Assembly: GCF_028641065.1 (NCBI RefSeq)
Contig: NC_073379.1
Location: 81,034,001-81,098,000, forward strand
DNA: 64,000 nt
Direction: 5' to 3'
Origin: Leucoraja erinacea
Taxonomy: Eukaryota
Shown here: piece by piece, positions 1 to 64,000 of the stretch
Numbering within the stretch: the stretch's first letter is position 1
How the letters are laid out: every line of letters starts with the position of its first letter
The notes under the pieces: model-generated
What the model was told of the DNA's origin: nothing
Databases searched by the model: none
The model's input: the letters and a program-made list of their open reading frames with translations, nothing else
Translations under genes and position numbers: made by a program

Positions 1-650
1 GGAAAAGTATGCATCTTCAAGATCGATTGAGGCACTCTGAATCAGCTAAATTGCTCAAAGAAAATTATCCATCTTAAACTGGTTAACCAAACACATGATC
101 AGGCTAGCCAAATCCGAACCTGATTTGGCATGCTCCACTTTTCTTCAACCTTGAGAAAATATTAGAAATATAGTCCCGTTCTTGTTCTTGGGTAGACTAC
201 TCATCCTTTGTGAGACATCTCTGTTTCTACTTGGATAGCCATCGTTTCCTCTATTGACCATACGGGCGGAAATTCTGGCTTCTCTTGCCGCGGAGGATGT
301 ATTTATTTATTTCCCCGCTCATAACATATAATCAGATCCTTATGACTAGTGCTGAAACGCAACATCCACTTGATGTGGGAATATGAGTTCCCTGTCAACT
401 CTTCACCGTCAGAGTCATCACGAATCCTCCGCCTCCTTCCTCAGTGGAAAATAGCATAATGCAACCCTGAACCAGGACTTGCTCTGCAGTCCTCTGACTG
501 AAACCACCTGTCTCAGTCGCCAGTGTGCGCAACACTGTCTTCGACCAGCCACTCAATCAGGAATTCTGGTATTGAGAGCCTACAGATTATTATATATACA
601 TTTTCTATTCACAACATGAACCTGCAGGTCAGATAAACATTGTTACATGC

Positions 651-1427
651 CAAGTCAAGTCAAGTCAAGTCAAGTTTATTCATCACATACACATACGAGA
701 TGTGCAGTGAAATGAAAAGTGGCAATGCTCATGGAATGTGCAAAAAACCCCCCAAACAAACTACAACAGAATGGAACAGAATCACATATTCACAAATTAC
801 ATATTTGTGGGGGGGGGGGGGGGGAAGACACCACACAACAGTAAATTGGTACAGTAAAGTTAGTCCCTGGTGAGATAGGAGTTTAGTCCTAATGGCCTCT
901 GGGAAGAAACTCCTTCTCATCCTCTCTGTTTTCACAGCATAGCAACGGAGGCGTTTGCCTGACCGTGGCAGCTGGAACAGTCCGTTGCTGGGGTGGAAGG
1001 GGTCTCCCATGATCTTGTTGGCTCTGGAGTTGCACCTTCTGATGTATAGTTCCTGCAAGGGGGCGAGTGTAGTTCCCATAGTGCGTTCGGCCCAACGCAC
1101 TACTTTCTGCAGAGCCTTCTTATCCTGGGCAGAGCAATTCCCAAACCAAATCATGATATTTCTGGACAAGATGCCTTCCACAGCCACTGAGTAGAAGCAC
1201 TGGAGGATCCTCAGAGACACTCTGAATTTCCTCAATTGCCCGAGATGGTAAAGGCGCTGCCTTGCCTTACTCACCAGTTCTGCAGCATGGGATGTCCATG
1301 TCATATCCTCAGAGATGTGGACTACCAGGTATTTAAAGCAGCTCACCCTATCCACAGTATCCCCATTTATCTTCAATGGTGTGTACGTCCTCGGATGATG
1401 TGCCCTCCTAAAGTCCACGATCAGCTC
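651..1427 (-). mobile_element. 5'-truncated Rex1/Babar-type LINE (RT C-terminus and 3' UTR)
   Basis: ORF 729-1418 with DFRR..FKYL.VHISEDMTW..RRSFFPEAIR; AATAAA plus (TTGAC)n tail at 651-680 on the minus strand. Confidence 0.85.
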
Positions 1428-1989
1428 ATTTCCAGACTGGCTTTCTGCTGGTAGCTTTCTGCTGGTAATGACTCCAGTGAGCAGTTTTTGGACTCGCTGA
1501 AATCATTCTTTGCATACATGTCATCACTGAGATATCCCAACTGATGAAATTGACATGAAAAAAATCCAATAATCTGGCAGTTATCTGGACCGGCATATTT
1601 CCCAGCCGTATCCTGCATATTCCCCTCCTTAGCTGATAAGAAGTTACATCCCTGATGCTCGTAGCCATATCTTCCACCAGTGAATCTCCTATCGCCAACG
1701 GGATGGCAAATATGTGACAAGAGCCAGTAGCTCCTTCATATGATTAAAATAAAGCATATCCCCCATTAGTTCAAGGGATTCGATATTCACATAGTTGGAG
1801 TCACCTATGTAATAATCTCCAACACTCCCCTCTTCTGAGCGGGAAATATTATAACGCAACGCTGAGCCAGGAGTTGCTTCCCTTATTCTGAGTAGGAGAT
1901 ATTATAACGCAACCCTGAAACAGGTGTTGCTCCCACAGGCATCTGACATGCACAGCCAGTAAGTGTCTCCTCAGTCACAGGTAGGATTT

Positions 1990-2935
1990 ATATGACCATG
2001 AAAATGAGCTAACTTATGTTTTGACATATGAACTCTGTGAACCACATTGAATTGTATCAGAGCGTGTCTTGCACACATTGAGGAAGTATTAACTAATTGA
2101 AGAATCCTCTCCCATTTCTCTATAGATATAGAAATTTGGAGTTCTCTTTCCTAGTCATTCTTAATTTTATCAAATATATCTATTTCTAATTTCAAAATCA
2201 ACTCATAAATAGTCGTTATTAATCCTTTCTGATAAGGGTTCAAATGTAATATTCTTTTCAAGATTTCGGTATGATGTGGTAACGGAAAAAAGGGTAGAGT
2301 AGCCTTCAAAAAATGTCTAATTTGTAATATCTAAAAAAGTGTGAATTAGGTAAATTATATTTATTGGAGAGTTGTTCGAAAGACATAAAACAACCATCCA
2401 AAAACAAATCACGAAAAGCTACTAATCCCTTCCTCTTCCATAACAGAAAGGCTTGATCAGTACTAGAAGGTTGGAAGAGAAAATTAGATATGATAGGACT
2501 CAATAAGATAAAATCATTCAATCTAAAAAACTTATGAAATTGAAACCATATTCGAAATGTATGTCTTATTATTGGGTTAGTCGTATATTTATTCAATCTC
2601 ATAACTGTAAAAGGTAACGAGGCCCCTAGAATAGAAGCCAATGATAGCCCTTGTATAGAATCACGTCAAGATTTATCCATCCTGGGCATTGGGTATCTTC
2701 TAAATCTTTTGTTCAAAACGTTAAATAACGAAAATTAACAGCCCAATAGTAGAATCTAAGGTTCGGCAGTGCCAAACCACCGTCTTTTTTTGATTTCTGT
2801 AAGTATTTTTTGCTTAGTCTTGAATTTTTATTCTGCCATATATGAAGAAATTTTGGAATCAATAATATCAAATAAAGATTTGGTAATAAAAATTGTTATC
2901 GTCTGAAATAAATACAAACATTTTGGAATTTTGGA
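1990..2935 (-). mobile_element. L1-clade LINE ORF2 fragment (post-RT region)
   Basis: GGLALPNLRFYYWA motif at about 2785-2740; ORF 2306-2641 ending FMSFEQLSNKYNLPNSHFFRY. Confidence 0.8.
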
Positions 2936-3414
2936 TTTTTTTCTCTCCAGCAGCCACCTGCTCCCTCTCGTAGCTTCAATAGCGGTAGCTGCACAGGCCA
3001 TGCCCGTCAACGCTCGCGTTCAACAACCCTCCGGCAGTTGTGCGTCCGCTTCTTGAGTAGCTGCACTGGCCGCGGCCGTCAGCTTCTTCAAGCCTGCTGC
3101 ACTCAATTAACGGAGCAGCGGGCCCTCCTGGAATAAAAATTGCTTACCCGTCGGAGCAGTTTCGAACTGCTCCAAATCCCGCGCCATCCCTCGACGTATT
3201 GACGCGCATGCAGGCTGGCGGGCTTCTTCACGTAGTCCCTCACGTGACTTCGATATAAAATAAAGAAATAACTCTCTATGAACATCAGTCAACACTTGTG
3301 GTAAGTATCATGATAAGGAAAAGGAAATTGAATAGAATGAATGCCACAGAAATAAACTAGTTGGACCAGGCAACCTTTATGTTCTGCATAACTTGGCTAA
3401 ATCTATCAACACAA

Positions 3415-3548
3415 CTATGAAAGGTTCCAGGGAGAAGGCAGGAGAATGGGATTGAGAGGGAAGAATAGATCAGCCATGATCGAATGGCAGAGCAGAGTTA
3501 ATGGATCGAATGGCCTAATACTGCTCCTATGACTTATGATCTTATGAA
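3415..3548 (+). mobile_element. CR1 LINE 3' UTR fragment
   Basis: gatcagccatgatcgaatggc...gaatggcctaatactgctcct stem-loop plus (ttatga)n tail, shared with CR1 tails at 34800-34937 and 58070-58196. Confidence 0.75.
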
Positions 3549-4511
3549 CCTCTTATTCTCTTTGCCCCGTATTCATGCCCAGTCTATCCTCTTTACGTGC
3601 ATCACTGGCATTGAGTTCATCCACTTTGTCTAGTTGATAGTTCCACATTCCCAATACTCTTTGGGTAAAGCAATTTCTGCTGGATTTCTTGACAACTGTC
3701 CTACACAACCAGCTGCTCAATATACTCTTCTCCGCTACTAGGGTATCTCTGTATCCTTTCCATCAACAATCTTCAATTTCAGCAGAGCTATCATGCTCAA
3801 AAGATCGACACGAAACGTCACCTATTCCTTCGCTCCATAGATGCTGCCTCACCCGCTGTGTTTCTCCAGCATTTTTGTCTACCAAAGATAAAACGGGTGC
3901 TTATTTATTAAGGCTTCTTTTGCACTACCTCCAAATACGAGTTTCAGTCCCATTGTATTTCATAAATAAAAGTGTGTGAATTAGTTATTCCATTCCATTA
4001 TATTACACAAATCAGAATATAGTAACATCAAATCCCAAGTAATGTTATATAATATAAAATGAAATAGAAAAAACAATCAATAGTGTTCCTTCTTTTGCTG
4101 GAAGCACTAAGAGGGCATGCTCCATTTATTGTCAGGTTTGAATATTCCTTAGAAGTTACTCTTCTGGTGCAATTGGAATACCTCTTGGAATACATACTTC
4201 CTATAATCTTCATCTTTTCCCTTCAAATATATACAGAGAGTAACAATACTTAGAATTCCAAATTCCAGAAATTCATAGTCATAGTAATTTCCCACACAGA
4301 ACCTTTTCCTTGTCTGTTATAAGACCCATTCTCACATTTTCTATCTTTCATTATGGAAAAGAGGATTTTTTTTGCGGGAAGATAAATCCTTTATTTGTAA
4401 CCTTAGCTACTATTTCAAGATGCTTGGTCTTAGTCTGATGTTCTCTGGTCCTTGATTTGATTTATTCTTTAATGAAATTGCCATAGTCTTTTTCAGTTCT
4501 GATGAAGGGTA

Positions 4512-4736
4512 TCAAGTACAAATCCTTTCAGATTCAGATAATCCGGAGTTGCACTGTGTTTGCCCAGCTCTTCTTGTTTTTAATTTAGATTTCCAGTATT
4601 GTGAATTATCTCTAGTAATTAATTGTAAAGCTGATATTTTTTTCTGTGTATAATTCCAACAATTAAAAATATTTTCATCATCAGGGAGGAAGACTCTTGC
4701 AACACGGTCCATAATATCCTTGATCTCATGATCATC
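4512..4736 (-). CDS. Candidate terminal coding exon of an unidentified minus-strand gene (DDHEIKDIMDRVARVF...ERICT*)
   Basis: Strong acceptor (polypyrimidine run then ccag) at 4738-4737 followed by 74 open codons in non-repeat DNA; no homology recognised. Confidence 0.3.
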   Translation of the reverse strand, partial: DDHEIKDIMDRVARVFLPDDENIFNCWNYTQKKISALQLITRDNSQYWKSKLKTRRAGQTQCNSGLSESERICT

Positions 4737-5261
4737 CTGGAAAAAAAGGTTACATATGGAAAGAGGTATGTCACTTAAATGCTCTTGGACTATGCATTAT
4801 CTACTTATCGGCAATAAATGAATTGAATCTTAATTTCCATGCACGATATTTGTAATCGAGAAGGAACGTAGTGTGTACACAAGAAATCCAAAGTAAAAAC
4901 AGAAAGGGGTGGAAATCAGGCCAGGTAATATCTGTAGGGAAGGAACAAAAACACAGTTAGCAATTCAGATACACGATGTTCTATCATGAAAATTCCTCAA
5001 CAAAATGCATTGATGCTACTGTATTTGTGAATGTTTTCTGGCCAACATGATGAGAGAGGTGAACATATTGCTGTTGTTTACATAGGAATTTCTCCCCATT
5101 TTCAGATGATAATCATGATTCTGCATTCAAGAATTTCAGGAGAGAATGCGTTGCTGTACTTTTACCCAGAGTCAGTAGTGGCTCTTTTCGTACATCTATG
5201 CCTCGGAATCAGAAAGTTGTGATATTCAAAGTGGAGCACAACTATCTAGGCGGACACTCCA

Positions 5262-5580
5262 GAGCAGCACTAAAGTACCACAGTTGCTGCCTCACAGTGC
5301 CAGGGACCCAGGTTCAATCCTGACCTCAGGTGCTGTCTGTGAGGAGTTTACACATGCTCCCATAGGTTTCCTCCGGGTGCTCTGGTTTCCTCCCACATCC
5401 CAAAGATGGGCAGGTTGGCAGGCTAATTGAACTCTGTAAACTGCCCCCCCCCCCAGTATGTAGAGAGTGGGAAAGTGGAATATAATAAAACTGGTGTGAA
5501 TGTGTGATGGATGGTCAGCATAAATTCGGTGGGCTAAAGGGCCTATTTCCATTCTGTATCTCTAAACAAAACTAAACTAA
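5262..5580 (+). mobile_element. tRNA-derived V-SINE (HE1-like)
   Basis: B-box-like ggttcaatcc, V-domain (ggtttcctccgggtgctctggtttcctcccaca), CR1-like tail with (TAAAC)n. Confidence 0.85.
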
Positions 5581-5649
5581 CCTGAAAGAGAGCTGTGCTC
5601 TAGGAAGTGCACAGGTTTCAAATGAAATTCTACACAATGTCCTGAAGAT

Positions 5650-5865
5650 AGCCACAAAGTGCCGCAGTAACTCACCGGGTCAAGCAGCATCTCTGGAGAA
5701 AAAGGATGGGTGACGTTTCGGGTCTGAACCCTTCTTCAAACTTAGGAGGGTCCCGACCCAAAATATAATCAATCCTTTTTCTCTAGAGATGCTGCTTGAC
5801 CTGCTGAGTTATTCCAGCACTTTGCGTCTAGGTTCAGTATAAACCAGCATCTGCAGTTCTATTCG
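5650..5865. mobile_element. Penelope-derived fold-back (inverted) repeat with hammerhead-like cores
   Basis: 5650-5738 and 5744-5830 are imperfect reverse complements; same sequence as the end of the GIY-YIG-bearing element at 37320-37455. Confidence 0.75.
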
Positions 5866-6109
5866 CAACACAATGGCCTGTCTGTTGGCTTGAGTGGATA
5901 TGAAAGAACTCATTGAAAGATAGGAAATTATACATCCAGAGACTTCTAATATTATTAAAATGGATTGGCTGGTCAAGTGTGGGGGAAGTTGCAGCGAACA
6001 ACACCTGCTAAGTTTCCCATTTGCGACAGCAATCACACTTTAGAAATATTCCACTGGATGTGGAGAACTTTGCTTTTTTCATAGATAGGTGTGATATACA
6101 TGAATGGTA

Positions 6110-6315
6110 TATAGAAACATCACTCCCTGCCCTATACTCAAATCCTTTTGCTATGAAAGCTAACACCTACCATTCGCTTTTCTCACTGCCTGCTGCACCT
6201 GCATGCCTACTTTCAATGTGGTGTACCATACACCCAGGTCTCGCTGCATTTCCCCTTTTCCTAGTCGGCCGCCATTTAGATAATAGTCTGCATTCCTGTT
6301 TTTGCCACCAAAATG
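6110..6315 (-). mobile_element. CR1 ORF2 fragment
   Basis: Reverse complement encodes a frameshifted ECRLL/DYYLNG..QRDLGV.VH..QVQQAV.KANG segment homologous to 34150-34330. Confidence 0.7.
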
Positions 6316-7336
6316 TTAACTGTCTGCCAAACATTTGCCCATCACCCAGCAATGTGAAAGCCTGTTTTTAAGGGGAAATTTAAGGCTAGAAACTTGGATT
6401 GTCACCATATCTAACAATAATTAATTGATGCAATCTCTAGGACTTTCTGCAGGGAGAAAAGAAAATGCTGCTTGTAGTTTCATGAGGTTATGTTCATCAA
6501 ACACTCTTTACTCCTCCACCACGTCTCTGTTTTGGGTTTACAGAGATCTTGGACCACTTTGAGGGATTTGAAAATAATTTCTAGCCAGTGAATTCCTGAG
6601 AAGTAAACTTGTTGTTGCAAAATTATTAAACCCATTGCTTCTCTCAATGGGAAACAGATGCTCAGGATCATTTAACATGCCTTGGGCTCTTCTTGCTCAG
6701 AAGTATCTATCTTTGATCTGAAAACGTGTAAATTTATGCTTTGACTCACAATGGATTTAACTTGAATCTTTACAATTTTAGATATGAACTGAACAAACTG
6801 AAATAATAATGAATCAATACATGTTTAACTAACTCAAGCTCCTTGGATTCCTTGGATCTTATTTTTTGTTCTGAGCCAAAGAGTTGTGATTGCATGGAAC
6901 CAAATAACTAGTCTATTTATTTATATCAAGCAGACAGACACCCTGTGACGATCCACTCTTCCCACACTTCTCCCAACTCCCTCTGTCCCAAACTCCCCTT
7001 TTCTTTGACAGCAAAATGTTATTTTTTGACAGTCTTTGACAGCAAAATGACAGTCCTGTGAGTGCAGGAAGACAGAAATCTCATTGCTCTTTTTTTGCTG
7101 GTCTTCATCATGTGTAATGTTCAGAGAGTTACAGTATGTAGTTTGGCCATTTGGCTTGTTTTGTGTGCCATTAATTATGGCACGTGTCTTTAAATTTTAG
7201 ACTGCCCGTTACATTGTGGGTGGAATTTATGACGCATTTTAGGGCGTGTTTTGAGCTAAGCTTCTTGTGCAGAAGCTTAGTTTTTAGTTTCGGACCAGCA
7301 TGGAGAAGGTTTACCCTTTGACCATGCGAAGTGTAA

Positions 7337-7532
7337 AGGGCCTGTCCCACGAGCATGCGACCTGCATGCGGCAAGCGCCACCAAACCGGAAGCGGGATCT
7401 GCGCGGAGGTCGAATGATCCCCGTACTGGCCGGTCCCACCAGCATGTGCCTGCATGCAGTGAGTGCGACCAAACCAGAAGCTCGTTAGGTCGCGCTTGCC
7501 GCATGGAGTCGCATGCTCGTGGGACAGGCCCT
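7337..7532. mobile_element. PIF/Harbinger-type MITE
   Basis: About 42-bp imperfect TIRs beginning AGGGCCTGTCCCAC; TAA on both sides (7334-7336 and 7533-7535). Confidence 0.85.
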
Positions 7533-8104
7533 TAATGGAGACACAAGGAGTTTTCTAACATTTAAAGCGATAAGCTGGAGGTCGATGAAGATTATAGTAA
7601 CGAGTCAGAAGAAGTTTAGATGTGTCTTATTGTTTTTCATCAACAATAAAGAATTTATTCATCAAAAGACTGTATTTTTGAAGACTTATCTGTGAAGAAG
7701 CTCTGAAGGTCTCCGACGGTGAGCTCGCATGTGTATGAAGACTTTTCCCTTAACCATGCAGTCTATTTAGCGGCTAGGGGGAATAATCTCTTGAACAATA
7801 TAAAAATCTGCCGCTACACAGCAATTGGGGCAACACACACTGGTGCTTCAAATGATCGTAACGTTAAATCAAATTAATATCTCCATAACTCCCTTCCATA
7901 CTTATTTCTACTGCTTGAAAACGTTTTAACTCTTTAACTGAATAACACCAACCAACTGATCTAATGCCTGCTGTACATTTTGATGATATGAGACTGCTGG
8001 AAATATTACTGACAATGATGAAACTATTTTGGTTTCATTTTGAGCTCCGGTTATTAATTCTCTATTTGGCATTAGTATTTGATGACCTCAGTGTGCTTTT
8101 AATC

Positions 8105-9477
8105 TGTGAGCTCCAGGACTATTTGGAGTCTGTAGACTGGGCAATGCTCAGGGACTCAGCAACGGACCTGAATGAATACGCCACAGTCGTTACAGACTTC
8201 ATAAAGAAATGTGTGGAGGACTGCATCCCTAAAAAAACCTTCCAAGTGTTTCCCAATCAGAAGCCTTGGATGAACTTTGATATCCGCACTCTTCTGAAGA
8301 CCAGACACTGGGCATTCATGTCTGATGATACAGTGGTCTACAAGAAGTCCAGTTACGACCTTGGTAAGGCCATCAAAAAGGCCAAAGGGGACTTCTGCTC
8401 CAAACTGGAGGATGAGACAGATGTTCAGCAGCTGTGGCGGGGCTTGAATGCACTCACCTCCTGCAAGGCAAGATCAGGAGGCAGCACAAATGTTGGCGTA
8501 GCTTCACTCCCTCTCAAGCTCAATGCATTTTACGCATGCTTTGATAGGGAGAATGTAGCCGGTCATAGTGCGAACTCCATCATCGAGTTCGCTGACGACA
8601 CCACTGTTGTGGAACGTATCACTGATGGGGACGAGTCAGAGTATAGAAGAGAGATCGACCGACTGACCAAATGGTGCCAGCACAATAACCTGGCCCTCAA
8701 CACCAGCAAAACCAAGGAACTGATTGTGGACATTGGAAGGGGTAGGAGGGGGAACCACAGTCCCGTTTATATCAACGGGTCGATGGTGGAAAGGGTCAAG
8801 AGCTTCAAATTCCTGGGCGTGCATATCTCTGAAGATCTTTCCTGGTCCGAAAACACTGATGCAATTATAAAGAAAGCACATCAGCGCCTCTACTTCCTGA
8901 GAAGATTACGGAGAGTCGGTTTGTCAAGGAGGACTCTCTCTAACTTCTACAGGTGCACAGTAGAGAGCATGCTGACTGGTTGCATCGTGGCTTGGTTCGG
9001 CAACTTGAGTGCCCAGGAGCGGCAAAGACTACAAAAAGTAGTAAACACTGCCCAGTCCATCATCGGCTCTGACCTCCCTTCCATCGAGGGGATCTATCGC
9101 AGTCGCTGCCTCAAAAAGGCTGGCAGTATCATCAAGGACCCACACCATCCTAGCCACACACTCATCTCCCCGCTATCTTCAGGTAGAAGGTACAGGAGCC
9201 TGAAGATTGCAATGACCAAGTTCAGGAATTCCCCACAACCATCAGGCTATTAAACTCGGCTCAGACAAAACTCTGAACATTAATAGCCCATTATCTGTTT
9301 ATTTGCACTTTATCAGTTTATTTATTGATGTGTGTATATATTTATATAATGGTATGTGGACACACTGATCTGTTCTGTATTCATGCCTACTATGTTCTGT
9401 TGTGCTGAAGCAAAGCAATAATTTCATTGTCCTATCAGGGGCACATGACAATAAACTCTCTTGACTTGACTTGACTT
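8105..9477 (+). mobile_element. Rex1/Babar-type LINE with in-frame internal deletion (ORF 7964-9253)
   Basis: FPNQKPW, LNAFYACF joined to IEFADDTTVV, KTKELIVD, FKFLGVHISEDLSW; AATAAA plus (TTGAC)n tail at 9450-9477. Confidence 0.9.
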
Positions 9478-9604
9478 CATTCTGTTTCAAGATGTAAACT
9501 GTTGACATTGTAATTAAAAAGTACTTAATAAACGACCACCTTCACATTTTGTTAATTACTTTGAAATATCTCGGGATATTTCAACAGTAATATCTGAGTT
9601 TGCT

Positions 9605-9685
9605 TGGAGCAACTCAGCGGGACATGCAGCATCTCTGGAGAGAAGGAACGGGTGGCGTTTCGGGTCGAGAGCCTTCTTCAGACTG
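9605..9685 (-). mobile_element. Penelope-derived terminal repeat fragment with hammerhead-like core
   Basis: Minus strand CAGTCTGAAGAAGGCTCTCGACCCGAAACGCC at 9685-9654. Confidence 0.65.
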
Positions 9686-10122
9686 AAAGTTTCACCTCTC
9701 AGTAGATCATAAAATAACACAATCAACACGGTCAATGTGAGATACAGTGTTTATTCATATTCGACAAAATAAAAAGACGACTTCTTGCACATATTGAGAG
9801 AAGGTGCATCACACCAAACAACATTTGTCTAAAAAAACACAGATTATTCTTCAGCTCATTAAAGAGCTCGGGTGAAAAAAACGAATATAGTGTGTGACAA
9901 CAAAGTAACATCATTTGTGCCACGTGATTAACTACACTACAGTCCACGATGTTCATTCGGGAAAGATCGGGAGACGGACAAGTCACTCGCACAAATGACA
10001 GAATTGCCGAGTACCGTGGGAACTCTTTACTCTACTCCCGTTATATCGTGTGATATCGTGCTAGACCACGACCACTCCACTCGGGCTACATCTTGCGTCA
10101 AGTCGCCCCGTGAAAACGTGCC

Positions 10123-10690
10123 ATTATCAGGCAACTGAACCATCTTCTCACCAACTATAGAGTGGTCCTGACCTCCCATCTACCTCATTGGAGACTTTCA
10201 AACTATCTTTAATTTAATTTTATTAAATTTTACCTTACACCAAATGTTTTACCCTTTATCCTGCATCTGTGCACTGTGGATGGCTTGATTGTAGCCATGT
10301 ATAGTGTTTTTTGCTAACTGAACAGCAAGCAACAAAAACCCTTTCACTGCCTGGCTCCACAGCACGACTGCAGGTGTTACAACCGTGAACACTTTCCTGC
10401 TGTTCACCTTTTCCCTGCCCTGACATCTGTCAAAATGATGAGGTTACGTTCAAATTAGCAGAGTATGAAGATAAGCTAACAGATCTGTTTCCCTCTCCCA
10501 CTACTAAATAGTGGGGTTATAGTCCAAATCTGCAGAAGGCGTTCTATAATCTCTAGAAATGTGGCACTGAGGTTTCAAGGATAGATGTTTGAATCTTTTC
10601 ACTGTACCTCGGTGCACATGACAACAATAAACTAAGGTAAACTAAAGTAAACTATACTAAACTAAATTAAACTAAACTCAAACTAAACAA
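10123..10690 (+). mobile_element. LINE 3' UTR with (TAAAC)n-type tail, interrupted by a 250-bp insert
   Basis: Homologous to the tail at 20815-21040 (ttttcactgtacct..gtgacaataaa..(taaac)n). Confidence 0.6.
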
Positions 10691-11013
10691 AAGCAAAATA
10701 AATCTTGATTTAATAAATAACAAGTATTCGGTTTTCTTACATTTTAAGCCTGCACAGCCCAGACATGTTAGGCACATTTGAGAAATCATTTTGTTTTGGC
10801 TGCTTCAGCTTTGGTACATTTGGTCCATTCAAACCAAGATTGGCGTGCCTTATTAAGCTTCTATTATTCTCATGGTTAATAGTGGGAACATTTGTAAGGA
10901 GAGGGGCAGAAATTGACAAGTGGTGTGCCCATTGTAGGCACTAAATGAATGCTTGGCAGCAGTGATTCAGGTACCCATAGTACTACATTTGATCTCCTCA
11001 CAATATATGCCAG

Positions 11014-11671
11014 TGTAACGGGTATAGCTTGGACCCAATAGCAGCACAGAATCAGGCAGGTATAATTAGTAATGAACCTTATTACGATACTGTAACACAG
11101 AGTAGTAACACAGGAATGGGTACACCGTACTCACACAGAGGCTCAGGACTGAGCGAGGGTTCCGAAGAGGGGCAGGCAGGAGACGTAGTCGGGGTAGCGG
11201 AAGGTCCAGTAACCAGGAGATCCAACACACGATGCAAACAAACCAGCGAGGGACAGACGAAAGGAGAGTCGAAGCCAGGCAGGTAGTCGAGGAGTCGTTG
11301 CAGGGATAGACCAAACAGCCCAGCTCAGGAGAGAGGCAGACAGAAACCAGGAGGTCGGGGACAGAAGGCTGAGGTGCTATCCGGGAAGACGACAGGACAG
11401 AATGGTCAGGGGCAGGCAGGTTTGAATCCGTGTAGGCAGTCGGGAAATCGCTGGAGAGTCTTGCATGAATGCTGAGAACAATCTGACACTGTGTGAATGG
11501 TGAGGAGAGTCTATATACCGGGTTAATAGGTGATCAGAGGCAACTGAGTGCAACAGGTGAGGAGAGATAGGCTGATGAGAGGGGAGTGGCAGGCAGGTGA
11601 GGAGAAGGAGGGACCGAAGGAAAAGTACTGGGAGGTGGTGGATGAGAATGAGGAGAGGGCGGACTGTGACA
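11014..11671 (-). mobile_element. Solo LTR, probably Ty3/Gypsy
   Basis: TGTAAC...GTGACA termini with perfect 5-bp TSD GCCAG (11009-11013 and 11672-11676); TATA-like GTATATAG on the minus strand near 11515. Confidence 0.85.
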
Positions 11672-11905
11672 GCCAGGAGCCATTTTCAAGTTGCTCTAGG
11701 CCAGGTGTTAGGGACACACTCTTCAGTCTTCTATATATGATAACTAGACTAAGTGGGACCCATTGGGTCCCATTCTCACACGGGAGAGCTGGTCCCCCAA
11801 TGCAACATTCCACCTCCACCAATTCCAATATTGGTGGCCAGTGGGGAGGGGGAGGGTCTTTTTGGAGCGCTAGTGTTGGTGTTGTGGACCAAAGGGACTG
11901 GTTCT

Positions 11906-12075
11906 CACCTGAAGCAATGAAATCCTGGAATATTTAATTTCCAATCACAGCCCTCCTGCTTCACTGTTTCACTGATCGCCACAACATCATACTTCCAGGT
12001 GTCAATCCAGGCTCTAAGTTCATCCACCTTTCTTACAATGCTCCTAGCATTAAAATATACACATTTAAGAAACCC
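11906..12075 (-). pseudogene. Start of CR1 ORF2 (APE endonuclease N-terminus), truncated
   Basis: LKCVYFNARSIVRKVDELRAWIDTWKYDVVAISET...IPGFHCFR in ORF 11905-12396. Confidence 0.85.
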
Positions 12076-12212
12076 ACCCTCTCTTATTCTCTGTTTATTG
12101 TCTTTTTCTTCTCTCTCCCCTACATTTTGGGTCAGAGTGCTACCATTCTCTGCCTCCTCCCTCACACACTGACTGCTAGCTTTCCCAATTTGAGTCCCTC
12201 CCCCCAACCATA

Positions 12213-13148
12213 CTAGTTTAAAGTCTCCCCAGTAGCCTTTGCAAATCTCCCCATCAGGATATTGGTCCCTCTCGAGTTCAAGTGCAACCCGTCCTTTCTG
12301 TACAGGTCGCACCTTCCCCAAAAGAGGTCCCAATGATCCAGAAACTTGAATCCATACCCACTGCACCAGTCCCTCCTCCACGCATTTATCCTCCACCTCG
12401 CTCCATTCCTACTCTCACTGTCGCGTGGCACAGGCAGTAATCCTGAGATTGTTACCTTTGCAGCCCTTCTCCTTAACTCTCTACCTAACTCCCTAAATTC
12501 TTCTTTCAGGACCTCTTCTCTTTTTTTACCTATGTTGTTGGTACCTATATGTACCACAACCTCAGGCTCCTCTCCCTCCCATTTCAGGATATCTTGGACA
12601 CGTTCAGACACATCCCTGACCCTGGCACCAGGGAGGCAAACTACCATCCGGGTCTCCTGTCTGCGTCCACAGAATCGCCTATCCGACCCCCTGACTATAG
12701 AGTCCCCTATTACAATTGCCCTCCTCTTCTTTTCCTTACCCTTCTGAGCAACAGGACCAGTCTTTGTGCCAGAGGCCCGGCCGCTGTCACTGCCCCCAGG
12801 TAGGCTGTTTCCCCCACCCTTACTCAAGCATGAGTACTTATTTTCAAGGTGTACAGCCACCGGGGTACTCACCAGTCCCTGCCTCTGCCCGTTGCCCTTC
12901 CTAACTGTGACCCAGTTTTCTGTCTCCCGTGGTCTTGTAGTGACCACCTCCCTGTAACTCCTTTCTATGACCTCCTCGCTCTCCCTGAGCAGACAGAGGT
13001 CATCGAGTTGCTGCTCCAGGTTCCTGACACGGTCCCTTAGGAGCCCCAACTCGACGTACCTGTCGCAGATGTGGACATCTGGAGGGCACTCAGACTCCAT
13101 GACCTCCCACATCTGACATCCAGAACAGTAAACTGCCCTGGCACTCAT
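12213..13148 (-). CDS. CR1 ORF1 protein (zinc finger/leucine zipper plus SGNH esterase-like domain), uninterrupted
   Basis: CSGC..HIC.R.., leucine heptads, IGDSIVRG, CLPGA, VHIGTNN, DGLHLN blocks; open from MSARAV to stop. Confidence 0.9.
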   Translation of the reverse strand: MSARAVYCSGCQMWEVMESECPPDVHICDRYVELGLLRDRVRNLEQQLDDLCLLRESEEVIERSYREVVTTRPRETENWVTVRKGNGQRQGLVSTPVAVHLENKYSCLSKGGGNSLPGGSDSGRASGTKTGPVAQKGKEKKRRAIVIGDSIVRGSDRRFCGRRQETRMVVCLPGARVRDVSERVQDILKWEGEEPEVVVHIGTNNIGKKREEVLKEEFRELGRELRRRAAKVTISGLLPVPRDSESRNGARWRINAWRRDWCSGYGFKFLDHWDLFWGRCDLYRKDGLHLNSRGTNILMGRFAKATGETLN

Positions 13149-13290
13149 TCTCCCCCTTATCCAAATACAATACAAAGCCTTACCCGGGATACAAGCCAAT
13201 CAGCTGCTTCCTCTGGTCCTCTTCCACCAATCAGAGGCTTCCACCAGAATCCTTCTCTGGAAGTGAGATGGAACGTTGCAGATTTGGGTA

Positions 13291-13653
13291 ACTCACAGCT
13301 CCAGGTAACTCCTCCTCGCACCAACGGCTCCCCGGGCCTCTGTAGAAGCAAGCCCCACGCTGTTTTTATACTCACAGCTCCAGGTAACTCCTCCTCGCAC
13401 CAACGGCTCCCCGGGCCTCTGTAGAAGCAAGCCCCGCGCTGTTTTTATACTCACAGCTCCAGGTAACTCCTCCTCGCACCAACGGCTCCCCGGGCCTCTG
13501 TAGAAGCAAGCCCCGCGCTGTTTTTATACTCACAGCTCCAGGTAACTCCTCCTCGCACCAACGGCTCCCCGGGCCTCTGTAGAAGCAAGCCCCGCGCTGT
13601 TTTTATACTCACAGCTCCAGGTAACTCCTCCTCGCACCAACGGCCCCCCGGGC
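13291..13653 (-). repeat. 79-bp tandem array (about 4.6 near-identical copies) upstream of CR1 ORF1
   Basis: Units start at 13291, 13370, 13449, 13528 and 13607; each full unit has TATAAAAA on the minus strand. Confidence 0.95.
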
Positions 13654-14520
13654 TTCAGGGATTTATTCTCCTAGCACCCGGAAGGAGCGTTACCTTCATG
13701 GTTGACAGGCGAGAAGACCAATCTGCTGATCCCACGGTTTTTTAAACTTGCATAACTTTTCTATTATTTCACCGATCGGAACAAAACTTGAGGCGCTTGG
13801 AGCAGAGGAGTACGGTGAGTAAGATGGCAAAAAAATCATAGCAATATAGGGTAGTGTTTTTGTGCAAATGTATTTACCACATAGACCAGAAGTGGTCAAG
13901 GTGAGAGTTTTAGTATTAGTATAGATGAAGAGCCTAATGCCTGTTGTAGGAACATATTGGCACTGCGTACACGTTACACCTATCCTGCAGACACCAAAGA
14001 CAAGCATTCCCAATTAGAGGTCTGCAGCTTACCAAAATCCACAAGCAGGTCTCAAGAGGTTCACCAAAAGATAAGAGGGAGAAATCTGGCTCCATAACAG
14101 GAATGCAGGTGTTACCAACTGTGCTACCATTCCCACTGTTCACATATTCCCTGCCCTGACATCTGCTAAAAGGATGAGTTCATGTTCAAATTAGCTACAT
14201 TTGAAGATGCTAAAGGATCTGTTTCGCTCACCCTCCTTTTTTAAAATAGTGTGGTTATATTTACATTAGTCCAAACTGCAGAAAGCATTCTATAATCTAT
14301 AGAAATTTGGCGCTGAAGTATCAAGTACAGCTAACTGGATTGGCCAATTATATCACTCTACCTTTCTTTCCAAAGCTAGAGGTACTGCATTATAATTCGT
14401 AAAGGTATACCATTTAAACATAAAGCCACTATAGCAGATAAGGAGGGTAGGGGTACATCATAGTATCTGGGGAGATATATTCTATCCCACTTACTATGGT
14501 GAATATTTACACTCCCAACT

Positions 14521-15145
14521 TTGATAACCATATAATAACCATATAACCATATAACAATTACAGCACAGAAACAGGCCATCTCGACCCTTCTAGTCCGTGC
14601 CGAACACATAATCTCCCCTAGTCCCATATACCTGCGCTCAGACCATAACCCTCCATTCCCTTCCCATCCATATAACTATCCAATTTATTTTTAAATGATA
14701 AAAATGAACCTGCCTCCACCACCTTCACTGGAAGCTCATTCCACACAGCTACCACTCTCTGAGTAAAGAAGTTCCCCCCTCATGTTACCCCTAAACTTCA
14801 GCCCCTAATTCTCATGTCATGTCCCCTTGTTTGAATCTTCCCTACTCTCAGTGGGAAAAGCTTTTCCACGTCAACTCTGTCTATCCCTCTCATCATTTTA
14901 AAAACCTCTATCAAGTCCCCCCTTAACCTTCTGCGCTCCAAAGAATAAAGCCCTAACTTGTTCAACCTTTCTCTGTAACTTAGTTGCTGAAACCCAGGCA
15001 ACATTCTAGTAAATCTCCTCTGTACTCTCTCTATTTTGTTGACATCCTTCCTATAATTAGGCGACCAAAATTGTACGCCATACTCCAGAAATGGCCTCAC
15101 CAATGCCTTGTACAATTTTAACATTACATCCCAACTTCTATACTA
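14521..15145 (-). mobile_element. Young 5'-truncated CR1 LINE
   Basis: ORF 14798-15124 (LYKALVRPFLEYGVQFWSP..LERRRLRGDLIEVFK..TRGH); 8-bp tandem tail (ATATGGTT)n. Confidence 0.9.
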
Positions 15146-15146
15146 T

Positions 15147-17236
15147 GATAACCCACAATTTTTTAATAAAATAATTAATATAATCTCAGATTCCACCCAG
15201 CAAAATCTGATAATTGGAGGAGATTTAAATTGTGTTCTGGATCAATAACTGGATAAATATTCACAACAATGGAGATATAATACAAAATCAAAATCTAGCG
15301 AACTCCTAAACACGTATATAAAAAATACAAATGTAACAGACGTATGGAGGATTGTGAATCCATCTGGAAGAGAATATTCCTTCTATTCAGCTGTGCATAA
15401 AACGTATACACGTATTGATTATTTTCTGGTGGACACAAAATTAATACCTTTTACAACAAATACCAAATATCATAATAATATTATTTCTGATCATTCTCCT
15501 CTAACTTTCTCCCTAAAACTACATGTTATGTACAATAGAAAAACGTTTAGGAGATTTAATCCCCAAATATTAACTGACCCAGCTTGCTGTGAATATCTGA
15601 AGCAACAGATGGAATTGTTTTATGACACAAATGATACACCAGGTATTTCGGCTTCGTTATTATGGAAATCTTTTAAGGCCTTTATTAGAGGTTCTATTAT
15701 CTCATATCAAGCATATCAAGATAAAAATAATAGGATGGAACAACTGGAATTAGAAGAACAGATCAGACAGCTGGATTCAGAAAATGCTATAGATCCTTCT
15801 ATGGATAAACAAAATAAGATAGCAGTATTAAAATTCAAGTTAAATCAAATTCTCTCTGCAAGAGTTATCAGGCTATTTCAAATTACTAAACAGAAAAACT
15901 TTGAATTCGGCGACAAACCGCATAAACTTCTGGCACGCCAGTTGAGAAAAATGGAAAAAGATCATACTATTCAAAAAATTAGATCAGAAAAGGTGAGTTG
16001 TTTACACTCCCTAAAGATATTGACAAAAGATTGTTACAATTCTATCAAAATTAATACACATCTAAAACTTCAGTAGAAACGATAAAAATTAAAAACTTCC
16101 TCGACAATTGCAATCTTCCATCACTTAATGTTGCAGAACGTGAAGAATTAGGAGCACAGATCACAATAAAAGAAATTGAAGAGACTATTAATTCACTGAA
16201 TAAAGGTAAAACGCCAGGCCCAGACTGATTTAGTAATGAATTTTATTAAAAAAATTATGATTTAATCTCCCCGCATTTACAAGCCCTTTATATACACACA
16301 TTTAAAGAACAGACGCAACCACAAACTTTAGCCAAATCAACTATTACACTGATACCCAAAAAAGATAAAGATCTCGAAGAATCGGGATCATATAGAGCAA
16401 TAACTCTGCTAAATACATATCAGGAAATATTAGCTAAAACCCTGGCAAGAAGATTAAGCAAATACGTTAGTAAATTAATAGATTCTGATCAAACTGGGTT
16501 TATACCCAAGAGACAATCAATCAACAACTTGAGACGCATGTTTCATATAATGCACTCATATAGAATGATAAAAGAAGACTTACCAATTATTTCATTAGAT
16601 GCAGAAAAAGCATTTGACCAAGTAGAATGGAAATATCTTTTTACAGTATTGCAAAAATTTCAATTAGGAGAAAACTTTATTTCATGGATAAAGTTGTTAT
16701 ATGACAAGCCGACTGCCAGAATACTGACTAATCAAACACTCTCACCTAATTTTCAGTTATCCAGGGGCAATAGACAGGGCTGTGCATTATCACCTCTGTT
16801 ATTTTCCCTTGCGATTGAAGCTTTAGCAGAAAGCATAAGAGTACATCCGAATATTCATGGCTATAATACTAAATATTCTAACAATAAAATATCATTGTAT
16901 GCAGATGATGTACTACTATATATCACCAATTCTCAAGTTAGTATTCCAAACATACTAAATCTTATAGAGGAATTCGATTCCTTTTCAGGATATAGAATAA
17001 ACTGGAACAAAAGTGAAATTATGTCAATAAAACCTCAAGATCCGACACACTTTCTAAAATTTCCTTTTAGAATTGCTATGGAAAAAATTAAATATCTAGG
17101 AGTTTACGTAACTAGAAAATACACTTCATTATTTCAAGCAAACTTTCCACACTTAATTACTAAACTAAATGCCCTTATTCAATTTTGGAAAACATTTCCG
17201 ATTTCCCTCATAGGTAGAATAAATGCCATAAAGATG
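15147..17236 (+). mobile_element. L1-clade ORF2 fragment (endonuclease C-terminus to RT), disrupted
   Basis: IIGGDLN, RIDYFL, ISDHSP, SLDAEKAFD, RQGCALSPLLF, LYADD motifs; stops and frameshifts at about 16000-16250. Confidence 0.9.
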
Positions 17237-17239
17237 ATG

Positions 17240-17540
17240 AGGACAGCACATTGACATTGTGGTATAGTTGCTGCCTTACAGCTCCAGGGACCTAGGTTTG
17301 ATCCTGACTGCAGGTGTTGTCTGTACTGATATTGTATATTTTCCCTGTGACAGCATGGGTTTTCTCTGGGTGCTCCGGTTTCCTCCCACATTCCAAAGAC
17401 GTGAAGGTTGTAGGTTAATTGGCTTGTATAAAAAATGTTCCTGGAGTGTAGGATAGAACTAATGCATGGGTGATCATTGGTCGGCGCGGACTCAGTGGGC
17501 AAAGGTGTTTCCATGCTGAATCTCAACACTAAACTAAACT
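17240..17540 (+). mobile_element. V-SINE (HE1-like)
   Basis: tRNA-like head, V-domain, (TAAAC)n tail. Confidence 0.85.
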
Positions 17541-18479
17541 GGTTTGTGTCAAAGACCCAGTGGTAGCAACAGTGCACTGAGGCTCAATGCATTCTACACT
17601 ACTAATTCAACCTTGGCAGAGGAAAGGCCTTTCTTCTATATGCTCCACCACAACAGATAATGCAGTGGGGATTGGATGTAAGGCTGTTGCTGGGAGCTGA
17701 ATTGTAGGATTCTTGGATGAGAAAGACTCGCGTTTTGGAGAGGAGTGTAGGGGATTTGAGGGGTAGCTGTTGGCACCAATCAGTAAATAAATTGTCTGGG
17801 TTTAGTGGGATCAAGAATCCCTGTGAGCTTGGCTAGTGATTGCTGAAATCTTCTCGTAATGTGAAATTAATGTATCTAAATCAATAATGAGTGTAGAAAG
17901 AAAAATCTATAATTAGTGAAAATGATACAAAGACACAGGCTCACAAGAACCTCAGGTTATTCTGAGAATTCTTAAGTAAACTCCTGGTGAGGTGGTTATG
18001 TTAATCCTGCAAATGTGAGTTCAAATCCCACCATGGCAATTTGAGAATTAGAATTTGATTTTTTCTGTTTAAATCAGCAAATGAAGCTAATTGTTCTTGT
18101 AAGAATCCAGCTGGTTCATTAATGTCCTTTATGGACGGAAATCTCCCACTTGTCCCAAATGTAAACTAATCAGTTGTGTCGTTTTCTCAGGGGCAATAAG
18201 TGCCAGCAATGGCCATAACCAGAGAATGAAGATTTAAATTTGAGGTCACATTTCCTAATACATGTAAAATATGTAGACGCTATGCAAGCTTAATTTTGTT
18301 CAATGTATCAGTTTTTTTAAATCTTTGGTGAAAACTTTCAATACCACCATAATTGTCATGTTTATAGCTTTATATCTATGTTTTATTTCAGTTGTTACCG
18401 CAGTCTCTTTCATATTATATATTTTCACCTTGCCTTAATCTTTTATATAATTTGGTATTTTGCTTTTCATTGATATTAC

Positions 18480-18662
18480 TTGAGACTTAAGGCAGAAATA
18501 GATAGATAGATTCTTGATTAGTACAGGTGTCAGAGGTTATGGGGAGAAGGCAGGAGAATGGGGATAGGAGGGAGAGATAGATTAGCCATGATTGAATGAT
18601 TGTGCGTAGTAGACTTGATGGAACAAATGGCCTTATTCTACTCCTATCCCTTATGACCTTAC
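18480..18662 (+). mobile_element. CR1 3' end fragment
   Basis: ggttatggggagaaggcaggagaatggg..agccatgattgaatg..tggcct tail. Confidence 0.7.
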
Positions 18663-18954
18663 GACTTTGCAGTCTTCAGTTCACCTTGTTTTATCTCTGT
18701 TTCAATTCAGTTCACTTAAATTCATATTTAAGTTGATGCTTCAGGATAAAATATTAGAATATTGTTTCTCTAGATCATTGACTCAGCATTGCAGATTAAT
18801 GTCATCACTTTATATTGAAAATGCAATCCCTTAATATTTAAGATCCCTCTCAATACTTAGAACAGAATTTATAAATTCTGTTATCCATCGTTGTTTGTGA
18901 TCTGGACCACACACCGGGGTCGCTGAAAGAAGGGAAGTAATGTTTGTTCCATGC

Positions 18955-19380
18955 ATAGAATCATGGAGTTATGGAGTCATACAGCATTCAACAGGCCTAA
19001 TGCATTCATGCCGACCATGATGCCCACCAATGCTAATCCCATTTGTTCGTGTTCGACCGATATTCCTTTAAACATTTCCTTTCTATGTACGTGTCCAAAC
19101 GTATTTTAAATGTTATTGTAACATTCAGTGCCTCAATCACTTCCATATGCCCACTATGTGAATAATAGGGATTCAATCTTTCTCCTCTCACATTACACTT
19201 ATGCCCTCTAGTTCTTGATTCCTGTAACCTGGGAAAAAGAACGTGCATTCACCCTATCTATGTTTTTTATGATTTCACGCACCTCTATAAGACCCTCCTC
19301 AGTCTCCTTTGCTTCAAGGAATAAAGAGATACTCTGCCCAAACTCTCCCTATAACTAGTCCCTTGATTCCTGGCAACATT
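18955..19380 (-). mobile_element. CR1 3' fragment
   Basis: ESRTRGH motif and the CR1 3' UTR in reverse. Confidence 0.7.
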
Positions 19381-19728
19381 CTCCCTTTTTCAACTTTCTC
19401 CTCCCTACTCCAATCAGTCTAAAGAAGGGTTCCAACCCAAAGCATTGCCTGTCCACTCTCTCCCCAGGTGCTGCTTGACATGCAGAGTTTCTCCAGCACT
19501 TTTGCATCTTTTCTAGGTGGTTCAGTGTCAATTGCTGTTTCAAAATGTTGCCGTGAAGCATTTTGGTACCTCTTGATCCATAGTATACTAGTTGTTCTTG
19601 CTGTAAAGACACAAATGGCAGACAATAGGTACATGTACGTTGATGTGGCCTCAGATCTTCACAGGTGCTCCCCGACACCAAGAGCTGGCTTTTTCCCTAT
19701 ATTTCAGCTAAGCAATGAATACTATCAC

Positions 19729-19895
19729 CAAGTCAAGTCAAGTCAAGTCAAGTTTATTTGTCACATACACATACGAGATGTGCAGTGAAATGAAAGTGGC
19801 AATGCTCGCGGACTTTTGTGCAAAAGACAAACAACAAAACAACCAAACAAATTATAAACACAATCATAACACACATATTCTTTTACATAATACAC
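19729..19895 (-). mobile_element. Rex1-type LINE 3' tail
   Basis: (CAAGT)n plus tttatttgtcacatacacatacgagatgtgcagtgaaatgaaagtggc, as at 651-730. Confidence 0.75.
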
Positions 19896-21250
19896 AACTT
19901 GCCAGGCAATATGTGACATATCTTCCGTCTCTTCAATGGTATTAATATAAATTTAAATGCTCAAGTTCAAGCTCACATTTATAGTCACATGCACCAATTA
20001 AGGTACAGTGATATTTGAATTACCATACAGCCATACAAGTAAAACAAAACACAATACACAATAATTTTAACATAAACATCCACTACAGTGGAATCAACAT
20101 TTCTCACTGTGATGGAAGGTAATAAAGTTCAGTCATCGTCCTCCTTTGGTACATAGATTAACATGGTTACATAGGTCTAGGCCTGATTAAATCGCAGAGG
20201 GAGGAATTTCAGACGAACACATTGGCATTCTATGACACTTTTCAGGATACAGTGAGGCCCACGTTTCCCCATTGCTTTAATATTTTTCTATTTAAGTTGA
20301 TTTAATCCACCTTACCCAGTTTGAAAAAAAAAGCAATATTCTTTTGATGTTCACTGATGTATTTCTGGGTACTCTATTTCCATAAAAGTAAATGAATCCT
20401 GACTCCAAGAAATCATACAATCAGAAGGAATTTGAACAATGCCCAAGTATGCTGATGTCAATCAAAATATTTACTCTCATTTGTTTCTGCTTTCTACTTT
20501 ATGATTAATTACACATAACATCACAGTGACAGACAATTAACTGTTATGATATCATCATGCTTAGCAACCACCTGCACCTAAGTGCTAGGTAACAATGCAT
20601 CATCCAGCATCAAGATTTTTGCACACAATCAGAATATCGGGTACAGCTGAAGGCTTCATGGAGACTTAAGTTAAAGGTATTATCACCTATTATTTCTCTG
20701 TCTAACTGTTTAACTGTTACAGTATTTCATACTTTAGATGAAGAATAAATAAAGGTTCACTGTAAATGTGGAGTTGGTAAAATGTTTTGATTAAAATGGC
20801 TAAAATAGCCTGGAATTATCAGTCATCTTTGGTGCCCCTTTGACTATCCTTGATTGGACTTTGTTGGCTTTACTTTGCACTAATCGTTATTCCCTTTATC
20901 ATGTATCTATACACTGGAAATGGATCGATTGTAATCATGTATTATCTTGCTGCTGACTGGTTCGCTCGCAACAAAAGCGTTTTCACTGTACCTTGGTACA
21001 CGTGACAATAAATAAACTAAACTAAACTAAACTAAACTAACCTGAACCATAAGTTCCCAAACTTGTGTATTCATGTCAGGATCAGAAACTAAAACAAACA
21101 GCTGGGGGTTATTGAAGAAATATCACATGAAGAGTCAGATTTTAAATCCTGTCAGCTAACCTGATGCAGTAGGAACTCATTCTAGATGTACAATGATGAC
21201 TTTTGCAGACTATTGTTAATTTATCATTACAATCTGTTGATGTTTTCCAG

Positions 21251-21283
21251 CTTACATTTACTTCCCTGGTACATAAGAATAAG
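21251..21283 (+). CDS. Candidate 33-nt coding exon (LTFTSLVHKNK), phase 0-0
   Basis: tgttttccag acceptor and AAG|gtgagg donor; phase-compatible with 23203. Confidence 0.3.
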
Positions 21284-21923
21284 GTGAGGTGATTTGATGG
21301 ATTCCTGTTGCATGGGCCATAGACTTGATAATGTGAACCAATCAGAAATAAGTGATACATTTATAGTTAGTTAATTATGTGCATTCATGATGATTTATTA
21401 GCAACTGATATTTCTATTGCCCAGTGATTGACCAGTTTTAACCTTTTGAGATGCTTCATGTTATGCCAACATGCCATCAGCAAAATGAAATGACGGAGTA
21501 ATTGAGGGCTTCACTGTGAATTTAGAAAAGAGCTGAGCTAGTCATTAATGGTAAGATATGTATTGACAAGATATCTCAGTGGTTAATAAAAGTTAACAAC
21601 ATTTATTAAAATTAATATCCCCAAAAGCACACAAGAATAAATAGTATTTTGTGGACACACATTAACCAGCTGTTATTCCTTAAATCGCAGCAGAAATTGA
21701 AATGTAATTAAGTAATGGTAAAATGGAGAAAGCGCCCTAGAAAACTGAGATTACATTTACTGAAAAACTTACCCAATAGTGTGGAATGAGGGCAACGTAA
21801 TGTTTAGCATGGATATTCTCGATGGTGGGAATACATCTACCAGGATTCCTGCTTGCTAACAAGATTTTCTTTGAAAAGAGTGACTGTTAAATGCTAAAAG
21901 AACAATACCTGGATGAAATTTAT

Positions 21924-22265
21924 GGGCGGCATGGTGGCGTGGCAGTATATTTGCTTCCTTACAATGCTTGCAATGCCGGAGACCCGGGTTTAATCCCAAC
22001 TACGGGTGCTGTTTGTACGGAGTTTGTATTTACTCCCCACGACCAAGTGGGTTTTCTCCGAGATCTTTGGTTTCCTCCAACACTCCAAAGGCTTACAGGT
22101 TTGTAGGTTAATTGGCTTGGTAAATCTAAAAAAATGTCCCTTGGGTAGTGTTAATATGCGGGAATCGCTGGTCGGAGGGTCGAAGGGCCTGTTTCTGCTC
22201 TGTATCTATAAACTAACTAAACTAAACTAAACTAAACTAAACTAAACTAAACTAAACTAAACTAA
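21924..22265 (+). mobile_element. V-SINE (HE1-like) with long (TAAAC)n tail
   Basis: tRNA-like head, V-domain, about 11 TAAAC units. Confidence 0.85.
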
Positions 22266-22267
22266 AA

Positions 22268-22950
22268 ACACACTCCTTAGTTTCCTGCATAAAACTTTAT
22301 AGATTTTGGAATGATATTTTTGAAATACTTACAAAATTATTCAAGACAAGAATGGAACCTAATACTGAAATGATTATATTTGGTGTAATGGAAGATGGGA
22401 ATAAATTGAACACATCTCAAAATCTATTCCTTAATTATGGTTTAATAATAGCAAAAAAATTAATACTTAAATTTTGGAAGGGTACATCAATACCAACGCT
22501 TAAAATGTGGATTGCAAGTATGTTGGACACCGCTCATCTTGAGGAAATGCGATTCCTCCTAATGGATAAATCAGACCAATTCATAACGAGTTGGTCTCCA
22601 TTCGTCGTTTTTTTGGAATCATATGGTGCAACACAATTGTAAAAAATAACTGTTTCAGGACTGGACGAGGGTTGGTCAAGATTATAAATAATGATCTCCT
22701 TTTCTTTTCACTATTTTCTCTCTCAACTTTCTTCATTTACTCGTTTTCTTTCTTCACACACTATATATTTCACATTTTTCTATCCTTTACTATCTAACCT
22801 CTTTTTCTTATTCTCATCTTTTTTCAATGTAACAAAAAAAAAAAGAAGTTGTACATAAAATGTATTATGAAAATATATATTAGGCACTTTGGTGCCATAT
22901 GACTGTGCTTACTTCTAATAAAATATAATATTAAAAAAAAAAAAAAAAAA
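22268..22950 (+). mobile_element. 5'-truncated L1-clade LINE (ORF2 C-terminus, 3' UTR, poly-A)
   Basis: ORF 22352-22642 (AKKLILKFWK..PT..W..LEEMRF..W.PF); AATAAA then A18; flanked by TAAAC repeats on both sides. Confidence 0.85.
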
Positions 22951-23202
22951 CTAAACTAAATAGATGTAATGAAAATAAAGCCTTTGACTGTTCAAGTAAG
23001 TCATGATGAAGCACAAAGTAGAACACAGATGAATAGAAGTGAATAGTGAAACGATTATGTATGAACATTCTGGGTTAGCATGCCACACAGTAAGAAAAAG
23101 CATGTGTAGGTAAGTATAATGCCAATTCAGAACCACCCGAGGTCTTGGAAGGATGTAAAATGACTGTATAATGCACCTTTGATGTTGTCTTACGTTTTCT
23201 AG

Positions 23203-23296
23203 GCCTTGAAACAACCAGATTTGGAAGTAGAAAACACCAAAGATGGTAACATTTCAAAAACATGGAAAGATACTCTCAGCAAGATTCAATCCACTG
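23203..23296 (+). CDS. Candidate coding exon (ALKQPDLEVENTKDGNISKTWKDTLSKIQST), phase 0-1
   Basis: gtcttacgttttctag acceptor and CTG|gtaaga donor; only one frame is open. Confidence 0.4.
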
Positions 23297-23600
23297 GTAA
23301 GAATATATTTTTCCCCCGAATATGTATTACAAAGCTAAAATCTGATTGGATTGAAGCCAAGGTAGGATTTGGAGAACTAAAGAGGATATGTGAATAGCAG
23401 GTGCTTCCTTTTCTATTCAGCCAGTCTGTCACCAAATGATTGTCTGCAAGAACCTAAATGCGATATTCACAGAAAGAAAATAAGTAGTTGGAGAACTCAG
23501 ACATAGCCGTACAAGACAGTTAATATAAATCTTTCCCATTTTCATCTATCATTTAACAGTTAATTCTTCAATTGGCCATTCCTCCCTTTCTTTGCTGTGT

Positions 23601-23840
23601 CATAGAAACATAGAAACATAGAAATTAGGTGCAGGAGGAGGCCATTCGGTCCTTTGAGCCTGCACCGCCATTCAATATGATCATGGCTGATCATCCAACT
23701 CAGTATCCGTTCCTGCCTTCTCTCCATACCCCCTGATCCCCTTAGCCACAAGGGCCACATCTAACTCCCTCTTAAATATAGCCAATGAACTGGCCTCAAC
23801 TACCCTCTGTGGCAGAGAATTCCAGAGATTCACCACTCTG
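23601..23840 (-). mobile_element. CR1 3' end fragment (young)
   Basis: Near-identical reverse complement of 57965-58196; (ATAGAAAC)n tail. Confidence 0.85.
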
Positions 23841-24809
23841 TCTGTCTTCAGTAACAGATGGAACAGAACATTATTCAAAGATTATCCAAAATTGATCTGT
23901 ACTTTCCAAAGGCTTTTCCACCTGCTGCAAGTGATGCCATTTAAAGATTTTGAAGGCTAAATCAAAGGAAAAAATATTTTCAATAAGTAATTGATGAAAA
24001 ATAATATTGTCTCTTGAAACATTTACAAAATCAAATGATACAGCTGAGGATGATATAGAGGGAAGTTGGCACTGACCTCGTAATTGGGAAAAAATTGTGT
24101 TATGTGAGGCAAGGAAGGACTCTTGAAGTTTTGTCTCTATCGACAAAAATGCACAGTTTGAGATTGATTTCTCTCAGTGGCAACAATTTCCTTTTATATT
24201 TAATAGTAAGAAGTCCCATGGAGCATTACTGAGCCAGATTTGACATTGAGCAGATAGTAGAGTAGGTGAAGAAAAGATTTATCAAGTGGTAGAGTCATAG
24301 AATCATAAAGTCCCCCAACGTGGAAACAGACCTTTTAACTCAATTTGCCCATGCTGACCAACATGCCCAATCTACACTAGTCCCACCTGTCTGTTTGGAT
24401 AGAGGATCTAAAGAAGGTAAAGATGTGAAGACGGCTTGGGAAGAAAGTTTAGAGCTCGGTCAAGAAACTGAAGATAGAGCTGTCAAATTTGGTACAATTA
24501 AAATTGAGGATTCTCCAGAGTTCATCTATGCTGGAGTAAAGATATATCAGAGGTATTTGGTTCTGCAAGATGTCCCAGAAAAATTGAGGGGTGAGACCAC
24601 GGAGGTATTATAGTATACCATTCATTTTGAGAGGACTAGAATATAAAAGCAAGGATAAAATGCCGAGGCTTTACAGGTACTGGTCACCTATTGTCTCCTG
24701 TGTGCATCTTTATGGCAACAACATCATTTAGAACATTGTGAGCAGTTTTGGGCCCCATATCTGAAGGGGGATGGGCTGCTGGAGATGGTCAGAGGAGGTT
24801 TACGAGAAT

Positions 24810-25750
24810 CAAGTCAAGTCAAGTTGGAGTTTATAATGTCACATACACTACGAGATGTGCAGTGAAATGAAAGTGGCAATGCTCGCGGACACAACAAAAC
24901 AACCAAAAGGCCTAGATAACGTGAATGTGGCGAGGACACATATTATTTTACATAATAAATAATAGAAGGTAAAAACGTTCTGTACAGTTAGTCCCTGGTG
25001 AGAAAGGCGTTTACAGTCCGAATTGCCTCTGGGAAAAACTCCTTCTCAACCTCTCCGTTCTCACTGCATGGCAACGGAGGCGTTTGCCTGACCGTAGCGG
25101 CTGGAACACATCTGTTGCAGGGGTGGAAGAGGAGAGAAAGCATTTTGTTGTTGAATGATGGAGTTGCACCTCCTGTTGTATAAATGCAGGGGGGGTGAGT
25201 GAAGTTCCCATAGTGCGTATGGCCGAACGCACTACTCTCTGCAGAGCCTTCTTGTCCTTGGCAGAGCAATTCCCGAACCAGATGGTAATGTTCCCGGACA
25301 AGATGCTTTCCACCGCCGCTGCGTAGAAGCACTGGAGGATCCTTGGAGACACTCTGAATTTCCTCAATTGCCTGAGGTGGTAAAGGCGCTGCCTTGCCTT
25401 ACTCACGAGTGCTGAGGCGTGTGATGACCATGTCATATCCTCAGAGATGTGGACTCCCAGATATTTAAAACAGTTCACCCTATCCACAGGATCCCCATTT
25501 ATACTCAATGGAGTGTACGTCCTCGGATGATGTGCCCTCCTAAAGTCCATGATCAGCTCCTTCGTTTTTTTGATGTTCAAGAGGAGACTGTTCTCCTGGC
25601 ACCAGAGTGCTAGATCAGCCACCTCCTCCCGGTAGGCCCTCTCATCATTGTCTGAGATCAGGCCCACCACCACAGTGTCATCAGCAAACTTAATTATTGA
25701 ATTGGAGCTGAACCTAGCCACACAGTCATGTGTGTACAGGGAGTACAATA
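24810..25750 (-). mobile_element. 5'-truncated Rex1/Babar-type LINE with TSD
   Basis: ORF 25011-25748 (YSLYTHDC..IKFADDT..FKYLGVHISED); TSD GGTC(C)AGAGGAGGTTTACGAGAAT at 24787-24809 and 25751-25774. Confidence 0.9.
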
Positions 25751-26339
25751 GGTCCAGAGGAGGTTTACGAGAATAATTCCAGGGATGATTGGAGCGTTTA
25801 ATGGCTCTGGGCCTCTACTTGTTGGAGTTTAGAGGGATGGAATGGGATTTCATTGACACCTACCAAATAATAAAAGGCCTAGATTACGTGAATGTGGCGA
25901 GGACATTTCCAGTAGTGGGAGAGTCTGGGACAAGAGTGTACAGCCTCAGAATAGTAAGATGTACCTTTGAAATGGAGATAAGGAGGAATTTCTTTAGCCA
26001 TAGGGTAGTGAATCTGTGGAATTCATTGGCACAGACGATGGTGGAGGCCGCCATTGGGTGTTTTTTTTAACAGAGATTGAAAACATGATTTTTAAGGTCA
26101 TCAAAAATTATGGAGAGAAAGCAGAAGAATGGGGTTGAGATGGTAAAATAGATCAGCCATGATTGTATGGCGGAGCAATCTCAATGAATCGAATAGCCTA
26201 AAGGGCCTGTCCCACGTACGTGTCCTTGGCATGCAAATTACGCAACCTCGTGGTCGCGTTGCGCCGCGATGATCCCGTGAAGGTTGGGCACGATTTCATG
26301 CGTATGCACAGCCGCCTGGAGTGCATGGTGTCATTTGAA

Positions 26340-26530
26340 GATGGACACAAAGCTGGAGTAACTCAGCGGGACTGGCAGCATCTCTGGAGAGAAGCAATGG
26401 GTGACGTTTCGTGTCGAGACTCTTCTTCAGTCTGAAAAGAAGAGTCTTGACCTGAAACGTCACCCATTGCTTCTCTCCAGAGATACTGCCGGTCCCGCTA
26501 AATTACTCCTGCATTTTGTGTCTTATCTTC
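26340..26530. mobile_element. Penelope-derived fold-back repeat nested in the MITE
   Basis: 26344-26430 is the reverse complement of 26432-26522. Confidence 0.75.
26400..26434 (-). ncRNA. Minimal hammerhead ribozyme-like motif
   Basis: Minus strand CUGAAGA-A-GAGUCUCGACAC-GAAAC-GUC: CUGANGA and GAAA boxes, stem II, palindromic ACGU and a GUC triplet. Confidence 0.55.
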
Positions 26531-27364
26531 AATTTTCTTGGCCCCGCTCTGGGAGTAGAAGTGGGGGCGGAACCGAACCGCAACGGCCGTGAGCCCCAGG
26601 CTGAGTTCGGCGATCGTTTGCCTGCTTCTGCTGTTGTTGAAGGTGAGACTTTGCGTCGCGCCAGGGTCTTGGGCCTATCCCACTTTGGCCGTCAGTTCCA
26701 CAACAAGCCTTTGTCACGCAAAGATTTTGTTCACTACAAAAATTTCGGAACCCCGCGCGATTTCGCGCACAACTACATACCCCTCCACGCTTCTAAGTGG
26801 GACCAGCCCCGCATGGCCATACGATGCCCGTGCACCTCAACGAGACCATGAGGTCGTGTAATTTGCGTGCCAAAGACATGTAAGTGGGACAGGTCCTTTA
26901 TTCTGCTCCAAAGTCTTATGGTCTTATTTGGAAACAATAAAAAGTTCTAACCTAGTCATTAACAGAGCAGAAGATGATGTAAAATTTGTGAGCACTGTGC
27001 TAAAGAGTGCATGAGCTAAATTCATGCGGTGTGGGAAATGGGTAATTGAGTTGCCTCCAGAGTTGAAAATAAAAGGACTAGAATAATGAATAGAGGAGGA
27101 TTATCTCTGATCCACCCAGGAACGACAGTTAAAGAAGAAGTTAAGATGTTTTGAGCTTGGGAATAAAGTTTTAAAATTGAGCTTTTACATTTAGTAGTAG
27201 TAAATGCTTTCGGAGGCCAGGAATAAAATGGGGAGTTAATACCTAAACATGGCTGAGGTTTCCACGATGCACATGTAGTGAAGGCTACCACTGTTCTTAT
27301 GTGGACAAATTGGACATTGAATGAAACAGAAAAAAAACAGAAAAAAAAGAGAAAAAGGAAGAAT

Positions 27365-30300
27365 CAAAACCCCTCTAATCTATTCCTTATAAAGGCTTCT
27401 TTAAAAACCTTGCTTAGCCAGGGAGACAATAAACTGGAAAAATACTTTAAAAATTCTACTGTAAACCCATCTAAACCGGGAGCTTTACCAGAATTCATTG
27501 AAAGGATTGCTTTCTGTATTCCTTCTTCCGTGATGGGTTCATCTAACAACAGAGACTCATTATATGGTAAATTTGGCAAGCTCAGTCTCTTTAAAAACTC
27601 ATGTATTATATTGGAATCAGTAGGAAATTCTGATTGGTATAGGGACGTATAAAATTCCTGATAGGATTTATTAATTTTGTCATGGTCTACAGTTGGTGTA
27701 CCATCTCGTTTACTCACTTTAGTAATCTGACGTTTGGCCGACACGGCTTTCAACTGATTAACGAGTAATTTACCAGATTTTTTGCCTTGTATATAAAATT
27801 GATTTTTGGTTTTAAGTAGCTGGTTCCCAATCGGTGATACTAATAACAAATCATATCTCAATTGAAGTTCAACTCTATTCTTAGAGAGCTCTAAACTAGG
27901 AGCTTTGGAATATTTTTTTATCAATTTCTTTAATCTCGTCAGCCAATATACATTTTTTTAAAAGTTTTTTTTAATCTCGTGGAGTATGAAATAATTTGTC
28001 CAAATATATGCCTTAAAAGCATCCCAGACCTCACCATTGGATATTTCTTCAGTAGAGTTCGTCAAGAAGAAGAAAGCAATCTGATCTTTAATAAAATTAA
28101 CAAAATTTAAATCTTGAAGCAAAGTAGCATTCAATCATCATTGTTTAGCACTAAACTTGGAATCAGGTAGTTCGATTGATAGTTTCAATGGTGCGTGATC
28201 AGAAATAGCAATTGCATCATACTCACTTGCAGTGACCAATGAAGCTGGCCGAGAATCTATTATAAAGTAGTCAATCCTAGAATAACTATGATATACATGA
28301 GAAAAAAAAGAAAATTCTTTGTCATTTGCGTGTAAGAATCTCCAAACTTCTAACATTCCAGTGTCAAGTAAAAAAGAATTGATAAAACTAGCCGATTTTT
28401 TTGGAAGCACATGATCAGATGATGAGATCCGTCAATCAAGGGGTTCAAACAACAGTTGGAATCTCCACCCATTATTAAAAGTGTTCATTTAAATTAGGAA
28501 ACGATGCAATTAACTGTTTAAAAACTAGGGGTGATCAATATTTGGTGCATAAACATTCACCATAGCAACTGTGGCTATAAAGAACACCAGTAATCACCAA
28601 AAATCCACCATATGGATCAGAAATTCTTTCATAATGAACAAACAGAATTGAGGAGTCAATAAAAATAAAGCCTGTGAATTTGAATGAAACTGCTGTCCTC
28701 TCCAAAACTTGAAAAATCGTTGATTGTCATCTTGCCTTACATGAGTTTCCTGAATAAAAATAATCTGAGCATTTAGTCTACGAAGAACTTATTTTCCTCT
28801 TAAGGGATGGTTCAAGCCATTCACATTCCATGAAAGGAAGTTAAAAACTTTATCTATATTGTTTGTAAAAATCATGTGGGATGTAAAGAGTTAATTTCTT
28901 AAAGCCTAATAGTTCATGATACTGGAAGATGAAAAATCTAGGGCGGAGCCAGAAGTTACGACATTTCAGACATTTTTGTAGTTCATATTCTGCACAAATG
29001 AAAACAATAAGTAAGAAACAAAAGACGCCTCACCGCCACCCACCAATGTAAAACCCGAAACTGACCAATCAACAGTCAGTAAGCTACCTAATCCCTTCCC
29101 TACCGCCATCTCTCCTAGCAACAGCACCCAGTGTAAAAAAAAAGCATATTTGCCACTCAATAGCTAAAACATGTTCAATGTTGTAGTTTGAGAGAAAAAA
29201 AAACATGTTGGCAATGGAGCTGAAGAGCAAGAGCTACTTCATATTATTCATCCAAGGTCAAAATATGAAAAACAGGAACTGCGTTCACTTAATTTGTCTA
29301 AAGACAGGGGGAAAACAAATTCTTTCAATTTTAAGAATAGAAAAACTAACAGAGAAATTCTTAAAAATTAATATATATAAAAGAAAAACCAACTCATCCA
29401 GTAATTCTTAATCATTACCAAACGATGTATTGTCAAAATAGGGACAGTAAATCTCCAATTATAACTTAATCAGCTATCAATTACTCCCCTTCACCCTCGT
29501 AAGCCTCCAGAAAGCTGGAAGCGTCTTGAGGATTGTTGAAAAATCGAATGAAAGCTGGGCACAACTTTTTCTTAAACAGATCAGGCATTACATTATGAAA
29601 AGACTTTCTTATTTCCAAAAGCTCGTAACTATAATCAGGAACAAACCGAAACTTGCATTGTTCATATTCAACCACGCTCAACTTTTTTGCTGCCTGGAGA
29701 ATATTCTCCTTCATTTGCAAGAAGTGAAACTGAACAATCAAATGTCTCGGTTTATTACCATATTTCTTCCCAATCCTGTGTGCGATATCCAAAAATGGAA
29801 GATTTTCATGGTGCTCAATGTTGAAAGTCTCCTTTATCATTTTAAAGCATATTTTATAACATTATCTCCTTCTTGACATTCTGGCAGTTCAGCCGACGGC
29901 TTCTGTTTTCCAGATCCATACTCAGAGATCCATACAGCAGAAATTCAGTCGACAGCTTCTGTTTTCCAGATCCATATTTTTGATCTTGTATTGCTGGAGT
30001 GCTCGAGTATTTTCATTCATTCTCCGTTCCAGTTTTTCAATCTTCAAATCTCTCTCCTGGCCCAGGGTTCGCAAGTTATCAATTTGTTCCTTTTGTTCAC
30101 GTTCATCTTGTAACACAATCAGCTTGGCTTGAACTTCCTTGAATTTGCTCGAAACTCCTTTCACCATTTCTTCCAAACTGCAAAATCTTGTTTTCATTTC
30201 ATTTTTCAGTTCATCGTTCATTTTCGATATTGCTTCTAAAATACTAGAGTCAGAAGCTGTGGCTGTGGCTTTCCCATGTTCCTTCCTTGGGGAGCCTCCT

Positions 30301-30480
30301 TTCCCTCTTGTCTCCATCCTTTTCACGATTAAGGCGTATAAAAGTGTTATTAACGCTCTATGAAAAGTTAGACCATGCCTTGAAGTCAAGTAATGACAAG
30401 TAACATTGAAAGAGTGGTAAGTGAAATTTAAAAGTTAAGGGAGCAAAGAATTTGCAACCTTTACAACATGCTGCCACTAG
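27365..30480 (-). mobile_element. L1-clade LINE, 5' half (ORF1, spacer, ORF2 endonuclease to RT start), degenerate
   Basis: ORF1 coiled coil with DLENRS, IAHR, PR.LIVQFH, PDYS; ORF2 SWNVNGL, IQETH, RIDYF, ISDHAP, SGKAPGLDGF. Confidence 0.85.
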
Positions 30481-31139
30481 TCATTTCTGTCTTCACTCCA
30501 CTGATGCTACAGGTTACAACTTCTGATCTGATTTTGAAATGGTAGAGTTGTTTTAAATATATTGGTCAAACTAGATATGTAGATGTCTGTAGCTGCTGTA
30601 GTTATAGAACAAATTGTTAATCTTCATATAAGTGTTCAACCATCAAGTACATTTTCAAGTGAAATATAAAAACAGATCATTCACAGCAGATTTGCAGTTT
30701 TAAGTACTGTAAGAGCAAGATATTAAGTTAATTATTGCAGCAGTGAAACTTTGAAATATTCTGCTAGTAAGATGATACAGTTTGATACTCTGCACATTCA
30801 TTGTTTCTGATGGTAATCATTTGCTCTTACTGTTTTTGCTAATCCAGTTATAGCTGACAGCTTTTCTCATTCCTTTTTTTTTGGACAATCCATTCAGTTC
30901 CTAAGCTGACATGAAGAATTAACATTAATTTGGAAAGCAACAAATTTTCAATGAACTGATAATCATTGATGTGTCATATGATTCTTACAAGATTTATTAA
31001 CCAGGAGGAAGTTTCATTCATTTACTTCTCTGCTACTGCATTTTTTGAATCCATGGCAAAGTAAATTGCATTATGATACTGCAACCTATTCATGGATTAT
31101 AGCAACCATTCTGTGGTTGACACTGTGCAATTGTCACAG

Positions 31140-32695
31140 AGAATTATAGAGGTACACTGCATGAAAATGAGCCATTTGGCCTACCCTATCCATTTTGATC
31201 ATGATGGCATTCTGGGCATGTCCCATTTGCCTGCATTTGGTCCACATCTCTCCAAATTCTTCCTGTCCCTGTAACTGTCCAAATGTCTTATGAAAGTCGT
31301 AAATGTACTCACATCTATAACTTCCTCTGGCAGCTCACTCCAGTTATGGAATGACTACACTAAGTTAACAAACTACTCCAGAGGTCCCTCTTAAATCTCA
31401 TCTCCCTCACCTTTAGGCAATACCCTCTATTATTAGAATCCAGAGAAAAAGACTTTACCCATGTTCTGCCTGATCTTGTATACTTCTTTCCTGTACCCTT
31501 TCCAACTTAATGATATCCTTCCTATAGCTGGGTAACCAGAACTACATACAATACTCCAATGTGGTCTCATTACCCTTCCCAATGAATAAAAGCATGCAAC
31601 ATTCATTCTTCACCACCCTGCCCACCAGCCTTGCTACTTTCACTGAACCATGCATCTGTAATATCAGATATCTCTGTTCTGCAACACTCTCCGGGACGTT
31701 ACCATTTACTGACATACCAAAGTAGAGCACCTCACTCTTGTCAGAGTTAAATTCCATTTGCCATTCCTTGTCCCACCTTTCCAACTAATCCAGTTCCTGT
31801 TGTAAACGTCTTCACTGTTCACTATACCATCAATTTTGGGGCCATCTGCAAATTTACAAACAATGTTAATAAAATAGCCATCCAAATTGTTATTGTCTCT
31901 AACCTGTGGAAACAAACCTGAGCATTCTACTGCTCACAGGCCTCCAGTCAAAAAACAACCCATCACACCTGCCCTTTGACTCCATCCTGTAAACCAATTT
32001 TTAATCCAATTAGCTAGCTCATTTTGGATCCAATGTGATATAATTCTACAAACTAGCCTACCATGTGGACCTTGTCAAAAGCCTTACTATAGACAACCTT
32101 GTCAAAATCCTTACTGTCACCTTGCCCTTATCGATCCTCTTCAAAATGCTCTATCTGATATGTGAGAAGATTTCCCTCACGCAAAGCCACGCTGATTATC
32201 CCTAATCAGTCCACATCTATCGAAAAGCATGTCGACCCTGTCTATAAGAATCCCCTCTAACAACTTTCTCAGTGGTCTGTGGTTCCCTGCTTCCATCCCG
32301 ATGCTTTTAAATAACGGCACAATGTCAGTTACCTTCCGGAATTCTACCTGTGGCTAATGATGATGCAAAAACTCTCTCCAAGGGTTCTCCAATGTTTAAC
32401 TGTCCCTACCACAAGGTACTGGGATGAACTAGGGATTAATCCACTTATCGAGTCCTAGAGCCAGGGAGTCTTACAGAGTGGAAACAGTCCCTTCGGCCCA
32501 ACTTGCCCACACGTGCCCAATCTACACTCATCCTATCTGCCTGCGTTTGGCCCACATCCTTCTAAACATGTCCTATCCATGTACCTGTCTCAATATTTCT
32601 TAAATGTTGCAATAGTACCTGTCTCAACTACCTCCCCCGGCAGCTCTGTTCATACACCGACCACAACTTTGTCTGAAAAAGTTACTCCCAGCACT
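31140..32695 (-). mobile_element. Old CR1 fragments (RT to 3' end) plus a second CR1 tail
   Basis: KFADGPKIDG, WQMEFN.DK.EV motifs; CR1 3' UTR in reverse at 31140-31450 and 32450-32695. Confidence 0.7.
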
Positions 32696-33964
32696 TAATG
32701 TGCTTTAAAACCACCAACAGCTCCACCATGATCATTTGCCTCAATTTCTCAGCTTCCACTGCTAAAGTGTTCAATAGTTTTTATAATGTGAAAACTTGAG
32801 TTGCTAACTTACCATCAATAAGGACAGACATTATGGGTTAATATTGGAGCTTCCTACAACTGACTGAGGAGGTAGAATCTGGGGATCTCAATGTATTATG
32901 CCAAAGGTACAGGTAAACACAGTTTAATTCAAGTCATAATTCCAGGGTTTTCATAGGTTATGTAAAACAGGTATTGGGTTCCTAATGAATGGTATTATGG
33001 GGTTAAAAGTTAGGTGCGATCTCTCTGTATGAAAGAAGTGACCATTCATACAGCATGGAACTGGACCAAGTCCTAATTTCAGGTCCCAAGCCGAGATGTG
33101 CAGTGATATTTCTCGGTTGGAAAACATAACTAAGGGAAAATAAACCTTTGTAGCTAAGGGGTATAATTAATACAATGAGAAAAAGAAAGTGAAACAAAAT
33201 AAAAGGAATTAAACCCTTCAGGCCACATCTGTCATTCAACCAGAATGTAACTGACCTTTATATCGTCCATTTACTTCCCCTTGTTCTATATATTTTGATA
33301 ATCTTCTCCGACCAACATCTCAGTCTGAAAGTTTCATTGGCCTCTTATCGGAGTGAACTTTAGATTTCCACGACTTTTTATTTGAACAAGTGGTTCCTGG
33401 TTTTGTTCCTAGGTGACCAAGACTAAATGTAACTTAAACTCAATTATTCTGAATTCCCCATCCAGAAGAAATAATTTACTGCATCAATCCTGAGTTAAAG
33501 TGAGAGTAACTGCCCTTGACCAAAACTGAACACAATACTTTAAATGTGGCTTCATCATGCGCAACAAAATATGGTTGTGGTAGTTGGAGGTCAATTATCT
33601 TCGTCACAGAATATCGTTGCAGCAGTTCCTTAGGATATTGTCCAAGCCCAATCTTCCTCAGTTGCTTCATCAATGACCTTCCTTCAATTGTAAGTTCAGA
33701 AGCATGGATGTTCGCTGACGATGGCATAATGTTCAGTGCTATTCAGATAATTAAGCTATTCTCATCCAAATGCAGCAAGACCTGGGCAATATACATGTCT
33801 GGATTTATATGTGGAAAGTCACAATTGCACTGGACAAGTGCCAAGCAATGACAATAACTCATGTCCTAACACCCCAATGCCTGCTCACCTTCTGAAAGCC
33901 TCAAGTCAGGAATGGGATGGAATACTCTACACCTGTTGGGGCCGCAACTGTTTACCATATATAT

Positions 33965-34937
33965 TAATAAGGGAAGAGGGAATTAGGAGCAACACTAGCA
34001 AGTTTGCGGATGACAAAGCTGGGTGGCAGTGTGAACTGTGAAGAGGATGTTAGGAGGTTGCAGGGTGACCTGGACAGGATGAGTGAGTGGGCAGATGCGT
34101 GGCAGATGCAGTATAATATAGATAAATGTGAGGTTATCCACTTTGACGGCAAAAACAAGGAGGAAGATTATTATCTCAATGGGGTTAGGTTAGGTAAGGG
34201 GGAGGTGCAGCGAGACCTGGGCGTCCTTGTACACCGGTCACTGAAAGTTGGCTTACAGGTACAGCAGGCAGTGAAGAAAGCTAATGGAATGTTGGCCTTC
34301 ATAACAAGAGGATTTCAGTATAGGAGTAAAGAGGTTCTTCTACAGTTGTATAGGGCTCTGATGAGACCACATCTGGAGTATTGTGTACAGTTTTGGTCTC
34401 CTAATTTGAGGAAGGACATCCTTGTGATTGAGGCAGTGCAGCGTAGGTTCACGAGATTGATCCCTGGGATGGCGGGACTGTCATATGAGGAATGATTGAA
34501 AAGACTAGCATTGTTTTCACTAGAGTTTAGAAGGATGAGGGGGTTCTTATAGAAATAAATAAATTATGAAAGGACTGGACAAGCTAGATGCAGGAAAAAT
34601 GTTCCCAATGTGGGGTGAGTCCAGAACCAGGGCCCACAGTCTTAGAATAAATGGGAGGTCATTTAAGACCGAGGTGAGAAAAAAACTTTTTCAACCAGAG
34701 AGTTGTGAATTTATGGAATTCCCTGCCACAGAGGGCAGTGGAGGCCAAGTCACTGGATGGATTTAAGAGAGAGTTAGATAGAGCTCTATGGACTAGTGGA
34801 TTCAAGGGATATAGGGAGAAGACAGGCACGGGTTATTGATAGGGGACGATCAGCCATGAGCACAATGAATGGTGATGCTGACTCGAAGGGCCGAATGGTC
34901 TCCCCCTGCACCTATTTTCTATGTTTCTATGTTTCTA
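33965..34937 (+). mobile_element. 5'-truncated CR1 LINE
   Basis: SKFADD, WQMQYNIDKC, RPHLEYCVQFWSP, SRTRAH; (TTTCTATG)n tail. Confidence 0.9.
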
Positions 34938-35049
34938 ATTTCATTGTCCTATCTGGGACACATGACAATAAACTCTCTTGAATCTTGAATCTTGAACTAT
35001 CTGAACAAAGTCATTTTATTTTCTTCATGTGTCCTAATTCTCTGACTGT

Positions 35050-36260
35050 GTATTGAAACTATAATTTCTAAATACTCAAGAGATAATGTCAGCTGGATCA
35101 ACAACAGAGTGAGATGGGGTGCAAGAAAGAGATTGAGAACCTTGTGTTATAATGTCAGATCAACAACCTAGCCTTTCCTATTCCTTCACATCACCTATAT
35201 AGTTGACTTTTATGTCACCTATTTCTTTTCTCCAGAGATACTGTCTGACTCGCTGAGTTACTTCAGCTTTTTGTGTCAATCTTCGGATTAAACCATATCT
35301 GCAGTTCCTTCCTACACAACCTAGCCCTTAATGTCAGGAATCCAAATGATGTGGGAGTTGACCTAAGGCAGTGGGGGGAGCTCCATTCTCACTCTGAACA
35401 AACTAGGTTCAATAATGACCAACCCCACTCACCCACTCCACGCCCTGAAGGTGATCAAGTGCAGCATCTTCAGTCAGAGACTGATTGCACCAATGTGCAA
35501 AACGGAGAGACATAGGAAGTCTTGTATACCAGCTGCTATAAGGTTTTATAATGCACAAAAATAATTTTGGATTTTTTTTTTTTAGTATTCATTCATTGTA
35601 TTTTAACTAATTAAGTATTGAAGCTATCTGTGGAAATGTGTGGTGTTATGTCTGTCTTGAAGCTGCTGTGGCACTGTAATTTCCTGTAAAGGATTATTAA
35701 AGGTTATTCATCATCATCATTCATCATCATCAATGGAGTGACTGTGGAGATGTTTCCCAACTTCAAGTTAGGCCTCCATATTCCCAATAACCTGACCCAA
35801 TCTGGTCATATTGATGCATTGATCAAAAAAGGTCATCAGTGTATATGGTTTCTTCGGCTCTGAGAAGATCCAACATGTCCATGAGGATTCTCTAAAACCT
35901 TTGCAGATAGAAAGTATTCTGACAGGATACATCTCAGCCTGGTATGACAACTAATGTACCCTTGATCACCTGAACCTGCAGAGAGTGATGAACACAGCCC
36001 AGTGCATCACAGGCTTGTCACTTCCACCAGTCCATATTCACAGTAGGGTACATCAGGAAGGTTGGAAGTGTCATCAAGAATGCCTCCCACTAGCCATTCC
36101 CTTTCCTCTCATCTACAGCAAATGTAGCAGCTTGAAAGCCTGGACATAGGAGCTTGAAAGCTTGTGAATGGAAGTTCGAAAGCCTTGCGTATAGGAGTTT
36201 GAAAGCCTGGATGTTCAGCCTTAACAACAGCTGCTATCACTGCGATCAGACTCCTCAAAC
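35050..36260 (+). mobile_element. Old Rex1-type LINE remnant with nested Penelope-derived and LINE-tail inserts
   Basis: Degenerate EIENLV..QINNL, INGVTVE..FK, LQRVMNTAQCITG motifs. Confidence 0.5.
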
Positions 36261-36457
36261 AAGCTCTTTCACACCTCAATCCTGAGGGTCAACCACATAC
36301 TCTTAACACTTCTTCAGTTATTCCTTTATTGTACTTTAGCATATCCCTTTATTCCCATCGTAGTTTAACACTGGCACACTGGATGATGCCCATTGAAAAC
36401 TACTTTGCAGGCTTATTTATTTTCTCTCTGAGAACCGTGTCAATTTCTGCCTCTATA

Positions 36458-36785
36458 CGACATAGAACAATACAGCACAGGGACAGTCCCTTCTGCCCAC
36501 AATGTCTGGGCAGAATAAACTTTTCTGCCCTGAATACCCGTCCATTCCCTGCATATCCATGTGCCTATCCAAAAGCTTCTTCAATGCTACTATCATATCT
36601 GGCTCCACCACCACCCTTGACAGTGTGAACCAGGCACCCATGTGTTAATAGGTCTTGCCCCACAAATCCTCTTTAAATTTTGGGCCCTTTATCTTAAAGC
36701 TATGCCCTCTAGTTTGGACATTTCCATCCTGGGAAAAGTGCTCTGACCGTATACCCTATCTATGTCTCTCACAACTTTATACCAA
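36458..36785 (-). mobile_element. CR1 3' fragment
   Basis: Reverse CR1 ORF2 end and 3' UTR. Confidence 0.65.
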
Positions 36786-37319
36786 ATAATTTTATTATGT
36801 TTACTATAATAGAATGAGTATGTAAATGCAATAACACATTTACCTAATCCACAATTATGGAAATTGGAGCAGGTTGCTAAAAATGACAAAAAGTACTCTT
36901 TGTTCTTTATACTCTTTAGATAAAAGGTCTACATTAATGGGAAAATAGAGAAAAGTTAAATGCTATTTCTTAACGTTGAAAAGGAGCTGGTGCTACACTG
37001 CTGTAAATACTTTAGGAATTATAAGATTTTGGCAGAAGATAGGTATGTATGTTGGAAAGAGGACAACTTTCAATCCACTCAGACATTGTCTGGCCCACTG
37101 TGAGAGAAGTGACATTGCAGTACAGCCTCAACAATCCCTCTAATTCTGCGTTTAAGATATAAATATCTTGGTGATCAGCTTGTGAAGCTACTGCCTCATA
37201 TCTTCTGCAACCCAGGTTCTATCCTAACCTGGTATGTGTATGTGGACTTTACCCATCTAACCTGTGACCACGTGAATTTAATCTGGTGCTCTGGTTTCCT
37301 CCCACATTCTAGAGAGGAG

Positions 37320-38095
37320 ATGTGTAGGAAGGAACTGGTGATGCTAATTTATACCGAAGATAGATACAAAGTGCTGGATTAATTCAGCGGGTCAGGCAGC
37401 ATCTCTGGAGAAAAAGGATGGGTGATGTTTCGGGTCGGAACCCTTCTTCAGGCTGAAAGAAGGGAGGGGGCGGGGGGGGACTAGAGGTAGGAAAAGGCCA
37501 GAACAAATCAAGGCCGGCTACAGATGACCAAGGAAGGTTGGAGCCCATTATGGCCCATTGTTGGCAGGGGAAGAAGTGATACCAAAGGGATACAGGGATG
37601 TGAACATTGGAACTAATAGGATGATTTTGGAGGGGGAGGAGAGGGAATGCAGGGGTTACTTGAAGTTAGAGATATTACCTTTCATACCACTGGGTTGTAG
37701 GCTGCCCAGGTGAAACAAGAGCTTCTGTTCCTCCAATCTGCGTGTGAGCCTCAGTCTGCCCAAGTGAAACAAGAGCTTCTGTTCCTCCAATCTGCGTGTG
37801 AGCCTCAGTCTGATAGTGGAAGAGACTCAGGCAGAAAGGTCAGTATGGAAATAGGAAGGGGAGATAAAATGTTTGTCAACCAGGAGGTCACGTGGGCAAA
37901 GGCAGACTGAGCGCAAGTGTTCAGCAAAACAATTGCCCAACCTATATTTGGTCTTGCCGAGATGTACAAGCCCACACCAAGAGCAATGGATGTAGTAGAT
38001 GAGGTTGGAGGAGGTGCAAGTGAATTTGTGCCTCATCTGAAAGGACTGTCGGGGTCCCTGGATAAGGTGGGAGGTATAAGGGCAGGTGTCTGCAA
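37320..38095 (-). mobile_element. Penelope-like element 3' fragment (GIY-YIG endonuclease plus terminal repeat)
   Basis: FTCTSSNLIYYIHCSWCGLVHLGKTKYRLGNCFAEHLRSV..HF and R.LEEQ.L.FHLGSLQPSGM; 54-bp tandem duplication at 37703-37812. Confidence 0.85.
37421..37453 (-). ncRNA. Hammerhead ribozyme-like motif in the Penelope terminal repeat
   Basis: Minus strand CUGAAGA-A-GGGUUCCGACCC-GAAAC-AUC, same sense as the GIY-YIG ORF. Confidence 0.55.
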
Positions 38096-38819
38096 CACCT
38101 GTTTTTCTGTAGATTGACTATCGGACAGGCAAAAATAACGCAATCCAGAGATGTGGGAACTAATGCATTTGAGAGCCAAAGGGGCACAAGGAAATACAAT
38201 AAATGGGAGGATGTTGAAAAGTGAAAAAACAGAGGGAGCTTGGAGTGCGTGTCCACAGATTCTTATGTGTAGCAGGATGGTTAGATTAGGTGGATAATGG
38301 GACATATAGCTTTCATTTATGAGCTAAGGCAGAGGATATAAAGAGCACTGGGGTTATGCTAGAGTTACATATAATGCTGGTTGGACCACACATGGTTACT
38401 GTACATCATTGCTCTGGAAAATGTTCAGAGGTGATTGATGAGGTGATTTCCAGGGCCTGAAAACTGCGCTATGAAACAAGATTGGATGACCCATGATTAT
38501 TTTCTTTGGCACATGAGAAGCTAAGGGGAGAATCAGCTGAGGTTTATAAAATGATGGAGGACCTAGTTAAAATATGTTAGAAGGATCTATTGGGATGAGA
38601 TGAGTGATCAGAAAACAAAGAACATAGATGTAACATTCAGATGAATGCTAACATTCAGGTGTCTATGGGCAGAAAGCTCTTGGAAAAGGTCACAGCATAA
38701 GATAAGCTAAATTTGTGGTTGCTGGCAGTGGAGAACACTGGCAGTGGGTACAGTGCGATTGGACAAGTTGGAGATGAGGAAATGAGAAATGAGAAACAGG
38801 TCAGAGATCATAGGTAGAT

Positions 38820-39225
38820 AGTCATAATGTCAGCATGAAATCAGGTACTTCCGCCCAACTTGCCCACACTGACCACCATGTCCCATCTACCCTATTCCTA
38901 CCTGTCTGCGTTTGGTCCATATCCCTCTAAACCTGTCCTATCCATGTACCTGTTTAATTGTTTCTTAAGCGTTGCAATAGTCCCTGCCTCAACTACCTCC
39001 TCTGGTAGCTCGTTCCATACACACACCAACTGTTGTGTGAAAAAGTTACACCTTAGGTTCCTATTAACTATTTACCCACTCACCTTAAACCAGTGCCCTC
39101 TGGTTCTCGATTCCCCTACTCTGGGCAATGGACACTGCACGTCTACTTGATCTATTCCTCTCATGATTTTATACACCACTATAAGATCACCCCTCATCCT
39201 CCTGCACTCAGCCTGCTCAACCTAG
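38820..39225 (-). mobile_element. CR1 3' fragment
   Basis: Reverse of RMRGDL..ESRTRGH..WNELP and the 3' UTR. Confidence 0.75.
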
Positions 39226-39971
39226 GGCTGGAGAAGGAATTAGAGTGGGAATCTGTTTTGGTGGGTTAGTGAGAAAGAGCGAAGATCATAAAGTTGGGTG
39301 AAAACATGGGTGTTTAAACTTTTACTTTATGAACTGGCCAGAAACATTCTTAACAAACACCAGCAGAAATGTAACAGTGCTTGCTTATAACTTGCTGATG
39401 GGCCCTCCTCTGATTTTATCATTTATCATAATCTGGCAAGCCCTTTATCAACAAATTTCTTCCTAAGTCTTGCTTGTGTTAAAATCAGAAGCAGCAGACC
39501 TAAAACAGAGGTCAGAATTTTAACACGTTAATTTCCTACTTAACCAAAGCCCCTCTGTGTTTGTGAGTTAACATTACCTTTGCAAATTCATATCTGAGTA
39601 AATTCAGAGGAAAAATCTTCACTCGCAATTGCAAGTCAAGATTGAATTGGAAAACTTCATGGATATTTTCTGGTAGCATTTTGGAAGTAGAAAGCAATTG
39701 TGAATAACTTCCTTTCAAAGGATTACATGGACGAGACAGAATGTTTATGAAGATACATGGAGTAATTTTCTGAAATCACATTCCCAGCATTAAATTTTAA
39801 TTATGCAAGGAACATATACTCTCAATGCACTTGCTTCCTTTATGATTTCTCATTCATTCACTGTAGTGGTCAGAAATTACAGGGAACGTGAATCAAGTTT
39901 TCAGTGGAACTAACCGTGATCCCATGCTCTCAGAAGAGAAACATGGAAGTAGGCAACAAGGTTTGTAGAGA

Positions 39972-40279
39972 TGGGCAGCACAATGGTGCAGTGATAGAGT
40001 TGCTGCTCTACAGTGCTAGACACCCAGATTTGATCCTGACTGTGGATGCTGTCTGTATGTAGTCTGTACATTCTCCCTGTGACCGCGTGGGTTTTCTCCA
40101 GGTGCTCCAGATTCTTCCCACAATCTAAAGACGTCCAGGTTTGTCGGTTAATTGGCACCTGTAAATTGTCCTCAAGGTGTTGGATTGAATTAGTGCACGG
40201 GGTGATCGTTGGTTGGAGCGGACCAGGTGGGCTGAAGGACCTGTTTCCATGCTGTACCTCTCAACTAAAACTAAACTAA
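39972..40279 (+). mobile_element. V-SINE (HE1-like)
   Basis: tRNA-like head, V-domain, TAAAC tail. Confidence 0.85.
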
Positions 40280-40400
40280 AGTTGGAAGCAAACTGTTGTA
40301 TTTAATTTCTTCAGGTGTGACCTTGAAACTGAAATTGTGGACTATTTATTGGTTGCTTGGTGATTATTTAAAATGCTTCATTTTCAGATGAGCCTAAAGC

Positions 40401-42164
40401 ATGGAAATGACTGAACCAATGTGCGTTCTAGACATCTACATGGAAGACTCCAAGAAAGACATAACTAAGTCGGATAAAGAGAGCATCCTGCCACTTTGTT
40501 CCACCTCACAAGATGCAAGTTCTTCCAGCCATATTATTTCAGAGCCAGATAAAGAAAGCAAAGCAGTCCAAGCAAGTGACAGCAAAATATGTTCATTTCC
40601 ACCACTGTTGGCATCTGAGAAAGAATCGCCTATTAAATTTAAAGGAGAGTTTCCATTTTCATCATTCCTACCTGAAAGAAAGACTCCACTCTCATCTATA
40701 GAAGAGAATGAACAGTCATGCCACAGAGCGACTCCATCCCCAACTCATAGAGAAATTCCACTCTCTTCCCATAATGAAACTTCACTCTGCTTCCCAACAA
40801 TGGCTCCATCTCCAGTGCAAAGAACTACTCCAGTCCCTTTCCAAAGTGAAACTCCATCCACCTTCCCTAGAGAGACTCCAAACATAGTTCGAGCACTGAC
40901 TCCACTCCCCTTTCAAAGCATGAATCCACTCAGTTTCAGACCATCGACTCCATTACCAGCCCACAGTGGGAGTCTACACCCCTCCCCCAGAGACACTCCT
41001 GCCTCGATGGAAGGAGCAACTCCAATGTTTTCCCAAAGTGAGTCTTCAGGCCCCTTACCAAGAGGGTCTCCAACTCCAACTCCAACTTCAACTTCAACCA
41101 CACCTTCCTTACAAAACAACAATCCACCCTGTTTCCGAACACCTACTCCATTTAATTTCAAAAGTGAAACTCCAGTTAATGTCCCAAGTGAGCCTCCTAC
41201 CTCATTGGAAGAAGCAACCCCACTCTCTTTCCAAAATGAGACACCATCCTCCAGAACAGCAACTCCAGCCCGCGGTCCATCATCAACATCATTCCTTTCC
41301 CAAAGGGAGACTACAGTCCCCTTCCCAAGAAGGTCTCCAACACCACTCTCTCTCCGAAGTGACACTCCAATCTGTTTAACCACAGCTACTCCGTTTTTCT
41401 TGCAATGTCAGACTACTGACTTTTTGCAAAGAGAGGCCTTAACCACACTTCATAGAGCAACTTCACTGGCTTTTCCAAATGAAACTATATCCTCTATCCA
41501 GATGGACGCACAAGCCCAAGTGCAAGGAACAACTCCGTTCCCATTTCAATTTGGGACTCCACTCTCTTTTGAAAGCAGAACTCTGTTCTCTTTGGATCCA
41601 GACTCTGTGTTTTTTTCCGGGGGAGAGTCAGGAGTGTCATCTGATATAGAGTCATCTTACCCCTCAATAAGTGGCACACCATTTCATCTGGAAAGAGAAA
41701 CTCAGACATCTCCCATTGGTCTGAGATCTGTCTGCACAGACATTATTCAGAGTGCTTGGTATGGTATCGCGGACAGGCCACACATGTTGCAAGCTGGGTT
41801 TAGAGGTCTGCAAAGCACAGTGCAGTTTGATACAGCAGAAAATCGAGAAGTTATCAAGGTTTTTGTAACAAATGTAAAAGATACTATTCTTTCATCTCTC
41901 AACACAGTGAACACCACTGTGCAAACAACAAGGACAAACATGACAGATAGTCTCTGCAATTTAGTTGTTGGTGTAGCGTCTCAGGTTGGGGAACTTTTCA
42001 GGCCACAGGCAGCATGCTCCACGACTCTCATGGAAGATCCTGAACAAATGGCTGGTACCCTTTCAGAAGAAAACATTCAACCCATGGCAAATCCAACAAA
42101 TTCTGAACAGGGTATGCATTCTAGCAATTCCTCTGAATGGACCGATTCTAGTCAAATGCAATGA
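40401..42164 (+). CDS. Uncharacterised 587-aa Ser/Thr/Pro-rich protein (or large exon) with about 40 degenerate octapeptide repeats
   Basis: 1764-bp open frame with no TE motifs in otherwise stop-rich DNA; 8-residue periodicity of T/S-P; acceptor ttttcag at 40381-40387; possible donor at 42111/42112. Confidence 0.8.
   Translation: MEMTEPMCVLDIYMEDSKKDITKSDKESILPLCSTSQDASSSSHIISEPDKESKAVQASDSKICSFPPLLASEKESPIKFKGEFPFSSFLPERKTPLSSIEENEQSCHRATPSPTHREIPLSSHNETSLCFPTMAPSPVQRTTPVPFQSETPSTFPRETPNIVRALTPLPFQSMNPLSFRPSTPLPAHSGSLHPSPRDTPASMEGATPMFSQSESSGPLPRGSPTPTPTSTSTTPSLQNNNPPCFRTPTPFNFKSETPVNVPSEPPTSLEEATPLSFQNETPSSRTATPARGPSSTSFLSQRETTVPFPRRSPTPLSLRSDTPICLTTATPFFLQCQTTDFLQREALTTLHRATSLAFPNETISSIQMDAQAQVQGTTPFPFQFGTPLSFESRTLFSLDPDSVFFSGGESGVSSDIESSYPSISGTPFHLERETQTSPIGLRSVCTDIIQSAWYGIADRPHMLQAGFRGLQSTVQFDTAENREVIKVFVTNVKDTILSSLNTVNTTVQTTRTNMTDSLCNLVVGVASQVGELFRPQAACSTTLMEDPEQMAGTLSEENIQPMANPTNSEQGMHSSNSSEWTDSSQMQ
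40677..41720 (+). repeat. Degenerate 24-nt coding tandem repeat
   Basis: Pro at residues 96,112,120,136,144,152,160,168,176,184,200,208,224, then 242-282 and 315-331 in steps of 8, and 379,387; recurring ACTCCA. Confidence 0.85.
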
Positions 42165-42581
42165 GTAGAATAGCCAGAGGAACTCATCTTGTATGTGGCA
42201 AAAAAGTAAAATGTCAAAAAATTGTATTTCTTGCAGTACATTTGTTAATTAAGAAAGTGTATTTCCCATTCACGATTGAAGGATTATTTGTTGTATTAAT
42301 GTACCTTATGTTTAGACTTTGTTTTGTTATAAGGACATATTTAATTTGTACTTCTTGCAGAACTGATTATGAAAGCTCATTTAGCACTTTAAGTAAGCAC
42401 TAGAAATATGCATCTGAACCTTTTGGTGTTCTTAAGTTAAATTGTTTCCTGATTTTTTTTTCTGTGGCACTCTGCCCATGTAGCATCTCAGTTGTGGGGC
42501 TAGAATTAGGTACAAAATGCATCCAAGAAAGGAAATGCTAGATATTTTAAAGTGGACTTCGGGGTATTTTTTTTTTTTGAG

Positions 42582-42823
42582 AAGCAGCATCGAAACGGAC
42601 CATTTGGTCCACTGAGTCCACAGGTTCATAATCATTTTATATTATCCCAGTTTCTCATCCACTCCCTGTGGGATGTGGGAGGAAACTGGAGCACCCGGAC
42701 AAAACCCACACATAGATGGCACCTGATGCAGACTCCACATAGATGGCACCTGAGGTCAGGATCAAACCTGGGCCTCTGCTGCTGTGAGGCAGCAGCTTCA
42801 CCAGCTGCACCACTGTGCCGTAC
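42582..42823 (-). mobile_element. V-SINE (HE1-like), reverse orientation
   Basis: Reverse-complement head and V-domain; small internal duplication at 42708-42752. Confidence 0.8.
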
Positions 42824-43200
42824 TGTTTGCCTATTCCTCCATTTGTTCTCTTGCCTTCAGTTCTGCTGAAATCCAACCCAATCCTTGGCAATATTTGATA
42901 AGGTCCATCAGTTCTTAATTCTAGAAACAACGAATTGCAGATTCTGGTTAATACACAAAAGGACATGAAGTGCGAGAATAACTAGTAAGATTAAACGAGA
43001 AATTACCATTTTGAAGTTTGATTGTTATTTTATGAGGAGTACGTTGAGGGAATATGCGAAGAAACCCGCCAGGACGCATGCGTGTCATTCTTCAAAGCAA
43101 CGGTGTGAAATCACAGATAACTGTAATGACTGAACATAGTAAGATTAGAGTAGAAAATACCAGTTGAGTATATGATCAAGGATGGGAGCGGAGGGCAAGC

Positions 43201-43307
43201 ATTCCCTCAACGTACTCCTCATAAAATAACGATCAAACTTTGAACTGGTAAGTTCTCGTTTAATCTTACTATTTTACTTCGGAGTCACGTGAGTGACTAC
43301 GTGAAGA
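43201..43307 (-). other. DIRS internal complementary region (ICR)
   Basis: 43201-43270 is complementary to 42984-43053, and 43271-43307 to 47607-47643. Confidence 0.9.
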
Positions 43308-43518
43308 TTTCAAAGCTCTGTGATTTCAAGCCGTGGAAACGAGTCCATGCATCACATTGCCTTAATTGACTGTGGGAGGAATTGTGTTAACATGTTTAGA
43401 CATGAATCCAACATTGAAATCCATGATAAATTGTTAACAACAAATTATAGCCCCTATTTATGGGGTGAAATTATATTATAGAACTTAAAATTGGCTCTGC
43501 AAAGTTCCAGTTTAACTA

Positions 43519-44280
43519 TTAGTTTGTGGTAGAATAGTTGGAACATTTTCCCCTGATCCATCCTGCTGTTTCGAGGATTTGGTTCATTGGTACATCCAAC
43601 TCCATAGCTGCCGATGTAGTTGCAGCCCTGGTGGAATAATATTTGAATATGTTAGTATCCACCCCAGCTGTTGTTAAAACCTGTTTCAGCCATCTGGAAA
43701 TAGTTTGAACCAACACTTTTTTGTGGGTTTGTTTGTGGCTGATTAGTAGTGCCATCTCATAGCCTCAGATGTTTTTGGTGTTCTCCATATAGAACAATAA
43801 TTGGCTTATTATACAGAGACGATATCTGTAGGGTAATCCCTAAATTTTATTTTGAGGCCAGATGATCCCGGTCTGTTCTGTTTGACTAATTCATAATATG
43901 AAACGTTATATTCCTGTTGAAGAAGTCACATAGTCCAGCCTAAACTTATGTACGACTGTACCCTTAGTGCCGTGACCAAAGCCATCAGCATGAATGGTTT
44001 GTGCGTCAGTCTTTGCAGGGACAGAGCTGTTGCTGGAGACCAATTCCTTAGCAATGTTAGGGCAATACTCATATCCCATTTAGAGAGTACCTGGTTCTTG
44101 GGGATAGATATTAAAAATTCCCCTCATAAGTTTGGTTACCAGGGATGAGTTCCAACAGAATGATGCTCTGATCCTCGCCATAGATATGTTGATAGGGTAC
44201 TTCTGGCGCAGTTAATGGCACTGTAACTGAGCCCCTCATCATAATGGAGGCTTGCCAGGAATTCCAGAACAGACATTATG
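43519..44280 (-). pseudogene. DIRS tyrosine recombinase remnant
   Basis: ALLISHKQTHKKV..TISRWLKQVL..AGVD..YSTRAATTSAA..ILETAGW (the HxxR His appears as Tyr). Confidence 0.8.
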
Positions 44281-44361
44281 TTCATCGAACTGCAGGTGAT
44301 GTTGTTTTTGTGACTATATATCTCCTATTTCCTGATTTATACCAGATATAGTTTTTGGTGG

Positions 44362-44418
44362 TTACACAAAAAAGCTGGAGAAACTCAGCGGGTGCAGCAG
44401 CATCTATGGAGCGAAGGA
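44362..44418. mobile_element. Short Penelope-derived insertion in the DIRS
   Basis: 12-bp TSD AGTTTTTGGTGG at 44350-44361 and 44419-44430. Confidence 0.75.
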
Positions 44419-46734
44419 AGTTTTTGGTGGACTGTCTGTGGCCGCTGAGATAATGTTCAATGTTCGGTCTGCCAGTCCCAGTTACAGTAGAGGTTTCTTT
44501 AGACTCTACAAATTGATAGTTTTTTTTGTTTTTCACATGGATGGGTTCCCCTGTTGCGGGATGAACCAATAATCTGGTTGTTTCAGGATGGTGATGCATG
44601 GTTAAACCCCATGTTGAGTATCACAGGGAACCATGGATAAGTAGGCCAATCGGCACTACCAATTAACAGACGCTGAGTCTTGTTCTATTTTTCGTAATAC
44701 CCGACTGATGATGCAGAAAAGGAGAGAATGCTTAGATAAACAATTGCCCCCTCAATGAAGTGAAAAGCATCTGTCCCTGCTGTCCCAGGGTCTGGTTCCC
44801 AAGAAACACAGTTTGGTAACTGGTGATTAAGTCTTATTTTATTGAATTTGCGTGACCTGATGTCTGTCACTGAATTTTGAGTTACCTGGTAGGTAAGTAG
44901 CTGATATTCCAATATTTTTCTGGATACACCATTACCAAATTGTTTTAGTCAGATTGTCACTCTGTAGTCTAACACGCTGGTGATTTATCCCAGAGCAGTA
45001 TAACTTTAGGCCATAGAATGCACCACACATTTCCAGGTAGTTTATGCCCAGTGTCTGTGATAATGATGTCTCCTGTTCCTTTCATCTACCTCCACAGATG
45101 GAGATGGAATTGGTAGTACCCCAACCAAGCGCACTGGCATCAGCTTTTAGCACCACTAAGGGTTTGCTGATAACAATAGGGTTGGAACAATGCCAAATGT
45201 TATCCCTCCACCATTTTAATTCCATAATCTTTGATTGGTGGCTTATTGGTCTGTCGAAATAACCAGTATTAACTTTGAGTGTTTGTATTTTGCCCTTTGT
45301 AGATTTTTGGTAATACAAAGGTCCAAATTGTGTGGCTGGAAAGGCAGACACTATATGCCAATTATACTTGCTACCAATCTGATAGACGGTTCACTGATGT
45401 CAGTGGGGTTATTGCAGGTCTCAGTTAAGACTGTAGCCTTGTCCTTTGGTAAAGTCACCGACATGTGAGCTGTCAATAGTGAACCCCAAATAATCCATTA
45501 TGTTGGTAGGCGTTAGTTTAGATTTAACTGGATGGATGATAACCCCAGTTTTCACCCAATTGTATGGTGGCTGTTACAGCTAGTTAGGCCAACTCCAAAG
45601 TTATGCCCACATTTAGTATGATCATATGATTATGTATTTGGTAGCTCTATACTGCCAGAGCTGCCCCATCCAGTTGCATTTTTTAAATAATGTTTGTGAT
45701 CAGTCCGTGTAGGCACTGAATAGTAAGCATCTTTTAGTTCGATGCTAGCCATGGAGTAGCCTTTGGAAATCAGTCCTTTAGCAGTTACCAGTTCCCATTT
45801 TGTACTGAATATATAGTACAATGTATTCCAGCCAATCGTTTTGGGTTTACCCATTACCCCTTTTGCACAATTCAATGGTATATCCCTGGATACTGCTTAG
45901 GATATAAGTGTCTGTAGTTAATATACACCATGTATCCAAAAGAGTGTAATCTCTCACCAATGTGTGTATTATCCACTCTTCCTATAATTTGTAAGAGACC
46001 AGACCCATCTACCTCCATTGTTACCAGTGGAAGTTTGCTTCTTCTGTGTGGTCTTCGTTGAGGTTGAGGCGCCGGTGTCTGGGTTTGTTTTTGGGTTGGG
46101 GTTTGTACATCTTCCAGAAAGGCCGGTCTGGGTTATGGTTTAAAAGACCGCTGTCCTGTATGCCCGGCCTTTGAGCTTTCACCAGCTTCTCTTGTTCTGC
46201 TGGTGGGTGCATAAGGGTGCTGTCTTTGGCTGTAGGAGATCCTTAATGTTGTCGCCTTTATGAACCCCAGGGCTTTCCTAAGTCCTGCTCCGACATGTTT
46301 CCAGATGCTAGTTCCACGACTGGAACATTCAGGGATGCGCAGTTTCCTGGTCCCAAGTATTTTTGCAGTGGTGTCCATCGTGGTCTGGCTGTATGTATTT
46401 GGACACCATGACCAGTAGATTTTGCCTTCCTGCACCCCCTGCACACTTGTAGTTTTGTTCGTCAAAACCCCTCTTCAGGGTCAGCCCAGAATTGACCCCC
46501 CCAGTACTCCCCTCTGACGAGGGAGATGCACTGTGCAGCCCTACAAGAGGTGCCGCTGTGGGTTTTACATAGTGCCCACAGTGACTAGACTCCATCTCCC
46601 GGAGCCTGTCATGTTGGAGCTCGGCTCCATAAGCCGCTCCAACCGGCTCCAGCGCTCACGGTCGCTGGCCGCCCAAAGTCGGACTCATCAGTCCTCGACT
46701 CTTTTGGTTTTCTTCTTGCCTTCCCGCCCAGACG

Positions 46735-47525
46735 CAGTGTTTAATCTGGCCGGTGCGGGGGCGAAGATGGGCACAGCTGTTCCCTTACGGGTGATTCCTG
46801 TGCCGCCGGCCGCTGCTGGCGTCCGCAACACCGCGGTCTTCCCCCGCCAGTCGCAGCTCTGGTCGACTTCTTTGTCTTGTGCATGTTTCCCCCACCTGTA
46901 GAACAGTATGGGAACAATAAAGACCGCAGTATCACTTACCTGCAGGTCCAGGCTTAAAACTTGCCGTTAAATGGGAACGTCTTCCATCTCTCCTCCTGCC
47001 GTTTTGATTTGTCAAAGCCAACGGCTCCATTCTGTATAGTCTCCCGCCCGGCCATGGTGTTTAATCTGGCCGGTGCGGGAGCAAAGTCGGGGACAGCTGT
47101 TCCCTTACGGGTAATTCCTGTGCTGCCTGCCGTTATTTGCGCAGCTCTCCATGTTTCCCCACCTGTGAAACAGTATGGGGAGAATAAAGACCGCAGTTTC
47201 ACTTACCTGCAGGTCCTGGTTTAAACTGTCGCTACGGGGGAGCGTCGTTCTACCCCGCCTCCTGCCGTTTCGACTTGTCAAAGTCGACGGTCCCATTCTG
47301 AATTGTCTCCCGCCCGGCCGTGGTGTTCTGGCCGGCACGGGACCAAAGGTCGGCACAGCAGTTCCCACTTACGGGGCTTGTGCCTTCAGCTGCTGCTGGC
47401 TCCCGCAACTTCACGGTCCTCCCCAGCCAACTTCACTCGCCGCACTTGTCCCCCTGTGTAAAACAGCGTGGGGACAAAAACTACCGCAGAGTAAATCACT
47501 TACCTGCAGGTCGCGGTTTCAAACT
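46735..47525 (-). repeat. Three diverged tandem units of about 270-300 bp in the DIRS 5' region
   Basis: acttacctgcaggtc recurs at 46934, 47201 and 47498; tgtttaatctggccggtgcggg recurs at 46738 and 47057. Confidence 0.85.
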
Positions 47526-47709
47526 TACCGCTGCGGGGGAACGCTCCACCCGCCTGTCGTTTCGCAAGCGTGAAAGCGATAGGACATGCATGCGTCCTGG
47601 CGGGGTTCTTCATGTAGTCACTCACGTGACTCCGAAGTAAAATCAGCAGGTCAGGCAGCACCTCTGGAGAACATGGGTAGGTTACGTTTCAGCTTGAGAC
47701 ACTTCTTAA

Positions 47710-48040
47710 TTGAACTTGAAAGCATTGGAGGCTGAAGGTGAAATCAAAGAGCATACAAAATCATTAGGGACATAGACAAGGTGAATGGTGACAGTCTTTA
47801 CTCAAAGTAGAGGAGCTCAGTACTAGAGGGTATATGTTTCAGGTGGGCGAGGAAAGAATTAAAAGATACCTGAAGGGCAACTTCTTTAGTCAAAGCATGG
47901 TGCATATATGGAATGAGCTGCTAGAGGAAGCAGTAGATGCAGGTATGATGGCAACATTTAAAATGCATGTTTACAGGTAAATCATTGGAAATGGTTTAGA
48001 GCAATATGGACTAATGTAGGCACATGCAACCAGCTCAGTT
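47710..48040 (+). mobile_element. Old CR1 3' fragment
   Basis: Degenerate RRLKVKS..TRGY..WNELL motifs. Confidence 0.6.
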
Positions 48041-49517
48041 TGAACTCTGCAAGGAAAGTTAAGCTTCTGCCAAAGGGTTTCTGTGTTATTTGACCTAAAA
48101 AATTATACTATTTGCTCCTATCTGGAATCCTTTGGTTTTGGCAAGAGATGAGCCTAGTTGCATCATATTTATTAATAAATGTTGTTCTCTTCTCATCATT
48201 GGGTTGGAGAGGGAATTGTCAATACTCTATATGATCACTGAATCTGCTACATGAGATTAAATAAACAAAGTGAGTTGGGTAGGAAGAGTAGATGTGGGAT
48301 ATATAATAGTAATTGTGCTTATTTCCCTCCTGTTACCAGAAAAACAGCATATTGGGGGAAAAACAGCCTAGTTCTTAGGGATTTTATGAAGTTTAGTTTG
48401 GTATCACTCCTCATTAAACTGCTGTTTTATTTATCGTAGTCAATCCAAAAATTGACCCAGATAGTATCAACAGACCATTAGTATCAAAGTATTAATATGA
48501 AGTTCATAAATTAAAAAGAAAATTGAATCCAGTTCAAATTGAAGAAAAGGCCAAGAAGTATAATAAAATTAAGAGATAATGCGATACAATTAGAATAGAG
48601 GCTAACAGACAAAAAATGGGATGCAAGGCAAGAACAAATATTAAGGAGAATAATAATAACCAGTACAAATGTCTTAATAAAAATTTGAGCTGTGTTCTGT
48701 GAGAAAAAAATAGGTGATAAATGGCTTTTATTAGTTCCCGTTTATAAAAGTGGTTGATTTTGAGGATGGAAGTGAATTGTTACATTTGAAAAAGAGTATC
48801 ATAAACAATGGGAAGTATTAAAGAAAAATAATTACATTTATACGTCTCCTTCATAATTTGTATATCTCCTTTCCCGACCCTGAGATGAACCATGTGTTTT
48901 AATGTTGTATTCTACTTAAATTGCAGATATTTGCAATGCAACAGCAAATTAATGCTTGGAAACAAGCTAATGAGAGAATTTATACTTTAATGACATTCAT
49001 AGAGGGATATTGGAGATAACAAGACTGCACTTCTTCAAACCAGTGGCTCAGCATTTTTAATATCTCCTTAACATCTAAGGAGAGATTGAGCATTGGTTTA
49101 ACATTTCTACACAAAGACAGTTAGTTTCCCACTGTGCCAAGATCCAAGTGTCACCGTAATATGTTCTACTTAAGTCTGTGAATTGTTACTTAAATTTACA
49201 ACTATCTGACTTAAAGTCAGAAGTGTTACTAACTCATCCATCCTGGACAGAAAAGGAAGACTCGGGGCCAAAGCCGAACAGGAAGAATTAGTATTGATAT
49301 AGTTACGGCCTTGAAAAAAAACTACAGTTTAGAATTTCTCATGAGGTTGGTGCCATATTCTGTTAGTTTTCTGTTTCTGTCTTTTCTAGATTGATTCAGA
49401 TTTTTTTTAATTCTCAATTTTTTAATTGAAATTTCATAACTGCAGTTCAGAAAAGTGGCATGCATAATGGCCAATGTTTAGCTTCATATCTTGCTTGTCA
49501 TTCTGATAAATAAATAG

Positions 49518-49790
49518 AGCATAGAACAGAGAACTGTGCAGCACAGGACCAGGTCCTTCAGCCAACCATGTCTGTGCGACCATGATGCCAATTTAAACTT
49601 CCTACATGAGGTCCACATCCCTATTTTTTAATTTGTCTGTCTAAATGCTCCTAAATGTTGCTATTGTATGTCCTTTTGCCATCTATGTATCTCTTAAATG
49701 TTGCTATTGTACGTACTTCTATCATCTATGTGCTTCTTAAATGTTGCTAAATCTGCTTTTACCATCTCCCCTGGCAGCACCATCTAACAT
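49518..49790 (-). mobile_element. CR1 tail fragment with local tandem duplications
   Basis: Reverse CR1 3' UTR; taaatgttgcta repeated three times at about 43-bp spacing. Confidence 0.6.
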
Positions 49791-49859
49791 GTACATTTCA
49801 TGCTGCCTTGGAAAAGCAGCCAACATAATCAAAGACTTGTCCCACTCTGGTCATTCCTA

Positions 49860-52800
49860 ATTCTGTGTCTGTCTCTGCTCCGACGGCTGAGAGGTTTTGA
49901 AGCAACCTTTCAAGGCTTTTTGTCGGAGGAAGAGGGAAGAGGGACAGAGGCAGTGAGATTTCAAAGTTTGACTTAACGTTGGATTGCAGAAACTTTACTT
50001 TGTTAAAGGATTTCTCCATGTAGTGAGGAGTTCCAGCGTTCTTCTGGAGTGCCGTGGGAGCGGCTGTGGCTGGTGGATTGCCAAGAGTGCCTGGAGACCA
50101 GGAATAGGAAAGTGGTGGGGTGTTTATGTCATTTCTAGCACCGTAAACGTGCTCTCATACAGTTTTGCCCAGAGCAGACAGCCTAGGCTGAATGAAGAGA
50201 AGGTACCTTTCGCTTCCAGCAGTTTCCAGAGATTCGGAAGGGCTGTGAAAAGCCTCCTAAGAGCTGCTCTCGGCAGTGAAGTTGAGCACAGGAATTTCCT
50301 TGCTCATCTGGAAAGAACTGCTTCTGTTGCTTTTTTGGACTGAGACTGACTGAGATTGCTCTTTGAGCTGGGACCGCTGGTGTGTCTGTTGCTAGTTTGT
50401 AACCCTGTCAGGATGGCAGCGGCTCGGCCTCGGGCTCGGAGCTATGCAGCTGCAGTTTCGTCTGCGGCTTTGGGGTCAATCGAGGATGAGCCTTATGTTG
50501 ACTTGGATTGGAACAAACACGGGGTCTCAGTCCAAACCGGGTAGACTAGGGATGCAATAAAAAAGGGTCTGCATGATCTTTTCAAGAAGGATGTGATTGC
50601 CTCTGCCGAGGTTGCAGGGGGGAAGTGTGAGATTATATTAAAGTTTCAGGAGGATGTGGCCTGAGTTCTGCGGAAGAGGCTCACACTGAGGGAGATCTTT
50701 GTGCTGATGGAACCGTTTGTGTCCACCGTGAGTCCGGTTCTCCTGCGTTGCGTTCCCACGTTCATCCGGGATGTGCTCCTTCGTCCACACCTGGCAAAGG
50801 ATTGGGGAGGTGCGGTCCTGGTTGACTAGGCTTATGCAGCCCTGGAGCGACCTGTGTCTTAAAGGGATCCTGAGTTTCAAGAGGCGGTTGTTCATGAAGG
50901 TGGGAATGGGATCGATCGCGGAGGGAAGCTTCATTGTGGAACATAGAGGCCCCCTATGACATGCGTTGGAGTTGGGGAGAGGCACGGTGTATTGCGTGTA
51001 AGGAGTTTGGACATTTCTGCAGTGATTGTCCCATTCGCTGAGCTGATGCGAGAAATCCAAATGCAGCGGCCCAGGAATGCACTGCTGGCCCATCCGTGGC
51101 TGCCAGTTCCACCTCGGTGACCCGGGACAGCACTGATGACCCATCTGGGGCTGCCAGCTCCATCAGTGCTGTTCTCTGCCCCCCACATCCTGAACCTATG
51201 GCTGTGATTGAAGGCGAGGTGCAGGGGAAGGGTGAGGGTGAGGAGGGGGAATGGCAGGTGCAGGGGCAGAAAAGGGAACAGGAAGAATAAACACCACCAA
51301 GCAAGTCATGCGCAAGGCCCAGACCTGAGCCCACACAAAGGGTGTGTGGACAGGTCCAGGAGGCACCTGGCGAGATTCAGCAAGGAGCTGGGGAGGTTCA
51401 GATGGGGGCAGGGAAGGTTCAGAAGGGAGCTGGGGTGGTTGAACGTGGGTGGAAGAATGTAGCTGGTAGTGTGGAGGTGAAGGTGGAGGACCGTTCCTTC
51501 ATGGAGGTTACCATACCGCCACACACCAGCGGGACTAAAAGGAGGCGTGGGCCCGGTGAGGGTGAGCAAGGCCCAGGGGCCAAAGTCAGGGTGCAGTCTA
51601 CTTCGGGACCTTCCACCCTGGTCGAGGCCAGTGACCCAGGACTAGTGTCCTCAAGGTCGGAGGTTGTCCCTTCATTTCAAGGGTCTTTCAAGGGTGTTAT
51701 CGCACCAGTTATTGGGGTTGGCACCCCTGGAAATGTGTCCCCTGGGACGGAGGATGAGCCGAGACAATTCAAAGGGGGAGTCTCAGGAGTAGTGGCAGTT
51801 TCTCAGCTTGTGCTCCTCATTAGAGCCACAAGCGTTGTTGAGCGGTGTGCTGCACCAGCGCTGAGGCAGTAGGGGAGACTCCAGAAACACTGCCTCCTTC
51901 TGTGGGCCATAGTGAGGTTTCTCCCCTGGAGGCAGAGGCTGGAGACTCTCTGGGTGATGCTGTTGGAGTGGGTACGCTGGGTGCGGAGGGGGCCGCGGCT
52001 GTTTTGGGTCGTGCCTGTGCACTGTGGACCCTGGAGGCGTCTCTTATTTTTTCTTCCCCAGGCCCAGATGTAGGGGGTGGTTGGAGAGTGCAGGAGCCTG
52101 GCTTCTAACCGGATGGTTCATCATTGTCAGAGGTATCGGGGCCTTCCTCGACATTGATCCCGGGGGTAGGAACATGCTGGAGGAAGGTAGTGTGATGTAG
52201 CCAGTTTGTGCGGTGGGGTGAGTGAGCTGGCAGCTCGACATAGATTACAAGACCTACACCAAATCCAAACCAATTAGGAGCAGACGAGGGCATTCAATCC
52301 AATTTGTGATCCCAGCTACAAAGACAGATGTGTACAGCAATTCGTTCTTCCCACGCACAATTAAAGCATGGAATAATCTCCACCCCACTATAGTTACTCA
52401 AGCAGATGCAACTAAATTTAAAGTAGTTCTTTCTTCCCAATAACCCTTTCTGGCTTAAATCCTCCCTCCACCACCTCCAGTTTAAATTCCATTTGGAATA
52501 TTTTGGAGGACCAAGAAACCAAGAACCAAGACTAGCTGCAGTCCTCCGAACTCAGACGATGACCCTGAGCATAGTGAGGAGGAAGTTGTTGCTTCAGGTG
52601 TTAGTGGGTTGGCGGATTTGCCCGGATTCCAGTGCTGTGTCTCGAAGGACTGATATCTTGGAGATTTGGCAGTTTCTGAAAACATGCATGTGTCCTAGAA
52701 CCAGATTTGAGTCAGCTGGAAGACAGTGGCCTGACCTACCGGGACTTATCAGGTCACTCGGTACTATCCTTGGCAGTAAAGAGAGTTGTCTTCCCGTGTC

Positions 52801-53838
52801 TGAGAAGCATCAGTTCGGGGACTTTTTGAAGCTCCTAAGGGAGAGGGCCCCCGCTCCCGTGAGGAGTGTGTGCGAAAAACCCTAGACATGAAGATCACAG
52901 TTGCTAGCCTAAACATAAATGGTGTAAGGGGGAACCTTCGTAGATTTCATCATCTATCAGTCCTCAGAGAGGGGAAACATGCAGTGAGTTTTCTGTAAGA
53001 GACGCATACTGTGGTAAGTGATCAACCCACCTGGTTACTGGAGTGGGAAGGGGAGGTCTACATGAGCCACCTTGGCACTAATTCGAGTAGGGTGGCTTTC
53101 CTGTTGGCCCCGACTTTCCCGCTAGCGATCCTGATGGTGCAGGAAGTTGTGCCGGGCCGTTAGTTGTATCCGGCCGTGAGCCTGGATGGCATGCTGTTAC
53201 ATTTCATTAACGTGTACGCCCCCAGCACCAGCAAGATGCAGGCATGCCTACTTCAGGAGATTGATTGTGGGGAATGTGTCTTCCTTGGGAGGGACTTCAA
53301 TTGCACCCTTGAGGTACGAGATCGTTCTGGTGCTCACTGTGCTCCTCTCATGGAATAGGGCAGTCGTTGTCCTGCTGCCCAAGAAGGGCGAACTCTGCCT
53401 GTTGAAGAACTGGCGCCCAATCTCTCTACTCTGTACAGAGCATTAAGTTTTTGCATGAACAATGGCAAATTGCTTGGGCTCCGTGCTGTCCCAACTGATC
53501 CACCTGGACAAGTCCCATACAGTGCCTGGTCAGTCCATTCAGGATAACATCCACCTGGTTAGGGACCTGATTCATCTATCTCACGGATCTGGTCAGTCAG
53601 CTGCTTTTCTGTCCCTTGATCAGGAGAAGGCTTTTGACAGGGTAGATCATGACTACCTTTTCAGGACGCTGCAAGCATTCGGGTTTGGACCGCATTTCGT
53701 GGCCCATTTCTGGCTTTGGTAGGTTACAGCGGAGTGTCTCCTGAAGGTTAATGGTGTGTTGTTCACTCCCTTTCACTTTGGGAGGGAGGTACGCCAGGGG
53801 TGCTCCATGTCTGGTCAGTTGTACTCAGTCTGTGTGGA
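49860..53838 (+). mobile_element. Tx1-clade LINE (5' UTR, ORF1, ORF2 with internal deletion, 3'-truncated)
   Basis: ORF1 MAAARPRARSYAAAV (50413) and zinc knuckle CIACKEFGHFCSDC (50988-51029); ORF2 MKITVASLNING (52888), NVYAP, DFNCT, LLPKKG..NWRPISLL, SLDQEKAFDRV, VRQGCSMS. Confidence 0.85.
52228..52531 (+). mobile_element. Short 3' fragment of an SFFPRT-type CR1-group LINE nested in the Tx1 element
   Basis: RGHSIQF..YSNSFFPRTIKAWNNL; (AACCAAG)n tail. Confidence 0.7.
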
Positions 53839-53965
53839 CAATAGGTGTAGGAGTAGGTCATTTGTCCCTTCGAGTCAGCACCACCATTCACTGTGATCAT
53901 GGCTGATCATCCACATTCAGAATCCCCTTCCTGCCTTCTCCCCATATCCCCTGACTCCATAATCC
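53838..53965 (-). mobile_element. CR1 3' UTR fragment
   Basis: Reverse of the CR1 tail (gatcatggctgatcatcc..cctgccttctccccata). Confidence 0.7.
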
Positions 53966-54292
53966 GCAGCCTGCCATTAGCAGTAACTTTCTCCGCATCT
54001 TCATTGTCTTCTACATACATATCCTGTCAGGTGGTGAGAGAGCCAGAATAAGATTACTGAAATAACATTGAGTGTTCAGCTAAGCTTCATCCCCCAGCTT
54101 AGCTGGCTGTCAAAGTTGACAAAACCTATTCAATGTGGAATGTTTCTGACATTCAATTGCTATTCATCACTACCTCTAATTCGATGTCATTGTGGTATTA
54201 TCGGCAATTTTGTAGATGGCATTGGAGCCAGGCTTAGCGTAAAGACAGTTGAGCAAGGAGCTAAGCACACAACCTTGCAGTACACTTGCAGA

Positions 54293-54625
54293 AGATAGAC
54301 ACAAAATGCTGGAGTAACTCAGCGGGTCAGGTCAGGCAGCATCTCTGGAGAGAAGGAATGGGTGATGTTTTGGGTCGAGACCTTTCTCCAGAGTTTGGAA
54401 CCAACCCAGCTTGCAGTGCACCTGTGTTTGGTCTGTGAGGAGGTGTTACCGATCTACACTGATTGACGTCTGCTCATGAGGAACTCTAGCAAAGTGCTGG
54501 AGAATCTCAGCAGGCCAGACAGCATATGTGGAGGGAAAATGGACTGATGATATTTTGTTTGGGAGCCTTCTTCAGTTTCACTTCACTGATGCTGTCTGGT
54601 CTGCTAAGTTCCTCCAGCACTTTGT
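54293..54625. mobile_element. Two Penelope-derived terminal repeat fragments within an old LINE remnant
   Basis: gacacaaaatgctggagtaactcagcgggtcag at 54298; fold-back copy at 54490-54625. Confidence 0.65.
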
Positions 54626-54926
54626 TTATTTAAATTGAAACAGAAGACTAGAATGATGGAGTATCAATACCAGAAGAACATATGATGTTTAGAAAAGGAT
54701 ACAGCAGTGTGTCTTAAGCTTAATTTGAATTGTGTTAGACCAGTGCAGGAACCCAGAGACATGAAGAACTGGAGTGGGGGCAGTCGAGTGGAAATGGACA
54801 TTTAAAGTTTCAGGCAACCAGAATCCCAGGGATGTACAGAGATGACTGCAGAGCAGTCAACCAAAATGTGCTTAATTTCGCCAACGTAGAGAAGACCACA
54901 TCATGAGCATTGACTGCAGTATTGAA

Positions 54927-55352
54927 TGGCGCAGCGGTAGAGTTGCTGCCTTACGGTGCCAGAGACCAAAATGGACTATCAGACTCTAGTGAATATTTTG
55001 TATCTTCGTCAATGCCAGATACTATTTGCGTAGTTTGTGTATTGCATGGAAAAACAAAGAATTTCACTGCACCTAGGTACTTGTCACAATAAAGTATCAT
55101 TGAATTATTGAATTGATCTCCCTGTGGAGTTTGCATGTTCTCTTTGTCACAGCATGGGCTTCCTGTCGGTATTCAAGTGTCCTACCAAATACCAAAGAAG
55201 TGCAGGTAGGTAGATTAATTCACTGTAAAGTGACCCTTAGTGTCTGGGTGGGGGAATGTGAGAGAGGTTTAAAGAGAAAGTGTGAAGAATAACAAATTAG
55301 ATTAATTTAGGATCAGTATCAATGGGTATTTTCAGTGCTGTATCCCTCTGTG
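54927..55352 (+). mobile_element. V-SINE interrupted by a LINE tail
   Basis: SINE head 54927-54968, LINE tail to about 55115, V-domain resumes at about 55120. Confidence 0.6.
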
Positions 55353-55653
55353 ACTAAAAGGTAATTGACCCCAAATCCTCTCTCCCTGTACACTGCCTGA
55401 CATACTGAATATACTTTCAGCATTTTCTGTTTTCATACCAAAGTGTAGAAACCTATTTGGCAGCCTAGAAAGTACAGACTTGCATTGAAGTATCTGCTAT
55501 GAATTTTCATATAAATGCCACTATGAAATTGGATTTGTACTTATATATTCAAGACTTGATTTTAAACTCCAATTGAAGAGAATTGTTCTTTTTTGTTGTT
55601 TTCGCTCAGCAGATTTTCTGTGGCATTTTTATTTTCATCCACTCCCTAACTAG

Positions 55654-55734
55654 TACGTGAAAGGTTTACCTTTGAGGACGATGAAATAATGAGGATGAGA
55701 TGTGTTTGCAGAGCCATTTATTTTAGGGTGAAAG
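55654..55734 (+). CDS. Candidate 81-nt coding exon (RERFTFEDDEIMRMRCVCRAIYFRVK), phase 1-1
   Basis: Pyrimidine-rich tract plus tag acceptor; consensus donor AAG|gtgagt; symmetric open frame. Confidence 0.4.
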
Positions 55735-56019
55735 GTGAGTTAGATACTTAAAGATTTCATGGTGTTACACTGATTTGCTGTGATACGTATCAGTTCTTCT
55801 TGATCCCTAGATACTGGTCGGATTTGCATAGTGCCTGAGATAAGCAGAAGTTAGGTTCTCCGTAAATCGATTGGAAACCATTATTAATAGCTGTCAAGTA
55901 AAGAGTTCAGAAAAAAATAAATTTTGAAAACTTGTGGAGTAGAAATGAGTTTAAGATTTAAGAAGAATGAATAAACTTTTGGATTGAATTTTTACTTCTC
56001 CTTACCTGGAACTTCAAAG

Positions 56020-56189
56020 ACGTTGCCAAGGTGTCGTGCGATCCCTGTGGCAGAACAAGACTCACAAGGGACCGTTACAAAAATATGCCATCTGTGACAC
56101 AGCCAATTTCATCACAAAAATTACTTTCGAATAAACGCAATCTGAAAGAACTGACAAAAAGCCCTAAAGGGGGAACTGTGTCACCTTGA
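56020..56189 (+). CDS. Candidate terminal exon (DVAKVSCDPCG...GGTVSP*), phase 1
   Basis: Pyrimidine tract then aag acceptor; phase-compatible with the 55734 donor; competing minus-strand splice signals present. Confidence 0.2.
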
Positions 56190-56692
56190 AACATCGGCAG
56201 CAGATGTGATTTCTGCAGACAGAAAACTTCAAAAGTCCCACCTGATGGCACCACAATGGCGATCAATACAAGCAAAATCTTAAGCCACAAAGTAATTTCC
56301 TCATTATTATTGTGTTTAAGTATATAAGAATAGAAATATTCCTATTTGACATTGGCAGAAGCACAGAATCGAGCCCAATTCTTTATCGTCACTTTGACAA
56401 GGAAACACTCTTGAATTTCTTATTCGGCCTGGTTTTCTTACCACATTGGGTGAAAAGCCAGACAATTAGAGCCTAAGCTGCCTGGTTGATCAAAGACAGA
56501 GAAAGTGCAAAATAAATTGGGGAAAATAGTGTATTGCAAATATCCGGTTGAAAGTGCATGTGCGTAGTGATTACAGAAAATTCAGACAGGAAATAAAAAA
56601 TGAAATAAGAGACAAAAAAATTATTGTAGGAAAAAGATGAATGCCTAACAGAAAAGGGAGCCCAACATTTTTTCGCAGGAATCATAATAATA

Positions 56693-56990
56693 AGCAGCAC
56701 AGTGATGCAGTGGTAGAGTAGCTGCTTCACAGCGCTAGAAGTTCAATCCTGACTCTGGGTGCTGTCTGTAGGGAGTTTGTACGTTCTCCCTGTGACTGTG
56801 TGGGTTTCCTTCGGGTGCTCCCGTTTCCTCCCACATCCCAAAGACATGCAGGTTTGCAGGTTAATTGACTTTTGTAAATTGTCCCTAGTGTATGGTGTGG
56901 AACTAGTGTATGTGTGCTCGCTGGTCACCGTGGACTTGGAGGGATGAAGTTTTGGTTTCCACTCTGTATCTTTAAACTAAACTAAACTAA
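56693..56990 (+). mobile_element. V-SINE (HE1-like)
   Basis: tRNA-like head, V-domain, (TAAAC)n tail. Confidence 0.85.
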
Positions 56991-57220
56991 ATCAGCATAT
57001 TATGATAAGAGGTTATGGCTGATCAGGTACCAAAACGGACTACTAAAGGAAGCAGGAGGCATGACTGTGGTACTGAGTGAGGACATCAGTCTTCAACAAG
57101 GAAGAAGATATAGCTGGAGTCTTACTTTATAAAGAAGTTTGGTGAGGTACAAGATGAATTAGAAAAAGAAGATGTACTAGAAAGGCATTCAAGTTATATT
57201 TCCCAGGCAAAATATGTACA

Positions 57221-58257
57221 GGGCAGCACAGTGGTGCAGCAGTAGAGTTGCTGTCTTACAGCGCTTGCTGCGCTGGAGACTGGGTTCGATCCTGAGTATG
57301 TGCTGTCTGTATGGAGTTTGTACATTCTCCCCGTGACCTGCGTGGGTTTTCTCTGAGATCTTCAGTTTCCTCCCACACTCCAAAGACATACAAGTAGGTT
57401 AACTGACAGTATCAGTGTAAATTATCCGTAGTGTGTGTAGGGTAGCGTTAATGTACGTGGATTGGTGGTTAGGGGAGATGCAACGAGACCTGGGTGTCAT
57501 GGTACACCAGTCATTGAACGTAGGAATGCAGGTGCAGCAGGCAGTGAAGAAAGCAAATGGTATGTTAGCATTCATAGCAAAAGGATTTTTGTATAAGAGC
57601 AGGGAGGTTCTACTGCAGTTGTACAGGGTGAGGCCACACCTGGAGTATTGAGTACAGTTTTGGTCTCCTAATCTGAGGAAAGGCATTCTTGCCATAGAGG
57701 GAGTACAGAGAAGGTTCACCAGACGGATTCCTGGGATGACAGGACTTTCATATGAAGAAAGACTGGATAGACTTGGCTTGTATACGCTAGAATTTAGTAG
57801 ATTGAGGGAGGATCTTATAGAAACTTTTAATTCATAAGGGGTTGAACAGGCTAGATGCAGGAAGATTATTCCCGATGTTGGGGAAGTCCAGAACTAGGGG
57901 TCACAATTTAAGGATAAGGGGGAAGTCTTTTTGGACCGAGATGAGAAAATCATTTTTTACACAGAGAGTGGTGAATCTCTGGAATTCACTGCCACAGAAG
58001 GTAGTTGAGGCCAGTTCATTGGCTATATTTAAGAGGGAGTTAGATGTGGCCCTTGTGGCTAAAGGGATCAGGGGGTATGGTGAGAAGGCAGGGATGGGAT
58101 ACTGAGTTGGATGATCAGCCATGATCAAATTGAATGGCGGTGCAAGCTCGAAGGGCCGAATGGCCTACTCCTGCACCTATTTTCTATGTTTCTATGTCAG
58201 CGCGGACTCGGTGGGCCAAAGGGCCTGTTTCCGCACTGTATCTCTAAACTAAACTGA
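57221..58257 (+). mobile_element. V-SINE split by a CR1 insertion
   Basis: SINE 57221-57468; tail resumes at 58197-58257. Confidence 0.8.
57470..58196 (+). mobile_element. 5'-truncated CR1 LINE
   Basis: QRDLGV, RPHLEY, SRTRGH, VVNLWNSLP; (TTTCTATG)n tail. Confidence 0.9.
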
Positions 58258-58439
58258 AATAGATGAATGCTAGGAAAGTCAGGATGGAAATAGTTGGGGC
58301 GTTGATTATAATCTTCAAACCAAATTGTAAACTGATGCATGAGAAATAGAGAAATGCAAATATTACACCATTGCTCAAAAGTGCTTATTAAGATCCTATT
58401 AGGATAACGCCTGGGAATATAGGCCAGTCTTCTTAATTT

Positions 58440-59950
58440 TAATGGCAAGAAAAATTTAGAAATATTAATCAGGACCAGAATTAGCAGTCATTTGGAAAGT
58501 GTGGACTGATTGAGGTTAATTAATGAGCCAAGAGTATTTAATGAAGTAACAGAGAGAAACAATAAAGGAAATGCTGTTGATGTGGTGTACATGCAATTTC
58601 AAAAGGAATTAGATAATGTTTTGCCTACCAAGTTTGTTATCAAGTTTGAAGTTAATGGAATAAAAAGAAATGTAACAAACTTCTATAAAGAAGCAGAGTA
58701 GTTGTTTATTGAACTGGAGGGGTATGTGCGGTTGTTTTCCTCAAAGATTTGTACGAAGACATTTTCTTTTCGCTGTGCATAAACATTTATATTAAAGACT
58801 TGGACTTGGGTTTACAGGGCATGATTCCTGAAGCTGCAGATGATACAAAACTTGAGTAGTGAACTGTGAAGAGAGCAATTACAGAATATGAGGACTTGGA
58901 TAGGATAGTTTAATGGACAACCATGTAACAAATGAAATTTAACCTAATGATGTTTTCAGTGATGTATCAAAGGAAGAATGAGGAGAGTCAATATAAACTA
59001 AATGGCGACAGATATATTGGACATGGGAGCAGGAAGATCAGGAGATATATGTACGTACATTCATCATCTCAAGTGAGAGAGCAGGTTAAGAAAGTGGGTG
59101 TACAGCATATGAGATTTATGTGTAGAGGCATATAATACAAGAACAAGAAAACATAGGATTGCTGACAATGTTTACAATGGGCCATTATTTGAATTACTAC
59201 CAGCTGTGTAAGGGTCCTGACCATGGTCTTCTGATAAATATCAAAAGATCAGAATTCCTTAGTCTGGGTTGAAATATTTTTATTTGAGGTTAAATGATTA
59301 CAGTAACCTTGATTAGCAACTGGCAGAAGGATACATATTTTTCCCCTCTGCTTCTTCTTGCTATGATTTCAATCCTGTGTCTGCTCATGACCACCTAGAA
59401 GTCAACAATTTGATCTTTAATTTTCATATGACTTCTGGTCATCCGATAAGGCCACTTTTCCCCTCTGCAGCTTCCATGGATAATGAAGGACCTCAAGGAT
59501 AATGTTAAATTGAACAAGAGGCAACAGCTAAAAGTATGCTAGAGAACTAGGAAGTTATTAGGGTCCAGCAGTGAAAGACTAAAATATCAGGGGTGAAATT
59601 AAATTCTGAGAGGAAGTTTGTAACAAAATATGCAGTAAAAGTTTCTATAGACATGTATAGGTGTCTGAAGTTGGTGTGGGACATCTAGAAACGGGAAAGT
59701 GAATTATGATAAGAAACAAAGAAATCGAAGATAGGTAATTTTCTTGCATCAGTTTTCACTGCGGAGGCATTGTATATATCCCTCAGAAAAAAACCTGTAA
59801 CAATTTAAATCAAAAGGGAGAAGTATTAGAGAAACTCATGGGGCTAAAGACAAATCATTGTAACCTTAGGGCTTGCATCCAAGGGTTCTAAAGGAAGTGA
59901 CGGTAGAGATGATGGACCCCTTGGTTGAATATTTTCAGAAGTTGCTAAAT
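58440..59950 (+). mobile_element. Old CR1 ORF2 fragments
   Basis: VDVVYMQFQKE, AADDTKL, QMKFN, HPRVLKEV motifs. Confidence 0.6.
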
Positions 59951-59974
59951 CCTTGTTTCTGTGGTCTGAGGACA

Positions 59975-61195
59975 TCTATTGTATTAGTGTCCATGAAGAG
60001 CATGGTGACCAACCTGGATGACAAGCATCCTTGCTCCTGGAGGCTGCGTGCTTAGACCCCACCTGACTCTCTTTACACCCATGACTGTGCGTTGACACAT
60101 AGGTCTAATGCCATCTCTAACTTTGCCGATGACACCACTGGTGTTGGGGAATCATGGGTGGTGATGAGCTAGCATACTGGAGAGAGGCAGTACACCTGGT
60201 TGAGCAGTGCACCAGCATTATCCTCTTGCTTCACATCAGATAAAAATAAGGAACTAATTGAGTTCAGGAAGGAGACGTTTGGAGAGCACTGCTAGTTTTC
60301 ATTGGTGTGTTGGCAGTGGAGAGATGTTAGCAGTATCACATTCCTGGGCATTAATATATGGGATGATCTCGCCTGAGCCCAACACATGGATATAATCATG
60401 AAGAAAGCGTGCCAATGTCTCTACTTTCTGAAAAGTTCAAAAGAGATTTGGCATGTTAGTGAATACTTTCACAAACCTCTACCAATGAACAGTAAAAAGT
60501 ATCATGACTGGTAGATTCTTGGCCTGAAATGACAATTGCAACACAGAACGCAAAAATCTGCAGAGCATGGTCAGCCCTGTTCCTTCACAGGCACAGCCCA
60601 ACCCACCATCAAATGCATCTACATGAGATGTTGCCTCAAGAAGGTGGCGTTTAGCTTCAAGGATCACCACCACCCAGGTAAGACCCTATTCTCACTCCTA
60701 CTATTGGCGAAGGCCTGAAGTCCCACACCTCCAGTCACTTTCCTACAACTATTAGGTTCTTAAACTGACCTGCACTATCCTAATCCTGCCTCAGCAATGC
60801 AAACACCATGGACCCCCACCACTTTCATTATGTAGACACAAGGAATTGTAGATGCTGTTTCAACGGGTCAGGTAGCATTTCTGGATTAGTCTGAAGAAGG
60901 GCCCCGAACCGAAACATAGCCTATTCATGTTATCCAGAGATGCTGCCTGACCTGCTGAGGCACTCCAGCACTTTGTGACCTCTTTCACTACTATGGACAG
61001 ACCATGGACCATCTGATTGTGTATTTTGCGATCCATTTCTTTTTACTGCCTTGCAGAATATTCAGTATGTGCAACTTTGGCATAGTTCATGTTTTTGTGT
61101 GTTGACTGTGTCTATCTGCTGGTGATGCAGCAGCAAACACCATTTCCATTATGCCTGTACCTTACCATAGTGCATAAAACAATAAACTCAACTTG
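59975..61195 (+). mobile_element. Old Rex1-type LINE 3' part with a nested Penelope-derived repeat (60830-60980)
   Basis: THDC..NFADDTT, FLGINI.DDL, CLKKVA..KDHHHP; tail ending aataaactcaact. Confidence 0.7.
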
Positions 61196-61199
61196 AGGT

Positions 61200-61505
61200 A
61201 TAGATGCATAGAATAGATGCATAGTAATACAGCGTGGAAACAGGCCCTTCAATCCAACTTACCCACACCGACCAACATGTCCTATCTATACTTGTCCCAC
61301 CTGCTTGCATTTGGCCCATATCTCTCTACACCTATCCTGTCCATGTACCTATTTAAATGCTTCTTAAACGTTGCAATAGTACCTGCCTCAATTACCATCT
61401 CCTGTACACGTTCCCTACACCCACCATCCTTTATGTAAAAAAGTCGCCCATCATGTTCCTATTATCTTTCCCCCCTCACCTTAAACTTATGTCCTTTGGT
61501 TCTCA
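61200..61505 (-). mobile_element. CR1 3' fragment
   Basis: Reverse CR1 3' end homologous to 38820-39120. Confidence 0.7.
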
Positions 61506-62019
61506 ATTTGAGTTTGCTTGGGATTTGGACTATGCTGCATAAGTAGAGGCGGATTCAACTATAGCACTTAAAGGGTTCAACTATAGCACTTAAATGTTCT
61601 ATCCCTCAGGTCATAAGGAGACATCCAATTTTGTTGATACTAGGTTCCAAGAAAAAAATGGTACCATAAAAATAAAGCAATATGAACAGAACATTTTGTA
61701 AATATTCAGCAGGTTAGAATCAACATTGAAGAGGGAAATAGGTATACATTTCATGATGATCTTTCATTCGAACTGGAAAAAGATTTTATTATTGTTTGTC
61801 TGTTTTACCATTTGTTTGATTTTCTGTGGTGCTTTATGTGACACAGTGAGTTATTTCAAATATGGTATGTACATACAATATCAAAGAAAGTGTTACATTT
61901 ATGTGGTACATTCCACCTCCTGAGGTCATTACAAAGTATTTTTCAGACAGTGGAATACTTTTGAAGTGTAATCACATCATTTATTACAATAATTTTCCAG
62001 CTTCAACAATGGAAATCAT

Positions 62020-62305
62020 TGAGTCATAATTATACAGCACGGAAACAGACCCTTTGATGCAACTTGTCCACGCCAACCAAAATGCCCCATCTATGCATCT
62101 CACCTGGGCCCGTTTGGCTCATATCCCTCAACCTTTTCCATCTATGTATCTGTCCAAATACCTTTTAAATGTTGTTATAGTGCCTCAACTATCTCCTTTG
62201 GCAGCTCATTCCATACACTTACCACCTTCTGTGGAAAAAGGGTGCCCTTCGGGTTTCTATTAAATCTTTCACTTCTCACCTGTAACCTATGTCCTTTGGT
62301 TCTCT
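62020..62305 (-). mobile_element. CR1 3' fragment
   Basis: Reverse CR1 3' end. Confidence 0.7.
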
Positions 62306-62314
62306 ATAGACTTT

Positions 62315-63490
62315 TACCCTGTCTACAGGCAGAAACTAAAATCTTTTGAGCATGTGGTCAGAACAATGAAAAGGTGGACAAGCGAGGGTATTGAAAACTT
62401 ACAGTCCTGATTTGCCTGCACTGATTGGAATGTCTTCAGGGAAGCAACCACAAGCCTCGATGAATATACAGACAACGTGACATCATATGTCAGCTTTTGT
62501 AAGGACAGTTGCATTCCCCTTAGAACCCAGATTTGGTTCAACAATGACAAGCCCTGGTTTACAGCAGAACTCAGACAGATCCGCCAATCTAAAGATGAGG
62601 CCCACACGAGCAGGGATGCAGACCTCTATAAGCAGGCCAAGTACAAGCTGAGATGAGGAATCAGAGCTGCCAAAGAAAGGTACTCTGAGAAGTTGAGGAG
62701 CAAGTTCTCAGCTAATGACTCTTCTTCAGTTTGCAAGAAATCACCAGCTACAAGAAGAAAACCCCCCGCTCCTTGGACAATCGTCACCTGACCAAGTTCT
62801 ACTGCAGGTTTGATAAACAGAAACATAACCCTGGTACCCCAATCCGGAAATCTCCAGTGGTTCCTCTTCTACCCTCAAGCTCTGTGCTGAGCAACTGGCA
62901 CCGGTCTACACAGACATTTTCAACCAGTCCCTGCAAACCTGTACTTCCCCTGCCTGTTTCAAAGTCTCCACCATTGTCCCTGTACCCAGAAAGACAAGGA
63001 TTACTGGTCTTAATGACTGCAGGTTTGTCGCACTGACCTATGTAGTCAAGAAGACCCTTGAAAGACTTGTGATGGCCCAGCTGAAAAATATCACAAACCC
63101 TTGGGCTTCTGCAGTTTGCATACCAGGCCAATAGATCAGTGGATGAAGCAGTCAACCTAGGCCTGCACTTCATCCTCCAGCAAGGATTTTGTTTGTGGAT
63201 TTTAGCTCTGCATTTAACACCAATGTGCCAGAGCTACTACACTCCAAATTCTCCCAGTTGATTGTGCCTGAACCCCTCTGTCAGTGGATCACCAACTTCC
63301 TGACAGACAGGAAGCAGCATGTGAGGCTGGGAAAGCACATCTCGGACCCGCAGACCCTCAGCATTGGAGCACCACAAGGCTGCGTACTGTCCCCTCTCCT
63401 GCCCCCTCTCCTGTCCCCTCTCCTGTCCCCTCTCCTTTCTACACCAATGGCCACACCTCCACAGACTCCTCTGCCAAGCTTCTCAAGTTT
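62315..63490 (+). mobile_element. Rex1/Babar-type LINE internal fragment (endonuclease end to RT)
   Basis: [51 protein letters not shown]. Confidence 0.8.
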
Positions 63491-63554
63491 GTTGAGTCAC
63501 GAGTCACGAGTCACGAGTCATGAGAGATTTTAGCCAACCTATTGGTCCTGAGTT

Positions 63555-64000
63555 GAGTCAAGTCAAGAGAGTTTATTAACACGTGTCCCAGATAGGACAA
63601 TGAAATTCTTGCTTGCTGCAGCACGACAGAATATTGTAGGCATAAATACAGAACAGATCAGTGTGTCCATGTACTGTAAAATATATATACACACATAAAT
63701 AAACAGATAAAGTGCAATTACAGTTGAGAGTTTGTTTGAAGTTGTGTTTAATAGTCTGATGGTTGTGGGGAAGTAGCTGTTCCTGAACCTGGATGTTGCA
63801 GATTTCAGGCTCCTGCACCTTCTACCTGATGGCAGCGGAGAGATGAGTGTGTGGCCAGGATGGTGTGGGTCCTTGATGATGTTGGCAGCCTTTTTGAGGC
63901 AGCGACTGCGATAGATCTTCTCGATGGTAGGGAGGTAACAGCCGATGATGGACTGGGCAGTGTTTACTACTTTTTGCAGCCTTTTCCGCTCTTGGATTGC
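63555..64000 (-). mobile_element. Rex1/Babar-type LINE 3' end (runs off window)
   Basis: Reverse of RKRLQKVVNTAQSIIG..CLKKAANIIKDPHHPGH; 3' UTR like 9240-9477; (TTGAC)n tail. Confidence 0.85.

Follow-up and report, generated by a model that had tools for sequence, protein, structure and literature searches.

The front portion of a CR1 retrotransposon within a non-autonomous Helitron of the skate Leucoraja erinacea, a candidate tailless retrocopy

A small rolling-circle transposon in Leucoraja erinacea hosts the front portion of a CR1 retrotransposon. The composite, a non-autonomous Helitron of 2182 bp, occupies 11744..13925 on the minus strand of the window, by which we mean the whole stretch of 64,000 nt that was analysed. 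Read along the minus strand, it consists of a TA-rich, Helitron-like 5' part of 269 bp that starts with TC (13657..13925), a CR1 piece of 1751 bp whose 5' end lies inside a tandem array (11906..13656), and a Helitron 3' part of 162 bp (11744..11905). A first-pass annotation of this DNA had described Helitron hallmarks (A/TC, an 8-bp hairpin and CTAG/T, with slashes marking boundaries) bracketing a co-oriented CR1 segment that carries a 79-bp array, an open ORF1 and about 55 codons of ORF2 and that lacks a CR1 3' end. These features were all found where they had been placed, and the identifications as Helitron and CR1 hold; the stop comes after exactly 55 codons of endonuclease, and 11906 is not followed by a CR1 3' end on the minus strand. 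We put at about one in two the chance that the composite arose when a tailless CR1 retrocopy entered a non-autonomous Helitron already in place, without any deletion.

The outer parts have the features of a canonical non-autonomous Helitron, in which, as described in the available text of PMC4067079, a 3' CTRR is preceded at about 11 nt by a palindrome of 16-20 nt. The composite starts with 5' TC and ends in CTAG (11747-11744, with the CTAG/T boundary at 11744/11743 on the minus strand), 10 nt before which lies a 19-nt subterminal hairpin with an 8-bp stem and a 3-nt loop (11754..11772, minus strand). The A at 13926 and the T at 11743 (minus strand) together form a clean A/T insertion site, and the host site is not duplicated. 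Judged from the letters, the end motif is weak and stands only modestly above chance: a loose scan gave five matches in the window and two to five in each of six simulated windows, matches with a stem of at least 8 numbered three in the window vs zero to two in six simulated windows, and the fold of the hairpin (z = -1.93) was equalled by 9 of 200 shuffles. Exact-pattern scans for the Helitron ends returned 0 matches in the genome, viral and metagenome contig collections.

Reads place the 3' terminus independently of these motifs. At 11743, 57 RNA reads lose their match and run into flanks that are mutually unrelated (agreement 0.47); because the reads stop there with unrelated flanks, the 3' terminus of a dispersed element is confirmed at this position. 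The T that follows the terminus is common to other family copies, as seen in the reads that come loose at 11743, and depth jumps on passing from the flank into the element. Summed depth over 11723-11844 reaches 2e5-9e5 in three related species; with the loose reads, this marks the Helitron 3' end as interspersed and multicopy among differing flanks. Within the 3' part, loose-end consensuses were obtained at 11814, 11846 and 11852, and similarity to the Helitron family extends to about 11885, some 20 bp short of the junction with CR1. The assignment of 13657..13925 as the 5' part of the Helitron that ends at 11744 is probable, and its A/TC at 13926/13925 is, by sequence, the sole TA-rich candidate of this kind across 13657-14520. 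No coding capacity was recognised in this part, and Rfam gave 0 matches in 10000-16000. An extended internal repeat shared by the two Helitron halves was sought and rejected, with none found at word size 7. Protein translations of the empty Helitron junction, comprising one frame of the 3' part and one across the 5' junction, likewise gave 0 matches.

The CR1 piece begins in a 79-bp tandem array (13291..13656, minus strand) of 4.6 copies at 99% identity, the first of them partial, which forms part of the CR1 5' UTR. The array has a GC content of 60%, a CpG observed/expected ratio of 0.76 (vs 0.39 in the window) and TATAAA in four units, and it is a putative internal promoter of CR1. Its tandem joints (13366 to 13291) recur in contigs of related genomes, one of which has a contig that spans the array and the adjoining UTR (13190-13339). 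Satellite cargo of the Helitron was considered as a source of the array and rejected, since other copies join the array to CR1 UTR. On the same homology, the 5' junction probably lies at 13656/13657. The remaining 5' UTR (13149..13290, minus strand) shows family-level depth throughout and, when translated, resembles the N-terminal extension of an L. erinacea protein, P0121.

At its other end the piece stops shortly after ORF2 begins. Past the ORF1 stop, 102 codons remain open (11906..12212, minus strand), the last 55 of which form the N-terminal part of the APE endonuclease and share 34% identity over 47 aa with the ORF2 start of a full-length CR1-type locus (L001). The stop codon that closes this stub arises from the junction itself. 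The junction at 11905/11906 is exact: loose ends at 11906 occur in 4/4 runs, in 26, 27 and 25 contigs and in 125 reads, with an agreement of 0.95-0.99. Their consensus, read by eye, stays in the frame of ORF2 and reaches the next motif of the endonuclease; ordinary CR1 copies continue into ORF2 where the composite breaks. The junction lies about 130 bp from the subterminal hairpin and creates a splice-donor-like CAG/GTGAGA. Reverse transcriptase and most of the endonuclease are absent from the CR1 piece, as are the CR1 3' stem-loop and terminal repeat from the composite, which makes the piece a fragment and no competent element; with no reverse transcriptase and no 3' end, it is unable to retrotranspose. 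A neighbouring CR1 3' fragment (14530-15145) was rejected as the missing 3' end, being upstream on the minus strand and having its own clean 8-bp target-site duplication inside an L1-type ORF2.

Between the UTR and the ORF2 stub lies ORF1 (12213..13148, minus strand), which encodes a 311-aa SGNH esterase recognised by Pfam (Lipase_GDSL_2, E 4.4e-14), by PDB entry 4c1b, the ORF1 esterase of ZfL2-1 (E 8.5e-28), and by protein relatives. When the catalytic triad and oxyanion residues defined for ZfL2-1 ORF1p (PMC3905857, available text) are mapped onto it, S150, G174, N204, D286 and H289 are all kept, which places the protein with the esterase-type ORF1s of the CR1 clade. It also has a stretch that, by analogy, is probably a coiled coil, and a CxxC..CxxC motif whose last Cys is replaced by Tyr. 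The replaced residue, C31, is presumably a zinc ligand; C31Y is private to this copy, and C stands there in 19/19 close relatives. The nearest relatives are the L. erinacea proteins P0121 (94% identical) and P0001 (90%), followed by proteins of other rays and of sharks. The exact ORF1 protein had no entry in the protein collection searched, and the annotated L. erinacea proteins include at least 13 of ORF1 type that belong to this family. Locus searches by ORF1 recovered two distant CR1-type loci (L001 and L002, 32-35%) and one bacterial esterase locus (L003), with nothing viral among them.

How far this ORF1 may be called intact is a matter of degree. The first-pass annotation's description of it as intact stands for the open frame and the retained catalytic residues and falls short at conserved sites, where the copy carries private changes: besides C31Y, it departs from nearly unanimous relatives at P71T, D114N and residues 258 and 299, and it differs from the read majority of related species at, among others, D205N. 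Among the sites listed as differing from that majority, 7/18 are synonymous vs a neutral expectation of 26-30% (p 0.16-0.28); this test is weak, as it covers 40 of 510 difference rows and takes its majority from other species. The chance that ORF1 would stay open after 18-45 random changes is 0.16-0.54. Selection on ORF1 was therefore rejected as an explanation, the substitution spectrum being non-significant and compatible with neutral decay. In the RNA run, 28 of 1647 reads are at least 99% identical to the copy, with both strands about equally represented, which attests to transcription of the family and does not distinguish this copy.

Both edges of the CR1 piece are abutted by a short direct repeat. 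Its 5' copy (13657..13669, minus strand) touches the first CR1 base and its 3' copy (11893..11905, minus strand) the last, and the two would be the copies of a 13-bp target-site duplication (TSD). They match at 10/13 positions (77%), or 11/14 when a shared G is included, and sit flush with the CR1 piece on either side. Both ends of the piece had been set without use of the repeat, from array homology up to 13656 and from the loose ends at 11906. Random pairs reach the same score in 403 of 200,000 trials (0.002) in exact register and in 280 of 20,000 when a slack of +/-2 is allowed; with the 5' flank held fixed, 122 of 63,954 positions do so, and the score is maximal on the true junction diagonal. 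In our judgement the repeat is probably a decayed TSD. Three mismatches in 13 bp count against this, being many for a copy about 2% from its family (p 0.014 at 2% and 0.13 at 5% divergence per copy), though they are clustered, as are changes nearby at 11960-11964.

The CR1 piece and its putative TSD pass a published screen for tailless retrocopies, which asks for a 5'-complete, 3'-truncated copy between TSDs that are 8-35 nt long and 70% or more identical (PMC5322556, available text); the copy also lacks a tail. Here 5'-complete means that the piece starts inside the 5' array, and the true start site of CR1 may lie elsewhere. The length of the repeat is close to the peak of 14-16 bp given for TSDs of full-length L1 in the accessible part of PMC2912911. 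Other observations count against a tailless origin. The bases upstream of the target are GG, vs the TT of the L1 target consensus; where internal priming predicts a match between target and RNA, the junction shows an overlap of 1 nt, and the match of 5 nt sits 4 nt further on. Of six further CR1-like fragments examined in the window, one had a clear TSD. Neither of the options in the first-pass annotation, capture by the Helitron or insertion followed by deletion, predicts the repeat, which suggests a third way: a CR1 copy already truncated at its 3' end was inserted directly.

Under this favoured reading, a single copy of a CR1 RNA would have been retrotransposed into a resident, non-autonomous Helitron some 420 bp long, a member of a skate family of very high abundance. 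Reverse transcription would have started at an internal point of the RNA and not at its 3' end, roughly 300 nt beyond the stop codon of ORF1, and run from there to the 5' end. The product would be a 5'-complete, 3'-truncated copy between TSDs of 13-14 bp that later decayed, and no loss of Helitron DNA would be required. The enzyme may have been CR1 ORF2 or, going by the length of the duplication, an L1-type ORF2 acting in trans; like the identity of the TSD, internal priming and the enzyme are what we infer. The window also contains L1-type elements, with Transposase_22 and RVT_1 matches; these were counted in favour of retroposition, as was the 8-bp TSD of the neighbouring CR1 3' fragment. 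Insertion into a resident Helitron predicts that the Helitron part should seem older, and divergence is 5/114 in the Helitron part vs 29/1464 (about 2%) in the CR1 part (p = 0.09). The open ORF1 would reflect a young copy and not selection. Both Helitron ends are kept, so that the composite could in principle be moved by an autonomous Helitron. The reading assumes that the 13-mer is single in the empty Helitron.

Unlikely, in our estimation, is the alternative given in the first-pass annotation, the insertion of a full-length CR1 followed by deletion of everything from 11906 on, with or without some Helitron DNA, in which case the 13-mer would be a chance match or an old TSD. Deletion is a common source of 3'-truncated LINEs, the junction offers 1-3 nt of possible microhomology, and the three mismatches weaken the TSD; the low depth near the junction described below also fits this history as well as it fits the favoured one. 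A deletion breakpoint should be arbitrary, however, and one that falls within a base of a 10/13 repeat has a chance of 0.002-0.014. Similarity to the Helitron family, which stops only some 20 bp short of the junction, also speaks against this history.

Copy number bears on whether the composite has moved as a unit. Reads were compared over 11540-13369 in four of the 24 runs listed, as contig sets of three organisms (A, B and C) and one RNA run of B. The runs share at most 0.59 of the window's words and are therefore probably from other species, so that an amplification specific to the window's lineage would be missed. In the three related species, summed depth is 2e5-2e6 for CR1 and falls to 1068, 1313 and 3834 at 11857, inside the Helitron and 49 bp from the junction, or 0.58-0.95% of the depth at 11787 (Helitron 3' end) and 0.22-0.48% of that at 11918 (CR1). 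The window's own letter at 11857 has a depth of 63, 84 and 263 vs 18-57 for a single flank contig, where contig depth is no measure of copy number. The flank at 11715 is represented by one contig in each of two runs. No contig piece bridges 11905/11906 among the 24 listed of 54,427, and no part of the composite has a second copy in the 64,000-nt window. A high-copy chimera shared with related species is thus unlikely. The composite may exist in a few copies or have undergone a burst confined to the window's lineage, and in the source genome we infer a single copy.

These counts weigh on an equally doubtful alternative, DNA-level capture of the CR1 5' part by the Helitron, through filler DNA, templated repair or end bypass, and its subsequent copying as a small subfamily. 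The first-pass annotation had proposed that a promoter and ORF1 cassette was captured and could disperse; with no second copy in the window and a junction-side depth below 1% of the two families, that proposal found no support. Co-orientation and 5' bias are typical of captures, as in 17/19 Xenopus fragments (PMC12001565, available text), both Helitron ends look intact, and all esterase catalytic residues are retained. SGNH hydrolases carried by fish Helitrons are known (texim; PMC4021074, available text), the ORF1-type proteins annotated in L. erinacea number at least 13, and the depth of the window's letter at 11857 leaves room for a few copies. Set against this are the depth near the junction, which stays below 1% of family depth in 3/3 DNA runs, and the missing bridge among the 24 pieces listed. 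The spectrum of ORF1 changes, C31Y and D205N included, is compatible with neutrality, stand-alone ORF1 annotations are to be expected from ordinary CR1 copies, and a duplication flush with both ends is not predicted by capture.

A combined history, in which tailless retroposition was followed by rolling-circle spread as a small lineage-specific subfamily with the CR1 promoter and a catalytically intact esterase ORF1, appears quite unlikely. It is very unlikely that the 269-bp stretch before the array is foreign to the Helitron, as extra CR1 5' sequence or another element, and that a truncated CR1 merely abuts a Helitron 3' fragment: the signal given by A/TC is weak, and no database copy was found of the 5' part, which is read from the letters, but this is the sole TA-rich A/TC candidate in 860 bp, the two ends jointly give a clean A/T site, and the 13-mer links both halves to one original sequence.

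Several known systems resemble the skate composite in part. Bat (Myotis) Helitrons, HelibatN424 and others, are non-autonomous canonical elements that carry TSD-flanked retroposed inserts, as well as retrotransposon pieces, and that were later amplified (PMC4224331, available text). Their inserts are described there as poly(A)-tailed, 5'-truncated mRNAs, with 118 copies over four cases, whereas the skate insert is a 5'-complete, tailless LINE piece for which amplification is unsupported. Tailless retropseudogenes, among which 3'-truncated L1 copies with TSDs are included, share the 5'-complete, 3'-truncated and tail-free structure and the TSD of 8-35 nt at 70% identity or more (PMC5322556, PMC2912911, both in their available text). 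In the accessible part of the survey they are products of the L1 machinery, mostly from small RNAs, and come from therians and the anole only (PMC5322556); the skate copy differs in its CR1 RNA template, its cartilaginous fish host, the lack of TT and a priming match that lies 4 nt off.

The insert itself resembles canonical CR1 elements in its SGNH esterase ORF1, its ORF2 that opens with APE and its 5' repeat array (PMC3905857, PMC13343379, available text), and it differs from them in that reverse transcriptase, the 3' end and the greater part of the endonuclease are missing. Canonical CR1s of vertebrates either have esterase ORF1s or group with them, and some ORF1-less members of the CR1 group are described with 5' repeat arrays (PMC13343379, available text). 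Fish texim genes also encode an SGNH hydrolase that is related to the CR1 esterase and tied to a Helitron; in the available text of PMC4021074 they contain introns, make up a clade of their own, are found next to Helitron coding regions, and are multicopy and testis-expressed, in contrast to the skate ORF1, which is an intronless, recent CR1 ORF1 inside a non-coding Helitron. For the Helentron endonuclease, it has been proposed that a CR1-type element was retrotransposed into, or transduced by, a Helitron (PMC4067079, available text), an event of the same class as the one favoured for the skate composite. In Helentrons, as described there, RepHel is fused to a complete endonuclease and the termini are of another kind, where the skate composite has a 55-codon stub and no RepHel. 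In the literature searched, to which Repbase, Dfam and supplements did not belong, there was no report of the skate composite, nor of any Helitron holding a tailless CR1.

The setting makes such nesting unsurprising. The 64,000-nt window is dense with vertebrate retroelements, and elements of the CR1 group account for 22-34% of the genome in sharks and rays (PMC13343379, available text); given this share and a very abundant Helitron family, nesting is expected and a single case is ordinary. Tailless retrocopies are already known, as is retroposition into Helitrons, and the locus is a tidy new example and no new system. It would gain greater weight only if the chimera were multicopy or ORF1 were expressed from the composite locus. 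Should a mobilised cassette prove true, it would offer a caught-in-the-act model for the gain of CR1-type domains by Helitrons, such as the Helentron endonuclease and texim-like esterases, and a way in which the 5' bias seen in Helitron captures could arise. That bias is called undeciphered in the available text of PMC12001565, since inserts made by LINEs are normally 5'-truncated. If the duplication is real, tailless retroposition would extend to a CR1 template in cartilaginous fish, and the question is raised whether 5'-biased, co-oriented Helitron "captures" may in part be tailless retrocopies, marked by TSDs.

Where the CR1 endonuclease stub meets the 3' part of the Helitron, the junction forms a splice-donor-like sequence, CAG/GTGAGA (11903-11911, minus strand), right at the ORF2 stop, and none of the joints listed for the reads and contigs of related species leaves from this site. 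Nearby, at 11960-11964, the copy departs from the CR1 family majority, as seen in the related-species reads and contigs, by four changes within five bases, and through this cluster the endonuclease motif reads V-K where W-L is usual.

On the flank, separated by 72 bp from where the Helitron ends at its 3' side, lies a 658-bp solo LTR-like element (11014-11671) recognized by its TG...CA ends and a perfect 5-bp target-site duplication (TSD; 11009-11013 and 11672-11676), with high family depth in the related-species reads and contigs compared over 11540-13369. Read on the plus strand, the left flank at 11729-11743 itself resembles a TA-rich TC start, yet T precedes it instead of A, and the likeness is probably due to chance.

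On the minus strand at 14522-15153, a 5'-truncated CR1 3' fragment sits within an L1-type ORF2 whose frame continues on both sides of the insert; the fragment's 8-bp TSD overlaps its terminal repeat. The interval 14400-17254 holds a plus-strand ORF2 of L1/Tx1 type that is broken (Pfam RVT_1, E = 3e-38). Elsewhere in the window, ORF1 remnants and ORF2 pieces mark an L1-type element (27364-30434, minus strand; Transposase_22, E = 8e-4). Reverse transcriptase-bearing LINE fragments, which we take to be Rex1-like, occur at 729-1502, 7946-9253, 25011-25814, and 63147-63995, with the C-terminal part of one matching Pfam ALKBH8_N (7964-9250 being the part tested). A Ser/Thr/Pro-rich open frame of 588 codons with 24-bp repeats (40398-42164) has no Pfam match and may represent a large host exon.

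A protein labelled as a Pseudomonas aeruginosa SGNH hydrolase (P0023) is 57% identical to the composite's CR1 ORF1; its contig is 4 kb, and it probably represents host DNA within a bacterial assembly. Finally, a metagenome contig carries a near full-length CR1-type element (L001:595-4433) in which both the esterase ORF1 and ORF2 are open.

Follow-up and report, generated by a model that had tools for sequence, protein, structure and literature searches.

What does the skate carry in the gap between RORB and the annexin gene? The window, by which we mean the whole 64,000-nucleotide stretch of Leucoraja erinacea DNA analysed here, holds on its plus strand an open reading frame (ORF) of 587 aa (40401..42164), whose ATG lies in a strong Kozak context with A at −3 and G at +4. 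It is the longest of the 6635 open frames in the window, the runner-up being a LINE-like frame of 435 aa; the preliminary description of this DNA had stated that no other long frame is unrelated to transposable elements (TEs). Open frames in the window have a mean length of 18 codons, and the chance of meeting 588 stop-free codons is about 3e-14. The ORF is single copy, with one match in the skate genome by protein and by DNA alike. Four of its first 15 codons encode Met (P 6e-4, calculated after the fact) and an out-of-frame ATG upstream overlaps its start; translation would begin at the ATG at 40401. Neither a signal peptide nor a transmembrane (TM) segment is evident, again as first described: the N-terminus is not hydrophobic and the best 19-residue hydropathy is 0.96. 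A variant polyadenylation-like hexamer follows at 42205..42210 (+), and no canonical polyadenylation signal was found from the stop codon to 46000.

The bulk of the ORF is a repeat. Residues 93-439 (40677..41717, +) consist of about 40 diverged 24-bp units of eight residues each, in which R/S-E-T-P-L-S-F-Q are the commonest residues and S, T and P together make up 45%. Repeat detection bore out the proposed period of eight: residue identity is 0.22 at lag 8 (z 9.1) and peaks again at 16, 24, 32, 40, and 48, and DNA identity at lag 24 is 0.46 as compared to 0.27. A 24-bp profile confines the units to residues 93-439 and places essentially all of them in the ORF frame; the late units 400, 408, and 416 score near background once left out of the profile, and 37% of the bases in the units depart from the majority of their column. 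The array had been portrayed as about 40 T/S-P octapeptides with regularly spaced Phe. The period is real, but S/T-P occurs in only 20 of 40 in-register units and Phe in 18 of 40; the 31 S/T-P sites include 24 T-P, most of them in the eight-residue register. Likewise, register shifts are indeed whole codons, but this follows from the open frame and adds no separate evidence. The predicted disorder held up in the Atlas model (pLDDT 0.35). A young hexamer microsatellite (T-P-T-P) lies within the array at 41068..41098 (+).

Outside the array, 239 further codons are open (chance 3e-6). Residues 447-545 (41739..42035, +), a stretch that the preliminary description passed over, are predicted to form an amphipathic helix, with the main helix at 479-532 (pLDDT about 70-75); folded alone with AlphaFold2, residues 438-545 gave helices, the longest again spanning 479-532, at a mean pLDDT of 63. 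The hydrophobic period peaks at 3.66 (11 residues; P 0.016), an amphipathic period as seen in the 11-mers of apolipoproteins and perilipins. Searching the skate genome with this helix returned two long frames at weak genome-wide E-values, one on C11 at 35.84 Mb (E 0.0087; identity 31% across 86 aa) and one on C30 at 15.29 Mb (E 5.8); these two match each other at E 1e-5 to 3e-5, the C11 frame recovers the ORF in the reverse search at E 0.03, and composition-adjusted BLASTP of the helix arrives at 8e-5 per pair. Since periodicity can mimic homology, shuffles within the 11-residue register served as control. The ORF helix (on C3) and its C11 counterpart score 96–97, compared to shuffle maxima of 74–85 and 37 for the reversed sequence, with 23% identity on the true diagonal as against at most 12% on diagonals shifted by 11; the match runs along one ungapped 75-codon diagonal, with DNA identities of 0.47/0.61/0.33 at codon positions 1/2/3. 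For C11 and C30 the score is 125 (shuffle maximum 101), and for C3 and C30 it is 78 (P ~0.002 against register-keeping shuffles). Unrelated 33-bp tandem repeats score 91–94 against the C30 helix, so the C30 link is possibly convergent; against the ORF helix, such repeats reach only 36–40. Judged by sequence, the ORF helix is homologous to the C11 last exon and probably also to that on C30.

The gene had been reported as unrecognised, and no named homologue was found; its C-terminal helix, however, does have paralogues in the skate genome. Taken by itself the array looks de novo, but a de novo gene should be without homology to coding sequence, which the helix possesses. The genome search gave no paralogue of the N-terminal 100 residues. 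Matches at C7 and C35 were rejected as helix paralogues, being 33-bp tandem repeats, and one at C3:112 Mb carries an internal stop. The C35 array (L101:1273-2640; G000:C35:13.0 Mb) has plus-strand open frames of 454 and 401 aa. A Harbinger Myb origin of the helix was dropped when no Myb match appeared in the frames upstream of the ORF.

Which genes carry the paralogous exons? NCBI’s isoform X1 of a skate TRIM8-like gene (P0010, XP_055498998.1, titled ‘uncharacterized protein LOC129701679’) has the C11 frame as its last exon. Isoform X2 leaves the exon earlier, without the helix, and is 90% conserved in sharks; the helix sits on an alternative read-through isoform. The gene (L070:1288-2250; G000:C11:35.843 Mb, minus strand) lacks PRY/SPRY, and X1 reads through the splice donor for 240 codons that include the helix. 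TRIM genes vary in their C-terminal domain, according to a published account (PMC3137616). X1 shares with the ORF the 11-residue helix and a short tail motif, at 31% identity over 86 aa, and its last exon is entered through a phase-1 acceptor. Unlike the ORF, it has RING, B-box, and coiled-coil exons upstream, and its linker contains a single S/T-P and nothing like the 8-mer array. In P0017 and P0019, cysteine-rich exons of a TNF receptor run into the C30 frame; both are likely mRNAs, since their contigs measure just 1578 and 2456 bases, against an exon span of >8 kb, and a second genomic copy was not found. The product has no TM segment. This transcript resembles the ORF in closing with an 11-residue-periodic helix, which lies on a last exon (the C11 and C30 last exons are both spliced in at phase 1); unlike the ORF, it encodes cysteine-rich TNFR domains, is predicted to be secreted, and is devoid of S/T-P, and its link is the weaker one. 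With signal-like and cysteine-rich exons (L071:1114-1869, L082:3246-8068; G000:C30:15.283-15.292 Mb), the C30 gene is a candidate soluble decoy receptor; it has no named record and adjoins a conventional membrane TNFR and a cyclin L-like gene. Its helix touches the Pfam Apolipoprotein family at E 7e-6, with 26 bits as compared to a cut-off of 90. A tblastn search with P0010 and P0017 for TRIM or TNFR sequence upstream of the ORF matched the helix only.

How has the frame evolved? Two related organisms offer contigs for comparison, B spanning the locus and C nearly so; B differs from the window at 57 letters in 2316 bases and C at 101. The indels listed inside the ORF for both relatives are of 3, 9, 9, and 3 bases, all four multiples of three (the two 9-base indels are possibly one event), whereas the six in the 552 flanking bases, of 1, 2, 1, 4, 1, and 2 bases, include none. 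That all six frameshifting indels fall in the flanks has a P of 2e-4, of 0.013–0.027 if the flank rate is threefold, and of 0.014 for B alone; three of the in-ORF sites sit in DNA with a 3- or 6-base periodicity, where such indels arise anyway. The B and C records each have six further gap letters beyond those listed, a net six bases missing by record length, and judging from these lengths the hexamer tract is the likely site of this difference, which would most likely be a single hexamer unit. Within the array, none of the 40 units contains a stop, while 11.1 are expected by neutral simulation (0 of 5000 runs had none) and 4.7 when columns are shuffled, the stricter control (P 0.004); the units share ancestry, and both P values are optimistic. 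These data uphold the earlier proposal of an old repeat expansion under selection for an open frame. The last 185 codons are also open, with one change, in the Logan fragment P0006.

The residues behave differently from the frame. The substitution rows (40 of 121 listed) all concern B; for C, 2.5 stops would be expected under neutrality. The 36 listed ORF substitutions between window and B comprise 27 replacement, nine silent, and no nonsense changes, against a neutral expectation of 9.5 silent and 1.15 nonsense, and the lack of nonsense changes says little by itself (P 0.30). The resulting dN/dS is about 1.1, a value near 1 that the preliminary description had itself named as speaking against its reading. 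Among units, pN/pS is 0.97 overall, 0.86 at T-P codons, and 0.70 in the T codon column. One of the 27 replacements falls in the helix, where 4.6 are expected (P 0.04; Fisher P 0.15, hence borderline). The frame is preserved while residues drift, and amino-acid change in the array is approximately neutral. Disordered regions can retain function through bulk features despite low sequence conservation, as one study reports (PMC6634968).

Searches of protein collections yielded no relative of the whole ORF. It matches no Pfam family, a word-based protein search found no homologue among 8000 candidates for the whole ORF or among 344 for residues 385-560, and a search of shorter proteins found only the ORF’s own fragment among 2966. 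A HMMER scan with residues 401-587 gave four matches, its own fragment and three unrelated repeat proteins that were rejected on inspection. The sequence is present in the ESM Atlas, which offered no usable match and shows neither novelty nor absence, and searches of the PDB by sequence and fold returned nothing significant. No NCBI/UniRef protein for the ORF was found, though the collection includes skate and shark RefSeq proteins, with which the C11 exon fragment, but not the ORF fragment, clustered. Likewise, no viral or TE homologue emerged, a weak result given the mainly prokaryotic scope of the viral collection. Disordered proteins that grew from repeats are familiar, as is exon shuffling, and the literature searched, largely without subscription journals, contains no description of the ORF’s array combined with a three-locus helix. 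Two RNA runs of unspecified tissue gave no reads on the locus, with only ~5–6% of each run covered, which is too little to judge; that expression is narrow, for example in the gonad, is a guess that we make with little confidence.

The ORF sits between RORB, which we take to be the nearby nuclear receptor (encoded on the opposite strand, with its first exon 92 kb ahead of the ORF), and an annexin gene at 82.15 Mb, with a TRPM6/7-type kinase exon at C3:80.74 Mb. The neighbourhood corresponds to the human ANXA1-RORB-TRPM6 block, whose gap harbours lncRNAs such as RORB-AS1 and is not known to contain a protein gene. Of the ~1.07 Mb downstream gap, 325 kb were read. OTUD4/ALG13 was rejected as host gene for the ORF, the ALG13-like piece being a lone first exon. 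This exon 1, complete with donor, lies in the first intron of RORB (L003:9043-9123; G000:C3:80.953 Mb, +) and resembles the ALG13 gene on C12 at 81% in protein and at 71% in DNA over ~600 bases; further ALG13 exons were not found. Several other elements are of separate interest: an open, exon-like stretch of the minus strand (window 21773-21884), bounded by good splice sites and weakly similar to a spectrin repeat (E 0.03), in surroundings that are otherwise empty; a degenerate element with repeated ends, DIRS-like by eye (42980-47710), and a similar one in L011 with a tyrosine-recombinase N-terminal match; a CR1-type ORF1 (12213-13653) that encodes an SGNH esterase domain and has on its 5′ side a 79-bp tandem array that is nearly perfect; and, within the gene desert, disrupted gag/pol frames of retroviral or LTR type (L053:2448-5289; G000:C3:81.24 Mb).

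Could further exons precede the ORF? Two predicted acceptor-like sites, not mentioned in the preliminary description, lie shortly ahead of the ATG. The stronger one (40295..40315, +; exon from 40315, score 6.1) would feed a 5′ UTR, because two in-frame stops precede the ATG. From the weaker one (40368..40388, +; exon from 40388, score 2.2), no phase reads into the ORF in the skate genome. Relative C has one extra base behind 40400, which brings the 40388 acceptor in frame with the ATG at phase 1; because of this base, the stretch before the ATG is not coding in all three species. A third acceptor-like site, at 40432, is in frame and scores −3.4. The best-scoring exon candidate between RORB and the ORF is a unique, open stretch of 94 bp that runs from phase 0 to 1 (23203..23296, +); one other site is comparable in 341 kb of unique control sequence-strand, by a threshold set after the fact. 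None of 123 upstream plus-strand frames (142 listed, 19 TE-like ones left out) matches Pfam.

Together, these data suggest that the ORF is very probably a functional coding exon, and likely the last coding exon, possibly the sole one, of a genuine gene of the skate lineage. As to its product, the reading we lean toward, at slightly below an even chance, is a helix-anchored flexible spacer or brush whose tail is kept for length and composition rather than for exact sites. The array would have arisen by expansion of a 24-bp minisatellite within a terminal exon of greater age, leaving a disordered, S/T/P-rich tail that ends in the predicted 11-residue-periodic amphipathic helix. This helix might self-associate or bind a surface, thereby anchoring or bundling the protein, with the tail as flexible spacer or brush that proline-directed kinases could tune in bulk. 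Since it closes a TRIM isoform that is cytosolic as well as a TNF receptor predicted to be secreted, the helix may be a module that works independently of context.

One competing explanation is that of the preliminary description, a multisite phospho-array under selection as a target of proline-directed kinases and Pin1; it would work like the C-terminal repeats of SPT5 or the neurofilament KSP repeats. The 31 S/T-P sites and their register fit this idea, as do the missing signal peptide, the comparatively low pN/pS in the T codon column, and an Arg two or three residues upstream of 13 sites; Arg upstream of S/T-P is the context of DYRK-type kinases. Yet half of the units lack S/T-P, the full CDK consensus is present at 2 of 31 sites and the MAPK one at 1 of 31, and T-P codons are equally conserved at silent and replacement positions; the motif simply reflects the coding content of the 24-bp unit. 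Among the 36 substitutions, three changed S/T-P sites, with one gained and two lost on the window’s branch, where neutrality predicts 2.3 losses. With dN/dS near 1 and sites turning over, a selected multisite phospho-array is not supported and is distinctly unlikely, while bulk phosphorylation of the tail is possible. We rate as still less probable a secreted mucin-like glycoprotein, in which an upstream exon would supply the signal peptide, the array would be O-glycosylated, and the helix would oligomerise, as it might in the soluble TNFR paralogue. The S/T/P-rich repeats are those of a mucin, and the C30 gene indeed pairs a signal-like exon with the lack of a TM segment; however, the ORF itself has neither signal peptide nor TM anchor, no acceptor of reasonable score is in frame in the skate genome, Pfam reports no mucin domain, and the five N-glycosylation sequons are about the number expected by chance. 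The hydrophobic exon candidate at 19517-19634 has no ATG in frame, and the phase of its end does not fit.

A different question is whether the ORF once belonged to a larger gene. It may be the terminal exon of a multi-exon gene whose link was cut when the lineage of window and B lost one base ahead of the ATG. Both paralogous exons enter at phase 1, which is also the phase that the extra base of relative C confers on the 40388 acceptor and in which the candidate exon 23203-23296 ends; dN/dS and the lack of a named protein agree as well. Nevertheless, any one-base indel links some phase, making the match about a one-in-three event, and the direction of the indel needs an outgroup. No Pfam domain is visible in the 123 upstream frames, nor any TRIM/TNFR remnant, no stop or frameshift has arisen since the split from B, and dN/dS is near 1 also among units while their frame was held. 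We consider this history unlikely, if less so than the phospho-array. Most of its weight lies with rescue by an internal ATG start, where the mechanism would equal that of the helix-anchored spacer; an early pseudogene is a very improbable outcome, slightly more so than the mucin. Least credible by far is that there is no gene at all, but a decayed minisatellite, a transposon piece, or an endogenous viral remnant left open by chance. The neutral pattern of divergence between units and the missing protein record would suit such a remnant, but not the absence of about 11 expected stops, the open codons outside the array, the frame-keeping indels, or a helix conserved in a coding-type pattern; a transposon or virus would moreover be expected in multiple copies and with relatives, and the ORF is single copy with no viral relative.

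Returning to the helix-anchored spacer, its end-module raises a broader, rather speculative scenario, which on present sequence comparisons we hold to be possible but unlikely: skates may harbour an undescribed mobile last exon that encodes an oligomerising 11-residue helix and was shuffled onto unrelated genes. In the TRIM ligase, the helix would stand where PRY/SPRY usually ends the protein; in the TNF receptor, it would replace the membrane anchor, creating a natural multimeric decoy; and in the RORB-annexin desert, it would have seeded a new gene, whose bulk later grew from the minisatellite. If true, the spacer reading adds an unannotated vertebrate gene to a conserved gene desert and provides a clean natural example of a tail that holds its frame as all its residues drift, and hence a test of whether selection on disordered regions acts on bulk properties. 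The small, apparently unnamed family of helical end-modules, in a TRIM ligase and a soluble TNF receptor, would be relevant to exon shuffling in cartilaginous-fish immunity.

How does the ORF compare with known systems? The C-terminal repeats of SPT5, the KSP repeats of neurofilament-H, and the T-P region of SF3B1 are likewise disordered S/T-P arrays near aromatic or charged residues. These tails sit on conserved folded domains and retain their sites, whereas sites in the skate ORF turn over at a nearly neutral rate, and Pfam, protein, and PDB searches revealed no sequence homology between them. For the helix, neither the ORF nor its C30 relative matches an apolipoprotein or perilipin family profile above cut-off; still, with a hydrophobic period of 3.62–3.66 and small residues, the skate helices resemble the 11-mer helices of apolipoproteins, perilipin-4, and synucleins. 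GPRIN1 and C2orf16/SPATA31H1 differ from the ORF in unit and locus, and the ORF has no GRIN or other Pfam domain. What these proteins share with it is the overall layout: one large coding exon with a degenerate 8-mer array, followed by a short C-terminal part.
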